IMG/VR virus record: IMGVR_UViG_2671180847_000012
DNA length: 21,907 bases
Source of the DNA: a virus
Taxonomy: Duplodnaviria > Heunggongvirae > Uroviricota > Caudoviricetes
Strand: one strand, 5' to 3'
Shown: in pieces, positions 1-21,907 of the stretch
How positions within the stretch are numbered: the first letter of the stretch is position 1
How the letters are laid out: the number at the start of each line of letters is the position of its first letter
The notes under the pieces: model-generated
What the model saw: only the letters and a program-made list of their open reading frames with translations
Database searches by the model: none
What the model was told of the DNA's origin: nothing
Program-made: the position numbers and the translations under genes

Positions 1-1275
1 TTATTTATTTGTAGCAAACTCAAACGGCCTTACCATACCGTTTCTGCTTGCATCAAGGTAGTCAGCCCACCATTGGAGCATCAGGCGACGTTGCTCAAGA
101 TGTTTTGCCTTGTGGGTATAAGCAGCACGGACGCTGTTGCTTTCCTTATGGCTCATTTGAAGCTCCACAGCGTCTTCTGACCATAGCCCGGACTCAATTA
201 AGGCACTACAGGCCAGAGTGCGGAAACCGTGTCCACAGATGTCCTGCTTCGTGTTATATCCCATATTACGCAGGGCTTTGTTGATGGTGTTTTCACTCAT
301 GGGTTTAAACGAGTCATAACAGCCAGTGAAGATTAATCCATCATCATGGCCTTCTTCATAAGTCAGTTGTCGGATCTCTTTGAGTATCTTCATGGCCTGC
401 TTACAAAGGGGAACGAAGTGCTTACGCTTCATTTTAGCCCCACGAGTCGAATGTTTGACGTTTTCAATTGCTTCACGCTGTTCGGGTATCACCCATAACT
501 TACTTTTGAAATCAATTTCAGACCAGCGAGCGAAACGCAACTCACTGGAACGAATGAAAATCATCAGATTGAGCTGTATTGCCAGTATGGTTAACCTGCG
601 GCCTTTGTATTCGGCAATTTTGTTCAGTAGCTGGGGTATTTCTTCCAGCTCAAGTGCAGGGCGGTGTTCAGTTTGTGGTTTCTGAACTGCACCTTCCATA
701 TCATAGGCTGGGTTATGGCGTATCAGCTTTTGCTGGACGGCATGACGCAGGATTGCCGTAATGTATTGTTGAATGCGCATGGCAACTTCAAGATAACCAA
801 GTGCCTCCACTTTTTTCACCGGAACCAGCAGATCACCCGTATCCAGTTCGGCAACATCTTTGTCACCGATTACCGGGAAGACATAAGTTTCAAGGCGCTT
901 CCATACGGCATCACCATAATCATCAGACCATTTTGTTTTCGTAGAGAACCACGCTTTGGCTACTGTTCTGAAGGAGCGTGTATTATCACGTTTGGCTTTA
1001 AGCTCTTTAACCTCTGCCTGTTTCTTTGCATTAGGGTCAATACCCTGAGCCAGAAGCCTTCTGGCCTCGTCACGGCGTTGTCTTGCGTCAGAAAGAGAAA
1101 CTGCAGGGTAAACACCAATAGAGAAGAGTTTTTGTTTCCCTTCGAAGCGGTAAGCCATTTGCCAGTATTTGGAACCCTTCGGGGTAACGCGAAGGAACAT
1201 ACCAAAGCCATCAGTCAGCTTGTATTCCTTCTCAAGGGGTTTTGCATTTTTTGCTTTGATATCAGTCAGTGACAT
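1..1275 (-). CDS. P4-family tyrosine integrase of a tRNA-Asn-associated island (island body is off-window to the left)
   Basis: Complete 424-aa ORF with GAGGGG Shine-Dalgarno upstream; N-terminal region typical of P4-like integrases and C-terminal catalytic-type region (HGFRTL...Y); lies directly beside the 3' end of tRNA-Asn and in the same orientation, the usual arrangement for tRNA-targeting islands. Confidence 0.85.
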   Translation of the reverse strand: MSLTDIKAKNAKPLEKEYKLTDGFGMFLRVTPKGSKYWQMAYRFEGKQKLFSIGVYPAVSLSDARQRRDEARRLLAQGIDPNAKKQAEVKELKAKRDNTRSFRTVAKAWFSTKTKWSDDYGDAVWKRLETYVFPVIGDKDVAELDTGDLLVPVKKVEALGYLEVAMRIQQYITAILRHAVQQKLIRHNPAYDMEGAVQKPQTEHRPALELEEIPQLLNKIAEYKGRRLTILAIQLNLMIFIRSSELRFARWSEIDFKSKLWVIPEQREAIENVKHSTRGAKMKRKHFVPLCKQAMKILKEIRQLTYEEGHDDGLIFTGCYDSFKPMSENTINKALRNMGYNTKQDICGHGFRTLACSALIESGLWSEDAVELQMSHKESNSVRAAYTHKAKHLEQRRLMLQWWADYLDASRNGMVRPFEFATNK

Positions 1276-1455
1276 GAAAATATCCCCTCGTTTGTTGGTA
1301 AAAGGGAAATCGAACCAGCATTACCAGCATTTTTACCATCAAAATGATATGGTTTCGAGTGGTTTTTAGTGAACGAGGGTGAACTACTGAAGAGGGATAA
1401 CCAATTGATAGAAACGCAGAAAGCAGACGTCAGTGAACGTCTGCTTTCTTGAAAA

Positions 1456-1531
1456 TGGCTCCTCTGACTGGACTCGAACCAGTGACATACGGATTAACAG
1501 TCCGCCGTTCTACCGACTGAACTACAGAGGA
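1456..1531 (-). tRNA. asnT: tRNA-Asn (anticodon GUU)
   Basis: Reverse complement reads TCCTCTGTAGTTCAGTCGGTAGAACGGCGGACTGTTAATCCGTATGTCACTGGTTCGAGTCCAGTCAGAGGAGCCA, matching E. coli tRNA-Asn as I recall it, with a CUGUUAA anticodon loop. The asnT name is inferred from adjacency to mtfA. Confidence 0.92.
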
Positions 1532-1631
1532 ATCGTGTGAACGGGGCGAATATTACTTAGCGGTACCTTGTCTGTCAACACTAAATTTCATAAGTCATTT
1601 CAATTGGTTAATTAATCTGCAAAGTTGTTAA

Positions 1632-2429
1632 TTAATGAACATTCGTCGCCGAAAACGAGTCTGTATCATTAGCGTGATGCAGTCTCTGCAAAGGATCTTG
1701 TTGATAAAATTGGCAGAAACGTTGCCACAATGAAGGGAAACGAGGAGCAAAAAGTTCTGGGGCGCTAAAGAAATATTCAGAAAGTACGGCAAAACATTCA
1801 GCAGGATCGCTGGCTGCATAAGCATCAATGCTCGCCGCATTCTCGCCAACCAATTCGATTTCTTCCTGAATGTTGTTCATTGCAGCATGAAGATCGTGTT
1901 CCCAGCCAGCAACCTCACGCAACGGAATAAAGGGAACTCCGCTGGCGCGATCGCCGTTACGGGTGTCCAGCTTATGAGCGACTTCATGAATAATCAGGTT
2001 AAAACCAGAAGCATCAAAAGAATCTTGTATATCCAACCAGTTCAAAACGATAGGCCCTTGCTGCCAGCTCTGACCTGACTGAACAATACGTTGGCTATGC
2101 ACCAGACCGATATCGTCTTCCCATTCATCATCGACCACAAATGGCGCAGGATAAATTAAGACTTCATGAAAACCATCCAGCCATTCCAGTCCTAACTCCA
2201 GAACGGGTAGGCAAAATAGAAGTGCTATCCGGCAGCTTCTTAATGAATCCAGTTCAAAGCCCTGTAAAGGAACAAGCCGCTTTTGCTGTAAAAAACGTTC
2301 GGCAAGAGTGACTAATTTGCTTTGTTCCTGTTCCGTCAGACCCGTTAAAAGGGGGATCGATAGTGCTTCCTGCCAGGGAAGGGCAGTTTGATGTGCTGAT
2401 TCTTGTACTTTCCAGGGCCACTTAATCAT
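1632..2429 (-). CDS. mtfA: MtfA (Mlc titration factor A, zinc-dependent peptidase)
   Basis: Translation matches E. coli MtfA/YeeI from MIKWPWKVQ to the C-terminus, including the HEVAH zinc motif. The ORF-track start at 2468 is a 13-codon upstream extension; the start is placed at the MIKWPW methionine. Confidence 0.9.
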
Positions 2430-2522
2430 CGTTTTGCTCGCAAACTCGTCACTTGAACAAAATTGCACGGACAGGGACTGTTAAAATGCCAAATTTCCTG
2501 GCATCATGGCAACCATCTGAAC

Positions 2523-2612
2523 GGAGAGATGCCGGAGCGGCTGAACGGACCGGTCTCGAAAACCGGAGTAGGGGCAACTCTACCGGGGGTTCAAATCCCC
2601 CTCTCTCCGCCA
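2523..2612 (+). tRNA. serU: tRNA-Ser (anticodon CGA)
   Basis: GGAGAGATGCCGGAGCGGCTGAACGGACCGGTCTCGAAAACCGGAGTAGGGGCAACTCTACCGGGGGTTCAAATCCCCCTCTCTCCGCCA; long variable arm typical of tRNA-Ser, anticodon loop CUCGAAA, encoded CCA end. Confidence 0.92.
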
Positions 2613-2743
2613 CTATTCAACTAGTTATGTTAAACGTTGTCTGTGATTCGGCTCAACTTGAGAAAATTTTGAGAGAAAAAAACTAGCTAATATCATCCCT
2701 TAACATTATCTTGATTGAGTCGTCGTAAACGGAACTACTGGAC

Positions 2744-3802
2744 TTGAGCATGAATTCATCTAGCGCATTTGCTACGCCTGTTGTTGCCAACAATAGTCAA
2801 CAAGTATTATCTGATTTGATTACTGCGCTTGAGCAGACCAATCTATATTCATTTATTTCTCAGATAGCAACTGTGTATGGATTTCCACCTGTTAAAGGTG
2901 GAATGGATGCGGTTTTGAAGGCAATCGAGGCATCTATACAGAATCCAACAGCTGCATTTCCTAATGCTACATTAAATTCACTTGAGAAAATGATCGATAG
3001 AATAATAATCTCTGGTAGTCACTATTATTCTATTGACGAAACACAAGACCCAAATTTCCAAAGTGTGATCCAACATGTTTTTAGTACAAGTGTAACTGAT
3101 TCAAGGTATGAAAATTCTTATCCAAGAAAGTTATATGATGGTAATTCACTTGGGAACAATATCAAAGGTCTTTATCTGACTAAATTAATTGATACTGGCG
3201 ATGGCTTTGCTTTTATTTTCTCATATGTTTATAGTGTTAAGATTAAGGGAAGTCGCGGTTTAGGACTATCGTATACCCCACAGCAACAATTTATAACAGT
3301 ATTTGTTCCCCATAATAAAAATAGGATCGAGTATCGTCTTCCAAAAAATTTAGGGAAACGGGAGACAGCAAAAGCGCTTGCATCGGTGCGTAATAAATTT
3401 TTTGATATGCTCATCAGTACTAATAATACTATTCATTTCAAACAATTGAATTTTTATAATGTGATCAATAGCATTATTACTGATAGATCGTTCGGGAAAG
3501 CAGTTCAGATAATTTATGTTGGTTCTAATACAGGTTGTGATGCTAATGTCATTGGCCGCAAAGATCCGACATATGAAGCTCGAGATGTCGAGATTACTAA
3601 TAAGAAAAGAAATGATATTTATACACCACGTGCTGTAGCCGTAAGATTTTACAGAAATAATGGTGACTTTACAGAATTGGGTCTAGATCCAAATAAGAAA
3701 TCTTGGTTGGATGATAATTTTTGTGGCGAATTTTATGTTGATTTTCCTGAAGATACAATCTCATTAAATGGTTTAATTGAAAATGTCATCTCACGAAAAT
3801 GA
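2744..3802 (+). CDS. Hypothetical protein, cargo gene A of an att-proximal three-gene operon (no family recognised)
   Basis: 352-aa ORF, markedly AT-rich by eye compared with the flanking host and phage genes; its stop overlaps the start of the next ORF. No motif I can assign. Confidence 0.6.
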   Translation: MSMNSSSAFATPVVANNSQQVLSDLITALEQTNLYSFISQIATVYGFPPVKGGMDAVLKAIEASIQNPTAAFPNATLNSLEKMIDRIIISGSHYYSIDETQDPNFQSVIQHVFSTSVTDSRYENSYPRKLYDGNSLGNNIKGLYLTKLIDTGDGFAFIFSYVYSVKIKGSRGLGLSYTPQQQFITVFVPHNKNRIEYRLPKNLGKRETAKALASVRNKFFDMLISTNNTIHFKQLNFYNVINSIITDRSFGKAVQIIYVGSNTGCDANVIGRKDPTYEARDVEITNKKRNDIYTPRAVAVRFYRNNGDFTELGLDPNKKSWLDDNFCGEFYVDFPEDTISLNGLIENVISRK

Positions 3803-4214
3803 TAGAATCAAGGTCATAATGATGCTTTTGTCTGAACAAAGGATATTATTGGATGAAATGAAAGATATCTTTCCTGAAGAAGATATCTTTCTATTCAATA
3901 ATGTTTTGGATTTCATTCAAAATAATTATGATAAAAATTATTACCCGATTAATGTATTAAGGCAAGCGGCAGGCTGTGAATCGGACTCGGATTTGCTAAA
4001 GTTAGTCCGTTATTTTTGTGGTGCACATTCTAAATTATTTAATATAACTTATTGCTATTATGATTTTGATGGTGAAGAAATCCCTATTTCAGCAGAATGC
4101 TACTATAATGCTCTGATTTGTGATATTTCTCCGATCAGTTTATTGTCTGGGCGCGAAATAGATGATTTCGATGTTAATAACATTTCTTTTTACTGTATAT
4201 TAAATGTCAAATAA
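3783..4214 (+). CDS. Hypothetical small acidic, Cys-rich protein, cargo gene B
   Basis: ORF overlaps the end of gene A and its stop overlaps the start of gene C. Start is ambiguous (TTG 3777, ATG 3783, or ATG 3819); no strong Shine-Dalgarno. Confidence 0.5.
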   Translation: MSSHENDRIKVIMMLLSEQRILLDEMKDIFPEEDIFLFNNVLDFIQNNYDKNYYPINVLRQAAGCESDSDLLKLVRYFCGAHSKLFNITYCYYDFDGEEIPISAECYYNALICDISPISLLSGREIDDFDVNNISFYCILNVK

Positions 4215-5001
4215 TTTTCTTCAAAATATAACACCTGCCGAATTAGCCGCGCTGGTAAACTTGAAGCCATTCGATGAGGATGTGTTTGTACAAAGTCTAT
4301 ATGCCGATATAAATAATGCAATTAAGCATATTGAGAAGACTGCGGATAAATATTATTCAGATGATGAAGATAAGATCACTAATTTACTGGTTTTATTTCT
4401 CAAAGGTGTTGGGTACAACGCATCTGAACAAACAAAATCTAATGGTTCCGTCGATATTACAGTTCAGGATCGTGATCAGAGCTTTACTTGGCTCGCTGAA
4501 GCAAAAAGAGGGAATTCGTATAATGGTGTCTTTGAAGGCATGTTACAGTTAGTAACAAGATATATTTCTGATGAGAAACATGCAGGTTTCTTTATTTACC
4601 ATCAGAAACTTGATTCATTAAGTTACTTTAAAAATTGGTTCAGCTACCTTAGCTCTGGTGATTTTGAAAAATATAAGGCTATTTCTGATAGGCTTGATGA
4701 GTGCCGATATCATTTTAAAAAGAGCCCCATAGCAAATGCGTTTACCGGTGATGAATGTTATTTTGACTACAATATAGTTTCAAAAAAGGGAAAAGAAGTA
4801 AAGGTTAGAAATTTTATTTTAAGTTTGCACTATAACCCTGCGGATAAAAGTGGACGAGAGAATAAATCCTTGAAGGTCGGACAAGCGAAAATTTATGTCA
4901 ATGAAGTGTGTGACAAGTGGTTTCGTGAGCAAGAACCTCCTGAAGATATTGATAAATTCATGAATTCACTACAATTAGTATTCCCTGAACTATTTGAATA
5001 A
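4204..5001 (+). CDS. Hypothetical protein, cargo gene C; possible PD-(D/E)xK-type nuclease
   Basis: 265-aa ORF overlapping the stop of gene B. Contains SVDITV followed about 15 residues later by WLAEAK, a spacing resembling the D...ExK nuclease core; this is a motif-level inference only. Confidence 0.55.
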   Translation: MSNNFLQNITPAELAALVNLKPFDEDVFVQSLYADINNAIKHIEKTADKYYSDDEDKITNLLVLFLKGVGYNASEQTKSNGSVDITVQDRDQSFTWLAEAKRGNSYNGVFEGMLQLVTRYISDEKHAGFFIYHQKLDSLSYFKNWFSYLSSGDFEKYKAISDRLDECRYHFKKSPIANAFTGDECYFDYNIVSKKGKEVKVRNFILSLHYNPADKSGRENKSLKVGQAKIYVNEVCDKWFREQEPPEDIDKFMNSLQLVFPELFE

Positions 5002-5019
5002 GTGCGCTAACGCGCACTT
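5000..5019. terminator. Perfect 8-bp hairpin (AAGTGCGC-TAAC-GCGCACTT) between convergent cargo gene C and int
   Basis: Seen directly in sequence immediately after the gene C stop; the following T-rich stretch is not contiguous, so intrinsic-terminator function is uncertain. Confidence 0.35.
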
Positions 5020-5024
5020 AGAGT

Positions 5025-6011
5025 CTAATTTTTATTTAATGTTGGTGTGATGCGTATTTTTCTATCATAAACCATGACTTGTGATTCAGTTTTGTGCCCA
5101 CTAAATAGCTGCTTTTCTTTTGATGATCCTTCATAGTCAGAAATTCCTTTAGCTTTCAGATCATGAAATGTACAATCCAGAGGTCTTCCAAGATAGTTGG
5201 CTGCCGCTGTTCTTGCTTTTCGCCATGCCTCATTAAACCCCTTGTAAGAGTAACGCTCTCCATACATGGTTTTAATTACTGACCCTGTTTCCCCCCACGA
5301 TCTGCAAATATCAACTGCCGCGCGCAGGCGATCAGTCCACGCCTTGATCTGCTTAACTCCCGTCTTGCCCTGCTGAATAAAAATTCCTTTATCCATTATC
5401 TGCGGCCAGTCCATTTTCAAGACATCGGATACCCTCGCTGCACATAAATAAGCTATTTCCATTGCGGCTTTAACTGGCTCACTGGCGTGTTCATAAATCG
5501 CCATGTATTCCTCATCTGTGATGTAGCGATCACGCTTTGGTTTAGGGAATTTATCTACTCCAACGCAAGGATTTCCAGGAACATATCCTCGTTGGTATCC
5601 CCAACGAAATACCCGAGACATTGAACTGTGCTCATGGTTAGCTTGGACACGACTTTTCTTTCCTCTGGCATCCATATACCGCCTTACATGTTCTGGTCTA
5701 ATAGTCTTTGCTTCCGCTTCGCCAAAAACAGCAAGGAGATATTTTTCGTGGGCTAGATAATCCTTTTGAGTTCGTGGTGCCAAATCTGCATAATCGGCAC
5801 TATTGAGAAATTTCTTCCAAAGCTGGGCAAAAGTTATTCGTCTTTTTCTCCCCTCTACAATTTTTTCAAAAGCAACCCAGACATCTGCTTTTGTTGCATT
5901 GGCTGATGCAATTTTTTCTGTTGTTCCCCCTGGTTTCCAGTAGTAGCCAGAAGGGCGGAAATATACCCCCTTCGGCATCCATTCATTACCAGGTGCTCGT
6001 TTTCGACCCAT
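5025..6011 (-). CDS. Lambda-family tyrosine integrase (prophage Int)
   Basis: 328-aa ORF with segments resembling lambda Int (QQGKTGVKQIKAW, LFSGHKTESQVMVY with the C-terminal tyrosine); followed 4 nt upstream by a small xis-like gene. Confidence 0.9.
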   Translation of the reverse strand: MGRKRAPGNEWMPKGVYFRPSGYYWKPGGTTEKIASANATKADVWVAFEKIVEGRKRRITFAQLWKKFLNSADYADLAPRTQKDYLAHEKYLLAVFGEAEAKTIRPEHVRRYMDARGKKSRVQANHEHSSMSRVFRWGYQRGYVPGNPCVGVDKFPKPKRDRYITDEEYMAIYEHASEPVKAAMEIAYLCAARVSDVLKMDWPQIMDKGIFIQQGKTGVKQIKAWTDRLRAAVDICRSWGETGSVIKTMYGERYSYKGFNEAWRKARTAAANYLGRPLDCTFHDLKAKGISDYEGSSKEKQLFSGHKTESQVMVYDRKIRITPTLNKN

Positions 6012-6015
6012 AATT

Positions 6016-6240
6016 TCACTCTATAGCATCAAAGTTCATACCCGGAGTGGGCGAGAAACCTGCTGGTGGAGCCAAACGATGAATGGGATGATTTATATGA
6101 AACCAGGTCGTTTTTACAGAACCGTCCCTGCGTTCAATAAAAAAAATGCCATTCTGCGTTAAGACTTCTTTCTGTAGTGACTTTTGGGAAGACCCTGTCG
6201 CCTCTATCAGTTCTTCATCAGTCAGGAAGCGGTTGCTCAT
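6016..6240 (-). CDS. Putative excisionase (Xis-like small DNA-binding protein)
   Basis: Small ORF immediately upstream of int on the same strand; the ATG at 6240 is preceded by GGAG, whereas the ORF-track start at 6255 is GTG. Function assigned by position and size only. Confidence 0.55.
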   Translation of the reverse strand: MSNRFLTDEELIEATGSSQKSLQKEVLTQNGIFFIERRDGSVKTTWFHINHPIHRLAPPAGFSPTPGMNFDAIE

Positions 6241-6302
6241 GAGTCTTTTCTCCACTTAGCCCGCTGCACACGGGCAGTAATATCAAATTCCAGTCCTGAT
6301 AA

Positions 6303-6518
6303 TTAATTTTGCTCTCTGGTTGCTACCTGTTTAATTGGCCTGATTCTGTCCAGGAGCAGACGGCGACGCATGTTTGGCGCCCCCCAATGGTAACCAGTCT
6401 TTTTGTCGTAGGATTCACAACGTCCGGCAACCCAGGACATTTCAGTAGAATGTAATTTCATCCGCTTGTCACCGTCTTGCGTGATAACAATTCCTGTATG
6501 AGTTTTTATCACGCTCAT
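6303..6518 (-). CDS. Hypothetical small phage early protein
   Basis: 71-aa ORF in the leftward operon; its start overlaps the stop of the upstream ORF by 4 nt (ATGA). Confidence 0.45.
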   Translation of the reverse strand: MSVIKTHTGIVITQDGDKRMKLHSTEMSWVAGRCESYDKKTGYHWGAPNMRRRLLLDRIRPIKQVATREQN

Positions 6519-6754
6519 TTCTTAGTCTCCGGTGCTTTCGGCATTACTGCCCAGTGAGTGATATTGACGTTTTCAAGGTCCCCGACCTGGAATGTCCACT
6601 GCCATTCTCCGGTTTCTTTTTGCCCCCATGTGTACCAGAGAGAACGCCAGCCAATCAGCCAGCCTTCTCCATTAGCATCAAATAACAGAACACTTTCATT
6701 TGCTGGCGGCAGTTCAGCTGACACTGGTATTACTTTTTTTCCAGTGCTGCACAT
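6515..6754 (-). CDS. Hypothetical small phage early protein
   Basis: 79-aa Trp-rich ORF, coupled to its neighbours in the leftward operon. Confidence 0.45.
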   Translation of the reverse strand: MCSTGKKVIPVSAELPPANESVLLFDANGEGWLIGWRSLWYTWGQKETGEWQWTFQVGDLENVNITHWAVMPKAPETKK

Positions 6755-6866
6755 TTAGCTTCAAGCGCATCGAATTTACGTACCAGGTATTCAGCATCTG
6801 TTTCATTCACTTTCAGATCTCGCGGTACACATTTCCCGCGAAGAAACCCTTCCATTTCGAAAACAT

Positions 6867-7403
6867 TTATGCGTATTTGTGTAACTCCGATAACTCGTTG
6901 AAGCGTTCCATAAACATCCCGTAGGCATGGCCCGGTGCCAGTGGAATCACGTTGAACATCTCTGTTGCCGGGATACCTTCCAGTACAGGCCAGAAAGAGC
7001 CATCATCAAGCCCGAGATCGCGGCGTTCGGTTGCCAGCATGATGAGATCGGCATATTTCACGGGCGTGCTCATAGCCTGAGGTAACCCGTATTTCTCACG
7101 GATTACGGCGTCTATTTTTTCTTCCATCCGTTTATAGTCAGGAAGGAGGCGTTTCAGTGGTGCGGGGATGTCCTGGCAATACGCTTCTGTTGCATCATGC
7201 ATTAATGCTTCAAAAGCAAATTCCTGCGGTACCAGCATGCTGCAAAGCACCGCATGTTGGGCGACGCTGTAGAAGTGTGAAAGGTGTCCTGCAAAGCGGC
7301 AGATATTTGAAAGGGAAACCGCGATATCGTTAATAACGATGTCGTCTTTATTTATCCTGTCATAATAAAAATGCTTCCCGGAAAAAGTTTTAATAAATGA
7401 CAT
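6867..7403 (-). CDS. HD-domain hydrolase, YfdR-like (5'-deoxynucleotidase family)
   Basis: Translation from MSFIKTFSGKHFYYD matches E. coli prophage YfdR as recalled, with an HD-type metal motif (ALMHDATEAY). GGAG lies upstream of the ATG at 7403; the ORF-track start at 7430 is an extension. Confidence 0.8.
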   Translation of the reverse strand: MSFIKTFSGKHFYYDRINKDDIVINDIAVSLSNICRFAGHLSHFYSVAQHAVLCSMLVPQEFAFEALMHDATEAYCQDIPAPLKRLLPDYKRMEEKIDAVIREKYGLPQAMSTPVKYADLIMLATERRDLGLDDGSFWPVLEGIPATEMFNVIPLAPGHAYGMFMERFNELSELHKYA

Positions 7404-7530
7404 TTTGTTCTCCACGTATATGCGCTGCACCGCGCTGAATTCTGGTAAAAGGAAGCCCCCACCACCCGGCGATTATTGAGTCAATTACGTTTCCATAAAT
7501 GCCCCCGCAGGGGCATTTGCAGTAATGAAA

Positions 7531-8355
7531 TCAGGCGGTGAAAGTACCAATAAAGGTTTCTACTTTGCTGTCCTTGAATTTCTCAACAAGCAGATCACGA
7601 AATTCGTTAGCCATTTCTTCCTGCACCGCCTCCAGCTGAATAATGCGCAGAACCAGTACCGGACGATCGCCAGTGATAATGCTGAGGCGTAATTTAAACG
7701 GACGTTCTTTCAGACCTTCAAACGGAATGCATTTAAATTCAAATGCCACTGGCATAATGTCTTTGGTCTTCGCTTCGACAGACTCCATCAGGGAGCGTTT
7801 GCCGCTGAAGTCATTATCTTCAAAATCAGCGGTCTGGTTTGCTTCAATCGTGATTTTACGGACCGCCGCAGCCGCTTTTGTTGCCTGAATGGTGTCACCA
7901 TTAGCATCAAAGCCCACAAGGTAGTCAGCCCAGTCTTCAATCCATTCTGCCAGTGATTTCTGGGAGTTACGCTCGCCATTAACAGACAACAGAGCAGAGA
8001 ACGGTGCTGTCTTTTTCAGTTTGAGAGTGGCGGTGTTATCTGCGTGACCTGGTTCATCAATAGTACCCAGGTTAAGCACACTGACGGCACGCATATTATC
8101 AGCATCGATAAAGCAGCGGGTGCCTTCATCTGCAAGATCTTTAGAATAACGGGTAAAGTCATCGATGCTGGCAGTGGAAAGCGCACCACGGAAACGGAAG
8201 CGATTTAAATTAAATTTTTCCAGATCATGAATGCGGAAATTCTCAGGCAATGCCACAGCATCGGCACCAATCTTACTGATAATTTCATTAACACCCTGAG
8301 CAGAAATAAGGGCATGGATTTGATTAATTGCGGTTGCGTCTAAGTTCTGAGACAT
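7531..8355 (-). CDS. YfdQ-like phage protein (DUF2303 family)
   Basis: 274-aa ORF resembling prophage YfdQ-type proteins; GAGGA Shine-Dalgarno upstream; sits in the yfdP-yfdQ-yfdR-like order. Confidence 0.7.
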
Positions 8356-8420
8356 AATAAGTCCTCACTATATAAAGATATTCAGTGATGAGATAAATAA
8401 TCAGTTAATTAAGAACGATA

Positions 8421-8783
8421 TTAATGACCTGCTGCGCGGAGTTTTCCGTCAGGTTCACCGGCAAGAGTCAGTAATTGTCCCTGGTCTTCCTGCAGAATAG
8501 TCAGGCGACCACCGCGATTGACATACATCGGCGTTTCGGTGGTGTCTTCTTCGGAAATTTTCCCGCGGTTAGTCGGGCGAACATATGAGAGTTTGTGTTT
8601 GATTTTCACACGGTTCTCATCAAACGGTTCGATTTCCAGATTGAGTGAGACCTTCCCTTTGGTTTTCGTGTTCATCACACCGGAAGCGACTTCACTGAGA
8701 ACTGCGCCGATTTTGGTTTCAAATACGCCGCCGTCCAGCTCCCCGATAAATGCCTGCACATCAGTACTGCGTTCGCTAGCCAT
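8421..8783 (-). CDS. YfdP-like small phage protein
   Basis: Start placed at ATG 8783, which is preceded by GAGGAG. The ORF-track extension up to 9101 has non-protein-like composition and no ribosome-binding site. Confidence 0.6.
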   Translation of the reverse strand: MASERSTDVQAFIGELDGGVFETKIGAVLSEVASGVMNTKTKGKVSLNLEIEPFDENRVKIKHKLSYVRPTNRGKISEEDTTETPMYVNRGGRLTILQEDQGQLLTLAGEPDGKLRAAGH

Positions 8784-9251
8784 TTTGCTGCTCCTCATCA
8801 TATCGACCCTGCAAGGTCGGTTAGTTTCTCCACAAAACAGAGAAGAACACCTGCGGTGACTGCCGCCCGGATGGATTGGGTTATGAGCCCGTCGTCCGGT
8901 GATGCTCTTCTCTGTTTTGTAAAAAGGACGGTACCAGCCGGAAGCAAGGGTACAAGCTGGTACCTCCAGGACTACACACAGCATAAAGTTGTGGTGCCGG
9001 GTGCCTCCCGGTGCCTGGCGAAGGTTGCACACCAGGCGGGTGGGTATCCACAGAAGGTCGACTGTCAGCCTCAACCTTAACCCGCGTGCGCTGAGCCGCA
9101 TTCACCACAACGCTAAGGATTCTCTCTGGTTGAAAATACTTAGCTGTTATGTGCCTGCTTTTAGCCACATCAGGCGAGGTGGACCTGGTTATTCCCCAAC
9201 AACAAGGATTCGGTTAATCTGGTTATCCCCAACAACGCAAAAGGAAAAGAA

Positions 9252-9686
9252 ATGTCCGGTAATATCTATACGCTGTACAAATCCCACTGTGAAAATGTTG
9301 GAAAGTATCGGGGCATTGAAATCAGTGGGGTAGTGTCATCAGTCGAAATAAGCAAAGTTGAATCAAGGGCAACATTACTTACTCTTTTGGACCTTGTCTT
9401 ACATGAGCACCGGAAGAAATTCGGCACTCCCTATAATCAGTTGAATGGGAAAAAGGCTCTGGTTCACCTTATTCTGATGAAGCATCACTGGATGCCAAAA
9501 CAGATTAATGAGATGAAATTTGATGAACTTCTTCTTTCAATTCAGGATGAACTCACACTTGATAAAATAAGCGTAACCGCCCAGAAATTTTTAGATTATC
9601 GAGACTGGAGATCACAAATTCATCACTTTGATGATTTTGACGAAAATGAATGGGATCCTAATTTGTCTGCACAATATCTAAAGTAA
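9252..9686 (+). CDS. Hypothetical protein; counter-oriented moron gene in the PL-side region
   Basis: 144-aa ORF, AT-rich by eye, on the opposite strand to the surrounding early-left genes; preceded by two direct repeats and a GGA-containing ribosome-binding site; an intrinsic terminator follows at 9923-9946. Confidence 0.55.
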   Translation: MSGNIYTLYKSHCENVGKYRGIEISGVVSSVEISKVESRATLLTLLDLVLHEHRKKFGTPYNQLNGKKALVHLILMKHHWMPKQINEMKFDELLLSIQDELTLDKISVTAQKFLDYRDWRSQIHHFDDFDENEWDPNLSAQYLK

Positions 9687-9864
9687 CATCCTGTGATAAA
9701 ACCGTGATTTCCTGATCCAGTTTTTTTAAGGAGTCTATTGTTTCCTGTCGATAAGACAGCACTTCACGAAGCTGGTTTATAGCTGCCAGCTTCTTTGTCA
9801 TCCACTCATAAATTTCCTCATCTGTGTAGCCAGGCGCGACGATTTTGGGTTCTGTTTTGTGCAT
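9658..9864 (-). CDS. Hypothetical small protein, first gene downstream of the putative PL
   Basis: 68-aa ORF from ATG 9864 with GAGGAG 7 nt upstream; predicted coiled-coil-like composition. Not arginine-rich, so not an obvious N-type antiterminator. Confidence 0.45.
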   Translation of the reverse strand: MHKTEPKIVAPGYTDEEIYEWMTKKLAAINQLREVLSYRQETIDSLKKLDQEITVLSQDVTLDIVQTN

Positions 9865-9922
9865 TTCACATCTCCTCAAGTTATCAGTTACTTGTTGATG
9901 GGGACCAGATTGTTAAAGAGCT

Positions 9923-9946
9923 AAGCGTCCTGTAGGGCGCTTTTTT
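9923..9946 (+). terminator. Rho-independent terminator for the rightward moron transcript
   Basis: GC-rich stem GCGTCC/GGGCGC (one G-U pair) with a TGTA loop, followed by TTTTTT; only valid in the + orientation. Confidence 0.6.
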
Positions 9947-10029
9947 GTTGCTAACGAATCATCCTGGACTTCATATGCCCCAGGCGGCTACTTCGTGGGC
10001 GTCCTGCCTGTTCGTTATCTTTGATATAA

Positions 10030-10058
10030 AATCTAACTTAACTTAGTTATTATGGCAA
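10030..10058 (-). promoter_or_regulatory. Candidate PL promoter with overlapping operator
   Basis: On the minus strand: TTGCCA, 17-nt spacer, TAGATT. The spacer contains CTAACTTAACTTAG (10033-10046), which matches the CTAA-N6-TTAG motif also found at OR. Confidence 0.35.
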
Positions 10059-10111
10059 GAGAAAACACCAAACTTTTCTTAGTTCGGTGCCTTAGTTAGA
10101 GAAGAGAGGTC

Positions 10112-10738
10112 TTAGAGTTCGTATTGAACTCCTTTGACTACACCAATGATAAGGCAATTACCATTGATAGGGATGTTGGGATACCGAGGATTTAATGGCA
10201 CTAAAAACTTTTGAGGGCCATCGATGACTAATTTTTTTACTGTAGCTTCGTTTGTTCCATCAAGTCGAGCGATGACTATTTTTCCATGACGAGGTTCTGC
10301 ATCTGGATCTACAATCACTGTTGCGCCTTCTGGTATTGTTGGGAGGCCATTAGGGTTAGTCATGGAGTCACCTTTAACCTCTAATGCAAATGAGTTATCA
10401 CCAATCTTTAATGATGTATCTACCCACTTGTCCACTTCACTAAACACTTCTGCTGCCCTGCACTCAGTAAACTGCCCAGCCTGAACCCACGATATTACAG
10501 GAACTCTGCGCATGTTTGTGACGAGTTTGCCTTCAAACTCAGCACCATAAAGAATGTAATCTATTGACGTATTGAAGAACTTCGCTAATTTCGAAAGTGC
10601 CTCCCCACCAGGGGTATTGATGTCTTTCTCCCAGTACCCCACAGCAACGTCGCTTACTCCACAAAATTTACCCAATTCTTTCTGGGACGTTCCGGTAACT
10701 CTTCTCAGAGCTTTTATACGCTGACCAACCGTTTCCAT
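10112..10738 (-). CDS. CI-like prophage repressor (HTH domain plus LexA-type S24 peptidase domain)
   Basis: N-terminal HTH (QKELGKFCGVSDVAVGYWEK) and C-terminal S24-like autopeptidase region (GDSMTNP...KKL); divergent from a Cro-like gene. Confidence 0.9.
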   Translation of the reverse strand: METVGQRIKALRRVTGTSQKELGKFCGVSDVAVGYWEKDINTPGGEALSKLAKFFNTSIDYILYGAEFEGKLVTNMRRVPVISWVQAGQFTECRAAEVFSEVDKWVDTSLKIGDNSFALEVKGDSMTNPNGLPTIPEGATVIVDPDAEPRHGKIVIARLDGTNEATVKKLVIDGPQKFLVPLNPRYPNIPINGNCLIIGVVKGVQYEL

Positions 10739-10760
10739 AGGAGCACCATTTCTTGAATTG

Positions 10761-10823
10761 CTAAGTAATCTTAGTTTTTATTGACCAAAGATAGATTTGT
10801 AATTAGCATCTAATAAAACTTAG
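10761..10823. promoter_or_regulatory. OR/PR region: two operator-like palindromes flanking a rightward promoter
   Basis: CTAAGTAATCTTAG (10761-10774) and CTAATAAAACTTAG (10810-10823) flank TTGACC (10781-10786), 17-nt spacer, TAGCAT (10804-10809); GGAGG precedes the cro-like ATG at 10836. Confidence 0.5.
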
Positions 10824-10835
10824 TTTGGAGGGCGT

Positions 10836-11036
10836 ATGACAACTGACGATATCGAAAGCTACTTCGGCAGTATTGAGAAAGTTGCTGCTTTTTTCGGCAT
10901 AACAACTGAAGCCGTTTATCAGTGGCGAAACCGTCCGGGCCAGTTAATTCCAAAAGGACGTGCAGCAGAAGCTGCATATAGAACTTGCGGACGGTTGCCA
11001 TTTAAACCTGAGCTTTATGAAAAATCTAATGGATAA
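10836..11036 (+). CDS. Cro-like / YdaS-type HTH regulator
   Basis: 66-aa ORF divergent from the repressor gene, with an HTH-like segment (VAAFFGITTEAVYQWRNR). Confidence 0.75.
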   Translation: MTTDDIESYFGSIEKVAAFFGITTEAVYQWRNRPGQLIPKGRAAEAAYRTCGRLPFKPELYEKSNG

Positions 11037-11625
11037 ATCGATTAACAGAAACCACAGAACGATGAGGCTAACCGTGGGTAAGCATCACTGGAAAGTAGAA
11101 AAACAGCCTGAGTGGTACGTGAAAGCTGTCAGAAAAACTATCGCAGCGTTGCCGGGTGGTTACGCTGAAGCAGCTGACTGGCTGGATGTAACAGAAAACG
11201 CATTATTTAACCGCCTTCGTGCCGATGGCGATCAGATTTTCCCGCTGGGATGGGCAATGATTTTGCAACGTGCTGGTGGAACTCACTTCATTGCTGACGC
11301 TGTGGCGCAGTCTGCAAATGGCGTCTTTGTGTCTCTTCCTGACGTCGAGGATGTGGACAACGCCGATATTAACCAGCGCCTGCTGGAAGTCATTGAACAG
11401 ATTGGCAGTTATTCCAGACAGATTCGTTCGGCAATCGAAGACGGTGTGGTGGAACCGCATGAGAAGACAGCAATTAACGACGAGCTGTATCTCTCAATTT
11501 CGAAGCTGCAGGAGCATGCAGCACTGGTCTACAAAATCTTTTGCATTTCAGAAAGTAATGACGCCCGCGAGTGTGCAGCTCCGGGCGCCGTGGCGTGTCG
11601 TGACTGTGGAGAAACTAACGCATGA
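11029..11625 (+). CDS. CII-like / YdaT-type phage regulatory protein
   Basis: Position after cro and size fit; family assignment is from memory. Start is ambiguous (10960, 11017 or 11029); the ATG at 11029 overlaps the cro stop. Confidence 0.55.
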
Positions 11626-11960
11626 ACAGTTTAACAACACACTACCGTCGCTCGCAACTGATTGCGCTTCCTGTACCGGGTGGAAAAGCGAAGGTGGAGT
11701 ATTGCTATGCAGTTAATGTACCAGGTGACAGGGAAATTGTAACCCACAGCTTTGCTGAGTGGGCTGTGGGTGATTTCAACCGGCAGAAGGAGACAGTCCT
11801 TTGCGACAAGTTAACCGCTGGTTCAAAGATCACTACGGAGTGCCCGTCAGAGTCATTCGTTGGGAGCCGGAAACACAACGAGTTATCTACCTCCGCGAAG
11901 GCTATGAGCATGAGTGCTTCAGCCCGCTCGAACAGTTTCGTCGTAAATTCAGGGAAATAG
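11622..11960 (+). CDS. Hypothetical protein with a probable frame discontinuity (see findings)
   Basis: ATG overlaps the stop of the preceding gene (ATGA). The N-terminal half looks protein-like; the C-terminal third is low-complexity, while an alternative frame from 11801 to 11980 looks more protein-like. Confidence 0.4.
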
Positions 11961-11969
11961 AGGTCGGTC

Positions 11970-12911
11970 ATGAGCACTAAATTAACCGGCTATGTATGGG
12001 ATAGTTGCGCTGCATCAGGCATGAAATTATCCAGCGTGGCAATTATGGCCCGCCTGGCTGATTTCAGTAATGACGAAGGTGTGTGCTGGCCATCAATTGA
12101 AACTATTGCCCGTCAGATTGGCGCGGGGATGAGTACCGTCAGGACGGCTATCGCACGGCTGGAAGCAGAAGGCTGGTTAACGCGTAAGGCGCGTCGCCAG
12201 GGTAACCGCAATGCGTCGAATGTTTATCAGCTTAACGTTGCGAAGCTTCAGGCAGCGGCATTTTCTCAACTGTCAGATTCTGACCCGTCAAAATCTGACG
12301 CATCAAAATCTGACCCGTCAAAATTTGATGCGTCGAAATCTGGCAAAAAAGCGGGTTTTCACCCGTCAGAATCTGGCGGGGATCCGTCAGTAAAATCAAA
12401 ACATGATCCGTCAGATAAAAAACCTTCTCGTCCGGACGCTTCGCAACCGGACACGCAGACGGATGAACAGGATTTTTTAACTCGCCATCCTGATGCGGTT
12501 GTATTCAGCCCTAAAAAGCGCCAGTGGGGAACGCAGGATGATTTGACCTGCGCACAGTGGCTCTGGAAAAAAATCATCGCCCTGTACGAGCAAGCCGCCG
12601 AATGTGACGGCGAGGTGGTTCGTCCCAAAGAACCGAACTGGACAGCCTGGGCAAACGAAATTCGCCTGATGTGTGTACAGGATGGTCGTACTCACAAACA
12701 AATCTGCGAGATGTACAGCCGCGTCAGCCGCGATCCGTTCTGGTGCCGTAACGTGCTCAGCCCGTCGAAGTTGCGGGAAAAATGGGATGAGCTTTCCCTG
12801 CGCTTATCACCGTCCGTCAGCACGTACACCGAAAAACGCGAAGACCCGTACTTCAAATCCAGTTACGACAACGTGGACTACAGCCAGATCCCGGCAGGAT
12901 TCAGGGGGTGA
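11970..12911 (+). CDS. Replication initiator, lambda O-like (N-terminal winged-helix domain)
   Basis: 313-aa ORF with an N-terminal HTH-type region, a central repeat-rich linker that coincides with DNA iterons, and position after the CII-like gene. Confidence 0.75.
   Translation: MSTKLTGYVWDSCAASGMKLSSVAIMARLADFSNDEGVCWPSIETIARQIGAGMSTVRTAIARLEAEGWLTRKARRQGNRNASNVYQLNVAKLQAAAFSQLSDSDPSKSDASKSDPSKFDASKSGKKAGFHPSESGGDPSVKSKHDPSDKKPSRPDASQPDTQTDEQDFLTRHPDAVVFSPKKRQWGTQDDLTCAQWLWKKIIALYEQAAECDGEVVRPKEPNWTAWANEIRLMCVQDGRTHKQICEMYSRVSRDPFWCRNVLSPSKLREKWDELSLRLSPSVSTYTEKREDPYFKSSYDNVDYSQIPAGFRG
12270..12424. repeat. Iteron-like direct repeats inside the initiator gene (candidate replication origin)
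   Basis: Imperfect tandem units of about 17-18 bp built around CCGTCAAAATCTGAC, followed by an A/T-rich patch near 12471-12480; organisation analogous to ori-lambda lying inside the O gene. Confidence 0.55.
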
Positions 12912-12913
12912 TC

Positions 12914-13402
12914 ATGAGTCTGTTAAATGACGTTCAGAAATTCATTGAAGCCCATCCGGGGTGTACTTCCGGAGACATTGCGGATGCTTTTGCAGGTTAC
13001 TCACGGCAGCGCGTTCTGCAGTCTGCAAGCAAGTTACGTCAGAGTGGGCGTGTGGCTCACCGTTGTGAAGGAGATACACGCAGACATTTCCCGCGCCTGA
13101 CTGAGAGAGCGCAGGAGCCGGAACCACAACCAGTTCGTGAAACCAGACCTGTGCGCAATTTCTATGTCGGCACTAACGATCCACGGGTGATTTTGTGCCT
13201 GACCCGCCAGGCTGAAGAACTGGAGTCCAGGGGCTTATACCGTCGTGCTGCAACGGTGTGGATGGCGGCATTCCGTGAAAGCCACTCCCAGCCAGAACGA
13301 AACAATTTTCTGGCGCGTCGTGAACGGTGTTTACGGAAAAGCAGTAAGCGGGCTGCATCAGGTGAAGAGTGGTATCTCTCAGGGAATTACGTGGGGGCTT
13401 AA
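12914..13402 (+). CDS. Hypothetical regulator-like phage protein (possible PerC-like C-terminal motif)
   Basis: GGGGG precedes the ATG at 12914 (ORF-track GTG start at 12908). The C-terminal segment LESRGLYRRAATVWMAAF...RRERC resembles PerC/Pch-type activators from memory only. Confidence 0.45.
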   Translation: MSLLNDVQKFIEAHPGCTSGDIADAFAGYSRQRVLQSASKLRQSGRVAHRCEGDTRRHFPRLTERAQEPEPQPVRETRPVRNFYVGTNDPRVILCLTRQAEELESRGLYRRAATVWMAAFRESHSQPERNNFLARRERCLRKSSKRAASGEEWYLSGNYVGA

Positions 13403-14055
13403 TGAGTAATAAATATTGCCAGGCGCTGGTGGAACTGCGGAACAAACCAGCCCATGAACTGAAGGAAGTGGGCGATCAGTGGCGCACGCCGGACAACATT
13501 TTCTGGGGAATTAACACCCTGTTTGGCCCGTTTGTTCTGGATCTGTTCACTGACGGTGATAACGCCAAATGTGCTGCGTATTACACGGCGGAAGACAACG
13601 CGCTGGCGCATGACTGGTCAGAACGCCTTGCGGAGCTTAAAGGTGCTGCCTTTGGTAATCCCCCATACAGCCGCGCCAGTCAGCATGAGGGGCAATACAT
13701 CACCGGTATGCGTTACATCATGAAGCATGCCAGTGCCATGCGTGATAAAGGCGGGCGCTATGTTTTCCTGATCAAAGCTGCCACCAGCGAAGTGTGGTGG
13801 CCGGAAGATGCAGATCATATTGCTTTTATTCGCGGGCGTATTGGTTTTGAACTGCCTGCCTGGTTTATCCCGAAGGATGAGAAGCAGGTGCCGACAGGCG
13901 CTTTCTTCGCTGGTGCTATTGCTGTTTTCGACAAGACCTGGAAGGGACCGGCAATCAGCTACATCGGGCGCGATGAACTTGAGGCATGTGGTGAGGCCTT
14001 TCTGGCGCAGGTTCGCCAGCAGGCAGAAAAACTGGTCAGGGAGATGGCGGCATGA
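13402..14055 (+). CDS. Phage Dam-family DNA N6-adenine methyltransferase
   Basis: NPPY catalytic motif (AFGNPPYS); size about 217 aa; ATG overlaps the upstream stop (TAATG). Confidence 0.8.
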   Translation: MSNKYCQALVELRNKPAHELKEVGDQWRTPDNIFWGINTLFGPFVLDLFTDGDNAKCAAYYTAEDNALAHDWSERLAELKGAAFGNPPYSRASQHEGQYITGMRYIMKHASAMRDKGGRYVFLIKAATSEVWWPEDADHIAFIRGRIGFELPAWFIPKDEKQVPTGAFFAGAIAVFDKTWKGPAISYIGRDELEACGEAFLAQVRQQAEKLVREMAA

Positions 14056-14378
14056 CGACGTTAACTCAATGCCAGCAGCAGGTGCTGGATATGCTGATTT
14101 CTTATCAGAAAGAACGTGGCTTCCCGCCAACCAATCAGGAGGTGGCAACCATGCTGGGATACCGTTCAGTGAATGCAGCGGTGGAGCATCTTCGCGCACT
14201 GGAGAAAAAAGGCGTCATCACGATAAAGCGTGGCGTGGCCCGGGGCATCACGCTTCATACTGCGGTGAAGGACGACGACAGCGAGGCGGTCGGGATTATC
14301 CGCTCACTGCTTGCCGGTGAGGAAAACGCAAGGCTGCGTGCAGCCCACTGGTTACATGAGAGGGGCCTGAAAGTATGA
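14052..14378 (+). CDS. LexA N-terminal DNA-binding-domain protein lacking the S24 peptidase domain
   Basis: Aligns by eye with the E. coli LexA N-terminal domain (LTxxQQxV...PPTxxExAxxLGxRSxNAAxEHLxALxxKGVIxI...RGI) but ends at 108 aa with no Ala-Gly cleavage site or Ser/Lys dyad. Confidence 0.75.
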   Translation: MTTLTQCQQQVLDMLISYQKERGFPPTNQEVATMLGYRSVNAAVEHLRALEKKGVITIKRGVARGITLHTAVKDDDSEAVGIIRSLLAGEENARLRAAHWLHERGLKV

Positions 14379-14764
14379 AGCTGATCCTGCCTTTTCCGCC
14401 CAGCGTGAACACGTACTGGCGACACCCCAACAAAGGGGCATTTGCTGGTAAGAGCCTGATAAGCGCGGCGGGGCGAAAATTTCAGAGCGCGGCGTGCGCA
14501 GCAATAGTTGAGCAGTTACGTCGTCTGCCGAAACCAACGTCGGCACCTGCTTCAGTGGAGATCGTGTTGTTTCCGCCGGATAACCGGATCCGTGATCTGG
14601 ACAACTATAACAAGGCGCTGTTTGACGCCCTGACCAACGCGGGTGTGTGGGAAGACGACAGACAGGTGAAAAGAATGCTGGTGGAGTGGGGACCGGTTAT
14701 CCCGGAAGGGAAGGTCGAGATCACTATCAGTAAGTACGAGAAAACGGCGGGTGCAGCCGCCTGA
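14375..14764 (+). CDS. rusA: RusA-family Holliday junction resolvase
   Basis: 129-aa ORF with RusA-like features (PPSVNTYW, DLDNYNKALFDALTNAGVWEDD); start overlaps the upstream stop. Confidence 0.85.
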   Translation: MKLILPFPPSVNTYWRHPNKGAFAGKSLISAAGRKFQSAACAAIVEQLRRLPKPTSAPASVEIVLFPPDNRIRDLDNYNKALFDALTNAGVWEDDRQVKRMLVEWGPVIPEGKVEITISKYEKTAGAAA

Positions 14765-14783
14765 TTAAGAGGAGAAACGAAGT

Positions 14784-15593
14784 ATGAATAATCTGATGGT
14801 CATTGATGGTATTGAAGTTCGTCGTGATGCTTATGGGCGTTACAGCCTGAACGATCTGCATCGCGCAGCAGTAGCATCTGGTGCAAATGCCAGAACCAAG
14901 GAGCCAGGAAAGTTTCTTTCCAGCCAACAAACTGTTGAGCTTGTTCATGAATTGACCAACACCCAGAATTTGGGTGTTGACCCGGTGAGTGTGATTCATG
15001 GGGGAAATGAACGGGGAACGTATGTCTGCAAGGAACTGGTGTATGCCTATGCAATGTGGATCAGCCCGTCATTCCATCTGAAGGTGATCCGTACTTTCGA
15101 TATGGTAACCAGCGCACCGGAAAAATTATCCGGGCAGGCTGCTGACAAGATGCAGGCTGGTGTGATTCTGCTGGACTTTATGCGCAGGGAGTTAAACCTG
15201 TCTAACTCATCAGTGCTTGGTGCCTGTCAGAAACTCCAGGAGGCTGTTGGCTTACCGAATCTGGCACCGCGCTATGCCATTGATGCTCCTGCTGACGCGC
15301 CTGATGGCTCAAGTCGCCCCACGCTGTCGCTGAGTGCACTGCTGAAACAGTATGGTATCCGCCTTACGGCTAATCAGGCATATCACCAGATGGTGAAGCT
15401 GGGGATCGTCGAGCAGCGCGAACGATACAGCCGTACCGCGATTAACAACATCAAAAAATTCTGGTCGCTGACAGCGAAAGGCTGCATGTTCGGCAAGAAC
15501 ATCACCAGTCCTGCAAATCCGCGCGAGACGCAGCCGCATTTCTTCGAATCCCGATTCCCTGAGCTGTTAAAGCTGCTCGATACCGTTCATTGA
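14784..15593 (+). CDS. KilA-N domain protein (antirepressor-like)
   Basis: N-terminal segment typical of KilA-N domain proteins; GAGGAG Shine-Dalgarno upstream. Confidence 0.65.
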   Translation: MNNLMVIDGIEVRRDAYGRYSLNDLHRAAVASGANARTKEPGKFLSSQQTVELVHELTNTQNLGVDPVSVIHGGNERGTYVCKELVYAYAMWISPSFHLKVIRTFDMVTSAPEKLSGQAADKMQAGVILLDFMRRELNLSNSSVLGACQKLQEAVGLPNLAPRYAIDAPADAPDGSSRPTLSLSALLKQYGIRLTANQAYHQMVKLGIVEQRERYSRTAINNIKKFWSLTAKGCMFGKNITSPANPRETQPHFFESRFPELLKLLDTVH

Positions 15594-15594
15594 G

Positions 15595-16590
15595 GTGACT
15601 GTGAGAGCACTACTGACCCCTGAAATTGCCCCGCGTATGGGGATCGTATTGTTCAGACCTGGTTCAGAGCTGATGCCCCTGTTTATGCAGGGGCGTGTCC
15701 TGCTGGAGCCTGAGCCGGAACGTTATTCATCTTTTGCCAGTGGTGCCGTTCCGGCGGCATCACAACCGCTGGCGGATGATCCTGTCGTTCGGGCCGTGTT
15801 CCGCAATGAGGCAGTGATCCGTCGTGCTGGTGGCGTGGAATGTCTTGAAAGCTGGTTACTTCGTGAAAAAGGCTGCCAGTGGCCTCATTCCGACTGGCAC
15901 AGCGAGAACATGACAACAATGCGACACGCGCCGGGCGCAATCCGTCTGTGCTGGCACTGCGATAACCAGCTGCGCGATCAGTTCACGGAACGGCTGGAAT
16001 CAATGGCAACGGATAACTGTGCCCGCTGGGTGTTGTCTGTTGTGCGTCGGGATCTCGGTTTTGATGACAGTCACGTTGTGACAATGCCGGAACTGTGCTG
16101 GTGGCTGATTCGTAATGACCTGGCGGATGCCTTACCGGAAAGTGCAGCCCGTAAGGCACTGAGATTACCGAAGCCTGTTGTGCCGTCTGTCACCCGGGAA
16201 AGTGACCTTGTGCCTTCGGTTCCTGCCACCAGCATCATCCAGGATAAGGCGAAAAAGGTGCTGGCGCTGAAAGTGGATCCGGAGTCGCCGGAGTCTTTTA
16301 TGTTACGCCCAAAACGTCGCCGCTGGGTTAATGAAAAGTACACGCGCTGGGTTAAGACACAGCCGTGTGCATGTTGTGGAAAGCCTGCTGATGATCCCCA
16401 CCACCTGATAGGCCACGGTCAGGGGGGAATGGGTACAAAAGCGCATGACCTCTTTGTGTTGCCTTTGTGCAGAAAGCATCACGACGAGCTGCATGCGGAT
16501 ACCGTGGCATTTGAAGAGAAGTATGGCTCCCAGCTGGAGCTGATATTTCGTTTTATCGATCGTGCGCTGGCAATAGGCGTACTGGCGTAA
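15595..16590 (+). CDS. DUF968-type phage protein with C-terminal HNH-like motif
   Basis: C-terminal CxxC...HHLIGHGQGGMGTKAHD...CRKHHDELH pattern; sits in the rusA-to-Q interval typical of lambdoid nin regions. GTG start, position uncertain. Confidence 0.7.
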   Translation: MTVRALLTPEIAPRMGIVLFRPGSELMPLFMQGRVLLEPEPERYSSFASGAVPAASQPLADDPVVRAVFRNEAVIRRAGGVECLESWLLREKGCQWPHSDWHSENMTTMRHAPGAIRLCWHCDNQLRDQFTERLESMATDNCARWVLSVVRRDLGFDDSHVVTMPELCWWLIRNDLADALPESAARKALRLPKPVVPSVTRESDLVPSVPATSIIQDKAKKVLALKVDPESPESFMLRPKRRRWVNEKYTRWVKTQPCACCGKPADDPHHLIGHGQGGMGTKAHDLFVLPLCRKHHDELHADTVAFEEKYGSQLELIFRFIDRALAIGVLA

Positions 16591-16603
16591 GTGGAGAACG
16601 AGC

Positions 16604-17356
16604 ATGAACCTTGAAGCCTTACCGAAATATTACTCCCCAAAATCTCCAAAATTGAGCGATGACGCACCGGCGACAGGCTCGGGTGGTTTAACAATTACGG
16701 ATGTAATGGCTGCGCAGGGGATGGTGCAGTCGAAAGCACCGCTTGGGTTTGCCTTATTCCTGGCAAAAGTTGGTGTTCAGGATCCTCAGTTTGCGATTGA
16801 AGGTCTGCTCAATTACGCGATGGCACTGGATAACCCGACATTGAACAAATTGAGTGAAGAAACCCGGTTACAGATCATCCCTTACCTTGTGAATTTTGCC
16901 TTTGCTGATTATTCCAGGTCTGCGGCAAGTAAGGCTCGCTGTGAGCATTGTGCTGGTACTGGATTTCATAATGTATTGCGCGAAGTGGTGAAACACTCCA
17001 GAAGCGGGGAATCTGTTATCAAGGAAGAGTGGGTGAAGGAACTGTGTCAGCATTGTCATGGTAAGGGAGAAGTCAGCACAGCGTGCAGAGGGTGTAAGGG
17101 TAAAGGTATTGTCCTGGATGAAAAAAGAACCCGGCTTCATGGCACGCCTGTTTATAAGGTTTGTGGGCGTTGCAATGGAAACCGGTTTAGCCGTTTACCA
17201 ACCACACTGGCGCGGCTTCATGTCCAGAAGCTGGTACCAGACCTGACGGATTATCAGTGGTACAAAGGATATGCAGATGTCATTGATAAACTGGTTACAA
17301 AGTGCTGGCAGGAAGAAGCATATGCAGAGATACAATTGAGAAAGGTGACAAGATAA
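16604..17356 (+). CDS. Late-gene antiterminator Q (Qin-type, about 250 aa)
   Basis: Cys-rich zinc-finger-like motifs (CEHCAGTG, CQHCHGKG, CRGCKGKG, CGRCNG) and a position immediately upstream of a promoter plus short-transcript terminator pair. Confidence 0.8.
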   Translation: MNLEALPKYYSPKSPKLSDDAPATGSGGLTITDVMAAQGMVQSKAPLGFALFLAKVGVQDPQFAIEGLLNYAMALDNPTLNKLSEETRLQIIPYLVNFAFADYSRSAASKARCEHCAGTGFHNVLREVVKHSRSGESVIKEEWVKELCQHCHGKGEVSTACRGCKGKGIVLDEKRTRLHGTPVYKVCGRCNGNRFSRLPTTLARLHVQKLVPDLTDYQWYKGYADVIDKLVTKCWQEEAYAEIQLRKVTR

Positions 17357-17387
17357 ATGGTTTTCGCCGAAGATGACGACATGATGC

Positions 17388-17416
17388 TTGCGTTTTTCAA
17401 AAAATATGGATAAGAT
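17388..17416 (+). promoter_or_regulatory. Candidate late promoter PR'
   Basis: TTGCGT, 17-nt spacer, TAAGAT, about 50 nt upstream of a strong intrinsic terminator; classic PR'-tR' layout. Confidence 0.5.
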
Positions 17417-17463
17417 TTTCACAACGATGGGCTTTGTATGTCTACCGTTGATAAGATTTAAGA

Positions 17464-17487
17464 ACCCGCCACTGAGCGGGTTTTTTT
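17464..17487 (+). terminator. tR' intrinsic terminator
   Basis: ACCCGC-CACTGA-GCGGGT hairpin followed by TTTTTTT. Confidence 0.75.
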
Positions 17488-17609
17488 GTACCTGTAAACT
17501 TGGTGCAATACAGTAAACACGCTGGTGGTCGTGAATACTGACTTTTTATCTTGCTGGCTTTTTAGACAAGAGTTATTGGTATGTCATGTTAACCAGAAGG
17601 GAAAAAGAC

Positions 17610-17813
17610 ATGCTAAAACAGCAAGATATGACAGAAACCGCCGCCGCAGTCCTTCATTTCTTACCTGCTGACAAGTGGGTAACGCCACGCATGATGACGA
17701 GAACTACCGGAGTAAGCGAAGCCCGGTGCCAGTTAATACTGACTCAGTTAGTTCTGGCGGGGCTGGCGAAGGATAACGGCGGGTACGGGAATAAATTCAG
17801 ACGCTGCCAGTAA
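17610..17813 (+). CDS. Small putative winged-helix/HTH DNA-binding protein
   Basis: 67 aa from the ATG at 17610, which is preceded by AAGGGA; HTH-like stretch TRTTGVSEARCQLILTQLVLAGL. Lies directly upstream of a methyltransferase gene. Confidence 0.45.
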   Translation: MLKQQDMTETAAAVLHFLPADKWVTPRMMTRTTGVSEARCQLILTQLVLAGLAKDNGGYGNKFRRCQ

Positions 17814-17963
17814 TGGCGGTTTCCTGCTGTGAAAATGGGCGGCTGGTGGGTGTTGGTAGCACCTGCCAGCCATTCGCTCATGCTTACTGGTCACAAGCGA
17901 ACCACGGCCCACTGCTTTAGCGCAAAAGCAGAGTGAGCCTACCAGAGTTACGCTTACTGATCC

Positions 17964-19016
17964 ATGAAAAATACTGTAAAAATAAACAGTGTTGATTTAA
18001 TCAACGCTGATTGCCTGCATTTTATTCAGTCCCTGCCTGATGATTCCATTGACCTGATTGTTACCGATCCGCCGTACTTCAAGGTGAAACCCAACGGCTG
18101 GGACAATCAGTGGAAAGGGGACGAAGATTACCTTAAGTGGCTGGACCACTGTCTGGCCCAGTTCTGGCGGGTGTTAAAACCTGCCGGAAGCCTTTACCTG
18201 TTCTGTGGGCATCGCCTGGCATCTGATATTGAGATCATGATGCGTGAACGTTTCAACGTGCTTAACCATATCATCTGGGCGAAGCCGTCCGGACGTTGGA
18301 ATGGGTGTAATAAAGAAAGTCTGCGCGCATATTTTCCTGCCACAGAGCGCGTTCTGTTTGCTGAACATTACCAGGGGCCATATCGCGGCAAAAGTGACGG
18401 CTATGCAGCAAAAGAAAGGGAACTCAAACAGCACATAATGGCACCGCTGATATCGTATTTCAGGGATGCTCGTGCCGAACTGGGTATAACGGCAAAACAA
18501 ATTGCCGAAGCCACAGGTAAGAAAAATATGGTTTCCCACTGGTTTGGTGCCAGTCAGTGGCAGTTGCCGAATGAGGCTGACTATCGGAAGTTACAGGCAC
18601 TGTTTTCCCGTATAGCGGCAGAGAAGTTTCAGGAACAACAACTGGAACAACCACACCACCAGCTGGTGGCATCTTATGATTCACTGAATCGTAAATATTC
18701 TGAATTGCTGGATGAGTTTAAATCTCTCCGGCGCTATTTCTCCGTATCAGTCTCCGTGCCTTATACCGATGTCTGGATGCATAAACCCGTTCAGTTCTAC
18801 CCGGGGAAACATCCGTGTGAGAAACCGGCGGATATGCTCAGGCAAATAATCAATGCCAGTAGTCGACCAGGTGATCTGGTTGCTGATTTTTTTATGGGAT
18901 CCGGTTCCACAATAAAAGCAGCAATGGCGCTGGGGCGTCGGGCCTTAGGTGTTGAGCTTGAGTCAGAGCGGTTTAATCAGACAGTGAAAGAGATAAACGA
19001 GCTGGTGGGGAAATAA
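17964..19016 (+). CDS. Orphan DNA methyltransferase (beta-class N6-adenine or N4-cytosine)
   Basis: DPPY motif near the N-terminus (LIVTDPPYF) and an AdoMet-binding FxGxG-type motif near the C-terminus ([10 protein letters not shown]); no adjacent restriction endonuclease gene is evident. Confidence 0.85.
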
Positions 19017-19020
19017 TCTG

Positions 19021-19046
19021 GTGGCCACGTCAGGTGGCCTTTTTAT
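19021..19046 (+). terminator. Intrinsic terminator after the methyltransferase gene
   Basis: GGCCAC-GTCAG-GTGGCC hairpin followed by TTTTTATTT. Confidence 0.55.
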
Positions 19047-19083
19047 TTCCATTACACAGCACCCGCATCTGCGAGGTGGGGTT

Positions 19084-19299
19084 ATGAAATCCATGGATAA
19101 GTTAACAACGGGTGTCGCCTATGGCACCTCAGCAGGTAGTGCCGGGTACTGGTTTTTACAGTTGCTCGATAAAGTCACGCCCTCACAGTGGGCGGCAATA
19201 GGTGTGCTGGGTAGTCTGGTATTTGGCTTGCTGACGTATCTGACAAACCTTTATTTCAAGATTAAAGAAGACAAGCGTAAGGCTGCACGGGGAGAGTAA
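19084..19299 (+). CDS. Class II holin, phage-21 S-like pinholin
   Basis: MKSM dual-start motif and two hydrophobic segments ([17 protein letters not shown] and [18 protein letters not shown]), resembling S21 as recalled; GAGGTGGGG upstream. Confidence 0.8.
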
Positions 19300-19303
19300 T
19301 TCA

Positions 19304-19654
19304 ATGACTCAAAACTATGAACTGATTGTGAAAGGGATCCGCAATTTTGAGAATAAAGTTACGGTAACTTTAGCGTTACGGGACAAAAAACGTTTTGACG
19401 GTGAAATTTTTGACCTGGACATCTCGCTGGACCGTGTTGAAGGTGCCGCGCTGGAGGTTTATGAGGCAGCAGCCAGAAGGAGCATCAGACAGGTCTTCCT
19501 GGATGTTGCTGCCGGGTTATGTGAAGGGGATGAGCAGTCGCCGGAAAAGCGCCCCGTAATTTTAGATGCGCAGAATGTTTGGATAACCTACAAAGGAAAG
19601 CTACCAGGAAGAATTACTGGTTCTCTGAAGACTCCTCCGGAATCACAACCTTAA
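19304..19654 (+). CDS. Hypothetical protein inserted between holin and endolysin
   Basis: 116-aa ORF with GGAGAG Shine-Dalgarno; no recognisable motif. Confidence 0.55.
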   Translation: MTQNYELIVKGIRNFENKVTVTLALRDKKRFDGEIFDLDISLDRVEGAALEVYEAAARRSIRQVFLDVAAGLCEGDEQSPEKRPVILDAQNVWITYKGKLPGRITGSLKTPPESQP

Positions 19655-19717
19655 GTCACTGACCGGAACAGATAAACCTGTCCGTGGGCAGAAACCGATA
19701 AATCCTGATAAATATCC

Positions 19718-20251
19718 ATGAACGCAAAAATCAGATACGGCCTGTCGGCTGCCGTTCTGGCACTGATTGCCGTCGGTGCGCCCGCGCCTGATATTCTCGA
19801 CCAGTTTCTGGATGAAAAAGAAGGTAACCACACAACGGCATACCGCGATGGGTCCGGCATCTGGACCATCTGTCGGGGTGCCACGATGGTGGATGGAAAA
19901 CCCGTTTTTCCCGGTATGAAACTGTCGAAGGAAAAATGCGACCAGGTCAACGCCATTGAGCGTGATAAGGCGCTGGCATGGGTGGAGCGCAATATTAAAG
20001 TACCACTGACCGAGCCACAAAAAGCGGGTATCGCGTCATTTTGTCCCTATAACATTGGCCCCGGTAAGTGTTTTCCGTCGACGTTTTATAAGCGGCTGAA
20101 TGCTGGTGATCGTAAAGGTGCATGCGAGGCGATTCGCTGGTGGATAAAAGATGGTGGGCGCGATTGCCGCATACGTTCAAATAACTGCTATGGACAGGTT
20201 ATTCGTCGTGACCAGGAAAGCGCATTAGCCTGTTGGGGGATAGATCAGTGA
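19718..20251 (+). CDS. SAR endolysin (lysozyme with N-terminal signal-anchor-release domain)
   Basis: Gly/Ala-rich weakly hydrophobic N-terminus ([16 protein letters not shown]) followed by a lysozyme-type catalytic region (E...D...T pattern: [20 protein letters not shown]); pairs naturally with a pinholin. Confidence 0.85.
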
Positions 20252-20715
20252 GCAGAGTCGCCGCGATTATTTATGCTCTGGTTATCTGCATCATCGTCTG
20301 CCTGTCGTGGGCGGTCAATCATTACCGTGATAACGCCATCGCCTACAAAGAACAGCGTGATAAAAAAGTCAGTGAGCTGAAGCAGGCGACCGCCACCATT
20401 ACTGACATGCAGCAACGCCAGCGTGCTGCTGATGTACTCGATGCTAAATACACGAAGGAGTTGGCTGATGCGAAAGCTGAAAATGATGCTCTTCGGCGCA
20501 AGCTTGATAATGGTGGTCGGGTGCTCGTCAAAGGAAAATGCTCTGTGCCATCCTCAGCCGAAACCTCCAGCGCCTCCGGCATGGGCAATGATGCCACCGT
20601 CGAACTCTCTCCAATTGCTGGACGAAACGTTCTCGGTATCCGGGACGGAATCATCAGAGACCAGACAGCACTGAGAACGCTTCAGGAATACATCAGGACG
20701 CAATGCCTTCGATGA
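20248..20715 (+). CDS. Rz (inner-membrane spanin)
   Basis: GTG start overlapping the endolysin stop, with GGGGGA upstream; N-terminal transmembrane segment followed by a coiled-coil-like region. Confidence 0.75.
20468..20674 (+). CDS. Rz1 (outer-membrane lipoprotein spanin), embedded in Rz in the +1 frame
   Basis: AAGGAG lies 7 nt upstream of the ATG; signal peptide with lipobox-like VVGC; proline-rich mature part ([11 protein letters not shown]). Confidence 0.7.
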
Positions 20716-20888
20716 TAGCGATAATTTTACTCATCATCCTTCACATCTGGCTCTGTAGACAGGGTGGTGCTCACTTCTGGAGTGAATCCAGATTAAACAT
20801 CTCATTGCTGATGCTTGATATTGAGCATTTTGCGCGCGGTAAGGGGCTGCGTTGAGATAAGAGCCAGTCATTACAAATACCAGGATTT

Positions 20889-20914
20889 AGCCTCGCATTC
20901 GCGGGGCTTTTTAT
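20889..20914 (+). terminator. Intrinsic terminator downstream of the lysis cassette
   Basis: AGCCTCGC-ATTC-GCGGGGCT stem (one G-U pair) followed by a T-run. Confidence 0.6.
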
Positions 20915-21206
20915 TGCCATTACAAAAGCCACTTCCTACAGAGTGGCTTTGATAATGGCTTATACCCTACACGGGATAACTTAACTGATATCCCTTTTAA
21001 AGGATAAAGGTATTCAAGCCTGACACATCATGCGCTGTATCGTCGCCGTATTCCCGTATTAACAGAGACCGTAGCCCGACGGGGAACTCCTTCTGCGCGA
21101 GTGTGTGGGAATAATCAAAAACGATGCACACCGGGGTTACCGGGTACACATATTTCATCATGCCAGCGAGTCCGGTTCTGGCACGGAAGAAACCGGACGT
21201 TATGAT

Positions 21207-21617
21207 TTAGTGCGGAAATATTTGTGTAGTGTTCTGAATGTTCTCAGTAAAGAGTAATGAATTATCAAAGGTATAGTAATACCTTTTGTTTTCGTGGATA
21301 TTTGTAATCCATCTGAAAACCCCTGCTGTAGCAAGATTTTTCCTGTATTCGTAAAATGATAACTCTCCTGATTTGAATCCTTTTAAGGTGGCTTCTATAA
21401 GGCATTTATTTTTTGAAAATCTTACATTTACAACCTTACCCTGTCCTTTTATTAAAACCGTATTATCGTTTTCAAGAACAAGATGAATATTCTCTGTGGC
21501 TAAATAGTAAATGTAATGTGAGACATTGTGACGTTTTAGTTCAGAATAAAACCAGTGATAGTTTAAATTATTTCGCACTTTATCGAATATTTGTTTAAAA
21601 ATGGCAACCTGAGCCAT
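21207..21617 (-). CDS. YbcV-like protein (DUF1398 family)
   Basis: Translation from MAQVAIFK closely resembles DLP12 YbcV as recalled; GGAAGG Shine-Dalgarno; AT-rich. Confidence 0.7.
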
Positions 21618-21673
21618 TGTAGTACCTTCCATGTGATATGAGGGGTGTAGTCTGCACGATTATCTAAATTGCT

Positions 21674-21907
21674 TCAATCTGGTCTGATCTGTTTTCTGAG
21701 CAATTCAGTAATGTCACTCTTTTCTTTGTTTGCTTCAGGAGAAACTCTTTTTTCTGAGCACAGTCTCCGGCGGCAGGCTTCAATGACCCAGGCTGAGAAA
21801 TTCCCGGACCCTTTTTGATCAAGAGCGATGTTAATTTGTTCAATCATTGGGTTAGGAAAGCGGATGTTGCGGGTTGTTGTTCTGCGGGTTCTGTTCTTCG
21901 TTGACAT
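21674..21907 (-). CDS. YnfO/YlcI-family small prophage protein
   Basis: MSTKNRTRRTTTRNIRFPN...SAWVIEACRRRL resembles YnfO-type proteins; the start codon sits exactly at the window edge. Confidence 0.65.
   Translation of the reverse strand: MSTKNRTRRTTTRNIRFPNPMIEQINIALDQKGSGNFSAWVIEACRRRLCSEKRVSPEANKEKSDITELLRKQIRPD

Follow-up and report, generated by a model that had tools for sequence, protein, structure and literature searches.

A mobile three-gene cassette with a predicted PD-(D/E)xK nuclease beside the serU attachment site of a lambdoid prophage, a candidate anti-phage defence system

At the cos-proximal old/tin hotspot of P2, more than one-third of the cloned cassettes proved active (PMC9122126), and at the P4 hotspot six of eight random unknown loci protected against phages (2026 preprint, 10.64898/2026.02.27.708500). 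From the P2 hotspot, Rousset et al. (2022, PMC9122126) described Rst_3HP, which consists of three hypothetical proteins and protects against P1, and listed system #145, 'DUF5939 | DpnII-MboI' (Table S5B), which was only catalogued, without a name, from 14 occurrences; the same work reports a PD-(D/E)xK-type (MmcB-like) HHpred match for protein 3 of gop-beta-cII (Table S3). Here we analyse a window of 21,907 nucleotides, the whole stretch of IMG/VR record IMGVR_UViG_2671180847_000012 (Caudoviricetes), which carries three genes, A, B and C, between a tRNA-Ser gene and the integrase of a lambdoid prophage. Like this trio, Rst_3HP comprises three genes for proteins without recognised domains and is found in the P2 hotspot, but its gene sizes differ (333/359/227 aa versus 350/143/265). 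Identity between the two was rejected, HMM and BLASTP comparisons with the published Hp1, Hp2 and Hp3 sequences giving bit scores of at most 0.3 and E >= 0.06 in a database of three sequences.

The initial annotation had been unable to place any of the three proteins in a family and had proposed an undescribed defence or exclusion system. Profile searches agree on the first count: A, B and C all lack a match to a characterised family. Neither Pfam nor NCBIfam matched A, B or C of the window, and PADLOC-DB v2.0.0, a check that the annotation had suggested, gave no match at E <= 1. PADLOC models hotspot systems, and no homology to P2 old/tin or P4 gop-beta-cII came to light in these searches. 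The word 'undescribed' does not fully apply, as a P2-borne version had already been catalogued as system #145 (14 of 18,150 E. coli P2 loci; PMC9122126). Literature searches with accession numbers and PHROG ids of the trio found nothing, C-family signature peptides were absent from the DefensePredictor supplements, and no experiment on the trio reducing phage infection was found in the literature.

Layout and attachment-site context

An AT-rich block of three ORFs had been reported between tRNA-Ser and the integrase, and these features are present as described. The locus comprises the following elements.

2523-2612, + strand: tRNA-Ser(CGA) gene serU (ARAGORN), whose 3' end is the prophage attL core and the left edge of the cargo interval
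2659-2681, + strand: invariant 23-bp element TGAGAAAATTTTGAGAGAAAAAA, most likely part of the att arm (integrase arm-type or IHF sites)
2669-2696, + strand: candidate sigma-70-like promoter TTGAGA-16-TATCAT (consensus scan, 10/12 matches), 54 nt upstream of gene A
2750-3802, + strand: gene A, 350 aa, basic (pI 8.6), soluble
3783-4214, + strand: gene B, 143 aa, acidic (pI 4.3), 6 Cys
4204-5001, + strand: gene C, 265 aa, predicted PD-(D/E)xK nuclease (restriction-endonuclease fold) with predicted catalytic residues E55, D84, E99-x-K101 and Q115
4999-5020, no strand assigned: hairpin AAGTGCGC-TAAC-GCGCACTT plus an extra U-A pair (9 bp), between the convergent gene C and int
5025-6011, - strand: tyrosine integrase of the lambdoid prophage (ORF call), the context of the trio, convergent with gene C

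The three same-strand ORFs (2744/2750-3802, 3777/3783-4214 and 4204-5001) overlap at both junctions, as originally noted, by 20 nt (A/B) and 11 nt (B/C). Their Shine-Dalgarno sequences are as poor as first described, with only a weak GGA before A and no good one before B or C. RefSeq annotation and the N-termini of homologs favour ATG 2750 for A and ATG 3783 for B; of the sizes first given, 143 aa for B and 265 aa for C stand, and the 352 aa of A, counted from a TTG start, become 350 aa from ATG 2750. Relative to a copy of 79% identity, dN/dS is 0.069 for A, 0.114 for B and 0.071 for C. Values of 0.07-0.11 imply that the ORFs are real genes rather than chance frames, and they point to strong purifying selection on all three.

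The 8-bp hairpin reported before the convergent int is likewise present and is extended to 9 bp by one U-A pair. It has free energies of -13.9 and -14.8 kcal/mol, and the z-scores for the + and - strands are -2.5 and -4.8, respectively. The 79%-identical copy (L002) keeps the stem with a changed loop, and the Atlantibacter locus (L010) has a different hairpin at the equivalent place. The element probably serves as a bidirectional transcription stop; a consensus terminator scan of the region did not call it, because it has no adjacent T-run.

The GC content of the block is 0.31-0.35, compared with 0.42-0.49 on both sides, which bears out the AT-richness seen at the outset. Homologous trios in seven other genomes have GC contents of 0.33-0.35, against 0.42-0.56 in their flanks. 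The trios are uniformly low in GC and foreign-looking, whatever the host.

The order tRNA, trio, int is common to loci L001-L003, L005 and L010, and in E. coli the integrase is strictly linked to the trio. An integrase of at least 99% identity is present in exactly the 14 genomes with a trio of at least 99% identity, and a search for alternative cargo of the same integrase found it, at nucleotide identities of at least 85%, only with the trio. More distant serU integrases are without any cargo, and in the related serU prophages of E. coli HS, O157:H7 SS52 and E2855 the integrase directly abuts the tRNA, with the trio missing. Because these related prophages wholly lack it, the trio is a dispensable add-on. 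The empty tRNA-int junctions favour the earlier idea of att-proximal cargo, and the serU attL-int interval of this prophage lineage can be regarded as a cargo site that is vacant in related phages.

The 23-bp element is 100% conserved among serU loci whose cassette proteins share only 43-58% identity; it occurs only at serU/int loci, and where the trio lies in a Pantoea, P4-like or P2 context the element is missing from the upstream region. As it tracks serU/int and not the cassette, it was read as an att-arm element, and a role as cassette promoter or operator was rejected. The number of sigma-70-like sites in the region equals chance expectation, the candidate promoter is no better than chance, and neither L005 nor L010 conserves its -10 hexamer.

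Distribution and co-inheritance of the trio

Two questions raised by the initial annotation were whether the trio travels together and whether it always lies beside an integrase. On the first, in each of the 44 informative loci A, B and C adjoin one another on one strand, with the gene order unchanged. Identities run from 100% down to about 25-35%, with the components co-diverging, and even in the remotest set each of the three is homologous at the profile-profile level (A: probability 99.4%, E 5e-21; B, by hhalign of the remote B-like proteins: 96.8%, E 2e-10). These comparisons indicate that the three genes form one co-inherited unit.

The second question is answered in the negative. The trio is att-proximal in lambdoid, siphovirus-like and podovirus-like prophages and adjoins int in a PM2-like (non-tailed) Vibrio prophage, but other copies follow tail-fibre genes, separate Q from stx1A in Stx1a phages or, in P2-like phages (Serratia, Rahnella, Photobacterium, Moritella, E. 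coli), lie between the portal gene gpQ and the replication gene gpA. Further copies lie directly after Ogr/Delta in a P4-like element and on plasmids, where the neighbours are TacA-GNAT and RepA in Enterobacter, AbiEi in Pseudomonas and Fic in Vibrio. In Rahnella, the trio shares its hotspot with the FRG-domain candidate PDC-S15. The position between Q and stx1A in Stx1a-converting phages makes the cassette relevant to Shiga-toxin phage biology, and the family ranges from Enterobacterales to cyanobacteria. It is rare, occurring in 16 of 5,426 complete E. coli genomes and in 5 of about 100,000 species representatives, and no near-identical DNA was found in the phage collection. One copy has an IS1 inserted in gene A, with B and C intact.

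The component proteins

Gene C had been read as a possible PD-(D/E)xK nuclease from D84 (in SVDITV) and E99/K101 (in WLAEAK), and this reading is upheld by the invariance of these residues and by the modelled fold. The structural model is confident and contains the alpha-beta-beta-beta-alpha-beta core, and E55, D56, D84, E99, K101 and Q115 are invariant among 13 sequences of 24-52% identity from five orders. An independent HHpred label for the P2-type C homolog, 'DpnII-MboI' (PF18742), agrees with this assignment (Rousset et al. 2022, PMC9122126). On the modelling evidence, gene C is predicted to encode a PD-(D/E)xK nuclease, the candidate effector of the cassette. No curated superfamily model in Pfam or NCBIfam matched C at E <= 1, and PDB sequence-profile searches gave no match for A or C. 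Foldseek of C against the PDB returned nothing significant (best E 0.03), so the assignment is one of fold class. In all contexts inspected, the cassette neither contains nor adjoins a methyltransferase gene, the only ones being Dam-type phage genes kilobases away; a classical type II restriction-modification system was rejected because the cognate methyltransferase is missing in all contexts.

All three proteins are soluble, with a maximum 19-residue Kyte-Doolittle mean of at most 0.9 and no hydrophobic or transmembrane segment. Gene A represents an orphan family and is a candidate sensor or nucleic-acid-binding subunit. Its structure model is poor (pLDDT 52), and a weak RdgC/TBP-like structural hint comes from that model. 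Membership of the RdgC family is unsupported by sequence or profile: Pfam, RdgC (PF04381) included, gave no match for 18 members of the A family, and hhalign of A against phage RdgC gave a probability of 0.1%. Gene B, likewise an orphan family with a weak link to phrog_11490, is a candidate adaptor or inhibitor of the nuclease. It had been described as small, acidic and Cys-rich; the acidity and the six Cys stand, but only C91 and C138 are conserved in the family, so Cys-richness is not a conserved metal-site feature, and a Cys4 zinc-binding protein, with just two Cys invariant, was ruled out. No sensor, NTPase or regulatory domain was recognisable in A or B.

Functional readings and described systems

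With moderate confidence, we regard the block as a self-contained, horizontally mobile cassette, carried as accessory cargo by temperate phages, satellites and plasmids, that most likely serves, by expression from the prophage, as a defence (exclusion) system against phages or MGEs. The trio resides in experimentally validated defence hotspots (gpQ-trio-gpA, as well as a P4-like element and next to PDC-S15), and its occupancy of the validated P2 gpA-gpQ hotspot strengthens the defence reading. The earlier defence proposal gains strong circumstantial support from this occupancy, defence itself being what we infer. Also counted in its favour were the behaviour of the trio as a unit, the purifying selection on all three genes, the nuclease model of C with its invariant residues, the other classic cargo sites, the absence of the trio from related serU prophages, the similarity of other-clade C proteins to PDC-S54 and the uniformly low GC. 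Counted against it were the rarity of the trio, the IS1 in one copy of A, the chance-level promoter-like site, the missing match to curated models, the non-significant Foldseek result for C, the poor model of A and the lack of recognisable domains in A and B. Hotspots also harbour cargo unrelated to defence: about one-quarter of those of P2 carry partition systems and about 2% a cytolethal distending toxin (PMC9122126). Of the unknown proteins in P2 hotspots, machine learning scored only 15-32% as antiviral.

In the proposed working of the defence system, A, B and C would be made together from one operon, their overlapping frames being consistent with translational coupling. C would be the effector, a Mg2+-dependent PD-(D/E)xK DNase, as its fold and invariant catalytic set suggest in silico. 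Because no methyltransferase accompanies it, its two obligate partners would have to hold its activity in check or direct it. For a bound inhibitor or adaptor, the best candidate is the acidic B, whose gene directly precedes and overlaps that of C; the basic A, with its weak RdgC/TBP-like hint, is the best candidate to recognise an infection cue or foreign nucleic acid and to license C. Once activated, C may cut the DNA of the invader or, in an abortive-infection mode, that of the host. A narrower version, offered tentatively as possible but not probable, takes the trio for a new methyltransferase-free restriction or abortive system in which an orphan, possibly RdgC/TBP-like, DNA-embracing A senses foreign or replicating DNA, B is the adaptor and C a BamHI-fold nuclease. 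If true, it would bring two new folds or families into the immune repertoire, serving tailed and PM2-like phages, satellites and plasmids.

Several of the same features would also suit a tripartite toxin-antitoxin or addiction module that stabilises its carrier, with C as nuclease toxin, B as antitoxin, A as regulator or chaperone, and exclusion as a secondary effect. A small acidic B directly upstream of and overlapping the nuclease gene, self DNA without methyltransferase protection, plasmid copies among stability and TA genes (TacA-GNAT, RepA, AbiEi, Fic) and a spread over many kinds of mobile element all fit such a module. We nevertheless judge it unlikely, as A, the largest component at 350 aa, is conserved to the same degree (dN/dS 0.069) and shows neither an HTH nor any known regulator domain, the trio has no match among TA family models, post-segregational killing would be of little gain to integrated prophages, and the P2/P4 hotspot position favours exclusion functions; the IS1 tolerated in A, with B and C intact downstream, is uninformative because of polarity. 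Less probable still is a lytic-cycle or DNA-metabolism accessory module (host-DNA degradation, recombination/repair or replication-intermediate processing) instead of lysogen immunity. The cassette never lies within early or recombination operons, but forms a separately oriented, terminator-bounded unit at att-proximal, cos-proximal and moron sites, convergent with int; it also occurs on non-phage plasmids, related phages manage without it, and the resemblance of A to RdgC lacks sequence support (hhalign 0.1%) and derives from the pLDDT-52 model.

The position of the trio (att-proximal, beside int or a tailspike), its three genes and its low GC recall gtrABC, the classic three-gene AT-rich cassette beside att/int in temperate enterobacterial phages. 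However, all three proteins are soluble with no transmembrane segment, Pfam gave no GtrA, glycosyltransferase or acyltransferase match, and C has a nuclease fold; a gtrABC-type lysogenic-conversion operon for surface modification (GtrA flippase, GtrB glycosyltransferase, GtrC) was rejected and is almost certainly not the explanation. Most known anti-defence proteins come from small single genes that are expressed early in infection. The trio is unlike these typical genes: at 2.3 kb it is an operon of three genes that includes an enzymatic nuclease, its orientation is independent of the phage early operons, and it is also carried by large plasmids and a non-tailed PM2-like prophage. That it is a counter-defence or inter-element weapon, by which the carrier destroys competitor DNA or a host defence component, seems very unlikely to us, although its hotspot and cargo distribution is the same as that of defence systems and the variable regions of mobile elements are also places where genes for anti-defence cluster (PMC12629846).

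Should defence be confirmed, the trio would become a named system, two of whose component families (A and B) are without detectable relatives or assigned folds. It would also be a clear case of a single cassette that moves among all major classes of bacterial mobile element, from lambdoid, P2-like, Stx and PM2-like phages to P4-like satellites and plasmids. The cassette fits on a clearly bounded fragment of 2.4 kb, and its catalytic residues are predicted.

Among described nucleases, the type II enzymes BamHI, OkrAI, BstYI and BglII share only 10-14% identity with C, the Foldseek comparison is not significant and nothing supports a common sequence specificity; unlike them, C has no adjacent cognate methyltransferase and always has two obligate partner genes. 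McrC of McrBC, HamA of Hachiman and NucC are partner-regulated PD-(D/E)xK effectors with no sequence-level relationship to C, and the partners in the trio are without GTPase, helicase or nucleotide-sensor domains. PDC-S54, a single-gene PADLOC system that is itself only a candidate (410-aa profile), matches through its C-terminal region (~233-395) the nuclease domain of C from other clades (E 4e-7, 8e-5 and 8e-3 for P2-type, Pseudomonas and Stx-type trios, respectively), whereas C of the window does not reach E <= 1. System #145 corresponds to the whole trio: its proteins 1, 2 and 3 are colinear homologs of B, A and C, and protein 3 matches C of locus L029, whose proteins are 33% (A), 33% (B) and 38% (C) identical to those of the window (E 1e-19 to 1e-61). 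It belongs to a different clade, about 33-38% identical to the window proteins, and occupies the P2 gpQ-gpA hotspot rather than the serU-int interval.

Organization and co-inheritance of the three-gene cassette

The window consists of Escherichia coli chromosome with a prophage, and the cassette occupies the interval between serU and the prophage integrase:

1-1275, minus strand: P4-type integrase of the yersiniabactin (ybt) island, 424 aa, intact in the window
1456-1531, minus strand: tRNA-Asn
1632-2468, minus strand: mtfA
2523-2612, plus strand: serU, tRNA-Ser(CGA)
2750-3802, plus strand: gene A, 350 aa
3783-4214, plus strand: gene B, 143 aa
4204-5001, plus strand: gene C
5025-6011, minus strand: tyrosine integrase (int), convergent to the trio
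beyond the integrase: DUF4224 Xis-like gene, then lambdoid prophage

Since a P4-type integrase lies at tRNA-Asn and a prophage at serU, mtfA is flanked by two integrative elements within 4 kb. In strain GPEC657, where this P4-type integrase flanks the ybt island, the gene carries a pseudogene annotation with an internal stop.

The operon anatomy described in the initial annotation was confirmed. Three same-strand ORFs overlap (A/B by 20 nt, B/C by 11 nt) in an AT-rich block (GC 0.31–0.35 versus 0.42–0.49 on either side), with no Shine-Dalgarno sequence before B or C and a weak one before A. RefSeq and homolog N-termini support ATG 3783 and the 143 aa given for B, but favor ATG 2750 (350 aa) over the 352 aa given for A. 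The terminal hairpin is present at 4999–5020 (free energy about -14 kcal/mol), although its stem has 9 bp rather than 8; in the 79%-identical copy of the cassette the stem is retained and the loop altered, and Atlantibacter carries a different hairpin in the same position. All three genes are under purifying selection (dN/dS against the 79% copy: A 0.069, B 0.114, C 0.071) and are genes rather than chance ORFs. Their products are soluble, with pI values of 8.6 (A, basic), 4.3 (B, acidic) and 5.4 (C).

The genes do travel together: among all loci with enough DNA to judge, window included, A, B and C are contiguous, with order and strand unchanged, in 44 of 44. They also diverge together, with identities to the window of ~76/76/85% (A/B/C) in E. 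coli L37 and EC7, 43–58% in a second E. coli type, Atlantibacter and Pantoea, and 30–43% in P2-like phages. For C, identity is at most 27% in the PM2-like prophage of Vibrio, in Stx1a phages, in Moraxella phage Mcat13 and on the plasmids. Homology of A (probability 99.4%, E 5e-21, 290 columns) and B (96.8%, E 2e-10) in the remotest set required profile–profile comparison. The GC of every trio is 0.33–0.35, independent of host GC, which raises the possibility of H-NS-type silencing. Immediately 3′ of the trio on a plasmid of Pseudomonas sp. HS-18 is a gene for an MvaT/MvaU (H-NS-like) xenogeneic silencer (L037 5702-6064).

The cassette is rare, occurring in 16 of 5,426 complete E. coli genomes, 5 of ~100,000 species-representative genomes and 14 of 18,150 E. 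coli P2 hotspot loci. Among the 16 E. coli genomes only one copy is disrupted, that of E-ge-1, where IS1B lies within the 5′ end of A (L046 1766-2463, approximately window 2880) and B and C are intact. In the second E. coli type (43–48% identity), C and int are separated by an additional 221-aa ORF (L005 9343-10008) without a Pfam or PADLOC match, possibly a fourth component or else separate cargo. In Mcat13 (KR093637; L036 3455-5582), the homologues are overlapping ORFs of 352, 153 and 210 aa, missing from the GenBank annotation.

A predicted nuclease and two orphan partners

As the initial annotation had stated, none of the proteins could be assigned to a family by sequence-level searches of Pfam, NCBIfam and PADLOC. 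Only C matches a PHROG (phrog_9664, 1e-44, annotated unknown function), and profile searches of A and C against all PDB sequences gave no match. Among 5.8 billion clustered proteins, related clusters numbered 15 for C, 7 for A and 3 for B, all from Enterobacterales. An exhaustive HMMER profile search of 1.84 billion representatives returned just 21 proteins for A, nearly all of 340–365 aa, and the structure model of A is poor (pLDDT 52). B was described as small, acidic and Cys-rich; the acidity stands, but only two of its six cysteines are invariant in the family, which rules out a Cys4 site.

The PD-(D/E)xK core with D...ExK residues initially guessed for C is well supported. Its AlphaFold model (pLDDT 81) displays the canonical alpha-beta-beta-beta-alpha-beta core, and the Foldseek list consists mostly of PD-(D/E)xK folds, none significant (best E 0.03), so that a fold class is established and kinship with a particular enzyme is not. 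Across 13 C proteins (24–52% identity; Enterobacterales, Vibrio, Moraxella, Pseudomonas and one cyanobacterium), E55, D56, G81, D84, W96, E99, K101, G112, Q115, L116, R119, Y120, W145 and P212 are invariant, including the guessed catalytic set. Independently of this analysis, Rousset et al. 2022 (PMC9122126) labelled a P2-borne C homolog 'DpnII-MboI' (PF18742, PD-(D/E)xK family) via HHpred. By model and alignment, C thus has a PD-(D/E)xK nuclease fold with an intact catalytic site. P2-type C proteins end in a poly-acidic tail, EEYEDEDEDEDEDED... (L029, about 7780-7843), missing from the window's C and from a short-C clade (210–242 aa) that lacks the whole C-terminal helical region. A prophage Dam-type N6-adenine methyltransferase (window about 13400-14050, from L001 19790-20412) lies several kilobases from the cassette; being non-adjacent and inconsistently present in P2-type carriers, it is unsupported as a cognate methylase.

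Genomic contexts

The trio is not confined to positions next to integrases and occupies seven contexts:

lambdoid prophages (E. coli, Atlantibacter): serU attL to int
siphovirus-like and podovirus-like prophages (Pantoea): opposite prophage end, after tail-fibre/tailspike genes
P4-like element (Rouxiella): directly after Ogr/Delta
P2-like phages (Serratia, Rahnella, Photobacterium, Moritella) and IMG/VR contigs: interval from gpQ (portal) to gpA (replication)
Stx1a-converting phages: between antiterminator Q and stx1A, opposite strand
PM2-like prophage (Vinavirales; Vibrio): adjoining int
plasmids (Pseudomonas, Calothrix, Vibrio campbellii, Enterobacter): beside AbiEi, Fic and TacA-GNAT genes

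The proposed att-proximal cargo behavior is evident at serU: in related prophages (E. coli HS, O157:H7 SS52, E2855), int lies 8–112 bp from the tRNA and the gap is empty, which makes the trio an add-on of 2.3 kb. Within E. coli, linkage of the trio to the integrase allele of the window is strict, and early regions differ between the serU-int carriers. With the phage genome drawn as a circle, the Pantoea position also belongs to this att-proximal cargo region, on its opposite side. A 23-bp element, TGAGAAAATTTTGAGAGAAAAAA, with an internal TGAGA direct repeat (2659-2681, 47 nt past tRNA-Ser), is 100% identical among serU prophages whose cassette proteins are just 43–58% identical; its restriction to serU/int loci makes an arm-type integrase site or an IHF site within attL probable.

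Rousset et al. 2022 (PMC9122126) defined the gpQ-gpA interval as the cos-proximal old/tin hotspot, which places the trio in a validated defence hotspot. At P4 hotspots, six of eight random loci without known function were protective (2026 preprint, 10.64898/2026.02.27.708500). In a Rahnella ecdela P2-like prophage, the gpQ-gpA hotspot also holds an FRG-domain protein that matches PADLOC candidate PDC-S15 (L043 10893-11663). In the Stx1a-converting phage Stx1_499 and six sister phages (L034 3454-5561), the remote trio corresponds to phrog_12777, phrog_11490 and phrog_9664, all annotated unknown function.

Interpretation and relation to known systems

On balance, we slightly favor the view that the cassette encodes a mobile defence or exclusion system based on a nuclease and as yet without a name. 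The trio would be expressed in lysogens and act on phage, with A as a possible sensor, B as a putative inhibitor or adaptor and C as the active nuclease. A toxin–antitoxin-like stabilization module, to which the order of an acidic B followed by a nuclease gene and the plasmid neighborhoods point, is rather unlikely; a lytic or DNA-metabolism accessory is less probable still, and a counter-defence weapon is the most doubtful of these. Conversion of the gtrABC type is refuted.

The defence or exclusion reading is partly supported: every part of the initial proposal testable in silico held, and its novelty did so in part. The P2-type trio had been catalogued as system #145, 'DUF5939 | DpnII-MboI', with 14 occurrences (Table S5B of Rousset et al. 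2022, PMC9122126), unnamed and missing from that study's tables listing cloned systems. The 2026 preprint (10.64898/2026.02.27.708500) does not name it either, and cassette signature peptides and accessions do not occur in the DefensePredictor supplements or searchable full-text literature. Direct comparison ruled out identity with Rst_3HP. PADLOC candidate PDC-S54 is matched in its C-terminal part by C proteins of other clades, whereas the window's own C gives no match. With A and B remaining orphan families, the trio would join the multigene nuclease-effector cassettes of mobile-element hotspots.

Follow-up and report, generated by a model that had tools for sequence, protein, structure and literature searches.

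A conserved slot for counter-oriented cargo genes beside the PL leader of SfV/SfIV/CPS-53-like prophages

Lambdoid prophages of the SfV/SfIV/CPS-53-like type carry, between the PL leader and an STnc100-like RNA with yfdP, a slot in which a conserved frame encloses interchangeable cargo, nearly always with its main gene directed against the PL operon. In the stretch of phage DNA analyzed here (21,907 nucleotides, called the window), the cargo is a gene of the ECs1072 family together with a small YdfC-like gene on the opposite strand. We hold with moderate confidence that the region 9183-9952 is best explained, mechanism included, as a cargo cassette, or moron, sitting in this slot.

The slot and its interchangeable cargo

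The frame consists of a left element (repeat 1 and the left arm of an inverted repeat, IR-L), the matching right arm (IR-R), a boxA in PL orientation and an intrinsic terminator that is strong on the + strand only (Table 1). Related prophages fill this frame with about 24 sequence clusters from roughly six protein families, all of them with identical outer junctions. The main cargo ORF lies on the + strand in 23 of the about 24 clusters, cluster 16 having a - strand ORF only. Of 5,426 complete E. coli genomes, 1,113 have the slot. A sequence-only reading of this DNA had treated the ORF, its repeats and its terminator as one unit, and the complete cassette is indeed kept together in 408 of the 5,426 genomes; NZ_CP103672 (ST131) is an example of an E. 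coli strain with an identical copy. SfV, PhiR29_1 and the loci L104-L108 have their flanks in common with the window and carry other cargo; in SfV the frame is absent and a different convergent pair occupies the same site. The cassette is AT-rich, as had been remarked of its 144-aa ORF, with a GC content of 0.33-0.43 compared to 0.53-0.58 in the left flank.

Table 1. Coordinates of the cassette, its frame and the neighboring elements in the window
Feature	Position	Strand	Remarks
STnc100/PasD-like structured RNA	8918-9141	-	backbone, directly downstream of cassette in PL direction
Repeat 1 (CTGGTTATTCCCCAACAACAAG)	9185-9206	+	constant part of left frame
Repeat 2 = IR-L (AATCTGGTTATCCCCAACAAC)	9216-9236	+	left arm, 15 nt upstream of ATG
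ECs1072-family gene	9252-9686	+	144 aa; opposite in direction to PL operon
Degenerate palindrome copy (TGGGATCCTA)	9651-9660	none	relatives have TGGGATCCCA
YdfC-like small gene	9658-9864	-	first ORF downstream of PL; phrog_1744
Internal hairpin	9768-9803	+	9-bp stem and U-rich tail, inside small gene
IR-R (AATCTGGTCCCCATCAACAAG on - strand)	9891-9911	-	right arm, upstream of small gene's RBS
boxA (GCUCUUUAACAA on PL-strand RNA)	9910-9921	-	rrn boxA consensus match 12/12
Frame terminator	9923-9948	+	8-bp hairpin with U-G pair, then T-run; strong on + only
Conserved PL leader	9953-10022	-	backbone, common to SfV; right cassette boundary
PL-like promoter (TTGCCA-17-TAGATT)	10030-10058	-	inside operator-like repeats 10023-10084
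Repressor gene	10112-10738	-	HTH_3 and Peptidase_S24

The elements on either side belong to the phage backbone. The RNA to the left fits the STnc100 model (RF02076) over the full model length with 38.4 bits (E 1.9e-6); as this lies below the gathering score of 47, we call it STnc100/PasD-like and not a member of the family. At the same position in loci L006 (108 bits) and L094 (79 bits) the gathering score is passed. The PL leader to the right folds no better than shuffled sequence (z = -0.19).

The moron idea of the sequence-only reading stands as far as counter-orientation, variability between co-linear prophages and possession of a terminator are concerned, but the expected promoter is not apparent. 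Positions 9100-9252 contain no + strand sigma-70 consensus promoter, promoter-like matches there being at chance level, and inspection of both strands of the left frame by eye gave no convincing candidate. The conservation of the left frame and the uniform orientation of the cargo suggest that the cargo has a promoter. ECs1072 of O157 Sakai, after which the family is named, was among the growth-phase-regulated genes in a microarray study of lysogens (PMC2241611).

The position of the gene invites another reading, in which ECs1072 is the phage's own regulator of the lytic cycle, acting on timing or host take-over, rather than a moron expressed in the lysogen, with counter-orientation serving to delay or limit its expression. 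In every case the gene adjoins one of the main regulated promoters, being placed behind PL, behind Q/PR' or, in Sakai, between cII and O, and no constitutive promoter is visible. It is, however, dispensable and replaceable, SfV and hundreds of other prophages having different cargo in the slot. Moreover, in lytic operons with strong transcription, a counter-oriented position would work against lytic expression rather than favor it, and the frame terminator points away from the lytic operon. We consider a lytic regulator very improbable.

The ECs1072-family gene and its convergent partner

The 144-aa + strand ORF claimed from the sequence is present, and its product matches NCBIfam NF033230 with 157.8 bits (E 1.7e-46; curated cutoff 70 bits) over the full length of the profile, residues 4-144 aligning with positions 2-142 of 142. 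It also matches phrog_5286 (1.5e-90) over positions 1-144 of 144. To judge by these profile matches, the ORF is a bona fide member of the ECs1072 family. Its AlphaFold2 (AF2) model is all-helical with a pLDDT of 90.4, and the protein is predicted to be soluble. Three fold searches brought up no significant structural relative, and scans against Pfam, PADLOC and NCBIfam gave no functional lead beyond the family name. When IMG/VR was first scanned with the ECs1072 profile, identical copies alone came up, which gave no information on diversity. Among 1.84 billion representatives, a profile search picked out 120 cluster representatives at 50% identity, mostly of 130-175 aa, the shorter ones being partial. 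All stand alone, full-length or partial; none of the 120 has a second domain, and there is no informative domain fusion among them.

The gene on the opposite strand encodes 68 aa from an ATG, or 73 aa from a TTG further upstream. Its product matches phrog_1744 with 6e-35 and, in tblastn comparisons with genes annotated as ydfC or YdfC family, is 39-41% identical over residues 1-66 (E 2e-9 to 3e-9). There is no match to a curated Pfam or NCBIfam model. By these similarities the protein is YdfC-like; AF2 predicts one long helix (residues 15-67). The sequence-only reading had named homology and structure searches on both proteins as its check, and these searches have thus given each protein a family, and the larger one no fold relative. 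The same reading took the 68-aa gene for the first leftward gene of the PL operon. It is the first ORF downstream of PL, but it is not merely a backbone gene: it is conserved as the convergent counterpart of ECs1072 genes and changes place together with them.

In the window the two genes overlap by 29 nt at their 3' ends, an antisense overlap that had been pointed out before. An ECs1072 gene with a convergent, 3'-overlapping small gene occurs in 12 of 14 distinct loci, at two clear prophage positions. One is the PL-proximal site (the window, L101, L102/L103, L202 and L140), the other the gap between Q and holin genes (Salmonella ST64B, Klebsiella, E. coli, Proteus, Serratia, Photorhabdus and Providencia), and consecutive locus tags favor adjacency of ECs1072 and partner in three further genomes. 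Profile comparison of the small gene with the partner family of the late-operon loci (hhalign probability 90%, E 1.6e-6) indicates that the partner families from both positions are homologous; in Sakai Sp4 the homology of the partner falls short of significance (hhalign probability 5.7%). At locus L100 an ECs1072 gene stands without partner. On this comparison of loci, the pair is widespread in Enterobacterales prophages. No functional annotation is attached to the NF033230 family, and in the records examined neither the constant counter-orientation nor the convergent small partner is part of its annotation; the ECs1072 gene is not annotated in ST64B, nor the partner gene in SfIV.

In relatives, a palindrome (TGGGATCCCA) codes for W-D-P in both convergent proteins. 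The window has the degenerate copy TGGGATCCTA, in which the Trp codon of the partner is replaced by TAG, the partner's stop codon. The C-terminal half of the partner is thereby truncated in the window, and it is frameshifted in L101, which weakens the idea that the partner is an obligatory antagonist in this subfamily.

These observations bear on the possibility that the pair is a toxin/antidote or abortive-infection module, in which ECs1072 inhibits growth or phage and is neutralized by the small helix protein or by the antisense overlap of the mRNAs, the convergent overlap being the regulatory core, much as in systems under antisense control. The strict conservation of a convergent, 3'-overlapping pair across genera and genomic positions speaks for such a module, as do the predicted single long helix of the partner, which could serve as a binding peptide, the computed solubility and acidity of both proteins, and the W-D-P motif that both share at some loci by way of one palindrome. 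However, there is no match to a PADLOC defence or toxin-antitoxin model and no toxin-like fold, L100 does without the partner, and a partner cut short here and frameshifted in L101 would hardly be tolerated by a chromosome that carries an active toxin. Classical type II pairs, moreover, are co-directional and co-transcribed. We regard the module as unlikely.

Terminators, bracketing arms and boxA

The + strand intrinsic terminator proposed at 9923-9946 is of the textbook type, a hairpin (9923-9942) followed by a T-run. In all 30 distinct variants of the frame the + strand form of the hairpin is more stable than the - strand form (means of -10.9 and -6.6 kcal/mol, respectively). The T-run has at least four T in 28 of the 30 and 5-7 T in 27. 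The sequence-only reading let the ECs1072 transcript end here, and the terminator is in place, but it belongs to the frame, and the mRNA probably ends first at the internal hairpin. The stem-loop of the latter (9768-9793; -17.1 kcal/mol, z = -3.66) is kept in L101, L102 and L202, where its loop differs and the U-run is better.

The two direct repeats that had been noticed upstream of the gene, CTGGTTATTCCCCAACAAC (9185-9203) and CTGGTTATCCCCAACAAC (9219-9236), are where they were said to be. They differ by a 1-nt indel, and a gapped motif search gave 0 matches in 100 shuffles. They do not form a simple upstream operator pair: repeat 2 makes up the left arm of an inverted repeat that encloses the cargo and has co-varying arms, and a third, inverted copy just upstream of the 68-aa gene (9891-9911) is the right arm. 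Repeat 1, the search anchor in our wider survey of frames, is nearly invariant over all cargo types. We also considered the repeats as cI operators and rejected this, as the frame is constant across at least three repressor types. By eye, a DnaA-box-like TTATCCCCA was spotted inside repeat 2.

All cargos are bracketed by arms resembling AATCTGGATATCC...GGATATCCAGATT, and the arms co-vary with cargo type. Duplexes between cognate IR-L and IR-R arms have a mean stability of -24.9 kcal/mol, compared to -20.5 for non-cognate ones (permutation p about 5e-5), and matched changes keep the arms complementary between L129 and L134 and in clusters 3, 21 and 22. In 18 of 24 cases (p = 0.016) the duplex gains slightly in stability when taken as - strand RNA.

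An inverted repeat of this kind might instead act on DNA, the arms and frame being what is left of a palindromic site of insertion or recombination, or else marking the ends of a small mobile cassette as its terminal inverted repeats, with cargo exchanged via the arms and boxA incidental. Joined without cargo, the arms would give a perfect palindrome centered on GATATC, the about 24 clusters share their outer junctions, and the inner arm sequences go with the cargo, all of which would fit such a site. Yet searches of IMG/VR for an empty frame at arm spacings of 20-50 and 50-80 nt brought up none, and there is no recombinase or transposase inside or adjoining the cassette. The matched changes, which neutral ends would not show, and the preference for - strand RNA also argue against a DNA site, as does the retention of the boxA core in L100 and L103 although the neighboring sequence has diverged. 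We find a role in DNA distinctly unlikely.

The boxA itself (GCTCTTTAACAA on the - strand, 9910-9921) matches the rrn boxA exactly and is the only match in a scan of the window, where 0.14 would be expected at no more than one mismatch. The PL start is about 100 nt upstream of it and the start of the small gene about 45 nt downstream. Its core, GCTCTTTAA, is kept in spite of diverged flanks in the window, L101, L103, L100 and PhiR29_1; in the wider survey the core was a search anchor and is hence present by construction. Because SfV is without the element, we count it as part of the cassette frame rather than of the backbone. A nutL site of the N type was considered and rejected, as there is no N-like Arg-rich protein and no boxB. 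The only hairpin near boxA is on its 5' side, and the small protein has 2 Arg among 68 residues and no Arg-rich N-terminus. boxA recruits NusB/NusE and can block Rho-dependent termination; near a ribosome-binding site it can also promote Rho termination and repress translation, as in suhB (PMC12360218).

A model for the slot and its relation to known systems

Together, these features suggest a model for the cassette as a moron. The left frame would hold a weak or non-consensus promoter, from which the ECs1072 gene would be read rightward in the lysogen, where PL is repressed. The transcript would stop at the internal hairpin near 9800 or, failing that, at the frame terminator, which would keep antisense transcription away from PL/OL and cI. 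Upon induction or infection, PL transcripts would cross the frame terminator in its weak direction and might load NusB/NusE at boxA. This could shield from Rho the approximately 470 nt of untranslated antisense cargo, and also approximately 470 nt of further non-coding sequence with the STnc100-like RNA. The same transcripts would express the YdfC-like helix protein, and PL transcription would silence ECs1072 by convergent transcription and 3'-end pairing. Our best guess is that ECs1072 benefits the lysogen, for example by superinfection exclusion or defence, and that the small partner is a lytic-phase antagonist or modulator of it.

A bolder version of this model, which we put forward tentatively and think unlikely, makes the frame a dedicated adaptor for backwards cargo within an essential early operon and the pair a new exclusion system. 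The one-way terminator would shield PL and cI, the anti-Rho boxA would give Rho resistance across the antisense cargo, and the co-varying long-range helix would loop out or process the cargo region, while the lytic-strand partner and convergent transcription would confer self-immunity on the phage upon induction. Should boxA and the bracketing helix be functional, they would show how phages keep an essential operon working despite antisense cargo, a design rule for morons that we have not seen described.

Hotspots in prophages have been productive in yielding new genes for defence and lysogenic conversion, and this slot contributes at least six uncharacterized protein families, with a counter-oriented main ORF in all but one cluster. 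For YdfC of K-12, a protein of unknown function (PMC5069750), the ECs1072/YdfC-like pair also offers a first genomic handle.

The cassette resembles other phage systems in part. With morons, as conceived for HK97 and HK022, it has in common that an AT-rich accessory gene is present or absent among co-linear phages and is counter-oriented, with its own factor-independent terminator. Morons are extra genes with their own promoter and terminator between backbone genes of lambdoid phages. Here, in contrast, no consensus promoter was found, and the slot is formed by a conserved frame that serves about 24 cargo clusters in turn and comprises co-varying bracketing arms, a boxA on the strand of the host operon and a strand-asymmetric terminator.

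Exclusion genes that lie near PL and the immunity region and are under antisense or self-immunity control are known from lambda (rexAB) and from P22 (sieB with esc and the sas antisense RNA). The early-left/immunity neighborhood is the same, expression in the lysogen is presumably independent of PL here as well, and transcription from the opposite strand might act as a switch upon infection or induction. Unlike these systems, the ECs1072 protein is soluble by prediction rather than a membrane protein, and it has no sequence or fold similarity to defence models. As in rrn and lambda nut systems, a boxA (here an exact rrn boxA) stands ahead of a long, largely untranslated stretch on the PL strand, whereas an N-like Arg-rich protein and a boxB with GNRA-like loop after boxA, as in lambda nut, are lacking. 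The dicBF operon of the Qin prophage of E. coli K-12 provides the closest parallel to the small gene: ydfC, too, is a small gene close to the promoter in an operon of the early-left type, and both genes lie upstream of a structured sRNA region (DicF; an STnc100-like match in PPompW). Qin-type operons, however, have no ECs1072 gene opposite ydfC, whereas the window has one.

The ECs1072 gene and its convergent partner

Within the cassette (Table), the counter-oriented gene encodes a member of the already named, uncharacterised ECs1072 protein family. The observations of the sequence-only reading are confirmed, and its interpretation is partly supported: the 144-aa and 68-aa open reading frames with their 29-nt overlap, the two direct repeats, distinguished by a 1-nt indel, and the + strand intrinsic terminator with its T-run are all present, and the AT-rich character noted there is reflected in low GC across the cassette (0.33-0.43 vs 0.53-0.58 in the left flank). 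That reading had overlooked an inverted third repeat copy, a + strand hairpin that precedes the terminator, has a U-rich tail and lies inside the small gene, and an exact rrn-type boxA.

Coordinates of features in the window
Feature	Position	Strand	Remarks
tRNA gene	1459-1531	-	72.6 bits
tRNA gene	2523-2609	+	57 bits
yfdP-like gene, probable extent	8421-8783		120 aa, phrog_204
ORF, probably over-extended	8421-9101	-	226 aa, CDS in SfIV and Kati
STnc100/PasD-like structured RNA	8918-9141	-	38.4 bits, below Rfam gathering score 47
Cassette	9183-9952
ECs1072 gene	9252-9686	+	144 aa
Site corresponding to TGGGATCCCA	9651-9660		reads TGGGATCCTA
YdfC-like partner gene	9658-9864	-	68 aa
Internal hairpin	9768-9803	+	z = -3.66
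Inverted repeat copy	9891-9911
rrn-type boxA	9910-9921	-	GCTCTTTAACAA
Intrinsic terminator	9923-9942	+	with T-run
PL-like promoter	10058 to 10030	-	TTGCCA-17-TAGATT, among operator-like repeats
Repressor gene	10112-10738	-	HTH_3 + Peptidase_S24
cro	10836-11036	+

The 68-aa protein is a member of phrog_1744 with 39-41% identity to YdfC, the promoter-proximal protein of the Qin dicBF operon, whose function is unknown (PMC5069750), and is predicted by modelling to form a single long helix (residues 15-67). Its gene was previously taken to be simply the first gene of the PL backbone, which is wrong, because its conserved convergent pairing with ECs1072 makes it part of the cargo. At 12 of 14 distinct ECs1072 loci examined, the phage-operon strand carries a gene of 67-86 aa that converges with ECs1072 and overlaps its 3' end by 29-95 nt. 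Seven of these pairs lie between the Q antiterminator and holin genes (Salmonella ST64B, where the ECs1072 gene is unannotated, Klebsiella, E. coli, Proteus, Serratia, Photorhabdus and Providencia), and five are PL-proximal (the window, L101, L102/L103, L202 and L140). The small partners from one site are homologous to those from the other (hhalign 90% probability, E 1.6e-6), and consecutive locus tags place ECs1072 and partner side by side in three more genomes. One of the two exceptions, L100, has the ECs1072 gene without a partner. The name-giving gene in Sakai Sp4 (now ECs_5703; 19361-19816, - strand) occupies a third prophage position, counter-oriented between cII-like and O-like genes; despite a partner-like motif at its start, the ORF opposite has no significant similarity to the partner family.

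In several late-operon loci the palindrome TGGGATCCCA (L005 3247, L006 3247, L094 3406) encodes W-D-P in both convergent proteins. The window has TGGGATCCTA instead, so that a TAG stop replaces the Trp codon of the partner and the product has 68 aa, not about 85. Judging by sequence comparison, the C-terminal half of the partner seems poorly constrained in the subfamily of the window and L101, an E. albertii relative, and the partner looks dispensable or decaying in some loci. The L101 partner (1070-1312, - strand) resembles that of the window to about residue 50 and diverges beyond, consistent with a frameshift. In the late-operon context of L094, direct repeats CCTCCAGAAACG(T/C)AAAAGCCCCG flank the ECs1072 module (about 2868-2895 and about 3632-3660); each copy comprises a - strand terminator-plus-RBS segment, and the pair is perhaps the scar of an insertion.

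A frame with interchangeable cargo

Homology to SfV ends at about 9182 and restarts at 9953. The repeats, boxA and terminator are all absent at the equivalent site of SfV, which holds another pair of convergent, overlapping genes, an 81-aa ORF without annotation (3122-3367, +; phrog_3311) and orf33 (3285-3581, -; phrog_3195). The SfV record annotates a - strand terminator at 3102-3134, spanning the start of the 81-aa ORF.

The full cassette occurs in 408 of 5,426 complete E. coli genomes, and about 700 further E. coli genomes have only both frame pieces, with other DNA in between; each of five annotated frame examples contains a single hypothetical gene, 159-171 aa long and on the + strand. 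An IMG/VR left-anchor scan, together with the other compared loci, gave 84 distinct sequences in 24 k-mer clusters. Their cargo is ECs1072 plus partner in 5 clusters, a "MIAEL..AAM..IKET" protein (phrog_1244, 155-181 aa) in about 11, a protein of about 170 aa with a signal peptide (phrog_7681) in 2 and a membrane protein (phrog_6315) in 4; the remaining cargos are a phrog_3983 protein of 167 aa and a 75-aa ORF, and no cargo group across the 24 clusters has a known function. In 23 of the 24, the main ORF lies on the + strand and opposes PL; in cluster 16 the only ORF that exceeds the length cut-off is on the - strand. An IMG/VR search at arm spacings of 20-80 nt found no empty frame, with the arms joined and no cargo between them.

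On the left, the frame consists of a constant segment with repeat 1, followed by the left inverted-repeat arm (the second direct repeat of the sequence-only reading); on the right, the other arm is followed by GTTAAAGAGC (boxA on the - strand) and the terminator. The arms vary across cargo types and agree within each type: both read AATCTGGATGACT in clusters 2 and 6, AATCTT... in cluster 3, AATCTGAAT... in cluster 21 and GTAACCCTC in cluster 22, and an A/T switch between L129 and L134 affects both. Cognate arm duplexes are more stable than non-cognate ones (-24.9 vs -20.5 kcal/mol), and none of 20,000 permutations reached the observed cognate sum. The duplex is slightly stabler as - strand RNA (18/24 cases, Wilcoxon p = 0.016), a preference that is only suggestive because the sequences are related.

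One pair in the terminator hairpin is a conserved U-G, which becomes a C-A mismatch on the - strand. The + strand hairpin is the more stable in 30/30 distinct variants (mean -10.9 vs -6.6 kcal/mol), followed in 28 of them by a T-run of 4 or more, which speaks for a terminator that halts rightward transcription and is weak against transcription from PL. The internal hairpin is also conserved, with better U-runs in L102 and L202.

Prophage setting and neighbouring RNA

The window belongs to the lambdoid prophages of SfV/SfIV/CPS-53-like type. Its gene order is co-linear with SfV (xis, yfdR-like, yfdQ (DUF2303), yfdP-like, immunity region), and across 9100-10000 it shares 98-100% identity with Shigella phage SfIV and with the Escherichia phages Kati, 569R4 and 689R6. 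The two tRNA genes near the left end may indicate the prophage's boundary or the site of integration. From the position and strand of the PL-like promoter, leftward transcription enters the cassette region from the right. SfV has a clear terminator between cI and PL, but no such site was seen after the repressor gene in the window (10030-10112), so transcripts of the repressor might run into the frame and the small gene.

Directly downstream of the cassette in the PL direction lies an RNA that only resembles STnc100/PasD, a family described as prophage-associated (bioRxiv 10.64898/2026.05.13.724894), its score being too low for membership. At the corresponding place after their ECs1072 modules, L006 (108 bits) and L094 (79 bits) have clear matches to STnc100. 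In the Qin-like phage PPompW_EH2246 (4195-4246 and 4244-4453, +), an STnc100-like match (38.7 bits) directly adjoins the DicF 3' end, downstream of ydfC and upstream of dicB. The extra N-terminus of the 226-aa ORF is probably this GC-rich RNA read as protein; PGAP labels the stretch "frameshifted hypothetical" in L104, L105 and L108.

Proposed working and relation to known systems

Together, our data suggest a model in which, as we infer, the counter-oriented cargo is on while PL is silent, i.e. in the lysogen. The ECs1072 mRNA would end at the internal hairpin near 9800, with the frame terminator as a back-stop shielding OL/PL and cI. Upon induction, PL transcripts would pass this terminator in its weak direction, reach boxA about 100 nt from their start and allow translation of the YdfC-like protein. 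Before yfdP they would still have some 470 nt of untranslated antisense cargo to cross, plus another stretch of about 470 nt that is non-coding and holds the STnc100-like RNA. During lytic growth, convergent transcription and the 3' overlap would silence ECs1072. BoxA recruits NusB/NusE and can make elongation complexes Rho-resistant; close to an RBS it can have the opposite effect, e.g. at suhB (PMC12360218, review). If boxA acts against Rho here, this would offer a rationale for a boxA carried by the cassette rather than the backbone. ECs1072 is present in a Sakai growth-phase microarray list (PMC2241611); a role in exclusion or defence is guessed from where the gene lies and which way it points.

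Homology searches gave no functional match for ECs1072, and the cassette belongs to no PADLOC defence family or TA family. The boxA region was ruled not to be a lambda-type nut site. The cassette agrees with a moron in being variably present, of atypical composition, counter-oriented and equipped with its own terminator. As to the promoter, a sigma-70 scan of 9100-9252 gave no consensus site on the + strand. Apparently new are the obligate-looking convergent pairing of ECs1072 and a YdfC-like gene, a multi-cargo frame bracketed by co-varying arms, and a boxA that is carried by the cassette and combined with a one-way terminator.

What the first reader, a model, noticed from the sequence alone, without database searches (positions are those of the whole stretch)
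8784..9251. About 470 bp GC-rich non-coding stretch with an 18-bp inverted repeat pair and nested palindromes between the yfdP-like gene and the moron
No protein-like ORF spans this interval on either strand; the ORF-track entries there are low-complexity and Pro/Gly/Arg-rich. It contains a long inverted repeat (ACAAAACAGAGAAGAACA at about 8832-8849 and its complement with one mismatch at 8903-8920, separated by roughly 53 nt) placed about 45 nt upstream of the yfdP-like start on the leftward transcript, plus several GC-rich palindromes (for example GCCTGG...CCAGGC near 9020-9050). Neither arm arrangement is followed by a U-tract, so this is not a simple terminator. Candidate roles are a structured RNA element in the early-left transcript (processing, translational control or sRNA), a protein-binding or recombination site, or the decayed remnant of a gene.
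Basis: seen in the sequence. Interest (0 to 1): 0.5.

Follow-up and report, generated by a model that had tools for sequence, protein, structure and literature searches.

The report
Two structured RNAs before prophage early genes
The "empty" 470 bases are the folded RNA leader of a prophage's early-left genes: a small-RNA gene of a known prophage family ending in a terminator, followed by a conserved three-armed RNA matched by no Rfam family, present in about 46% of complete E. coli genomes and usually mislabelled as a hypothetical protein.

Summary
The 18-nt inverted repeat lies exactly at 8832-8849/8903-8920 and none of 200 shuffles reaches it. The stretch is G+C-rich and folds far better than shuffles (z = -7).

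Read on the minus strand, in the direction of early-left transcription, it holds two RNA modules.

- **Module A (about 9144-8921).** This is a diverged relative of the prophage sRNAs STnc100/PasD. It sits at the position, and has the ends, of the experimentally mapped sRNA-17.
- **Module B (8931-8824).** It is a three-way-junction RNA with strong covariation: 53 distinct sequences, 95% of cells paired, 104 compensatory cells against 38 expected. It matches no Rfam family. A T-run terminator lies just upstream in 123 of 125 copies. It sits ahead of whichever early-left gene comes first. One invariant hairpin is identical over 14 nt to the anticodon stem-loop of initiator tRNA-fMet.

The "frameshifted YmfH pseudogene" annotation is an artefact. 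What B does is unproven. My best guess is a cis-acting processing or translation-control leader. Antitermination and tRNA-fMet mimicry acting in trans remain open.

The parts
8921..9144 (-). Module A: sRNA domain of the STnc100/PasD/sRNA-17 kind. It has a 5' hairpin (9144-9112), a multibranch domain, a linker and a terminator.
   Evidence: Rfam RF02076 gives a full-length match at 9141-8918(-), 38.4 bits (gathering score 47), E 8e-7. The same sub-threshold hits occur at the same position in SfV, ST64B and phiES15. Bona fide copies in Fels-1 score 138, 83 and 59 bits. The position and ends match sRNA-17, mapped by RACE in an mEp460-like prophage.
8988..9111 (-). Multibranch core of A, closed by GUUGUGGUG (9111-9103) pairing with CACCACAAC (8996-8988).
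   Evidence: The inverted repeat is I5 and appears in the MFE fold. This closing helix is present upstream of B in 104 of 125 copies, while the interior varies.
8994..9013 (-). Hyperconserved 20-mer CACCGGGAGGCACCCGGCAC (hairpin CCGGG-AGGCA-CCCGG).
   Evidence: It occurs once in the window, with 0 expected by chance. It is found exactly in at least 120 IMG/VR contigs with very diverse flanks. In other copies the stem covaries to GGUGG/CCACC while the loop AGGCA is kept.
8921..8967 (-). Intrinsic terminator of module A: stem GGAGGUACCAGC / GCUGGUACCGUCC, then U5 at 8925-8921.
   Evidence: Seen directly in the sequence. A T-run immediately precedes B in 123 of 125 copies. The 3' RACE end of sRNA-17 lies at the homologous U tract.
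8824..8931 (-). Module B: conserved three-way-junction leader RNA. P1 is 8926-8901 with 8851-8826, P2 is 8899-8867, and P3 is 8865-8854.
   Evidence: Alignment A2 with RNAalifold. Covariation counts. Model R1 scores 116 bits on the minus strand against 34 bits on the plus strand. No Rfam match at E<=10. Present in 2488 of 5426 complete E. coli genomes.
8832..8920 (-).
   Evidence: Compensatory changes occur at several P1 pairs, for example CG 26 / GC 26 at one pair.
8878..8890 (-). Distal hairpin of P2, GGG-CUCAUAA-CCC. Together with the preceding C it is identical over 14 nt to the anticodon stem-loop of initiator tRNA-fMet.
   Evidence: The 77-nt tRNA sequence containing CGGGCTCATAACCC matches tRNA-Met genes at 100% in 5426 of 5426 E. 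coli genomes, median 4 copies. Sampling independent of this hairpin gave 99 of 137 copies with this exact 14-mer; most of the rest keep the CAU triplet.
8804..8820 (-). Small hairpin (P4) with a UGCAG loop between B and the yfdP ribosome-binding site (GAGGAG 8796-8791, AUG 8783-8781).
   Evidence: Present in the MFE fold. A hairpin or motif containing (G/U)UGCAG recurs downstream of B ahead of different first genes.
9145..9182 (-). Conserved block C (CCACCUCGCCUGAUGUGGCUAAAAGCAGGC...) upstream of A.
   Evidence: It is 97% identical in Cronobacter phage phiES15 and conserved in Klebsiella and Hafnia phages. It occurs upstream of B in 36 of 125 copies, sometimes directly before the linker and terminator with no A core. 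Its function was not established.

Best explanation
The interval is the structured, untranslated leader of the prophage's early-left operon, read on the minus strand. It consists of two RNA modules in series.

**Module A.** A is a prophage sRNA of the STnc100/PasD/sRNA-17 kind. It has a multibranch domain closed by GUUGUGGUG/CACCACAAC, a hyperconserved CCGGG-AGGCA-CCCGG hairpin, a U/G-rich linker and an intrinsic terminator. Transcripts that stop at the U tract give an sRNA of roughly 190-225 nt. The terminator keeps the early-left genes (yfdP, yfdQ, yfdR ... xis, int) silent in the lysogen.

**Module B.** B begins at that U tract, so it is made only when the terminator is read through. It is a three-way junction:
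- a P2 arm ending in an invariant hairpin identical to the anticodon stem-loop of initiator tRNA-fMet;
- a P3 arm of variable length.

It is followed by a small UGCAG-loop hairpin and the ribosome-binding site of whichever gene comes first.

**Shown.** The structures, their strand, their conservation and covariation, the linkage terminator-B-first gene, and the linkage to S24-type CI repressors. Published RACE and Northern data show that the homologous A element is a discrete sRNA ending at this terminator.

**Inferred.** B acts in cis on read-through transcripts. My preferred mechanism, at roughly 30%, has two parts. The long P1 is cut as an RNase III-type substrate, severing the sRNA part from the mRNA and setting the mRNA's 5' end. 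The tRNA-fMet-like arm next to the start region modulates translation initiation or stability of the first cistron.
For: **Structure and strand of B**
- In 53 distinct copies, 95.4% of cells are paired, against 41-55% when partners are slid.
- 12 pairs and 104 cells carry compensatory changes, against 37.9 +/- 6.1 cells in shuffles (0 of 500 reach the observed value) (the smaller set is).
- G-U pairs are frequent, for example U-G in 45 of 53 copies at one P1 pair. Model R1 scores 116 bits on the minus strand and 34 on the plus strand.

**B is independent of the downstream gene**
- The first downstream ORF is yfdP in 84 copies, a 305-aa ORF in 16, yfdR in 10, e14 xisE in 3, and other ORFs in single copies.

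**Linkage**
- A T-run lies just before B in 123 of 125 copies. An A-like closing helix lies upstream in 104 of 125.
- An S24-type CI lies about 900 nt upstream in 100 of 106 copies.

**Module A**
- Rfam STnc100 hit, E 8e-7, and the shared 20-mer.
- The sRNA-17 primers map to the homologous mEp460 element, from CGTTGTGGTGAATGCG to GGTACCGCTCTTTT. Northern and RACE data are in PMC7719688.
- In the wild-type lysogen yfdP had 0.49 reads although the sRNA is expressed. Reads rose to 47 when the sRNA interior was replaced by a chloramphenicol-resistance (CmR) cassette. From the standard primer design I infer that the cassette reads towards yfdP; the paper does not state this. This fits a tight terminator upstream of B.

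**Not coding**.

**tRNA-fMet identity**.
Against: - No experiment bears on B itself.
- RNase III cleavage is inferred only from helix length.
- The invariance of the P2 loops is more than a mere processing site would need.
- The tRNA-fMet-like loop is not universal. A few diverged copies have CCCUAAC or CCCACCA loops, so exact mimicry may not be essential.
- No convincing sigma-70 promoter for A was found in the window, so whether A is made in this lysogen is unknown.
- How the terminator is passed on induction is unexplained. No N-like gene was seen, and boxA is present in only 19 of 111 copies.
- The sequences are related prophages, which inflates shuffle-based statistics. The slid controls argue that the signal is nonetheless real.
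Confidence: 0.6

Rival explanations
1. B is a processive antitermination RNA, working like the put RNAs of HK022 and HK639. Once transcribed it would bind the RNA polymerase that made it and carry it through Rho-dependent or intrinsic stops in the long, mosaic early-left operon of these phages, which lack N.
For: B sits at the head of the early-left operon whatever the downstream genes are. It is linked to the immunity region. No N-like gene is annotated in this or related prophages, and boxA is absent from most copies. B has invariant unpaired nucleotides, as expected for contact with a conserved host machine. put RNAs occupy the corresponding place downstream of pL.
Against: Model R1 finds nothing in HK022 or HK639, including the annotated putL-like RNA. 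The architecture differs: a three-way junction with a 24-bp closing stem against two adjacent stem-loops of about 70 nt. B lies after, not before, the only strong terminator. No strong intrinsic terminator is seen downstream on the minus strand between 2600 and 8800. There is no second copy downstream of pR.
Confidence: 0.15
2. B, possibly released from the leader by cleavage of P1, acts in trans as a mimic of the initiator tRNA anticodon arm. It would engage a factor that recognises tRNA-fMet: the 30S P site/IF3, MetRS, or a tRNA-fMet-cleaving VapC/MvpT-type PIN toxin. During induction this would tune translation initiation or blunt a host response.
For: The 14-nt identity to the tRNA-fMet anticodon stem-loop, including the three G-C pairs and the loop CUCAUAA. 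This hairpin is the most conserved part of B. Enteric VapC toxins are reported to act on initiator tRNA, and phage tRNAs are proposed to evade tRNA-targeting defences (titles and abstracts; PMC3378870, PMC10264068). Over-expressing the e14 'ymfH' ORF, which is essentially B plus the terminator and part of A, triggered a retron toxin in a published screen.
Against: The similarity stops at 14 nt. The stem beyond the three G-C pairs is not tRNA-like. Some diverged copies lack CAU. A leader RNA would have to compete with an abundant tRNA. No binding or cleavage data exist. The match was noticed after the fact.
Confidence: 0.12
3. The stretch is a decayed protein gene: a frameshifted copy of ymfH, as annotated by PGAP. 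The repeats would then be incidental.
For: e14 of K-12 carries an intact 103-codon ORF, ymfH, over the homologous DNA (89.7% identity). RefSeq labels the window's copy 'hypothetical protein, frameshifted'.
Against: YmfH matches no Pfam or NCBIfam family. Lengths of the variable arm differ by non-multiples of 3 in 11 of 27 representative copies, and 4 have in-frame stops. The highly conserved 3' arm is therefore read in three different frames. The conservation pattern is that of paired RNA. The SfV and ST64B records leave the region unannotated.
Confidence: 0.04
4. The inverted repeat works at the DNA level, as a cruciform or protein-binding or recombination site. Alternatively it is merely a conserved junction sequence that promotes module exchange between mosaic phages.
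For: It lies at a boundary where upstream and downstream modules vary. Conserved boundary sequences are a known feature of lambdoid mosaicism (own knowledge).
Against: G-U pairs are frequent on one strand and would be A-C mismatches on the other. Compensatory changes preserve pairing in three helices, including short internal ones. The unpaired loops are more conserved than the stems.
Confidence: 0.04

Closest known systems
STnc100 (Rfam RF02076) and the related PasD sRNAs of prophages
   Same: Module A aligns over the full length of the model (E 8e-7). It shares the exact CACCGGGAGGCACCCGGCAC core, the closing helix and a 3' terminator hairpin with bona fide copies. STnc100, EcOnc27 and PasD are reported as expressed, Hfq-associated prophage sRNAs of unknown function.
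   Different: The score is below Rfam's gathering threshold (38.4 against 47). Canonical copies lie in the late region, downstream of Q, downstream of stx2B, or before the holin gene. This one lies in the early-left operon between cI and yfdP. Its interior hairpins differ.
sRNA-17 of E. coli K1 RS218 (Sun et al. 2020, PMC7719688)
   Same: Same genomic slot (between the S24-type cI and yfdP) and same strand. Same 5' start at CGUUGUGGUGAAUGCG, same CACCACAAC, linker and GGCGGUACCAG...CUGGUACCGC terminator, ending at the U tract that abuts B. It was shown by RACE and Northern to be a discrete 193-nt RNA.
   Different: The interior of the multibranch domain is unrelated in sequence. sRNA-17 lacks the 20-mer and gives no STnc100 hit. 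Its authors found no Rfam homologue and did not describe the element downstream of the terminator.
put antiterminator RNAs of HK022 and HK639
   Same: Both are cis-acting structured RNAs in the leftward early transcript of lambdoid phages without a working N. Both act, or would act, on the transcript's own polymerase.
   Different: There is no sequence or structure match. put is two adjacent stem-loops of about 70 nt just downstream of pL. B is a three-way junction of 108-135 nt placed after a terminator, roughly 1.1 kb from the candidate pL.
RNase III-processed leaders and retroregulators of lambda (N leader, sib)
   Same: A long, nearly perfect helix in an early-left transcript that forms only in read-through RNA. 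In lambda this is sib (own knowledge).
   Different: Cleavage has not been shown here. B also has a conserved junction and invariant loops that a pure RNase III site does not need.
tRNA anticodon-arm mimics in mRNA leaders (thrS operator)
   Same: A hairpin in a 5' leader that copies the anticodon stem-loop of a specific tRNA (own knowledge for thrS). Here it is the 14-mer of tRNA-fMet.
   Different: No cognate binding protein is known here. The downstream genes are unrelated to methionine or to initiation. The mimicry covers only three stem pairs and the loop.

Membership tests
STnc100 (RF02076) | Score at or above Rfam's gathering threshold (47 bits) | tested here: not met
   38.4 bits, E 8.3e-7, model positions 1-206 of 206. 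Homologues in SfV, phiES15 and ST64B score 39.5, 40.6 and 35.1.
STnc100 (RF02076) | Conserved core hairpin CACCGGGAGGCACCCGGCAC flanked by the closing helix | tested here: met
   Exact 20-mer at 9013-8994. It is shared with the Fels-1 copies that score 138 and 59 bits.
STnc100 (RF02076) | 3' terminator hairpin with a U tail | tested here: met
   Stem 8967-8926 followed by U5 at 8925-8921.
STnc100 (RF02076) | Location in the late-gene leader (downstream of Q or stx, upstream of the lysis genes) | tested here: not met
   The window copy lies between cI and yfdP. The Fels-1 copies lie between Q and the holin gene.
STnc100 (RF02076) | Expressed, Hfq-associated RNA | not testable with these tools
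   There are literature data for other copies only.
sRNA-17 (PMC7719688) | Same locus, strand and boundaries (5' CGUUGUGGUG..., 3' end at the U tract before the yfdP leader) | tested here: met
   The primers map to mEp460 L006 at about 3331-3139(-). The window has the same 5' and 3' segments.
sRNA-17 (PMC7719688) | Sequence identity across the whole 193 nt | tested here: not met
   The window and mEp460 align only over query 1-185, that is B plus the terminator. The interiors differ.
put antiterminator RNA (HK022/HK639) | Two adjacent stem-loops of about 70 nt, similar to putL/putR | tested here: not met
   Model R1 gives no hit in HK022 (L010) or HK639 (L238), which carries an annotated putL-like RNA. 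The structure described in PMC9378689 differs.
put antiterminator RNA (HK022/HK639) | Suppresses downstream terminators without protein factors | not testable with these tools
   This needs transcription assays.
Protein YmfH | Intact reading frame conserved among homologues | tested here: not met
   The window copy is frameshifted according to RefSeq. The frame shifts in 11 of 27 representative copies and 4 have stops.
Protein YmfH | Recognisable protein family | tested here: not met
   No Pfam or NCBIfam match at E<=0.01.
Initiator tRNA anticodon-arm mimic | Three consecutive G-C pairs closing the loop CUCAUAA (anticodon CAU) | tested here: met
   GGGCUCAUAACCC at 8890-8878. The 14-mer CGGGCUCAUAACCC is identical to that in the tRNA-Met genes present at a median of 4 copies in all 5426 genomes.
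Initiator tRNA anticodon-arm mimic | Feature kept across the family when sampled independently of it | tested here: inconclusive
   Of 137 copies found through the 3' arm, 99 have the exact 14-mer and 14 have CUCAUUC. A few have unrelated loops (CCCUAAC, CCCACCA).
Initiator tRNA anticodon-arm mimic | Binds a tRNA-fMet-recognising factor | not testable with these tools
   This needs binding or cleavage assays.
RNase III substrate | About two turns of nearly continuous double helix | tested here: met
   P1 has 24 pairs with two single-nucleotide bulges on each strand.
RNase III substrate | Cleaved by RNase III | not testable with these tools
   This needs a comparison of rnc+ and rnc- cells.

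The most novel reading that the evidence does not exclude
Module B is a phage-made mimic of the initiator tRNA anticodon arm. It would be released from the early-left leader on induction and would dock on a tRNA-fMet-recognising machine: the 30S P site/IF3, or a tRNA-fMet-cleaving VapC-type toxin. In that way it would reprogramme translation initiation or disarm a host response. Module A, with its GGAGG-containing loop, could contribute a Shine-Dalgarno-like partner.
Probability: 0.12. Interest if true: 0.85.

Novelty: new variant of a known kind. Interest (0 to 1): 0.62.

Why it matters
Module B is a well-supported structured RNA that I found in no Rfam family and in none of the papers read here. 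It is present in about 46% of complete E. coli genomes, with a diverged copy in the e14 prophage of K-12, and in Shigella, Salmonella and Klebsiella phages. It is currently annotated as a protein (YmfH), a hypothetical protein, a pseudogene, or nothing.

It occupies the control point of the early-left operon (excision, recombination and kil-type genes) in a large group of lambdoid phages that have no N protein. How those genes pass the leader terminator is unknown.

Recognising the unit 'sRNA - terminator - B' has three consequences:
- It links sRNA-17 and STnc100/PasD as one kind of element.
- It offers a cis explanation for the yfdP/yfdR derepression reported for the sRNA-17 mutant.
- It provides a testable candidate for RNA-based control, possibly through mimicry of initiator tRNA.

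Tried and rejected
- **Genome scan wasted.** It gave no information on taxonomic range.
- **put comparison.** The B model finds nothing in HK022, HK639, Fels-1 or phiES15, and a motif search in HK022 was at chance level.
- **Antisense target for the tRNA-like loop.** Matches to the complement in the window are at chance level.
- **Own promoter for A or B.** Consensus scans found none in 8784-9251. By eye, the GAGAAT 6-7 nt upstream of the sRNA-17-equivalent 5' end lacks a credible -35. ArcA-type GTTA repeats are present but not at consensus spacing.
- **boxA as the general antitermination signal.** A perfect rrn-like boxA exists in the window, but only 19 of 111 B copies have one within 2 kb.
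- **PasB.** It is not B, because PasB lies among structural genes.
- **RS218 record.** The RS218 genome is not in the collections. sRNA-17 was therefore placed on mEp460 from the published primers and distances.
- **Contaminated alignment.** Alignment A4 included reverse-strand matches and was discarded in favour of A5.
- **Ascertainment bias.** The first retrieval pattern for B fixed much of the tRNA-like hairpin. It was therefore re-sampled through the 3' arm.
Full report
**Context**

The window is a lambdoid prophage of E. coli, 100% identical over the interval to strain F3 and closest to SfV, SfIV and e14. Around the finding the order is:

| Feature | Coordinates | Strand |
|---|---|---|
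| yfdR | 6867-7430 | - |
| yfdQ | 7531-8355 | - |
| yfdP | 8421-8783 | - |
| interval under study | 8784-9251 | |
| ECs1072-family moron | 9252-9686 | + |
| small ORF | 9658-9864/9879 | - |
| S24/LexA-type CI | 10112-10738 | - |
| cro | 10836-11036 | + |

A candidate pL (TTGCCA-17-TAGATT, 10058-10030, minus strand) with operator-like half-sites resembling those between cI and cro lies just left of cI. Leftward early transcription therefore crosses the interval on the minus strand.

**Check of the observation**

- The inverted repeat is exactly where stated: 18 nt with one mismatch, at 8832-8849 / 8903-8920. None of 200 dinucleotide-preserving shuffles reaches it (mean 9.8, maximum 15). It extends to 25-nt arms.
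- The one mismatch is A8847 opposite C8905 on the + strand, which is a G-U wobble in minus-strand RNA.
- G+C is 0.53-0.58 against 0.36-0.49 in the flanks.
- The 406-nt minus-strand RNA from 9185 to 8780 has a folding z-score of -6.99. The last 148 nt have z = -5.5.
A third hairpin (8967-8926 on the minus strand) is followed directly by UUUUU (8925-8921), a classical intrinsic terminator.

**Module A**

*Relation to STnc100.* A permissive Rfam scan of the interval gives one meaningful hit: STnc100 (RF02076), 9141-8918 on the minus strand, full model length, 38.4 bits (gathering score 47), E 8e-7. The same sub-threshold hit recurs at the same place, between cI and the first early-left gene, in SfV, Salmonella phage ST64B and Cronobacter phage phiES15. 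In Fels-1, three bona fide copies (138, 83 and 59 bits) lie in the late leader between Q and the holin gene.

*Shared core.* All share the 20-mer CACCGGGAGGCACCCGGCAC. It occurs once in the window with 0 expected by chance. It also occurs exactly in at least 120 viral contigs whose flanks are otherwise very diverse.

*Published data on the family.* STnc100, EcOnc27 and PasD are expressed, Hfq-associated prophage sRNAs of unknown function. PasD and STnc100 are considered to have a common origin.

*Relation to sRNA-17.* Sun et al. (PMC7719688) mapped a 193-nt sRNA-17 by RACE and Northern in an mEp460-like prophage of E. coli K1. Their primers and distances place it on mEp460 from CGTTGTGGTGAATGCG... 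to ...GGTACCGCTCTTTT. That span is the closing-helix 5' strand, a different interior, CACCACAAC, the linker and the same terminator. It ends at the U tract that abuts module B.

Module A of the window therefore has the ends and position of sRNA-17 and an interior of STnc100 type. Among copies, the CCGGG-AGGCA-CCCGG hairpin covaries to GGUGG-AGGCA-CCACC with the loop kept.

*Tightness of the terminator.* In the RS218 lysogen yfdP had 0.49 reads although sRNA-17 was expressed. When the sRNA interior was replaced by a CmR cassette, yfdP rose to 47 reads and yfdR from 0 to 8.5. From the primer design and my own knowledge of the pKD3 template, I infer that the cassette reads towards yfdP; the paper does not state the orientation. 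I read the result as a cis effect, read-through of a tight terminator, rather than trans regulation.

**Module B**

An alignment with ST64B, a second Salmonella phage and a Klebsiella phage showed compensatory changes in the arms and near-invariant loops. A pattern from the loop retrieved at least 120 further viral contigs.

*Structure.* Twenty-one representative sequences fold into one consensus:
- P1, 24 pairs, window 8926-8901 with 8851-8826, reaching back to pair the terminator's U tract with GGAGAA;
- P2, 8899-8867;
- P3, 8865-8854, variable in length, giving total lengths of 108-135 nt;
- only one or two unpaired nucleotides at the junction.

*Covariation.* On 53 distinct sequences aligned to a covariance model:
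- 95.4% of cells form standard pairs, against 41-55% when partners are slid by 1-3 columns;
- 12 pairs and 104 cells carry changes on both sides, against 37.9 +/- 6.1 cells in shuffles (0 of 500 reach the observed value);
- one P1 pair, for example, is C-G in 26 copies and G-C in 26.

That alignment is fitted to the model. The independent MAFFT alignment gives the same picture.

*Strand.* G-U pairs are frequent. The model scores 116 bits on the minus strand against 34 on the plus strand. The element is an RNA of the leftward transcript.

*Identity and spread.* It matches no Rfam family even at E<=10. It is not PasB. It is not found by the model in HK022, HK639, Fels-1 or phiES15. It is present at 80% or more coverage in 2488 of 5426 complete E. 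coli genomes, with up to 5 copies, annotated as a hypothetical protein or not at all.

**Linkage of the modules**

- Of 125 copies of B, 123 have a T-run immediately upstream. An A-like closing helix (GUUGUGG...CCACAAC) lies upstream in 104.
- The first downstream ORF varies: yfdP 84, a 305-aa ORF 16, yfdR 10, e14 xisE 3, and others.
- A small hairpin or motif carrying (G/U)UGCAG recurs between B and the ribosome-binding site.
- An S24-type CI lies about 900 nt upstream on the same strand in 100 of 106 copies. The content in between is variable.
- The conserved unit is therefore [sRNA domain]-[terminator]-[B]-[small hairpin]-[first early-left gene], attached to one type of immunity region.

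**Not a gene**

RefSeq annotates the window's 8798-9108(-) as a frameshifted hypothetical protein. The homologous e14 DNA is annotated as ymfH. YmfH has no Pfam or NCBIfam family. Length differences in P3 shift the frame in 11 of 27 representative copies and 4 have stops. The conserved 3' arm is therefore read in all three frames. The conservation is that of base-paired RNA, not of codons.

**The tRNA-like hairpin**

The distal hairpin of P2 is GGG-CUCAUAA-CCC (8890-8878). With the preceding C it is identical over 14 nt to the anticodon stem-loop of initiator tRNA-fMet. It has the three consecutive G-C pairs and the loop with anticodon CAU.

I recalled the tRNA sequence from memory and then checked it. 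It matches tRNA-Met genes at 100% in all 5426 genomes, at a median of 4 copies. The four-copy count fits the initiator tRNA genes, which is my own knowledge.

My first retrieval pattern fixed much of this hairpin, so I re-sampled B through its 3' arm. Of 137 copies, 99 have the exact 14-mer, 14 have CUCAUUC, and several have single changes. A few diverged copies have other loops, including one with a covarying GUG/CAC stem. The resemblance is striking and mostly conserved, but it is not universal and it stops at 14 nt. It was noticed after the fact.

**How it most likely works**

*Shown.* Two structured RNA modules on the leftward transcript, a terminator between them, and B made only by read-through.

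*Supported by literature.* The A-type element is a discrete sRNA that ends at this terminator, and the downstream genes are silent in the lysogen.

*Inferred.* B is a cis-acting leader for the early-left operon. Of the mechanisms considered:
- I favour a processing and translation-control element (about 30%). The 24-bp P1 is a plausible RNase III substrate that forms only in read-through RNA. Cleavage would detach the sRNA part and set the mRNA's 5' end. The tRNA-fMet-like arm and the pyrimidine-rich 3' strand of P1 lie close to the ribosome-binding site.
- A put-like antitermination role (about 15%) is attractive because these phages show no N-like gene, and boxA is present in only 19 of 111 copies. 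Against it, B lies after the terminator, has no similarity to put, has no partner at pR, and no strong terminators follow it.
- A trans-acting tRNA-fMet mimic (about 12%) is the most novel reading.
- Coding and DNA-level readings are unlikely.

What lets RNA polymerase pass the terminator on induction remains unexplained.

**Verdict**

Module A is a new member of a known kind of prophage sRNA. Module B is, as far as Rfam 15 and the papers read here show, undescribed. Its structure is well supported and its function is open.

Noticed in passing
window 9910-9921 (minus strand), preceded by the hairpin 9923-9942: A perfect rrn-type boxA (GCUCUUUAACAA) follows a hairpin about 100 nt downstream of the candidate pL. 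This suggests Nus-factor antitermination of the leftward transcript. The hairpin-plus-boxA module occurs in only 19 of 111 related loci.
   Followed up: partly
window 10030-10058 (minus strand) and 10739-10835: Candidate pL (TTGCCA-17-TAGATT) overlaps AACTAAGTTAAGTTAG. The half-sites resemble the CTAAG...CTTAG operators between cI and cro. In mEp460 a comparable pL with two TTGC-N7-GCAA palindromes lies just downstream of cI.
   Followed up: partly
window 9183-9241: Two direct repeats, TTGTTGGGGA(A)TAACCAG on the minus strand (CTGGTTAT(T)CCCCAACAA on the plus strand), are spaced about 35 nt apart between module A and the moron's start codon. They may be regulator sites for the moron or for the sRNA. 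They contain GTTA motifs of the kind Sun et al. searched for as ArcA sites.
   Followed up: no
window 9145-9182; also phiES15 (L005) and Klebsiella and Hafnia phages: A 38-nt block (GCCUGAUGUGGYUAAAAGCAGGC hairpin with flanks) is far more conserved than its surroundings: 97% with a Cronobacter phage. In some phages it sits directly before the linker and terminator with no A core. Function unknown.
   Followed up: partly
L003 (SfV) 5987-6175, L004 (ST64B) 5732-5920, L006 (mEp460) 5675-5863: Related phages carry an isrK plus C4 antisense-RNA pair (P1/P7-type immunity RNAs) in the rightward operon. The window has neither.
   Followed up: no
L007 (Fels-1) 12432-12645, 12846-12968, 13969-14187: Three STnc100 copies in tandem lie between Q and the holin gene. 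The HK639 record annotates four terminators between Q and holin. Terminator-carrying sRNA modules may act as insulators of late and early-left genes alike.
   Followed up: no
e14 ymfH (L002 4002-4313, minus strand): In a published over-expression screen the 'ymfH' ORF was a trigger of the retron-Sen2 RcaT toxin. That ORF is essentially module B plus the terminator and part of A, so the active agent may be RNA rather than protein.
   Followed up: no
upstream of the A closing helix in many related loci (e.g. L133, L143, L152; mEp460 L006 3332-3350): A boxA-like motif (A)GUGCUCUC or CGCUCUUU lies 3-6 nt before GUUGUGGUG in many copies but not in the window. This could be a nut-like arrangement.
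   Followed up: no
window 8421-9101 (minus strand): A stop-free frame runs from inside module A through B into yfdP, listed as a 226-aa ORF. One Salmonella phage record extends its yfdP homologue over B in the same way. It is probably an artefact of G+C-rich structured RNA.
   Followed up: partly

Follow-up and report, generated by a model that had tools for sequence, protein, structure and literature searches.

A predicted LexA N-terminal-domain homologue without the self-cleaving domain, encoded upstream of RusA in lambdoid prophages

The window analysed here, a stretch of phage DNA 21,907 nucleotides long, contains a short LexA-like gene lodged between the genes for a Dam methyltransferase and the RusA resolvase (Table 1). 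The LexA-like start codon overlaps the Dam stop codon (ATGA), its own stop codon overlaps the RusA start (again ATGA), and no promoter was found directly upstream of the gene. In a near-identical prophage of E. coli F3 the gene is annotated as WP_000210164.1, under the NCBI name 'LexA family transcriptional regulator'. The S24 features of the CI-type repressor encoded further upstream (VQAG, GDSM, KK) predict that the prophage is SOS-inducible, and the LexA-like gene lies in its early-right operon. Given both this position and the S24-type CI, we infer that the protein is made just when host LexA undergoes destruction.

Table 1. Positions of the LexA-like gene, its parts and other features of the window.
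Feature	Position	Strand	Basis and remarks
CI-type prophage repressor with S24 peptidase domain	10112..10738	-	VQAGQ, GDSM and VKKL motifs in the translation; annotated 'LexA family protein'
Dam, phage N6-adenine methyltransferase, upstream in the operon	13402..14055	+	PF05869, TIGR01712, annotation
GGGAG Shine-Dalgarno-like motif	14039..14043	+	8 nt 5' of the ATG, within the end of the Dam gene; read from sequence
LexA-like coding sequence (108 aa)	14052..14378	+	Intact ORF; PF01726; PHROG 362
Winged helix-turn-helix domain, residues 1-69	14052..14258	+	AlphaFold, Foldseek, Pfam
Recognition-helix region, residues 38-52, RSVNAAVEHLRALEK (LexA: RSPNAAEEHLKALAR)	14163..14207	+	Alignments
C-terminal two-helix hairpin, residues 76-87 and 93-103	14277..14360	+	AlphaFold, pLDDT ~88
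Ala88-Gly89 codons (GCC GGT)	14313..14318	+	Aligned with the LexA Ala84-Gly85 scissile bond
RusA Holliday-junction resolvase, downstream	14375..14764	+	PF05866
Sole strong canonical LexA box in the window, TACTGTAAAAATAAACAGTG	17972..17991	.	Codons 3-9 of a late-region DNA methyltransferase

An original prediction for this locus, made from the letters of the sequence, had placed a 108-residue protein here, in a nin-like region adjoining rusA, with about 70 residues matching the winged helix at the N-terminus of LexA and with the self-cleaving peptidase domain absent. All of these points were borne out. Residues 1-65 match PF01726 (LexA_DNA_bind) over positions 1-65 of 65 with 69 bits (E=2.9e-19), against a cut-off of 23.7 bits, and BLASTP aligns residues 1-90 with E. 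coli LexA at 43% identity (E=1e-21); counted on that alignment, identity is 65% for residues 38-68 and 41% for residues 1-37. The AlphaFold model (pLDDT 84) has helices at residues 6-22, 28-35 and 40-52 followed by a beta-hairpin wing at 56-68, and Foldseek overlays it on the LexA N-terminal domain (1lea, 3jso) with an rmsd of 1.1-1.4 Å over 67-70 residues at ~50% identity. A Pfam search of the protein returned no Peptidase_S24 domain, and 108 residues leave no room for the Ser/Lys dyad. TIGR00498, the NCBIfam equivalog model for LexA, reaches 70.8 bits over model positions 1-91 of 203 only and hence stays below its curated cut-off of 110.95 bits, while the match to PHROG 362 pairs residues 1-108 with profile positions 1-106 of 106 (E=1.4e-59). 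[quoted passage not shown] The gene as such is already known: databases list it as 'LexA-like' or 'LexA family transcriptional regulator' (PHROG 362, SfV orf42, Stx2 phages), so that the present finding amounts to a correct domain annotation that they already carry. In the literature we found genome-catalogue entries only and no functional study of this enterobacterial family. What is established here is the fold, the loss of a domain, the position in the operon, conservation, selection and the variation at DNA-contact residues.

The place that the cleavage-site/peptidase domain occupies in LexA is taken by a short two-helix hairpin, the pattern of which recurs in relatives that are 104-135 aa long and 37-50% identical. 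This tail has no credible Pfam match (a NIL domain at E=0.049 lies below cut-off) and, in Foldseek, no counterpart in LexA structures. The whole model matches BlaI/MecI/MntR-type repressors only weakly (E>0.01, rmsd 6-11 Å). From the model, we regard the hairpin as a candidate dimerisation or partner-binding module.

In one respect the original prediction was mistaken. It had the protein stop well before any Ala-Gly when, in fact, Ala88-Gly89 aligns with Ala84-Gly85 of LexA, the 'LLAGE' of the LexA-like protein pairing with 'VAAGE' in BLASTP as well as HMMER. Imagine that this dipeptide made the protein a pseudo-substrate or decoy that binds to RecA* or in the active site of LexA, CI or UmuD, where it would be cut in trans or act as an inhibitor of cleavage. 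The alignment with 'VAAGE' is what we would expect in this scenario, and cleavage between LexA molecules is said to be known from work by Kim and Little in 1993. However, even close homologues have exchanged Gly89 for Asn or Ala88 for Val (LLANE, LLVGE), most relatives at 37-50% identity have no Ala-Gly dipeptide (distant ones carry VERE, LTRK, IAEE or MADT instead), and AlphaFold places the dipeptide in the turn between two predicted helices rather than in a strand-loop as presented by LexA. We consequently reject Ala88-Gly89 as a cleavage site on grounds of non-conservation and its predicted helix-turn setting; it is probably vestigial or coincidental, and a decoy strikes us as very improbable. 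That the protein is non-cleavable, as had been proposed, remains a sound reading: without the self-cleaving domain it cannot cut itself, and cleavage by another peptidase is unlikely because the Ala-Gly is not conserved.

How widespread is the gene, and is it maintained? It is present in 2233 of 5426 complete E. coli genomes (41%), intact in 2223 of them and full-length in >99% of the carriers. The same protein, 95-100% identical, is found as SfV orf42 and in SfII, SfIV, mEp460, cdtI, Stx2a/Stx2c phages and 1720a-02, where near-identical copies share the locus, between Dam or PerC and RusA. Compared with the Shigella copy, dN/dS is ~0.1; for two distant copies it is 0.2-0.26 with dS near saturation, and for the other two dS is saturated. 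These ratios indicate that the gene is under purifying selection. Its divergence is nonetheless faster than that of neighbours in the block, with distant relatives 42-51% identical in the LexA-like protein, 65-77% in RusA and 54-70% in DUF968. Such faster evolution, together with a resemblance to lexA truncated just past the cleavage-site region, might suggest a decaying remnant of a captured lexA that has no present function. If so, we would not have expected the low dN/dS against the Shigella copy, a full-length frame in nearly every one of the E. coli carriers, a length and tail pattern kept down to 37% identity, or the conserved position and translational coupling, and we consider that the remnant explanation has next to no chance of being correct.

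The surroundings of the gene differ in their constancy. Dam lies upstream in 49 of 81 related loci, and the 300 nt downstream are 90-100% identical in 78 of the 81. RusA is the constant neighbour and follows the LexA-like gene even in relatives at 42-51% identity, which keep the order replication protein, [PerC, Dam], LexA-like, RusA, [KilA-N/Ant], DUF968, Q. The protein occurs at 100% identity beside different immunity and Q/late modules, and among 44 loci only ~18% of 14-mers are common in the immunity region and ~15% in the Q/late region, so that the gene is co-inherited with the replication/nin block (~11000-16600) but independently of the immunity and late modules. Identity of the protein across varying modules argues against a target in either of them, and makes a target in the host possible. 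A match to a defence system in PADLOC was at chance level only.

Co-inheritance with the replication/nin block might also mean that the protein does not control promoters at all, but serves as a DNA-binding accessory that tethers or modulates RusA, the DUF968/HNH protein, the O-like initiator or Dam. That the gene always comes immediately before RusA, its stop overlapping the RusA start, would fit such a role, as would our failure to detect an operator (see below). Klebsiella and Citrobacter phages, moreover, have at this syntenic position a protein that joins the same N-terminal domain to another, uncharacterised C-terminal domain, as might be expected of an exchangeable adaptor. However, many phages have RusA without the LexA-like gene, translational coupling is common among unrelated functions in nin regions, we found no precedent for a LexA N-terminal domain in a role of this kind, and the strong conservation of the recognition helix and wing points to specific reading of DNA. 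On balance, we think an accessory function improbable.

Which DNA might be read? The residues cited as DNA contacts of LexA are Ser39, Asn41, Ala42, Glu44 and Glu45 (PMC3091678, PMC13416735). Four of the five are kept in the LexA-like protein, Glu44 is replaced by Val and Pro40 likewise by Val, while the Arg64-Gly65 of the wing is the same as in LexA. The expectation that the contact residues would be those of LexA thus held for four positions and the wing and failed at position 44. Since so many contacts are preserved in this clade, canonical SOS boxes may still be bound.

Taken further, this leads to the scenario of the original prediction, in which the protein is an uncleavable surrogate that binds canonical CTGT-N8-ACAG and, after the destruction of host LexA, represses LexA-controlled promoters anew. 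Besides host SOS genes, it could target colicins, the LexA-controlled antirepressors of rival prophages, or LexA boxes inside phage genes. Apart from the shared contacts and wing, two further patterns would be accounted for: residues 38-68 are better kept than residues 1-37, and the helix-3 sequence is almost invariant inside the E. coli/Shigella/Salmonella clade. An identical protein accompanied by many different immunity and late modules would, in addition, suit a constant host target. The N-terminal fragment of LexA reportedly (Neher and colleagues, 2003) ends in an exposed ...VAA signal, whereas the LexA-like protein ends otherwise. This matters to the scenario given that such N-terminal fragments, as long as ClpXP does not degrade them, are reported to go on binding and repressing at SOS boxes (PMC10584840). 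The parallel with the autocleavage fragment (residues 1-84) is close in that each is a LexA DNA-binding domain alone, a stable form of the fragment reportedly retaining residual SOS-box binding and repression (PMC10584840). The fragment, however, is monomeric and is removed by ClpXP via its new C-terminus, whereas the LexA-like protein has an extra conserved tail of 40 residues and a different C-terminus, so that its stability and oligomeric state should differ.

Variation beyond the E. coli clade sits less comfortably with a faithful surrogate. No short relative has Glu at position 44. At position 45, relatives from Citrobacter, Enterobacter, Silvania and Klebsiella vary between Glu, Gly, Ala, Asp and Thr, and LexA conservation leads us to expect that these hosts share the E. 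coli SOS box. Helix 3 in prophages of Enterobacteriaceae reads RSVNAAVEH, RSVNTITGH, ASGNAAFEH, ASPNAAVAH, SSPNAASDH or RSPNAAATH, against RSPNAAEEH in host LexA. Changes at the N-terminal end of helix 3 are a known route to new LexA half-site specificity (PMC4951493). Furthermore, a dimer geometry set by the hairpin need not match the N8 spacing.

A search for binding sites yields a single strong box in the window, the only CTGT-N8-ACAG site with zero mismatches, which reaches 22.4 bits with a PWM of E. coli sites and lies at the 5' end of the methyltransferase gene. Further LexA boxes are found inside the CI genes of related phages, and both observations would be in line with a surrogate. 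However, among 80 loci with the LexA-like gene, 20 have the methyltransferase box, which also persists in phage phiNP, where the gene is lacking, and is still canonical in Klebsiella and Kosakonia phages despite their differing LexA-like helices. The box therefore tracks host LexA. phiNP, with the box but not the gene, rules out a link between the two, and the box is a possible target only, part of the methyltransferase module. A conserved structured leader was also noted nearby, at 17828-17963.

Nor is a canonical LexA box a constant companion of the gene elsewhere. Among 47 loci whose flanks are complete, 24 have such a box, leaving about half of the loci without one within 6-10 kb; the distant relatives have none over that range, and none was found in loci L083-L086, L090, L091, L094, L096 or L098. 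Allowing one mismatch, the window holds 15 CTGT-N8-ACAG sites where shuffles predict 6.9, but other CTGT/ACAG spacers are similarly frequent at 8-12 sites each (one: 2), so that most of the excess reflects CTG/CAG composition and we do not treat it as a signal. Neither other half-site spacings nor the inverted order ACAG-Nx-CTGT revealed a site common to most related loci. A search for inverted repeats between 10700 and 16700 brought up ori-like iterons within the O-like gene, one 9-bp repeat (11742-11771) and otherwise nothing above chance level. The co-inherited block is nearly all coding, and it has neither a conserved palindrome nor any non-catalytic stretch of unusual conservation. Operators might be hidden in coding DNA, but the 20-nt stretches of RusA and DUF968 that are conserved across nine lineages are not palindromic, and we read them as coding motifs such as the HNH 'HHLIGHG'.

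Weighing contacts, helix variation and boxes, we regard a surrogate for LexA at canonical SOS boxes as a genuine but rather doubtful possibility. In its most far-reaching form, a RecA-proof surrogate would re-close CTGT-type operators during SOS-triggered induction, shutting down host SOS functions and, in competitors, elements gated by LexA, such as prophages under antirepressor control, colicins, and toxins or defences induced by SOS. Boxes in phage genes might be further targets, such as those at the 5' end of the late methyltransferase and in the CI genes of related phages. This extended version we put forward as speculation and consider unlikely.

We favour, with a rough probability of 0.4, a DNA-binding regulator that is insensitive to DNA damage and whose preferred operator has drifted away from the one used by host LexA. 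Such a regulator would have arisen from the LexA N-terminal domain by loss of the RecA-responsive S24 domain and gain of the short helical hairpin. Translated from the early-right (pR) transcript and coupled to Dam and RusA, it would be absent until infection or until the prophage CI is cleaved in the SOS response. Helix 3 (RSVNAAVEH) would enter the major groove in the fashion of LexA, and the hairpin would most likely provide the dimer contact supplied in LexA by the C-terminal domain; if so, the protein would read a palindrome. DNA damage should be unable to remove it, since it lacks both the catalytic Ser/Lys and a conserved scissile bond. Half-sites of a related CTGT type might make up the operator, which may depart from the host LexA box in spacing and other details, and a tail in place of the LexA dimerisation domain would be expected to set a different half-site spacing. 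The role would be that of a regulator of the phage programme rather than of a faithful copy of LexA.

The drifted-operator reading is favoured by the variation of contact positions 44 and 45 among Enterobacteriaceae prophages and by the faster divergence of the protein relative to RusA and DUF968. It also has a precedent in gp6 of the Bacillus thuringiensis tectivirus GIL01, a truncated LexA homologue with an operator of its own that activates transcription from the late promoter P3 (PMC6182141). Several observations pull in the opposite direction: no operator was found, four of the five LexA contacts and the wing are kept in this clade, and an identical protein resides beside different immunity and Q/late modules, which favours a surrogate at SOS boxes. 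The precedent itself, moreover, has no BLASTP similarity to the LexA-like protein.

How far, then, does the comparison with GIL01 carry? Both proteins are phage-encoded LexA N-terminal winged helices without an S24 peptidase domain, and both are products of early genes in phages whose switch is wired to SOS; gp6 shows that such proteins can be regulators with an operator unlike the host LexA box. In contrast to the LexA-like protein, however, gp6 has 66 aa and no C-terminal hairpin, and host LexA and gp7 are its partners at a single late promoter, where a palindromic operator of its own overlaps the -35 element and activation is direct. The LexA-like gene has no tie to a particular late (Q/pR') module. 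The two proteins do not align in BLASTP at E<=100 and have only the fold in common at the level of Pfam, which rules out homology to gp6 and makes the analogy a functional one only. They arose independently of each other. E. coli LexA itself is much closer, with an N-terminal domain ~50% identical and Ser39, Asn41, Ala42, Glu45 and Arg64-Gly65 shared. It differs in possessing the S24 domain, Ser119/Lys156 and a conserved scissile bond, in having Glu44 and Pro40 where the LexA-like protein has Val, and in its mode of dimerisation, since any LexA-like dimer must use the two-helix hairpin and not the LexA C-terminal domain.

If the protein had an operator of its own, it would be the second private phage regulator, after GIL01 gp6, to have evolved independently from a LexA DNA-binding domain. 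If, instead, SOS-type boxes were bound, it would constitute a viral override of the host DNA-damage response exactly while that response is active, with possible effects on the induction of Shiga-toxin phages, competition among prophages and SOS-driven mutagenesis. Given how many of the complete E. coli genomes, and which Stx2 phages, contain the gene, such an override, if true, would be widespread. As accessory regulators of lambdoid prophages in E. coli and Shigella go, the gene is one of the commoner ones, and it is also found in Stx2a/Stx2c, cdt and Shigella serotype-converting phages. A survey of Stx phages lists, as Pham 237, a 'LexA family transcriptional regulator' with pfam01726 in 15 phages (PMC8136144), which, going by the Pfam label only, is probably the same gene.

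Residues 1-65 of the 108-aa protein match the Pfam LexA_DNA_bind model over its whole length (69 bits, with the cut-off at 23.7; E=2.9e-19), BLASTP aligns residues 1-90 with E. coli LexA at 43% identity (E=1e-21), and the top matches among solved structures are all LexA, a similarity far above chance. An AlphaFold model built from 23 family sequences (mean pLDDT 84) places helices at 6-22, 28-35 and 40-52, followed by a beta-hairpin wing (56-68), and the LexA N-terminal domain (1lea, 3jso) overlays it at 1.1-1.4 Å over 67-70 residues. The LexA winged helix named in the original prediction is thus borne out. So is the proposed absence of a self-cleaving peptidase domain: a domain search found no S24 peptidase in the 108 residues, and the NCBIfam LexA score (70.8 bits) falls under its cut-off of 110.95. 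The winged helix is followed by two predicted tail helices (76-87 and 93-103, pLDDT ~88).

What does not hold is the claim that the protein ends well before any Ala-Gly. Its LLAGE is aligned by both BLASTP and HMMER with the VAAGE of LexA, placing Ala88-Gly89 opposite the scissile Ala84-Gly85. We do not consider the dipeptide a cleavage site because close homologues read LLANE or LLVGE, because it is mostly lost in relatives at 37-50% identity (VERE, LTRK, IAEE, MADT) and because it falls in the predicted turn between helices 76-87 and 93-103, with no strand-loop. It is non-conserved and probably vestigial, and a pseudo-substrate role for the aligned segment is improbable in the extreme.

A profile search of 1.84 billion representatives recovered short relatives (104-135 aa, 37-50% identity) in which the winged helix is retained together with the tail pattern (hydrophobic-hydrophobic-R-x-L, turn, A-R-x-R-A-x-x-hydrophobic-L). 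Full-length genome matches all come from Enterobacteriaceae (Shigella, Citrobacter, Kosakonia, Enterobacter, Silvania), bar one 534-bp contig that looks like contamination. Position is conserved along with architecture: relatives at 42-51% identity still have RusA as the gene's immediate downstream neighbour, with the replication gene on one side of the pair and DUF968/Q on the other. At this same locus in Klebsiella phage Kp4866-6 and Citrobacter sp. OP27, the two-helix hairpin gives way to another C-terminal domain, uncharacterised and ~90 residues long (PHROG 29443/24920), joined to the LexA N-terminal domain. The locus stays fixed and the domain is swapped, which makes the C-terminal part an exchangeable module.

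The gene is under purifying selection, with dN/dS ~0.1 relative to the Shigella copy and 0.2-0.26 relative to two distant copies, for which dS is computable if near saturation; for two other copies dS is saturated. A non-functional relic is hardly credible. Identity in distant relatives is 42-51%, compared with 65-77% for RusA and 54-70% for DUF968. The PerC-like gene, the other putative regulator of the block, likewise far outpaces the neighbouring enzymes in divergence (comparisons with related loci L089, L083, L086 and L091); in a Citrobacter example identity drops to 47% for the PerC-like and 67% for the LexA-like protein, while the O-like protein, RusA and DUF968 stay at 88-89%.

The prophage belongs to E. 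coli, is inserted beside tRNA-Ser and mtfA, and is 99-100% identical to prophages of several complete genomes. Downstream of a CI/Cro-type immunity region, the genes around the LexA-like gene are separated by short gaps or have overlapping stops and starts. Its ATG, with a GGGAG motif 8 nt 5', shares an ATGA with the Dam stop, and its own stop shares an ATGA with the ATG of RusA, confirming the proposed nin-like position adjoining rusA. No promoter was predicted directly upstream. Judging from this position, the protein would belong to the early-right (delayed-early) products and appear upon infection or SOS induction, probably only in lytic growth.

Features of the window and of related loci (L-numbers), with coordinates in the respective sequence
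Feature	Coordinates	Strand	Remarks
Second tyrosine integrase	1-1275	-	by tRNA-Asn
CI-like repressor	10112-10738	-	VQAG, GDSM, KK motifs of self-cleaving S24 repressor
ORF call, 112 aa	11622-11960		
Inverted repeat	11742-11771		ACCCACAGC-N12-GCTGTGGGT
ORF call, DUF4222, 59 aa	11801-11980		
O-like replication protein	11970-12911		
TCAAAATCTGAC copies	12272-12334		tandem and inverted
PerC-like regulator	12908-13402		
Dam	13402-14055		
LexA-like gene	14052-14378	+	intact ORF, 108 codons
Ala88-Gly89 codons	14313-14318		
RusA	14375-14764		
KilA-N protein	14784-15593		
DUF968/HNH protein	15595-16590		
Q-type antiterminator	16604-17356		
Conserved region 5' of methyltransferase	~17828-17963		
Orphan DNA methyltransferase	17964-19016		
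LexA box TACTGTAAAAATAAACAGTG	17972-17991		methyltransferase codons 3-9
Methyltransferase box, L122	7084-7103		
Methyltransferase box, L123	7093-7112		
Methyltransferase box, L092	6794-6813		
LexA-domain fusion, L123 (Kp4866-6)	2296-2772		
LexA-domain fusion, L098 (OP27)	7001-7474		
CI-like gene, L007	2675-3367	-	
CI-gene box TACTGTTTTTATATACAGTA, L007	3139-3158		
CI-gene box, L087	4103		
CI-gene box, L089	1865		

Does the protein read SOS boxes? LexA contacts DNA through Ser39, Asn41, Ala42, Glu44 and Glu45 (PMC3091678, PMC13416735). Of these the protein retains Ser39, Asn41, Ala42 and Glu45, and it also has the wing Arg64-Gly65, which speaks for the predicted SOS-box reading; Glu44 has become Val, as has Pro40. 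Likewise in favour, identity to LexA counted on the BLASTP alignment is 65% in the stretch from helix 3 to the wing (38-68) and 41% in residues 1-37. Against a faithful copy, no family member has Glu at position 44, and position 45 varies between Glu, Gly, Ala, Asp and Thr: host LexA reads RSPNAAEEH in helix 3, E. coli/Shigella RSVNAAVEH, Citrobacter RSVNTITGH, Kosakonia ASGNAAFEH, Enterobacter ASPNAAVAH, Silvania SSPNAASDH and Klebsiella RSPNAAATH. The base contacts have thus drifted among hosts, all Enterobacteriaceae, that are expected to share the E. coli SOS box. It is through substitutions in this part of helix 3 that LexA is known to acquire new half-site specificity (PMC4951493), a further point against. 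On the other side, LexA N-terminal fragments reportedly keep some operator binding and repression (PMC10584840). Since the hairpin replaces the LexA dimerisation domain, half-site spacing need not equal N8.

The original prediction, a faithful and uncleavable surrogate at SOS boxes, is a serious rival, with the retained contact residues and an identical protein accompanying many immunity and late modules in its favour; given the family-level variation at positions 44/45, we nevertheless find it doubtful. Were the protein to re-repress SOS-type operators during induction, the finding would be more interesting. We give about 40% to a LexA-derived, DNA-damage-proof regulator with drifted specificity. 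Without the RecA-responsive peptidase domain such a protein would escape DNA damage signalling, and the tail hairpin would provide dimerisation in place of the LexA domain. It would bind DNA sequence-specifically in the manner of gp6 of the Bacillus thuringiensis tectivirus GIL01, which binds its own palindrome and activates a late promoter (PMC6182141). No other truncated LexA homologue encoded by a phage has been characterised, yet gp6 is an analogue rather than a relative: it has 66 aa and no tail, and gives no BLASTP alignment with the LexA-like protein.

Scanning the window for SOS boxes returned one strong canonical site, TACTGTAAAAATAAACAGTG, the sole zero-mismatch CTGT-N8-ACAG there, within a late-region orphan DNA methyltransferase gene. 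On a weight matrix derived from known E. coli sites it scores 22.4 bits, in the range of the real sites used. As a partner of the LexA-like gene it fails: of the 80 viral loci carrying that gene just 20 have the exact box, and the box is kept in the homologous methyltransferase gene of Citrobacter phage phiNP, which lacks the LexA-like gene. Kp4866-6 and a Kosakonia prophage keep the box too, canonical whatever the LexA-like helix; the variants (Klebsiella …ATATCCAGCA, Kosakonia TACTGTAAATTTAAACAGTA) are LexA-compatible, in methyltransferases only ~80% identical. The box therefore belongs to the methyltransferase module, most simply as a site for host LexA, which suggests that this gene is under SOS/LexA control or carries a roadblock. 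Separately, phages of E. coli, Citrobacter, Klebsiella and Kosakonia share >90% identity in the ~135 nt 5' of the methyltransferase ATG, exceeding the conservation of the coding sequence itself, and this stretch folds into long hairpins (RNAalifold -62 kcal/mol). The region matched no Rfam family and varies too little for a covariation test; it is possibly a structured leader, or else a regulatory RNA.

Some loci with the LexA-like gene carry a perfect LexA box within a CI gene. In these (L007, also L087 and L089) the box, TACTGTTTTTATATACAGTA, presumably identical to the umuDC operator, lies in the coding linker of a 230-aa S24 CI-type repressor; TACTGTTTTTATATACAGTA variants occur in 24 viral loci. 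Among loci with full flanks, about half lack a strong LexA box; among the more distant relatives, most lack one within 6-7 kb. By 14-mer sharing among 44 loci, the LexA-like gene is co-inherited with the replication/nin block (~11000-16600) and not with the immunity (~18%) or Q/late (~15%) regions. This block has almost no non-coding DNA, and neither inverted repeats and other CTGT spacings within it nor unusually conserved stretches inside RusA and DUF968, as hidden operators, yielded anything convincing. A module-specific phage operator, such as a gp6-style late-promoter site, is therefore unlikely for this clade. The target would lie in coding DNA of the block or on the host chromosome, or else would be no promoter at all; that the protein is a non-transcriptional accessory of the replication/recombination module with which it travels strikes us as rather improbable.

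The LexA-domain call is correct and already in public annotation. PHROG 362 matches the full protein (E=1.4e-59), and 61 phage records encode it at 95-100% identity (SfV, as orf42, SfII, SfIV, mEp460, cdtI, 1720a-02 and many Stx2a/Stx2c phages), under labels including 'LexA-like protein', 'repressor, lexA family' and 'transcriptional repressor'. The gene occurs, almost always full length, in 2233 of 5426 complete E. coli genomes, and at least 587 IMG/VR stretches encode the protein. In an Stx-phage survey, 15 phages share a pfam01726 pham labelled 'LexA family transcriptional regulator', without functional work (PMC8136144); a literature search found no experimental paper on this enterobacterial family. 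Predicted viral structures frequently include stand-alone LexA-domain proteins of 65-150 aa. The phage stand-alone domain is a known kind, of which one example has been characterised. The additions made here are modest: the conserved hairpin, the vestigial-looking Ala-Gly, the strict RusA synteny, the drift of contact residues, and independence from immunity and late modules.

Elsewhere in the window, the left end (1-2612) holds a second tyrosine integrase gene, then mtfA and tRNA-Ser; the studied prophage starts after tRNA-Ser, so that two integrative elements flank the tRNA cluster. The interval between ymfL and the DUF4222/replication genes, where ORF calls compete, contains a perfect inverted repeat of 9 bp. 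Within the O-like replication gene, the TCAAAATCTGAC copies encode DPSKSDASKS repeats and look like origin iterons embedded in an initiator gene, as in lambda.

What the first reader, a model, noticed from the sequence alone, without database searches (positions are those of the whole stretch)
17586..19046. Small HTH protein plus orphan beta-class DNA methyltransferase inserted between Q/tR' and the lysis genes
The interval directly downstream of tR' is the classic lambdoid cargo slot, the same place where Stx phages carry their toxin genes. Here it holds a 67-aa putative winged-helix protein followed by a 350-aa methyltransferase with DPPY near the N-terminus and FxGxG near the C-terminus, and the insert is closed by its own hairpin and T-run terminator. 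There is no adjacent endonuclease gene. The small HTH protein upstream of the methylase resembles the controller-protein arrangement of restriction-modification systems, which could mean a degraded or split R-M module, or a regulated anti-restriction methylase expressed with the late genes.
Basis: partly seen in the sequence, partly recalled or inferred. Interest (0 to 1): 0.45.

Follow-up and report, generated by a model that had tools for sequence, protein, structure and literature searches.

The report
Phage non-specific methylase with hidden RNA leader
The interval holds a common prophage late-gene module: a small winged-helix protein and a close relative of M.EcoGII, an enzyme that methylates DNA adenines in any sequence context. 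The "spacer" between the two genes is an undescribed, highly conserved folded RNA that probably gates translation of this toxic enzyme.

Summary
There is a 67-aa winged-helix ORF (17610-17813) and a 350-aa beta-class N6-adenine methyltransferase (17964-19016; DPPY at residue 35, FFMGSGS at 309). They lie behind Q and tR' and are closed by their own terminator (19023-19048). No endonuclease is present.

The methylase is about 81% identical to M.EcoGII and about 89% to its reconstructed ancestor Anc291. Both are experimentally non-sequence-specific adenine methylases. M.EcoGII is prophage-borne, silent in lysogens and toxic when made constitutively.

The same module is 99% identical in phage mEp460. 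It also occurs in SfV, cdtI and Stx1a/Stx2c phages, and in about 1100 of 5426 complete E. coli genomes. The gene pair itself is therefore ordinary. The controller-protein / degraded R-M reading fails, while the "late anti-restriction methylase" reading holds.

The new part is the 150-nt spacer. It is the best-conserved stretch of the locus across genera. It folds into five covarying helices, is absent from Rfam 15 and from the papers searched, and is complementary to the methylase start-codon region, which has no Shine-Dalgarno sequence. Relatives in Acinetobacter (significant match) and two Vibrio loci (weak matches) carry a Mu Com-like gene before the methylase. This points to translational gating like that of Mu com-mom. 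The trigger, and the role of the winged-helix protein, remain unknown.

The parts
17388..17416 (+). Candidate late promoter pR' (TTGCGT, 17-nt spacer, TAAGAT) downstream of Q
   Evidence: Read directly from the sequence and placed by its position between the Q stop (17356) and tR'. It was not reported by the consensus promoter scan, so this is an inference only.
17463..17489 (+). tR'-type intrinsic terminator (AACCCGC CACTGA GCGGGTT followed by a T-run)
   Evidence: Sequence. Rfam leader and terminator-like partial matches end here. A terminator is annotated at the homologous place in Ayreon and SfV.
17550..17609 (+). Conserved block upstream of the winged-helix ORF (CTTGCTG..AGAGTTAT..GT.TGTCA.G, then an AAGGG Shine-Dalgarno-like tract)
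   Evidence: Alignment A8 of nine loci from several genera. Its role is unknown.
17610..17813 (+). 67-aa winged-helix protein; the 75-aa ORF from 17586 is an upstream extension
   Evidence: Invariant N-terminus MLKQQDMTETA and invariant helix 3 CQLILTQ in 20 homologues. AF2 pLDDT 87. Foldseek winged-helix matches. phrog_331, function unknown. The family is small: 95 clusters at 50% identity among 1.84 billion proteins.
17803..17830 (+). P0: hairpin with the winged-helix stop codon (TAA, 17811-17813) in its loop, followed by a U/C-rich tract; terminator-like
   Evidence: The stem covaries between loci. It is a strong terminator in L019, L022, L026, L035 and L059 (alignment A5). In L026 this position is tR' itself.
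17831..17966 (+). Structured leader RNA. P1 17836-40/17907-11; P2 17841-53/17858-71; P3 17873-78/17896-901; P4 17913-18/17925-30; P5 17932-38/17952-58. The P3-loop segments CAUG (17879-82) and GGUCA (17889-93) are complementary to UGAUC-CAUG (17958-66), which contains the methylase AUG.
   Evidence: The spacer has the same 149-151 nt length and is the best-conserved stretch of the locus. 93% of cells are paired against 30-42% when partners are slid, and 28 of 41 pairs change on both sides (shuffles 8.2 +/- 1.9; 0/500). The architecture is kept with different sequence in L059, L067 and L071. The MFE fold has z -3.7. The pairing with the translation start region is 95% pairable against 17-39% slid. 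There is no Rfam match.
17964..19016 (+). 350-aa beta-class N6-adenine DNA methyltransferase of the M.EcoGII family
   Evidence: PF01555 at E 2e-42. 281/349 identical to M.EcoGII and 310/348 to Anc291. DPPY at residue 35 and FFMGSGS at residue 309.
19023..19048 (+). Intrinsic terminator that closes the module, ahead of the holin gene (ORF 19021-19299; the Pfam holin match begins at residue 26)
   Evidence: Terminator scan. Terminators are annotated at this position in Ayreon and SfV.

Best explanation
The interval is a conserved late-operon module of lambdoid prophages with three parts, not two.

(1) A 67-aa winged-helix protein.

(2) A roughly 130-nt five-helix leader RNA that fills the whole gap between the two genes.

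(3) An M.EcoGII-family beta-class methyltransferase that most likely converts adenines to m6A without sequence specificity.

The proposed mechanism runs as follows.
- In the lysogen the module is silent because it lies behind tR' and a second terminator-like hairpin, P0. This is inferred from the anatomy and fits the reported silence of M.EcoGII.
- After induction, Q-modified RNA polymerase from pR' reads through (inferred).
- The methylase then hypermethylates replicating phage DNA before packaging, so progeny resist adenine-methylation-sensitive restriction systems in the next host. This is inferred from the M.EcoGII biochemistry and from the Mu mom / Hia5 precedent.
- No endonuclease partner is involved.
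- The enzyme is toxic, so its translation is additionally gated. The start codon has no Shine-Dalgarno sequence, and the 15 nt ending at the AUG are complementary to the interior of hairpin P3 of the leader. The leader can therefore sequester the initiation region, either as a loop-tail pseudoknot or as an alternative helix. The complementarity and the conservation are shown; the regulatory effect is inferred.
- What opens this structure is unknown. The co-transcribed winged-helix protein is a candidate, but it is not obligatory.
For: Methylase identity:
- PF01555 match and intact catalytic and SAM motifs.
- About 81% identity to M.EcoGII and about 89% to Anc291. Both are experimentally non-site-specific on DNA and RNA (PMC5778455; PMC11551740).
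- M.EcoGII is prophage-borne, not expressed in the lysogen and harmful when constitutive.

Late-operon position: Q, tR', module, terminator, then holin, lysozyme and Rz. The same order is seen behind three unrelated Q families (PF03589, PF06323, PF06530) and different lysis cassettes, and upstream of stx2 in a Stx2c phage.

The leader is real:
- The spacer length is fixed at 149-151 nt, with 90-97% nucleotide identity where the methylase coding sequence is 60-85% and the winged-helix protein about 50% identical.
- It sits directly before the ATG of nearly every methylase of at least 70% identity found in the genome scan.
- Covariation statistics support the fold.
- Independent single-sequence folds of distant members recover P1 to P4.
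- L059, L067 and L071 keep all five helices with different sequences.

Sequestering of the translation start:
- Pairability is 95% against 17-39% for slid controls.
- Duplex z-scores average -2.2, and reach -5.3 in L067.
- L059 shows two compensatory changes (GGUCA/UGAUC becomes GGUAU/AUAGC).
- The MFE folds of L052, L067 and L071 use the sequestering helix.
- In the window the two folds differ by only 3.6 kcal/mol.

Mu-like logic: in Acinetobacter (L071) the leader is followed by a Com homologue and then the methylase (PF10122 at 48 bits; 43% identical to Mu Com). Two Vibrio loci (L067, L062) have weaker Com-like ORFs in the same place (17.8 and 18.3 bits, below the 22.9-bit cutoff).
Against: - Nothing here measures activity. 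Non-specificity is inferred from 81-89% identity, and the published M.EcoGII sequence I used was machine-read from a PDF supplement.
- The pairing between the leader and the translation start has almost no double-sided covariation, because both sides are nearly invariant. Some natural variants weaken it (L005, L015, L020, L026, L043).
- The covariation alignment was fitted to the covariance model and so leans towards the structure.
- RNAalifold on a plain MAFFT alignment of 40 sequences gave a different, poor structure.
- P4 is a perfect palindrome, which fits a DNA operator equally well.
- Whether the folded state is the OFF or the ON state is not known.
- No trigger has been identified.
- 15 of 45 loci lack a detectable winged-helix gene.
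Confidence: 0.7

Rival explanations
1. The winged-helix protein is the Com-like partner. It is translated first from the late transcript, binds the leader RNA (or its P4 hairpin), opens the structure that sequesters the start region, and so switches on methylase translation.
For: In every place sampled where the contig extends far enough, a winged-helix gene is followed by the leader and the methylase region. The spacing is 149-151 nt, or 139 nt in L185-187; in L011 no methylase gene is called. A divergent homologue also precedes the strongly diverged leader of L059 (hhalign probability 92%), and one occurs in Proteus L060. Helix 3, the recognition helix, is invariant while helices 1 and 2 vary. 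The family is tiny and phage-restricted. Structural neighbours include the RNA-hairpin-binding SelB winged helix and Zalpha. The position and size mirror com in Mu com-mom.
Against: 15 of 45 loci carry an unchanged leader and methylase with no detectable winged-helix gene. L026, for example, runs Q, tR', leader, methylase. The window and SfV have identical leaders but winged-helix proteins only about 52% identical. L071 and possibly L067 use a Com-like protein downstream of the leader instead. Most winged-helix proteins bind DNA. No binding data exist.
Confidence: 0.25
2. The leader is a riboswitch-like sensor of a small molecule, for example SAM or SAH, or of the methylase itself, giving feedback control of translation.
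For: It has a multi-helix junction with near-invariant unpaired nucleotides and covarying stems. An expression-platform-like overlap with the start codon is present. It is strictly associated with one gene family, whose product consumes SAM and binds RNA (PMC5778455). Two near-isoenergetic folds exist.
Against: No match to any SAM or SAH riboswitch, or to any other Rfam family, even at E up to 5. No ligand evidence. In L071 and L067 it precedes a com-like gene rather than the methylase.
Confidence: 0.12
3. The conservation of the spacer reflects a DNA-level function, such as an operator for a dimeric regulator at the P4 palindrome, an internal promoter, or a recombination linker between modules.
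For: P4 is a perfect palindrome including its loop in distant relatives: GCGATGCGCATCGC, GCTCTGCAGAGC and CTGTGATCACAG. A conserved TGTGRAAAT resembles an extended -10 element. Lambdoid module junctions are known to carry conserved linkers (established knowledge).
Against: P1 pairs segments about 70 nt apart and covaries (UGGGC/GCCCA becomes UGAGC/GCUCA, CGGGG/CCCCG or GUGGGC/GCCCAC). P2, P3 and P5 are non-palindromic, use G-U pairs and covary. Many copies have G at the key -11 position of the putative -10 element. A recombination linker would not preserve helices while the sequence changes.
Confidence: 0.08
4. This is a degraded or split restriction-modification system with a controller protein.
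For: A small DNA-binding-type protein lies upstream of a type II-like methylase (PADLOC MTase_II).
Against: - The small protein is not an Xre-type HTH.
- No C-box is present.
- No endonuclease gene lies in the window or beside the module in the neighbourhoods tabulated for relatives.
- The closest characterised enzyme is non-specific.
- The module is always placed in phage late operons.
Confidence: 0.03

Closest known systems
M.EcoGII and M.EcoGI (E. coli O104:H4 C227-11 prophages; Murray et al. 2018, PMC5778455; Ochiai et al. 2024, PMC11551740)
   Same: Same protein family and length (349-350 aa). It has the beta-class motif order, about 81% identity to M.EcoGII and about 89% to the ancestor Anc291. 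It is prophage-borne and expected to be silent in the lysogen.
   Different: It is a different allele. The papers I could read do not mention the genomic context (Q/tR', winged-helix ORF, structured leader): word searches of the M.EcoGII paper for 'antitermination', 'lysis' and 'upstream' found nothing. Activity of this allele has not been measured.
Phage Mu com-mom operon (Hattman 1999 review and Wulczyn et al. 1989, as cited in PMC3299994)
   Same: A toxic, late, broad anti-restriction modification of adenines. A small nucleic-acid-binding protein gene lies immediately upstream in the same operon. The start region of the modification gene is predicted to be sequestered in RNA structure. Distant relatives of this module carry a Com homologue.
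   Different: Mom is an unrelated enzyme that makes a different modification. The window has a winged-helix protein in place of the Zn-ribbon Com. The leader has no detectable counterpart in Mu and is much larger than I recall the Mu Com target hairpin and translation-inhibition stem to be. The operon context is lambdoid and Q-dependent, not Mu and C-dependent.
Hia5 / Hin1523 / Nma1821 non-specific adenine methyltransferases of Mu-like prophages (Drozdz et al. 2012, PMC3299994)
   Same: Non-specific m6A methylases sitting in a phage late position behind a com-like gene, presumed to protect phage DNA and to be tightly repressed.
   Different: They have the Dam-like motif order (DPPY around residue 194, after FxGxG) and are not homologous in arrangement to the beta-class enzyme here.
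Controller (C) proteins of type II R-M systems
   Same: A small DNA-binding-type gene upstream of a methylase gene.
   Different: C proteins are Xre-type HTH proteins that bind C-boxes before their own gene and control an endonuclease. None of these features is present.
Prophage anti-sRNAs AgvB and AsxR, Pas sRNAs, and StxS in the pR' moron slot (PMC4104026; bioRxiv 10.64898/2026.05.13.724894)
   Same: Non-coding RNAs encoded in the same late-region slot of lambdoid prophages.
   Different: The anti-sRNAs are described as 51-60-nt convergent sRNAs lying between moron coding sequences and a downstream hypothetical ORF. From my own knowledge, StxS is the short pR'-to-tR' transcript. Neither paper mentions a methyltransferase. 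The element here is a 130-nt five-helix leader fused to the methylase start codon.

Membership tests
M.EcoGII-type beta-class N6-adenine methyltransferase | Motif order IV (DPPY), then the target-recognition domain, then I (FxGxG), within the PF01555 fold | tested here: met
   PF01555 at E 2e-42 covering residues 29-341. DPPY at residue 35 and FFMGSGS at residue 309.
M.EcoGII-type beta-class N6-adenine methyltransferase | Full-length close similarity to the characterised enzyme | tested here: met
   281/349 identical to M.EcoGII and 310/348 to Anc291. Both reference sequences were machine-read from a PDF supplement, so the percentages are approximate.
M.EcoGII-type beta-class N6-adenine methyltransferase | Methylation of adenine in any sequence context | not testable with these tools
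   Inferred by phylogenetic bracketing between M.EcoGII and Anc291, both shown to be non-site-specific (PMC5778455; PMC11551740).
Type II R-M controller (C) protein module | Xre-type helix-turn-helix protein (PF01381-like) | tested here: not met
   No Pfam match at E 0.01 or below. At E up to 1 only MarR_2 (14.3 bits), DnaD_N (13.0 bits) and TrmB (12.6 bits) appear, all below their cutoffs. The predicted fold is a winged helix.
Type II R-M controller (C) protein module | Palindromic C-box operators upstream of the C gene | tested here: not met
   No inverted repeat of 8 nt or more in 17480-17625.
Type II R-M controller (C) protein module | Cognate restriction endonuclease gene adjacent | tested here: not met
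   The neighbours are Q, holin, DUF1327 and lysozyme. No endonuclease gene lies beside the module in the neighbourhoods tabulated for relatives.
Winged-helix (TrmB/MarR/IclR-like) DNA-binding domain | Helix-strand-helix-helix-strand-strand winged-helix fold | tested here: met
   AF2 pLDDT 87, pTM 0.75, helices at 4-17, 26-33 and 37-49, strands at 53-55 and 63-65. Foldseek best matches are TrmBL2, IclR and Zalpha, with TM up to 0.82 but E only 4e-3 to 3e-2.
Winged-helix (TrmB/MarR/IclR-like) DNA-binding domain | Sequence membership in a curated family | tested here: not met
   Below the Pfam cutoffs. No NCBIfam match. Some NCBI records name 50%-identical relatives 'TrmB family transcriptional regulator'.
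Mu com-mom type translational control | Start region of the modification gene sequestered in RNA structure | tested here: inconclusive
   The complementarity is conserved: 95% pairable against 17-39% for slid controls, with supporting results. Double-sided covariation is scarce and there is no functional test.
Mu com-mom type translational control | Zn-ribbon Com activator gene upstream of the modification gene | tested here: not met
   The window has a winged-helix ORF instead. A Com homologue is present in relative L071 (PF10122, 48 bits; 43% identical to Mu Com). L067 and L062 have only weak matches.
Mu com-mom type translational control | Homology of the regulatory RNA | tested here: not met
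   The covariance model R2 finds nothing in the Mu com-mom region with filters off (best 5.7 bits).
Any described RNA family (Rfam 15) | Match to a curated covariance model | tested here: not met
   Only two tRNAs in the window reach gathering scores. Nothing falls within 17814-17963 at E up to 5. Nothing matches at the leaders of L052, L059, L067 or L071.
Riboswitch | Ligand-dependent conformational switch | not testable with these tools
   Only the architecture and the two near-isoenergetic folds are shown.

The most novel reading that the evidence does not exclude
The 150-nt 'spacer' is a new class of cis-regulatory RNA dedicated to non-specific adenine methyltransferases of temperate phages. 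It would be a bistable leader that hides the start codon until a factor opens it. In lambdoid phages that factor would be the co-transcribed 67-aa winged-helix protein, acting as an RNA-binding translational activator. That would be a fold-unrelated functional analogue of Mu Com.
Probability: 0.25. Interest if true: 0.75.

Novelty: new variant of a known kind. Interest (0 to 1): 0.55.

Why it matters
M.EcoGII is a widely used reagent, sold commercially and used in methylation-based chromatin and RNA mapping, and it is a textbook example of a non-specific methylase. The papers searched here describe neither how phages keep it harmless in lysogens nor how they deploy it.

This module is present in about a fifth of complete E. 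coli genomes. In Stx2c phages it lies directly upstream of the Shiga toxin genes, between Q and stx.

A conserved structured leader fused to the start codon gives a concrete, testable handle on that control. It adds a candidate RNA family that is absent from Rfam. It also suggests that unrelated phage lineages (Mu-like and lambdoid) converged on translational gating of toxic, broad-spectrum anti-restriction enzymes.

Tried and rejected
- **C-box search.** No inverted repeats upstream of the small ORF.
- **Rfam.** Searches at gathering and at permissive thresholds found no family for the leader.
- **Literature by sequence.** A full-text search for four DNA segments of the leader, two of them also in RNA spelling, found nothing.
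- **Literature by topic.** Searches on structured RNAs, prophage methylases and EcoGII induction found nothing relevant. The pR' comparative paper and the helper-embedded-satellite paper do not mention a methylase.
- **Known prophage sRNAs.** AgvB, AsxR and Pas sRNAs were rejected by size, by position and by the absence of any methyltransferase in those papers. StxS was rejected from my own recollection of it as the pR'-tR' transcript.
- **Coding explanation for spacer conservation.** Rejected, because 1-nt indels occur in the P2 and P3 loops of many copies and the variation is compensatory.
- **Extended -10 promoter at TGTGRAAAT.** Weak, because many copies have G at the -11 position.
- **Pseudoknot between 5' UGUGA and UCACA.** Not supported by variants L030 and L058.
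- **Pairing of GGUCAC with GUGAGCC.** Not supported.
- **RNAalifold on a plain 40-sequence MAFFT alignment.** Gave a poor structure because of misaligned loops and a sequence that lacks the element (L038). It was replaced by a model-based alignment with slid and shuffled controls.
- **Viral-contig scan with the methylase.** Returned only near-identical copies and added no diversity.
- **Second model R2.** Found no leader before the 44-57%-identical methylases of Proteus, Shewanella, Vibrio ichthyoenteri and others.
- **Mu com-mom region.** Has no homologous RNA.
- **Zalpha-type function for the small protein.** From my recollection of the Zalpha Z-DNA-contact residues (N/Y in the helix, W in the wing), these are not apparent in the sequence. 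This was judged by eye only.
- **Vibrio L067 85-aa upstream ORF.** Not significantly related to the winged-helix family (hhalign E 0.11).
Full report
**Observation.** The window is an E. coli-type lambdoid prophage. Around the finding the plus strand reads as follows:
- a KilA-N gene (14784-15593);
- a DUF968/HNH gene (15595-16590);
- antiterminator Q (16604-17356, PF03589);
- a short non-coding stretch with a promoter-like TTGCGT-N17-TAAGAT (17388-17416) and a strong intrinsic terminator (17463-17489);
- a small ORF (17586/17610-17813);
- a 150-nt gap;
- a 350-aa ORF (17964-19016);
- a hairpin plus T-run (19023-19048);
- a P21-type holin, a DUF1327 ORF, lysozyme and Rz.

- The 67-aa start at 17610 is the right one. 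MLKQQDMTETA is invariant at the N-terminus of 20 homologues, and the upstream extension is not conserved.
- DPPY is at residue 35 and FFMGSGS at residue 309.
- No endonuclease family was detected among the window proteins scanned.

**What the methylase is.** It belongs to PF01555 (E 2e-42).
- It is 281/349 identical to M.EcoGII and 310/348 identical to Anc291. Both reference sequences come from Supplementary Table S1 of Ochiai et al. 2024 (PMC11551740; machine-read, so the percentages are approximate).
[quoted passage not shown] It is encoded on a prophage, is not expressed during normal growth, and makes cells sick when expressed constitutively (Murray et al. 2018, PMC5778455).
- Anc291 and deeper ancestors keep the non-site-specific activity.
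- By phylogenetic bracketing, the window enzyme is most likely non-specific too. This is an inference; nothing here measures activity.

**How common the module is.**
- The 2-kb region is 99.2% identical in phage mEp460 and 99.4% in Ayreon.
- It also occurs in phages cdtI and SfV (orf47/orf48) and in Stx1a- and Stx2c-converting phages.
- 1111 of 5426 complete E. coli genomes hold at least 80% of it.
- In a Stx2c phage the order is Q, a moron ORF, the small ORF, the gap, the methylase, then stx2A and stx2B.
- The gene pair is therefore already sequenced and annotated many times, as 'hypothetical protein' plus 'DNA methylase'.

**The small protein.**
- It has no Pfam, NCBIfam or PADLOC match at normal thresholds. 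Its only family match is phrog_331, of unknown function.
- With an alignment of 20 homologues, AF2 gives a confident model (pLDDT 87) with winged-helix topology.
- Foldseek's best PDB matches are winged-helix domains: TrmBL2, IclR regulators, Zalpha and the SECIS-binding domain of SelB. The E-values are only 4e-3 to 3e-2, so this is fold-level support only.
- NCBI names some 50%-identical relatives 'TrmB family transcriptional regulator'.
- The family is small: 95 clusters at 50% identity among 1.84 billion representatives, almost all 50-110 aa.
- The N-terminal 11 residues and helix 3 (CQLILTQ) are invariant, while helices 1 and 2 vary freely and recombine.
- It is not a controller protein. 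It has no Xre-type HTH and no C-box upstream.

**Linkage between the two genes.**
- Wherever I looked up a member of the small-protein family and the contig was long enough, the leader and the methylase region followed.
  - The loci come from Kosakonia, Klebsiella oxytoca, plant and soil metagenomes, Salmonella and E. coli, plus a locus with a 64-aa variant.
  - The methylase started 149-151 nt after the small ORF's stop codon, or 139 nt in the 64-aa-variant locus.
  - In Salmonella L011 no methylase gene is called.
- This holds behind three unrelated Q families and several lysis cassettes.
- The converse does not hold. Of 45 genome loci that carry the methylase with its upstream element, 15 have no detectable small-protein homologue.
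  - In L026 the order is simply Q, tR', element, methylase.
  - Elsewhere unrelated ORFs take the place of the small ORF.
- A divergent homologue precedes the methylase of Pseudocitrobacter L059, whose methylase is 56% identical (hhalign probability 92%). Another is present in Proteus L060.

**The gap is not a spacer.**
- An identity profile against loci from other genera shows 17827-17976 at 87-97% nucleotide identity, apart from one variable loop region. The methylase coding sequence runs at about 60-85%, and the small protein is about 50% identical at the protein level.
- The element sits directly before the ATG of nearly every methylase of at least 70% identity recovered from 185,579 species genomes. 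L038 and L048 are exceptions, and two loci cut at the contig end could not be judged.
- It folds into five helices (z -3.7 for the window). P1 closes a junction that holds the long hairpin P2 and the hairpin P3. Hairpins P4 and P5 follow.
- On a model-based alignment of 44 distinct sequences:
  - 93% of cells form standard pairs, against 30-42% when partners are slid by 1-3 columns;
  - 28 of 41 pairs show changes on both sides, against a shuffled mean of 8.2 (0 of 500 shuffles reach the observed value) and 4-9 for slid controls.
- The alignment is fitted to the model, which favours the structure. Two further observations speak for a real RNA structure:
  - the most distant members keep every helix with different sequence. 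For example, P1 CGGGG/CCCCG and P2 GACGUUAGAUUG/CAAUCUAACGCC in Acinetobacter L071, and P2 GCGGGA/UCCCGC and P4 GCGAU/AUCGC in L059;
  - single-sequence folding of L059 recovers P1 to P4 on its own.
- One-nucleotide indels in loops rule out a coding explanation.
- No Rfam 15 family matches, even at permissive thresholds. Full-text searches found no description of the element.

**Link to translation.**
- The methylase AUG has no Shine-Dalgarno sequence; the upstream bases are GCUUACUGAUCC.
- The interior of P3 carries three conserved segments: CAUG (17879-82), GGUCA (17889-93) and AAGC (17895-98). The first two are separated by a stretch of variable sequence and length.
- These segments are complementary, in antiparallel order, to GCUU (17952-55), UGAUC (17958-62) and CAUG (17963-66). 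The last contains the start codon.
- The loop segments could pair with the tail as a pseudoknot while P3 and P5 stand. With AAGC/GCUU the pairing becomes an alternative helix that replaces P3 and P5.
- The supporting numbers are:
  - across the 44 sequences these 13 pairs are 95% pairable, against 17-39% in slid controls;
  - both sides are nearly invariant, so only compatible single-sided changes are seen (G-U / G-C / A-U at two pairs);
  - duplex energies beat shuffles with a mean z of -2.2, and -5.3 in L067, which has GUCAUAAG/CUUAUGAC covering its AUG;
  - L059 shows two compensatory changes, GGUAU/AUAGC;
  - the minimum-energy folds of L052, L067 and L071 actually use the sequestering helix, which in L071 also covers the Shine-Dalgarno sequence;
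  - in the window the two folds differ by 3.6 kcal/mol, -58.7 against -55.1.
- I read this as a translation-inhibition structure, possibly a two-state switch. That reading is an inference from anatomy.

**Insulation.**
- The stop codon of the small ORF lies in the loop of a covarying hairpin (P0, 17803-17820) followed by a U/C-rich tract.
- In several relatives this hairpin is a strong intrinsic terminator, and in L026 it is tR' itself.
- The methylase is therefore bracketed by terminators on both sides and should be reached only by antiterminated polymerase. This is inferred, and it fits the silence of M.EcoGII in lysogens.

**The Mu parallel.**
- In Acinetobacter L071 the ORF that follows the leader is not the methylase. 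It is a 62-aa Zn-ribbon protein that matches PF10122 Zn_ribbon_Com (48 bits) and is 43% identical to Mu Com. The methylase comes next.
- Vibrio L067 (after its leader) and Vibrio L062 (no leader) have weaker Com-like ORFs before the methylase.
- In Mu, Com is the translational activator that frees the start of mom, a toxic late anti-restriction adenine-modification gene. In Mu-like prophages of Haemophilus and Neisseria, unrelated non-specific adenine methylases occupy the mom position behind com (Drozdz et al. 2012, PMC3299994).
- The lambdoid module therefore looks like a variant of the same logic with different parts. The leader itself has no counterpart in Mu.

**What remains open.**
- The trigger that opens the leader is unknown.
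- The winged-helix protein is an attractive candidate. It is always followed by the leader, has an invariant recognition helix, belongs to a tiny dedicated family, and sits where com would sit.
- Against this, a third of the loci do without it, and the window and SfV share an identical leader although their winged-helix proteins are only about half identical.
- P4 is a perfect palindrome including its loop in distant relatives. This would also suit a DNA operator or a kissing loop.
- I give about 0.25 to the Com-like reading, 0.12 to a ligand- or methylase-sensing switch, and under 0.1 to a purely DNA-level function.

**Verdict.** As described, the finding is an ordinary and very common M.EcoGII-type module. 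Together they make the control of this toxic enzyme experimentally testable.

Noticed in passing
window 17550-17609: A block upstream of the winged-helix ATG is conserved across genera (CTTGCTG, about 13 nt, ACMAGAGTTATYKGTRTGTCAYG). It begins right after tR' in loci where the small gene abuts tR' (A8). It could be a translation start region, a promoter or another RNA element.
   Followed up: partly
window 17913-17930; L059 2950-2968; L067 2793-2806; L071 2766-2779: Leader helix P4 is a DNA palindrome that includes its loop. It is perfect in distant relatives (GCGATGCGCATCGC, GCTCTGCAGAGC, CTGTGATCACAG). An RNA hairpin does not need this, so a dyad operator or a kissing-loop dimer is possible.
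   Followed up: partly
L071 2826-3014; L067 2835-2945; L062 2859-3026: Acinetobacter and Vibrio relatives of the methylase are preceded by Mu Com-like Zn-ribbon ORFs. In L071 and L067 that ORF follows the leader. The L071 ORF matches PF10122 at 48 bits and is 43% identical to Mu Com; the two Vibrio ORFs score below the Pfam cutoff.
   Followed up: yes
L183 3338-7005 (Stx2c phage LC727889): The same Q, winged-helix ORF, leader and methylase lie directly upstream of stx2A/stx2B. Its methylase is a mosaic: the N-terminal half resembles the window and the C-terminal half resembles M.EcoGII.
   Followed up: partly
L001 2687-3263; L183 3338-3763; L092 1636-3087: The stretch between tR' and the winged-helix ORF is itself a variable insertion site. 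A 141-aa lipoprotein-like ORF sits there in Ayreon, mEp460 and the Stx2c phage. Many E. coli prophages carry an opposite-strand 483-aa AAA_15/AAA_21 ATPase there, possibly a defence gene.
   Followed up: no
window 2744-5001: Three plus-strand ORFs (352, 145 and 265 aa) lie between a tRNA (2523-2609) and the prophage integrase (5025-6011). They have no Pfam, NCBIfam or PADLOC match; the only match is phrog_9664, of unknown function. They may be cargo at the attachment end of the prophage.
   Followed up: no
window 1-2609: A second integrase (1-1275, minus strand), a tRNA (1459-1531, minus strand), an M90 peptidase gene (mtfA-like, 1632-2468) and a long-arm tRNA (2523-2609) suggest that the window starts in host DNA at a tRNA integration hotspot.
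   Followed up: no
L011 4204-5513: A Salmonella locus keeps the winged-helix ORF and an intact leader, but no methylase gene is called in the homologous 1.3 kb. It may be a pseudogene.
   Followed up: no
L053 207-2678: In a Rosenbergiella locus an 823-aa ORF that looks by eye like a fused type IIG methylase/endonuclease lies directly upstream of the leader and methylase.
   Followed up: no
L021 and L024 2558-2797: A 79-aa Cys-rich ORF (three CxxC motifs, no significant family match) lies upstream of the leader, where the winged-helix ORF is found in other loci.
   Followed up: partly
L069 1563-3006: A leader plus a truncated methylase lie immediately after an ORF that reads like isocitrate dehydrogenase (icd). 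This looks like a prophage remnant at the icd attachment site.
   Followed up: no
window 19304-19654: A 116-aa DUF1327 ORF is inserted between the holin and the endolysin genes.
   Followed up: no
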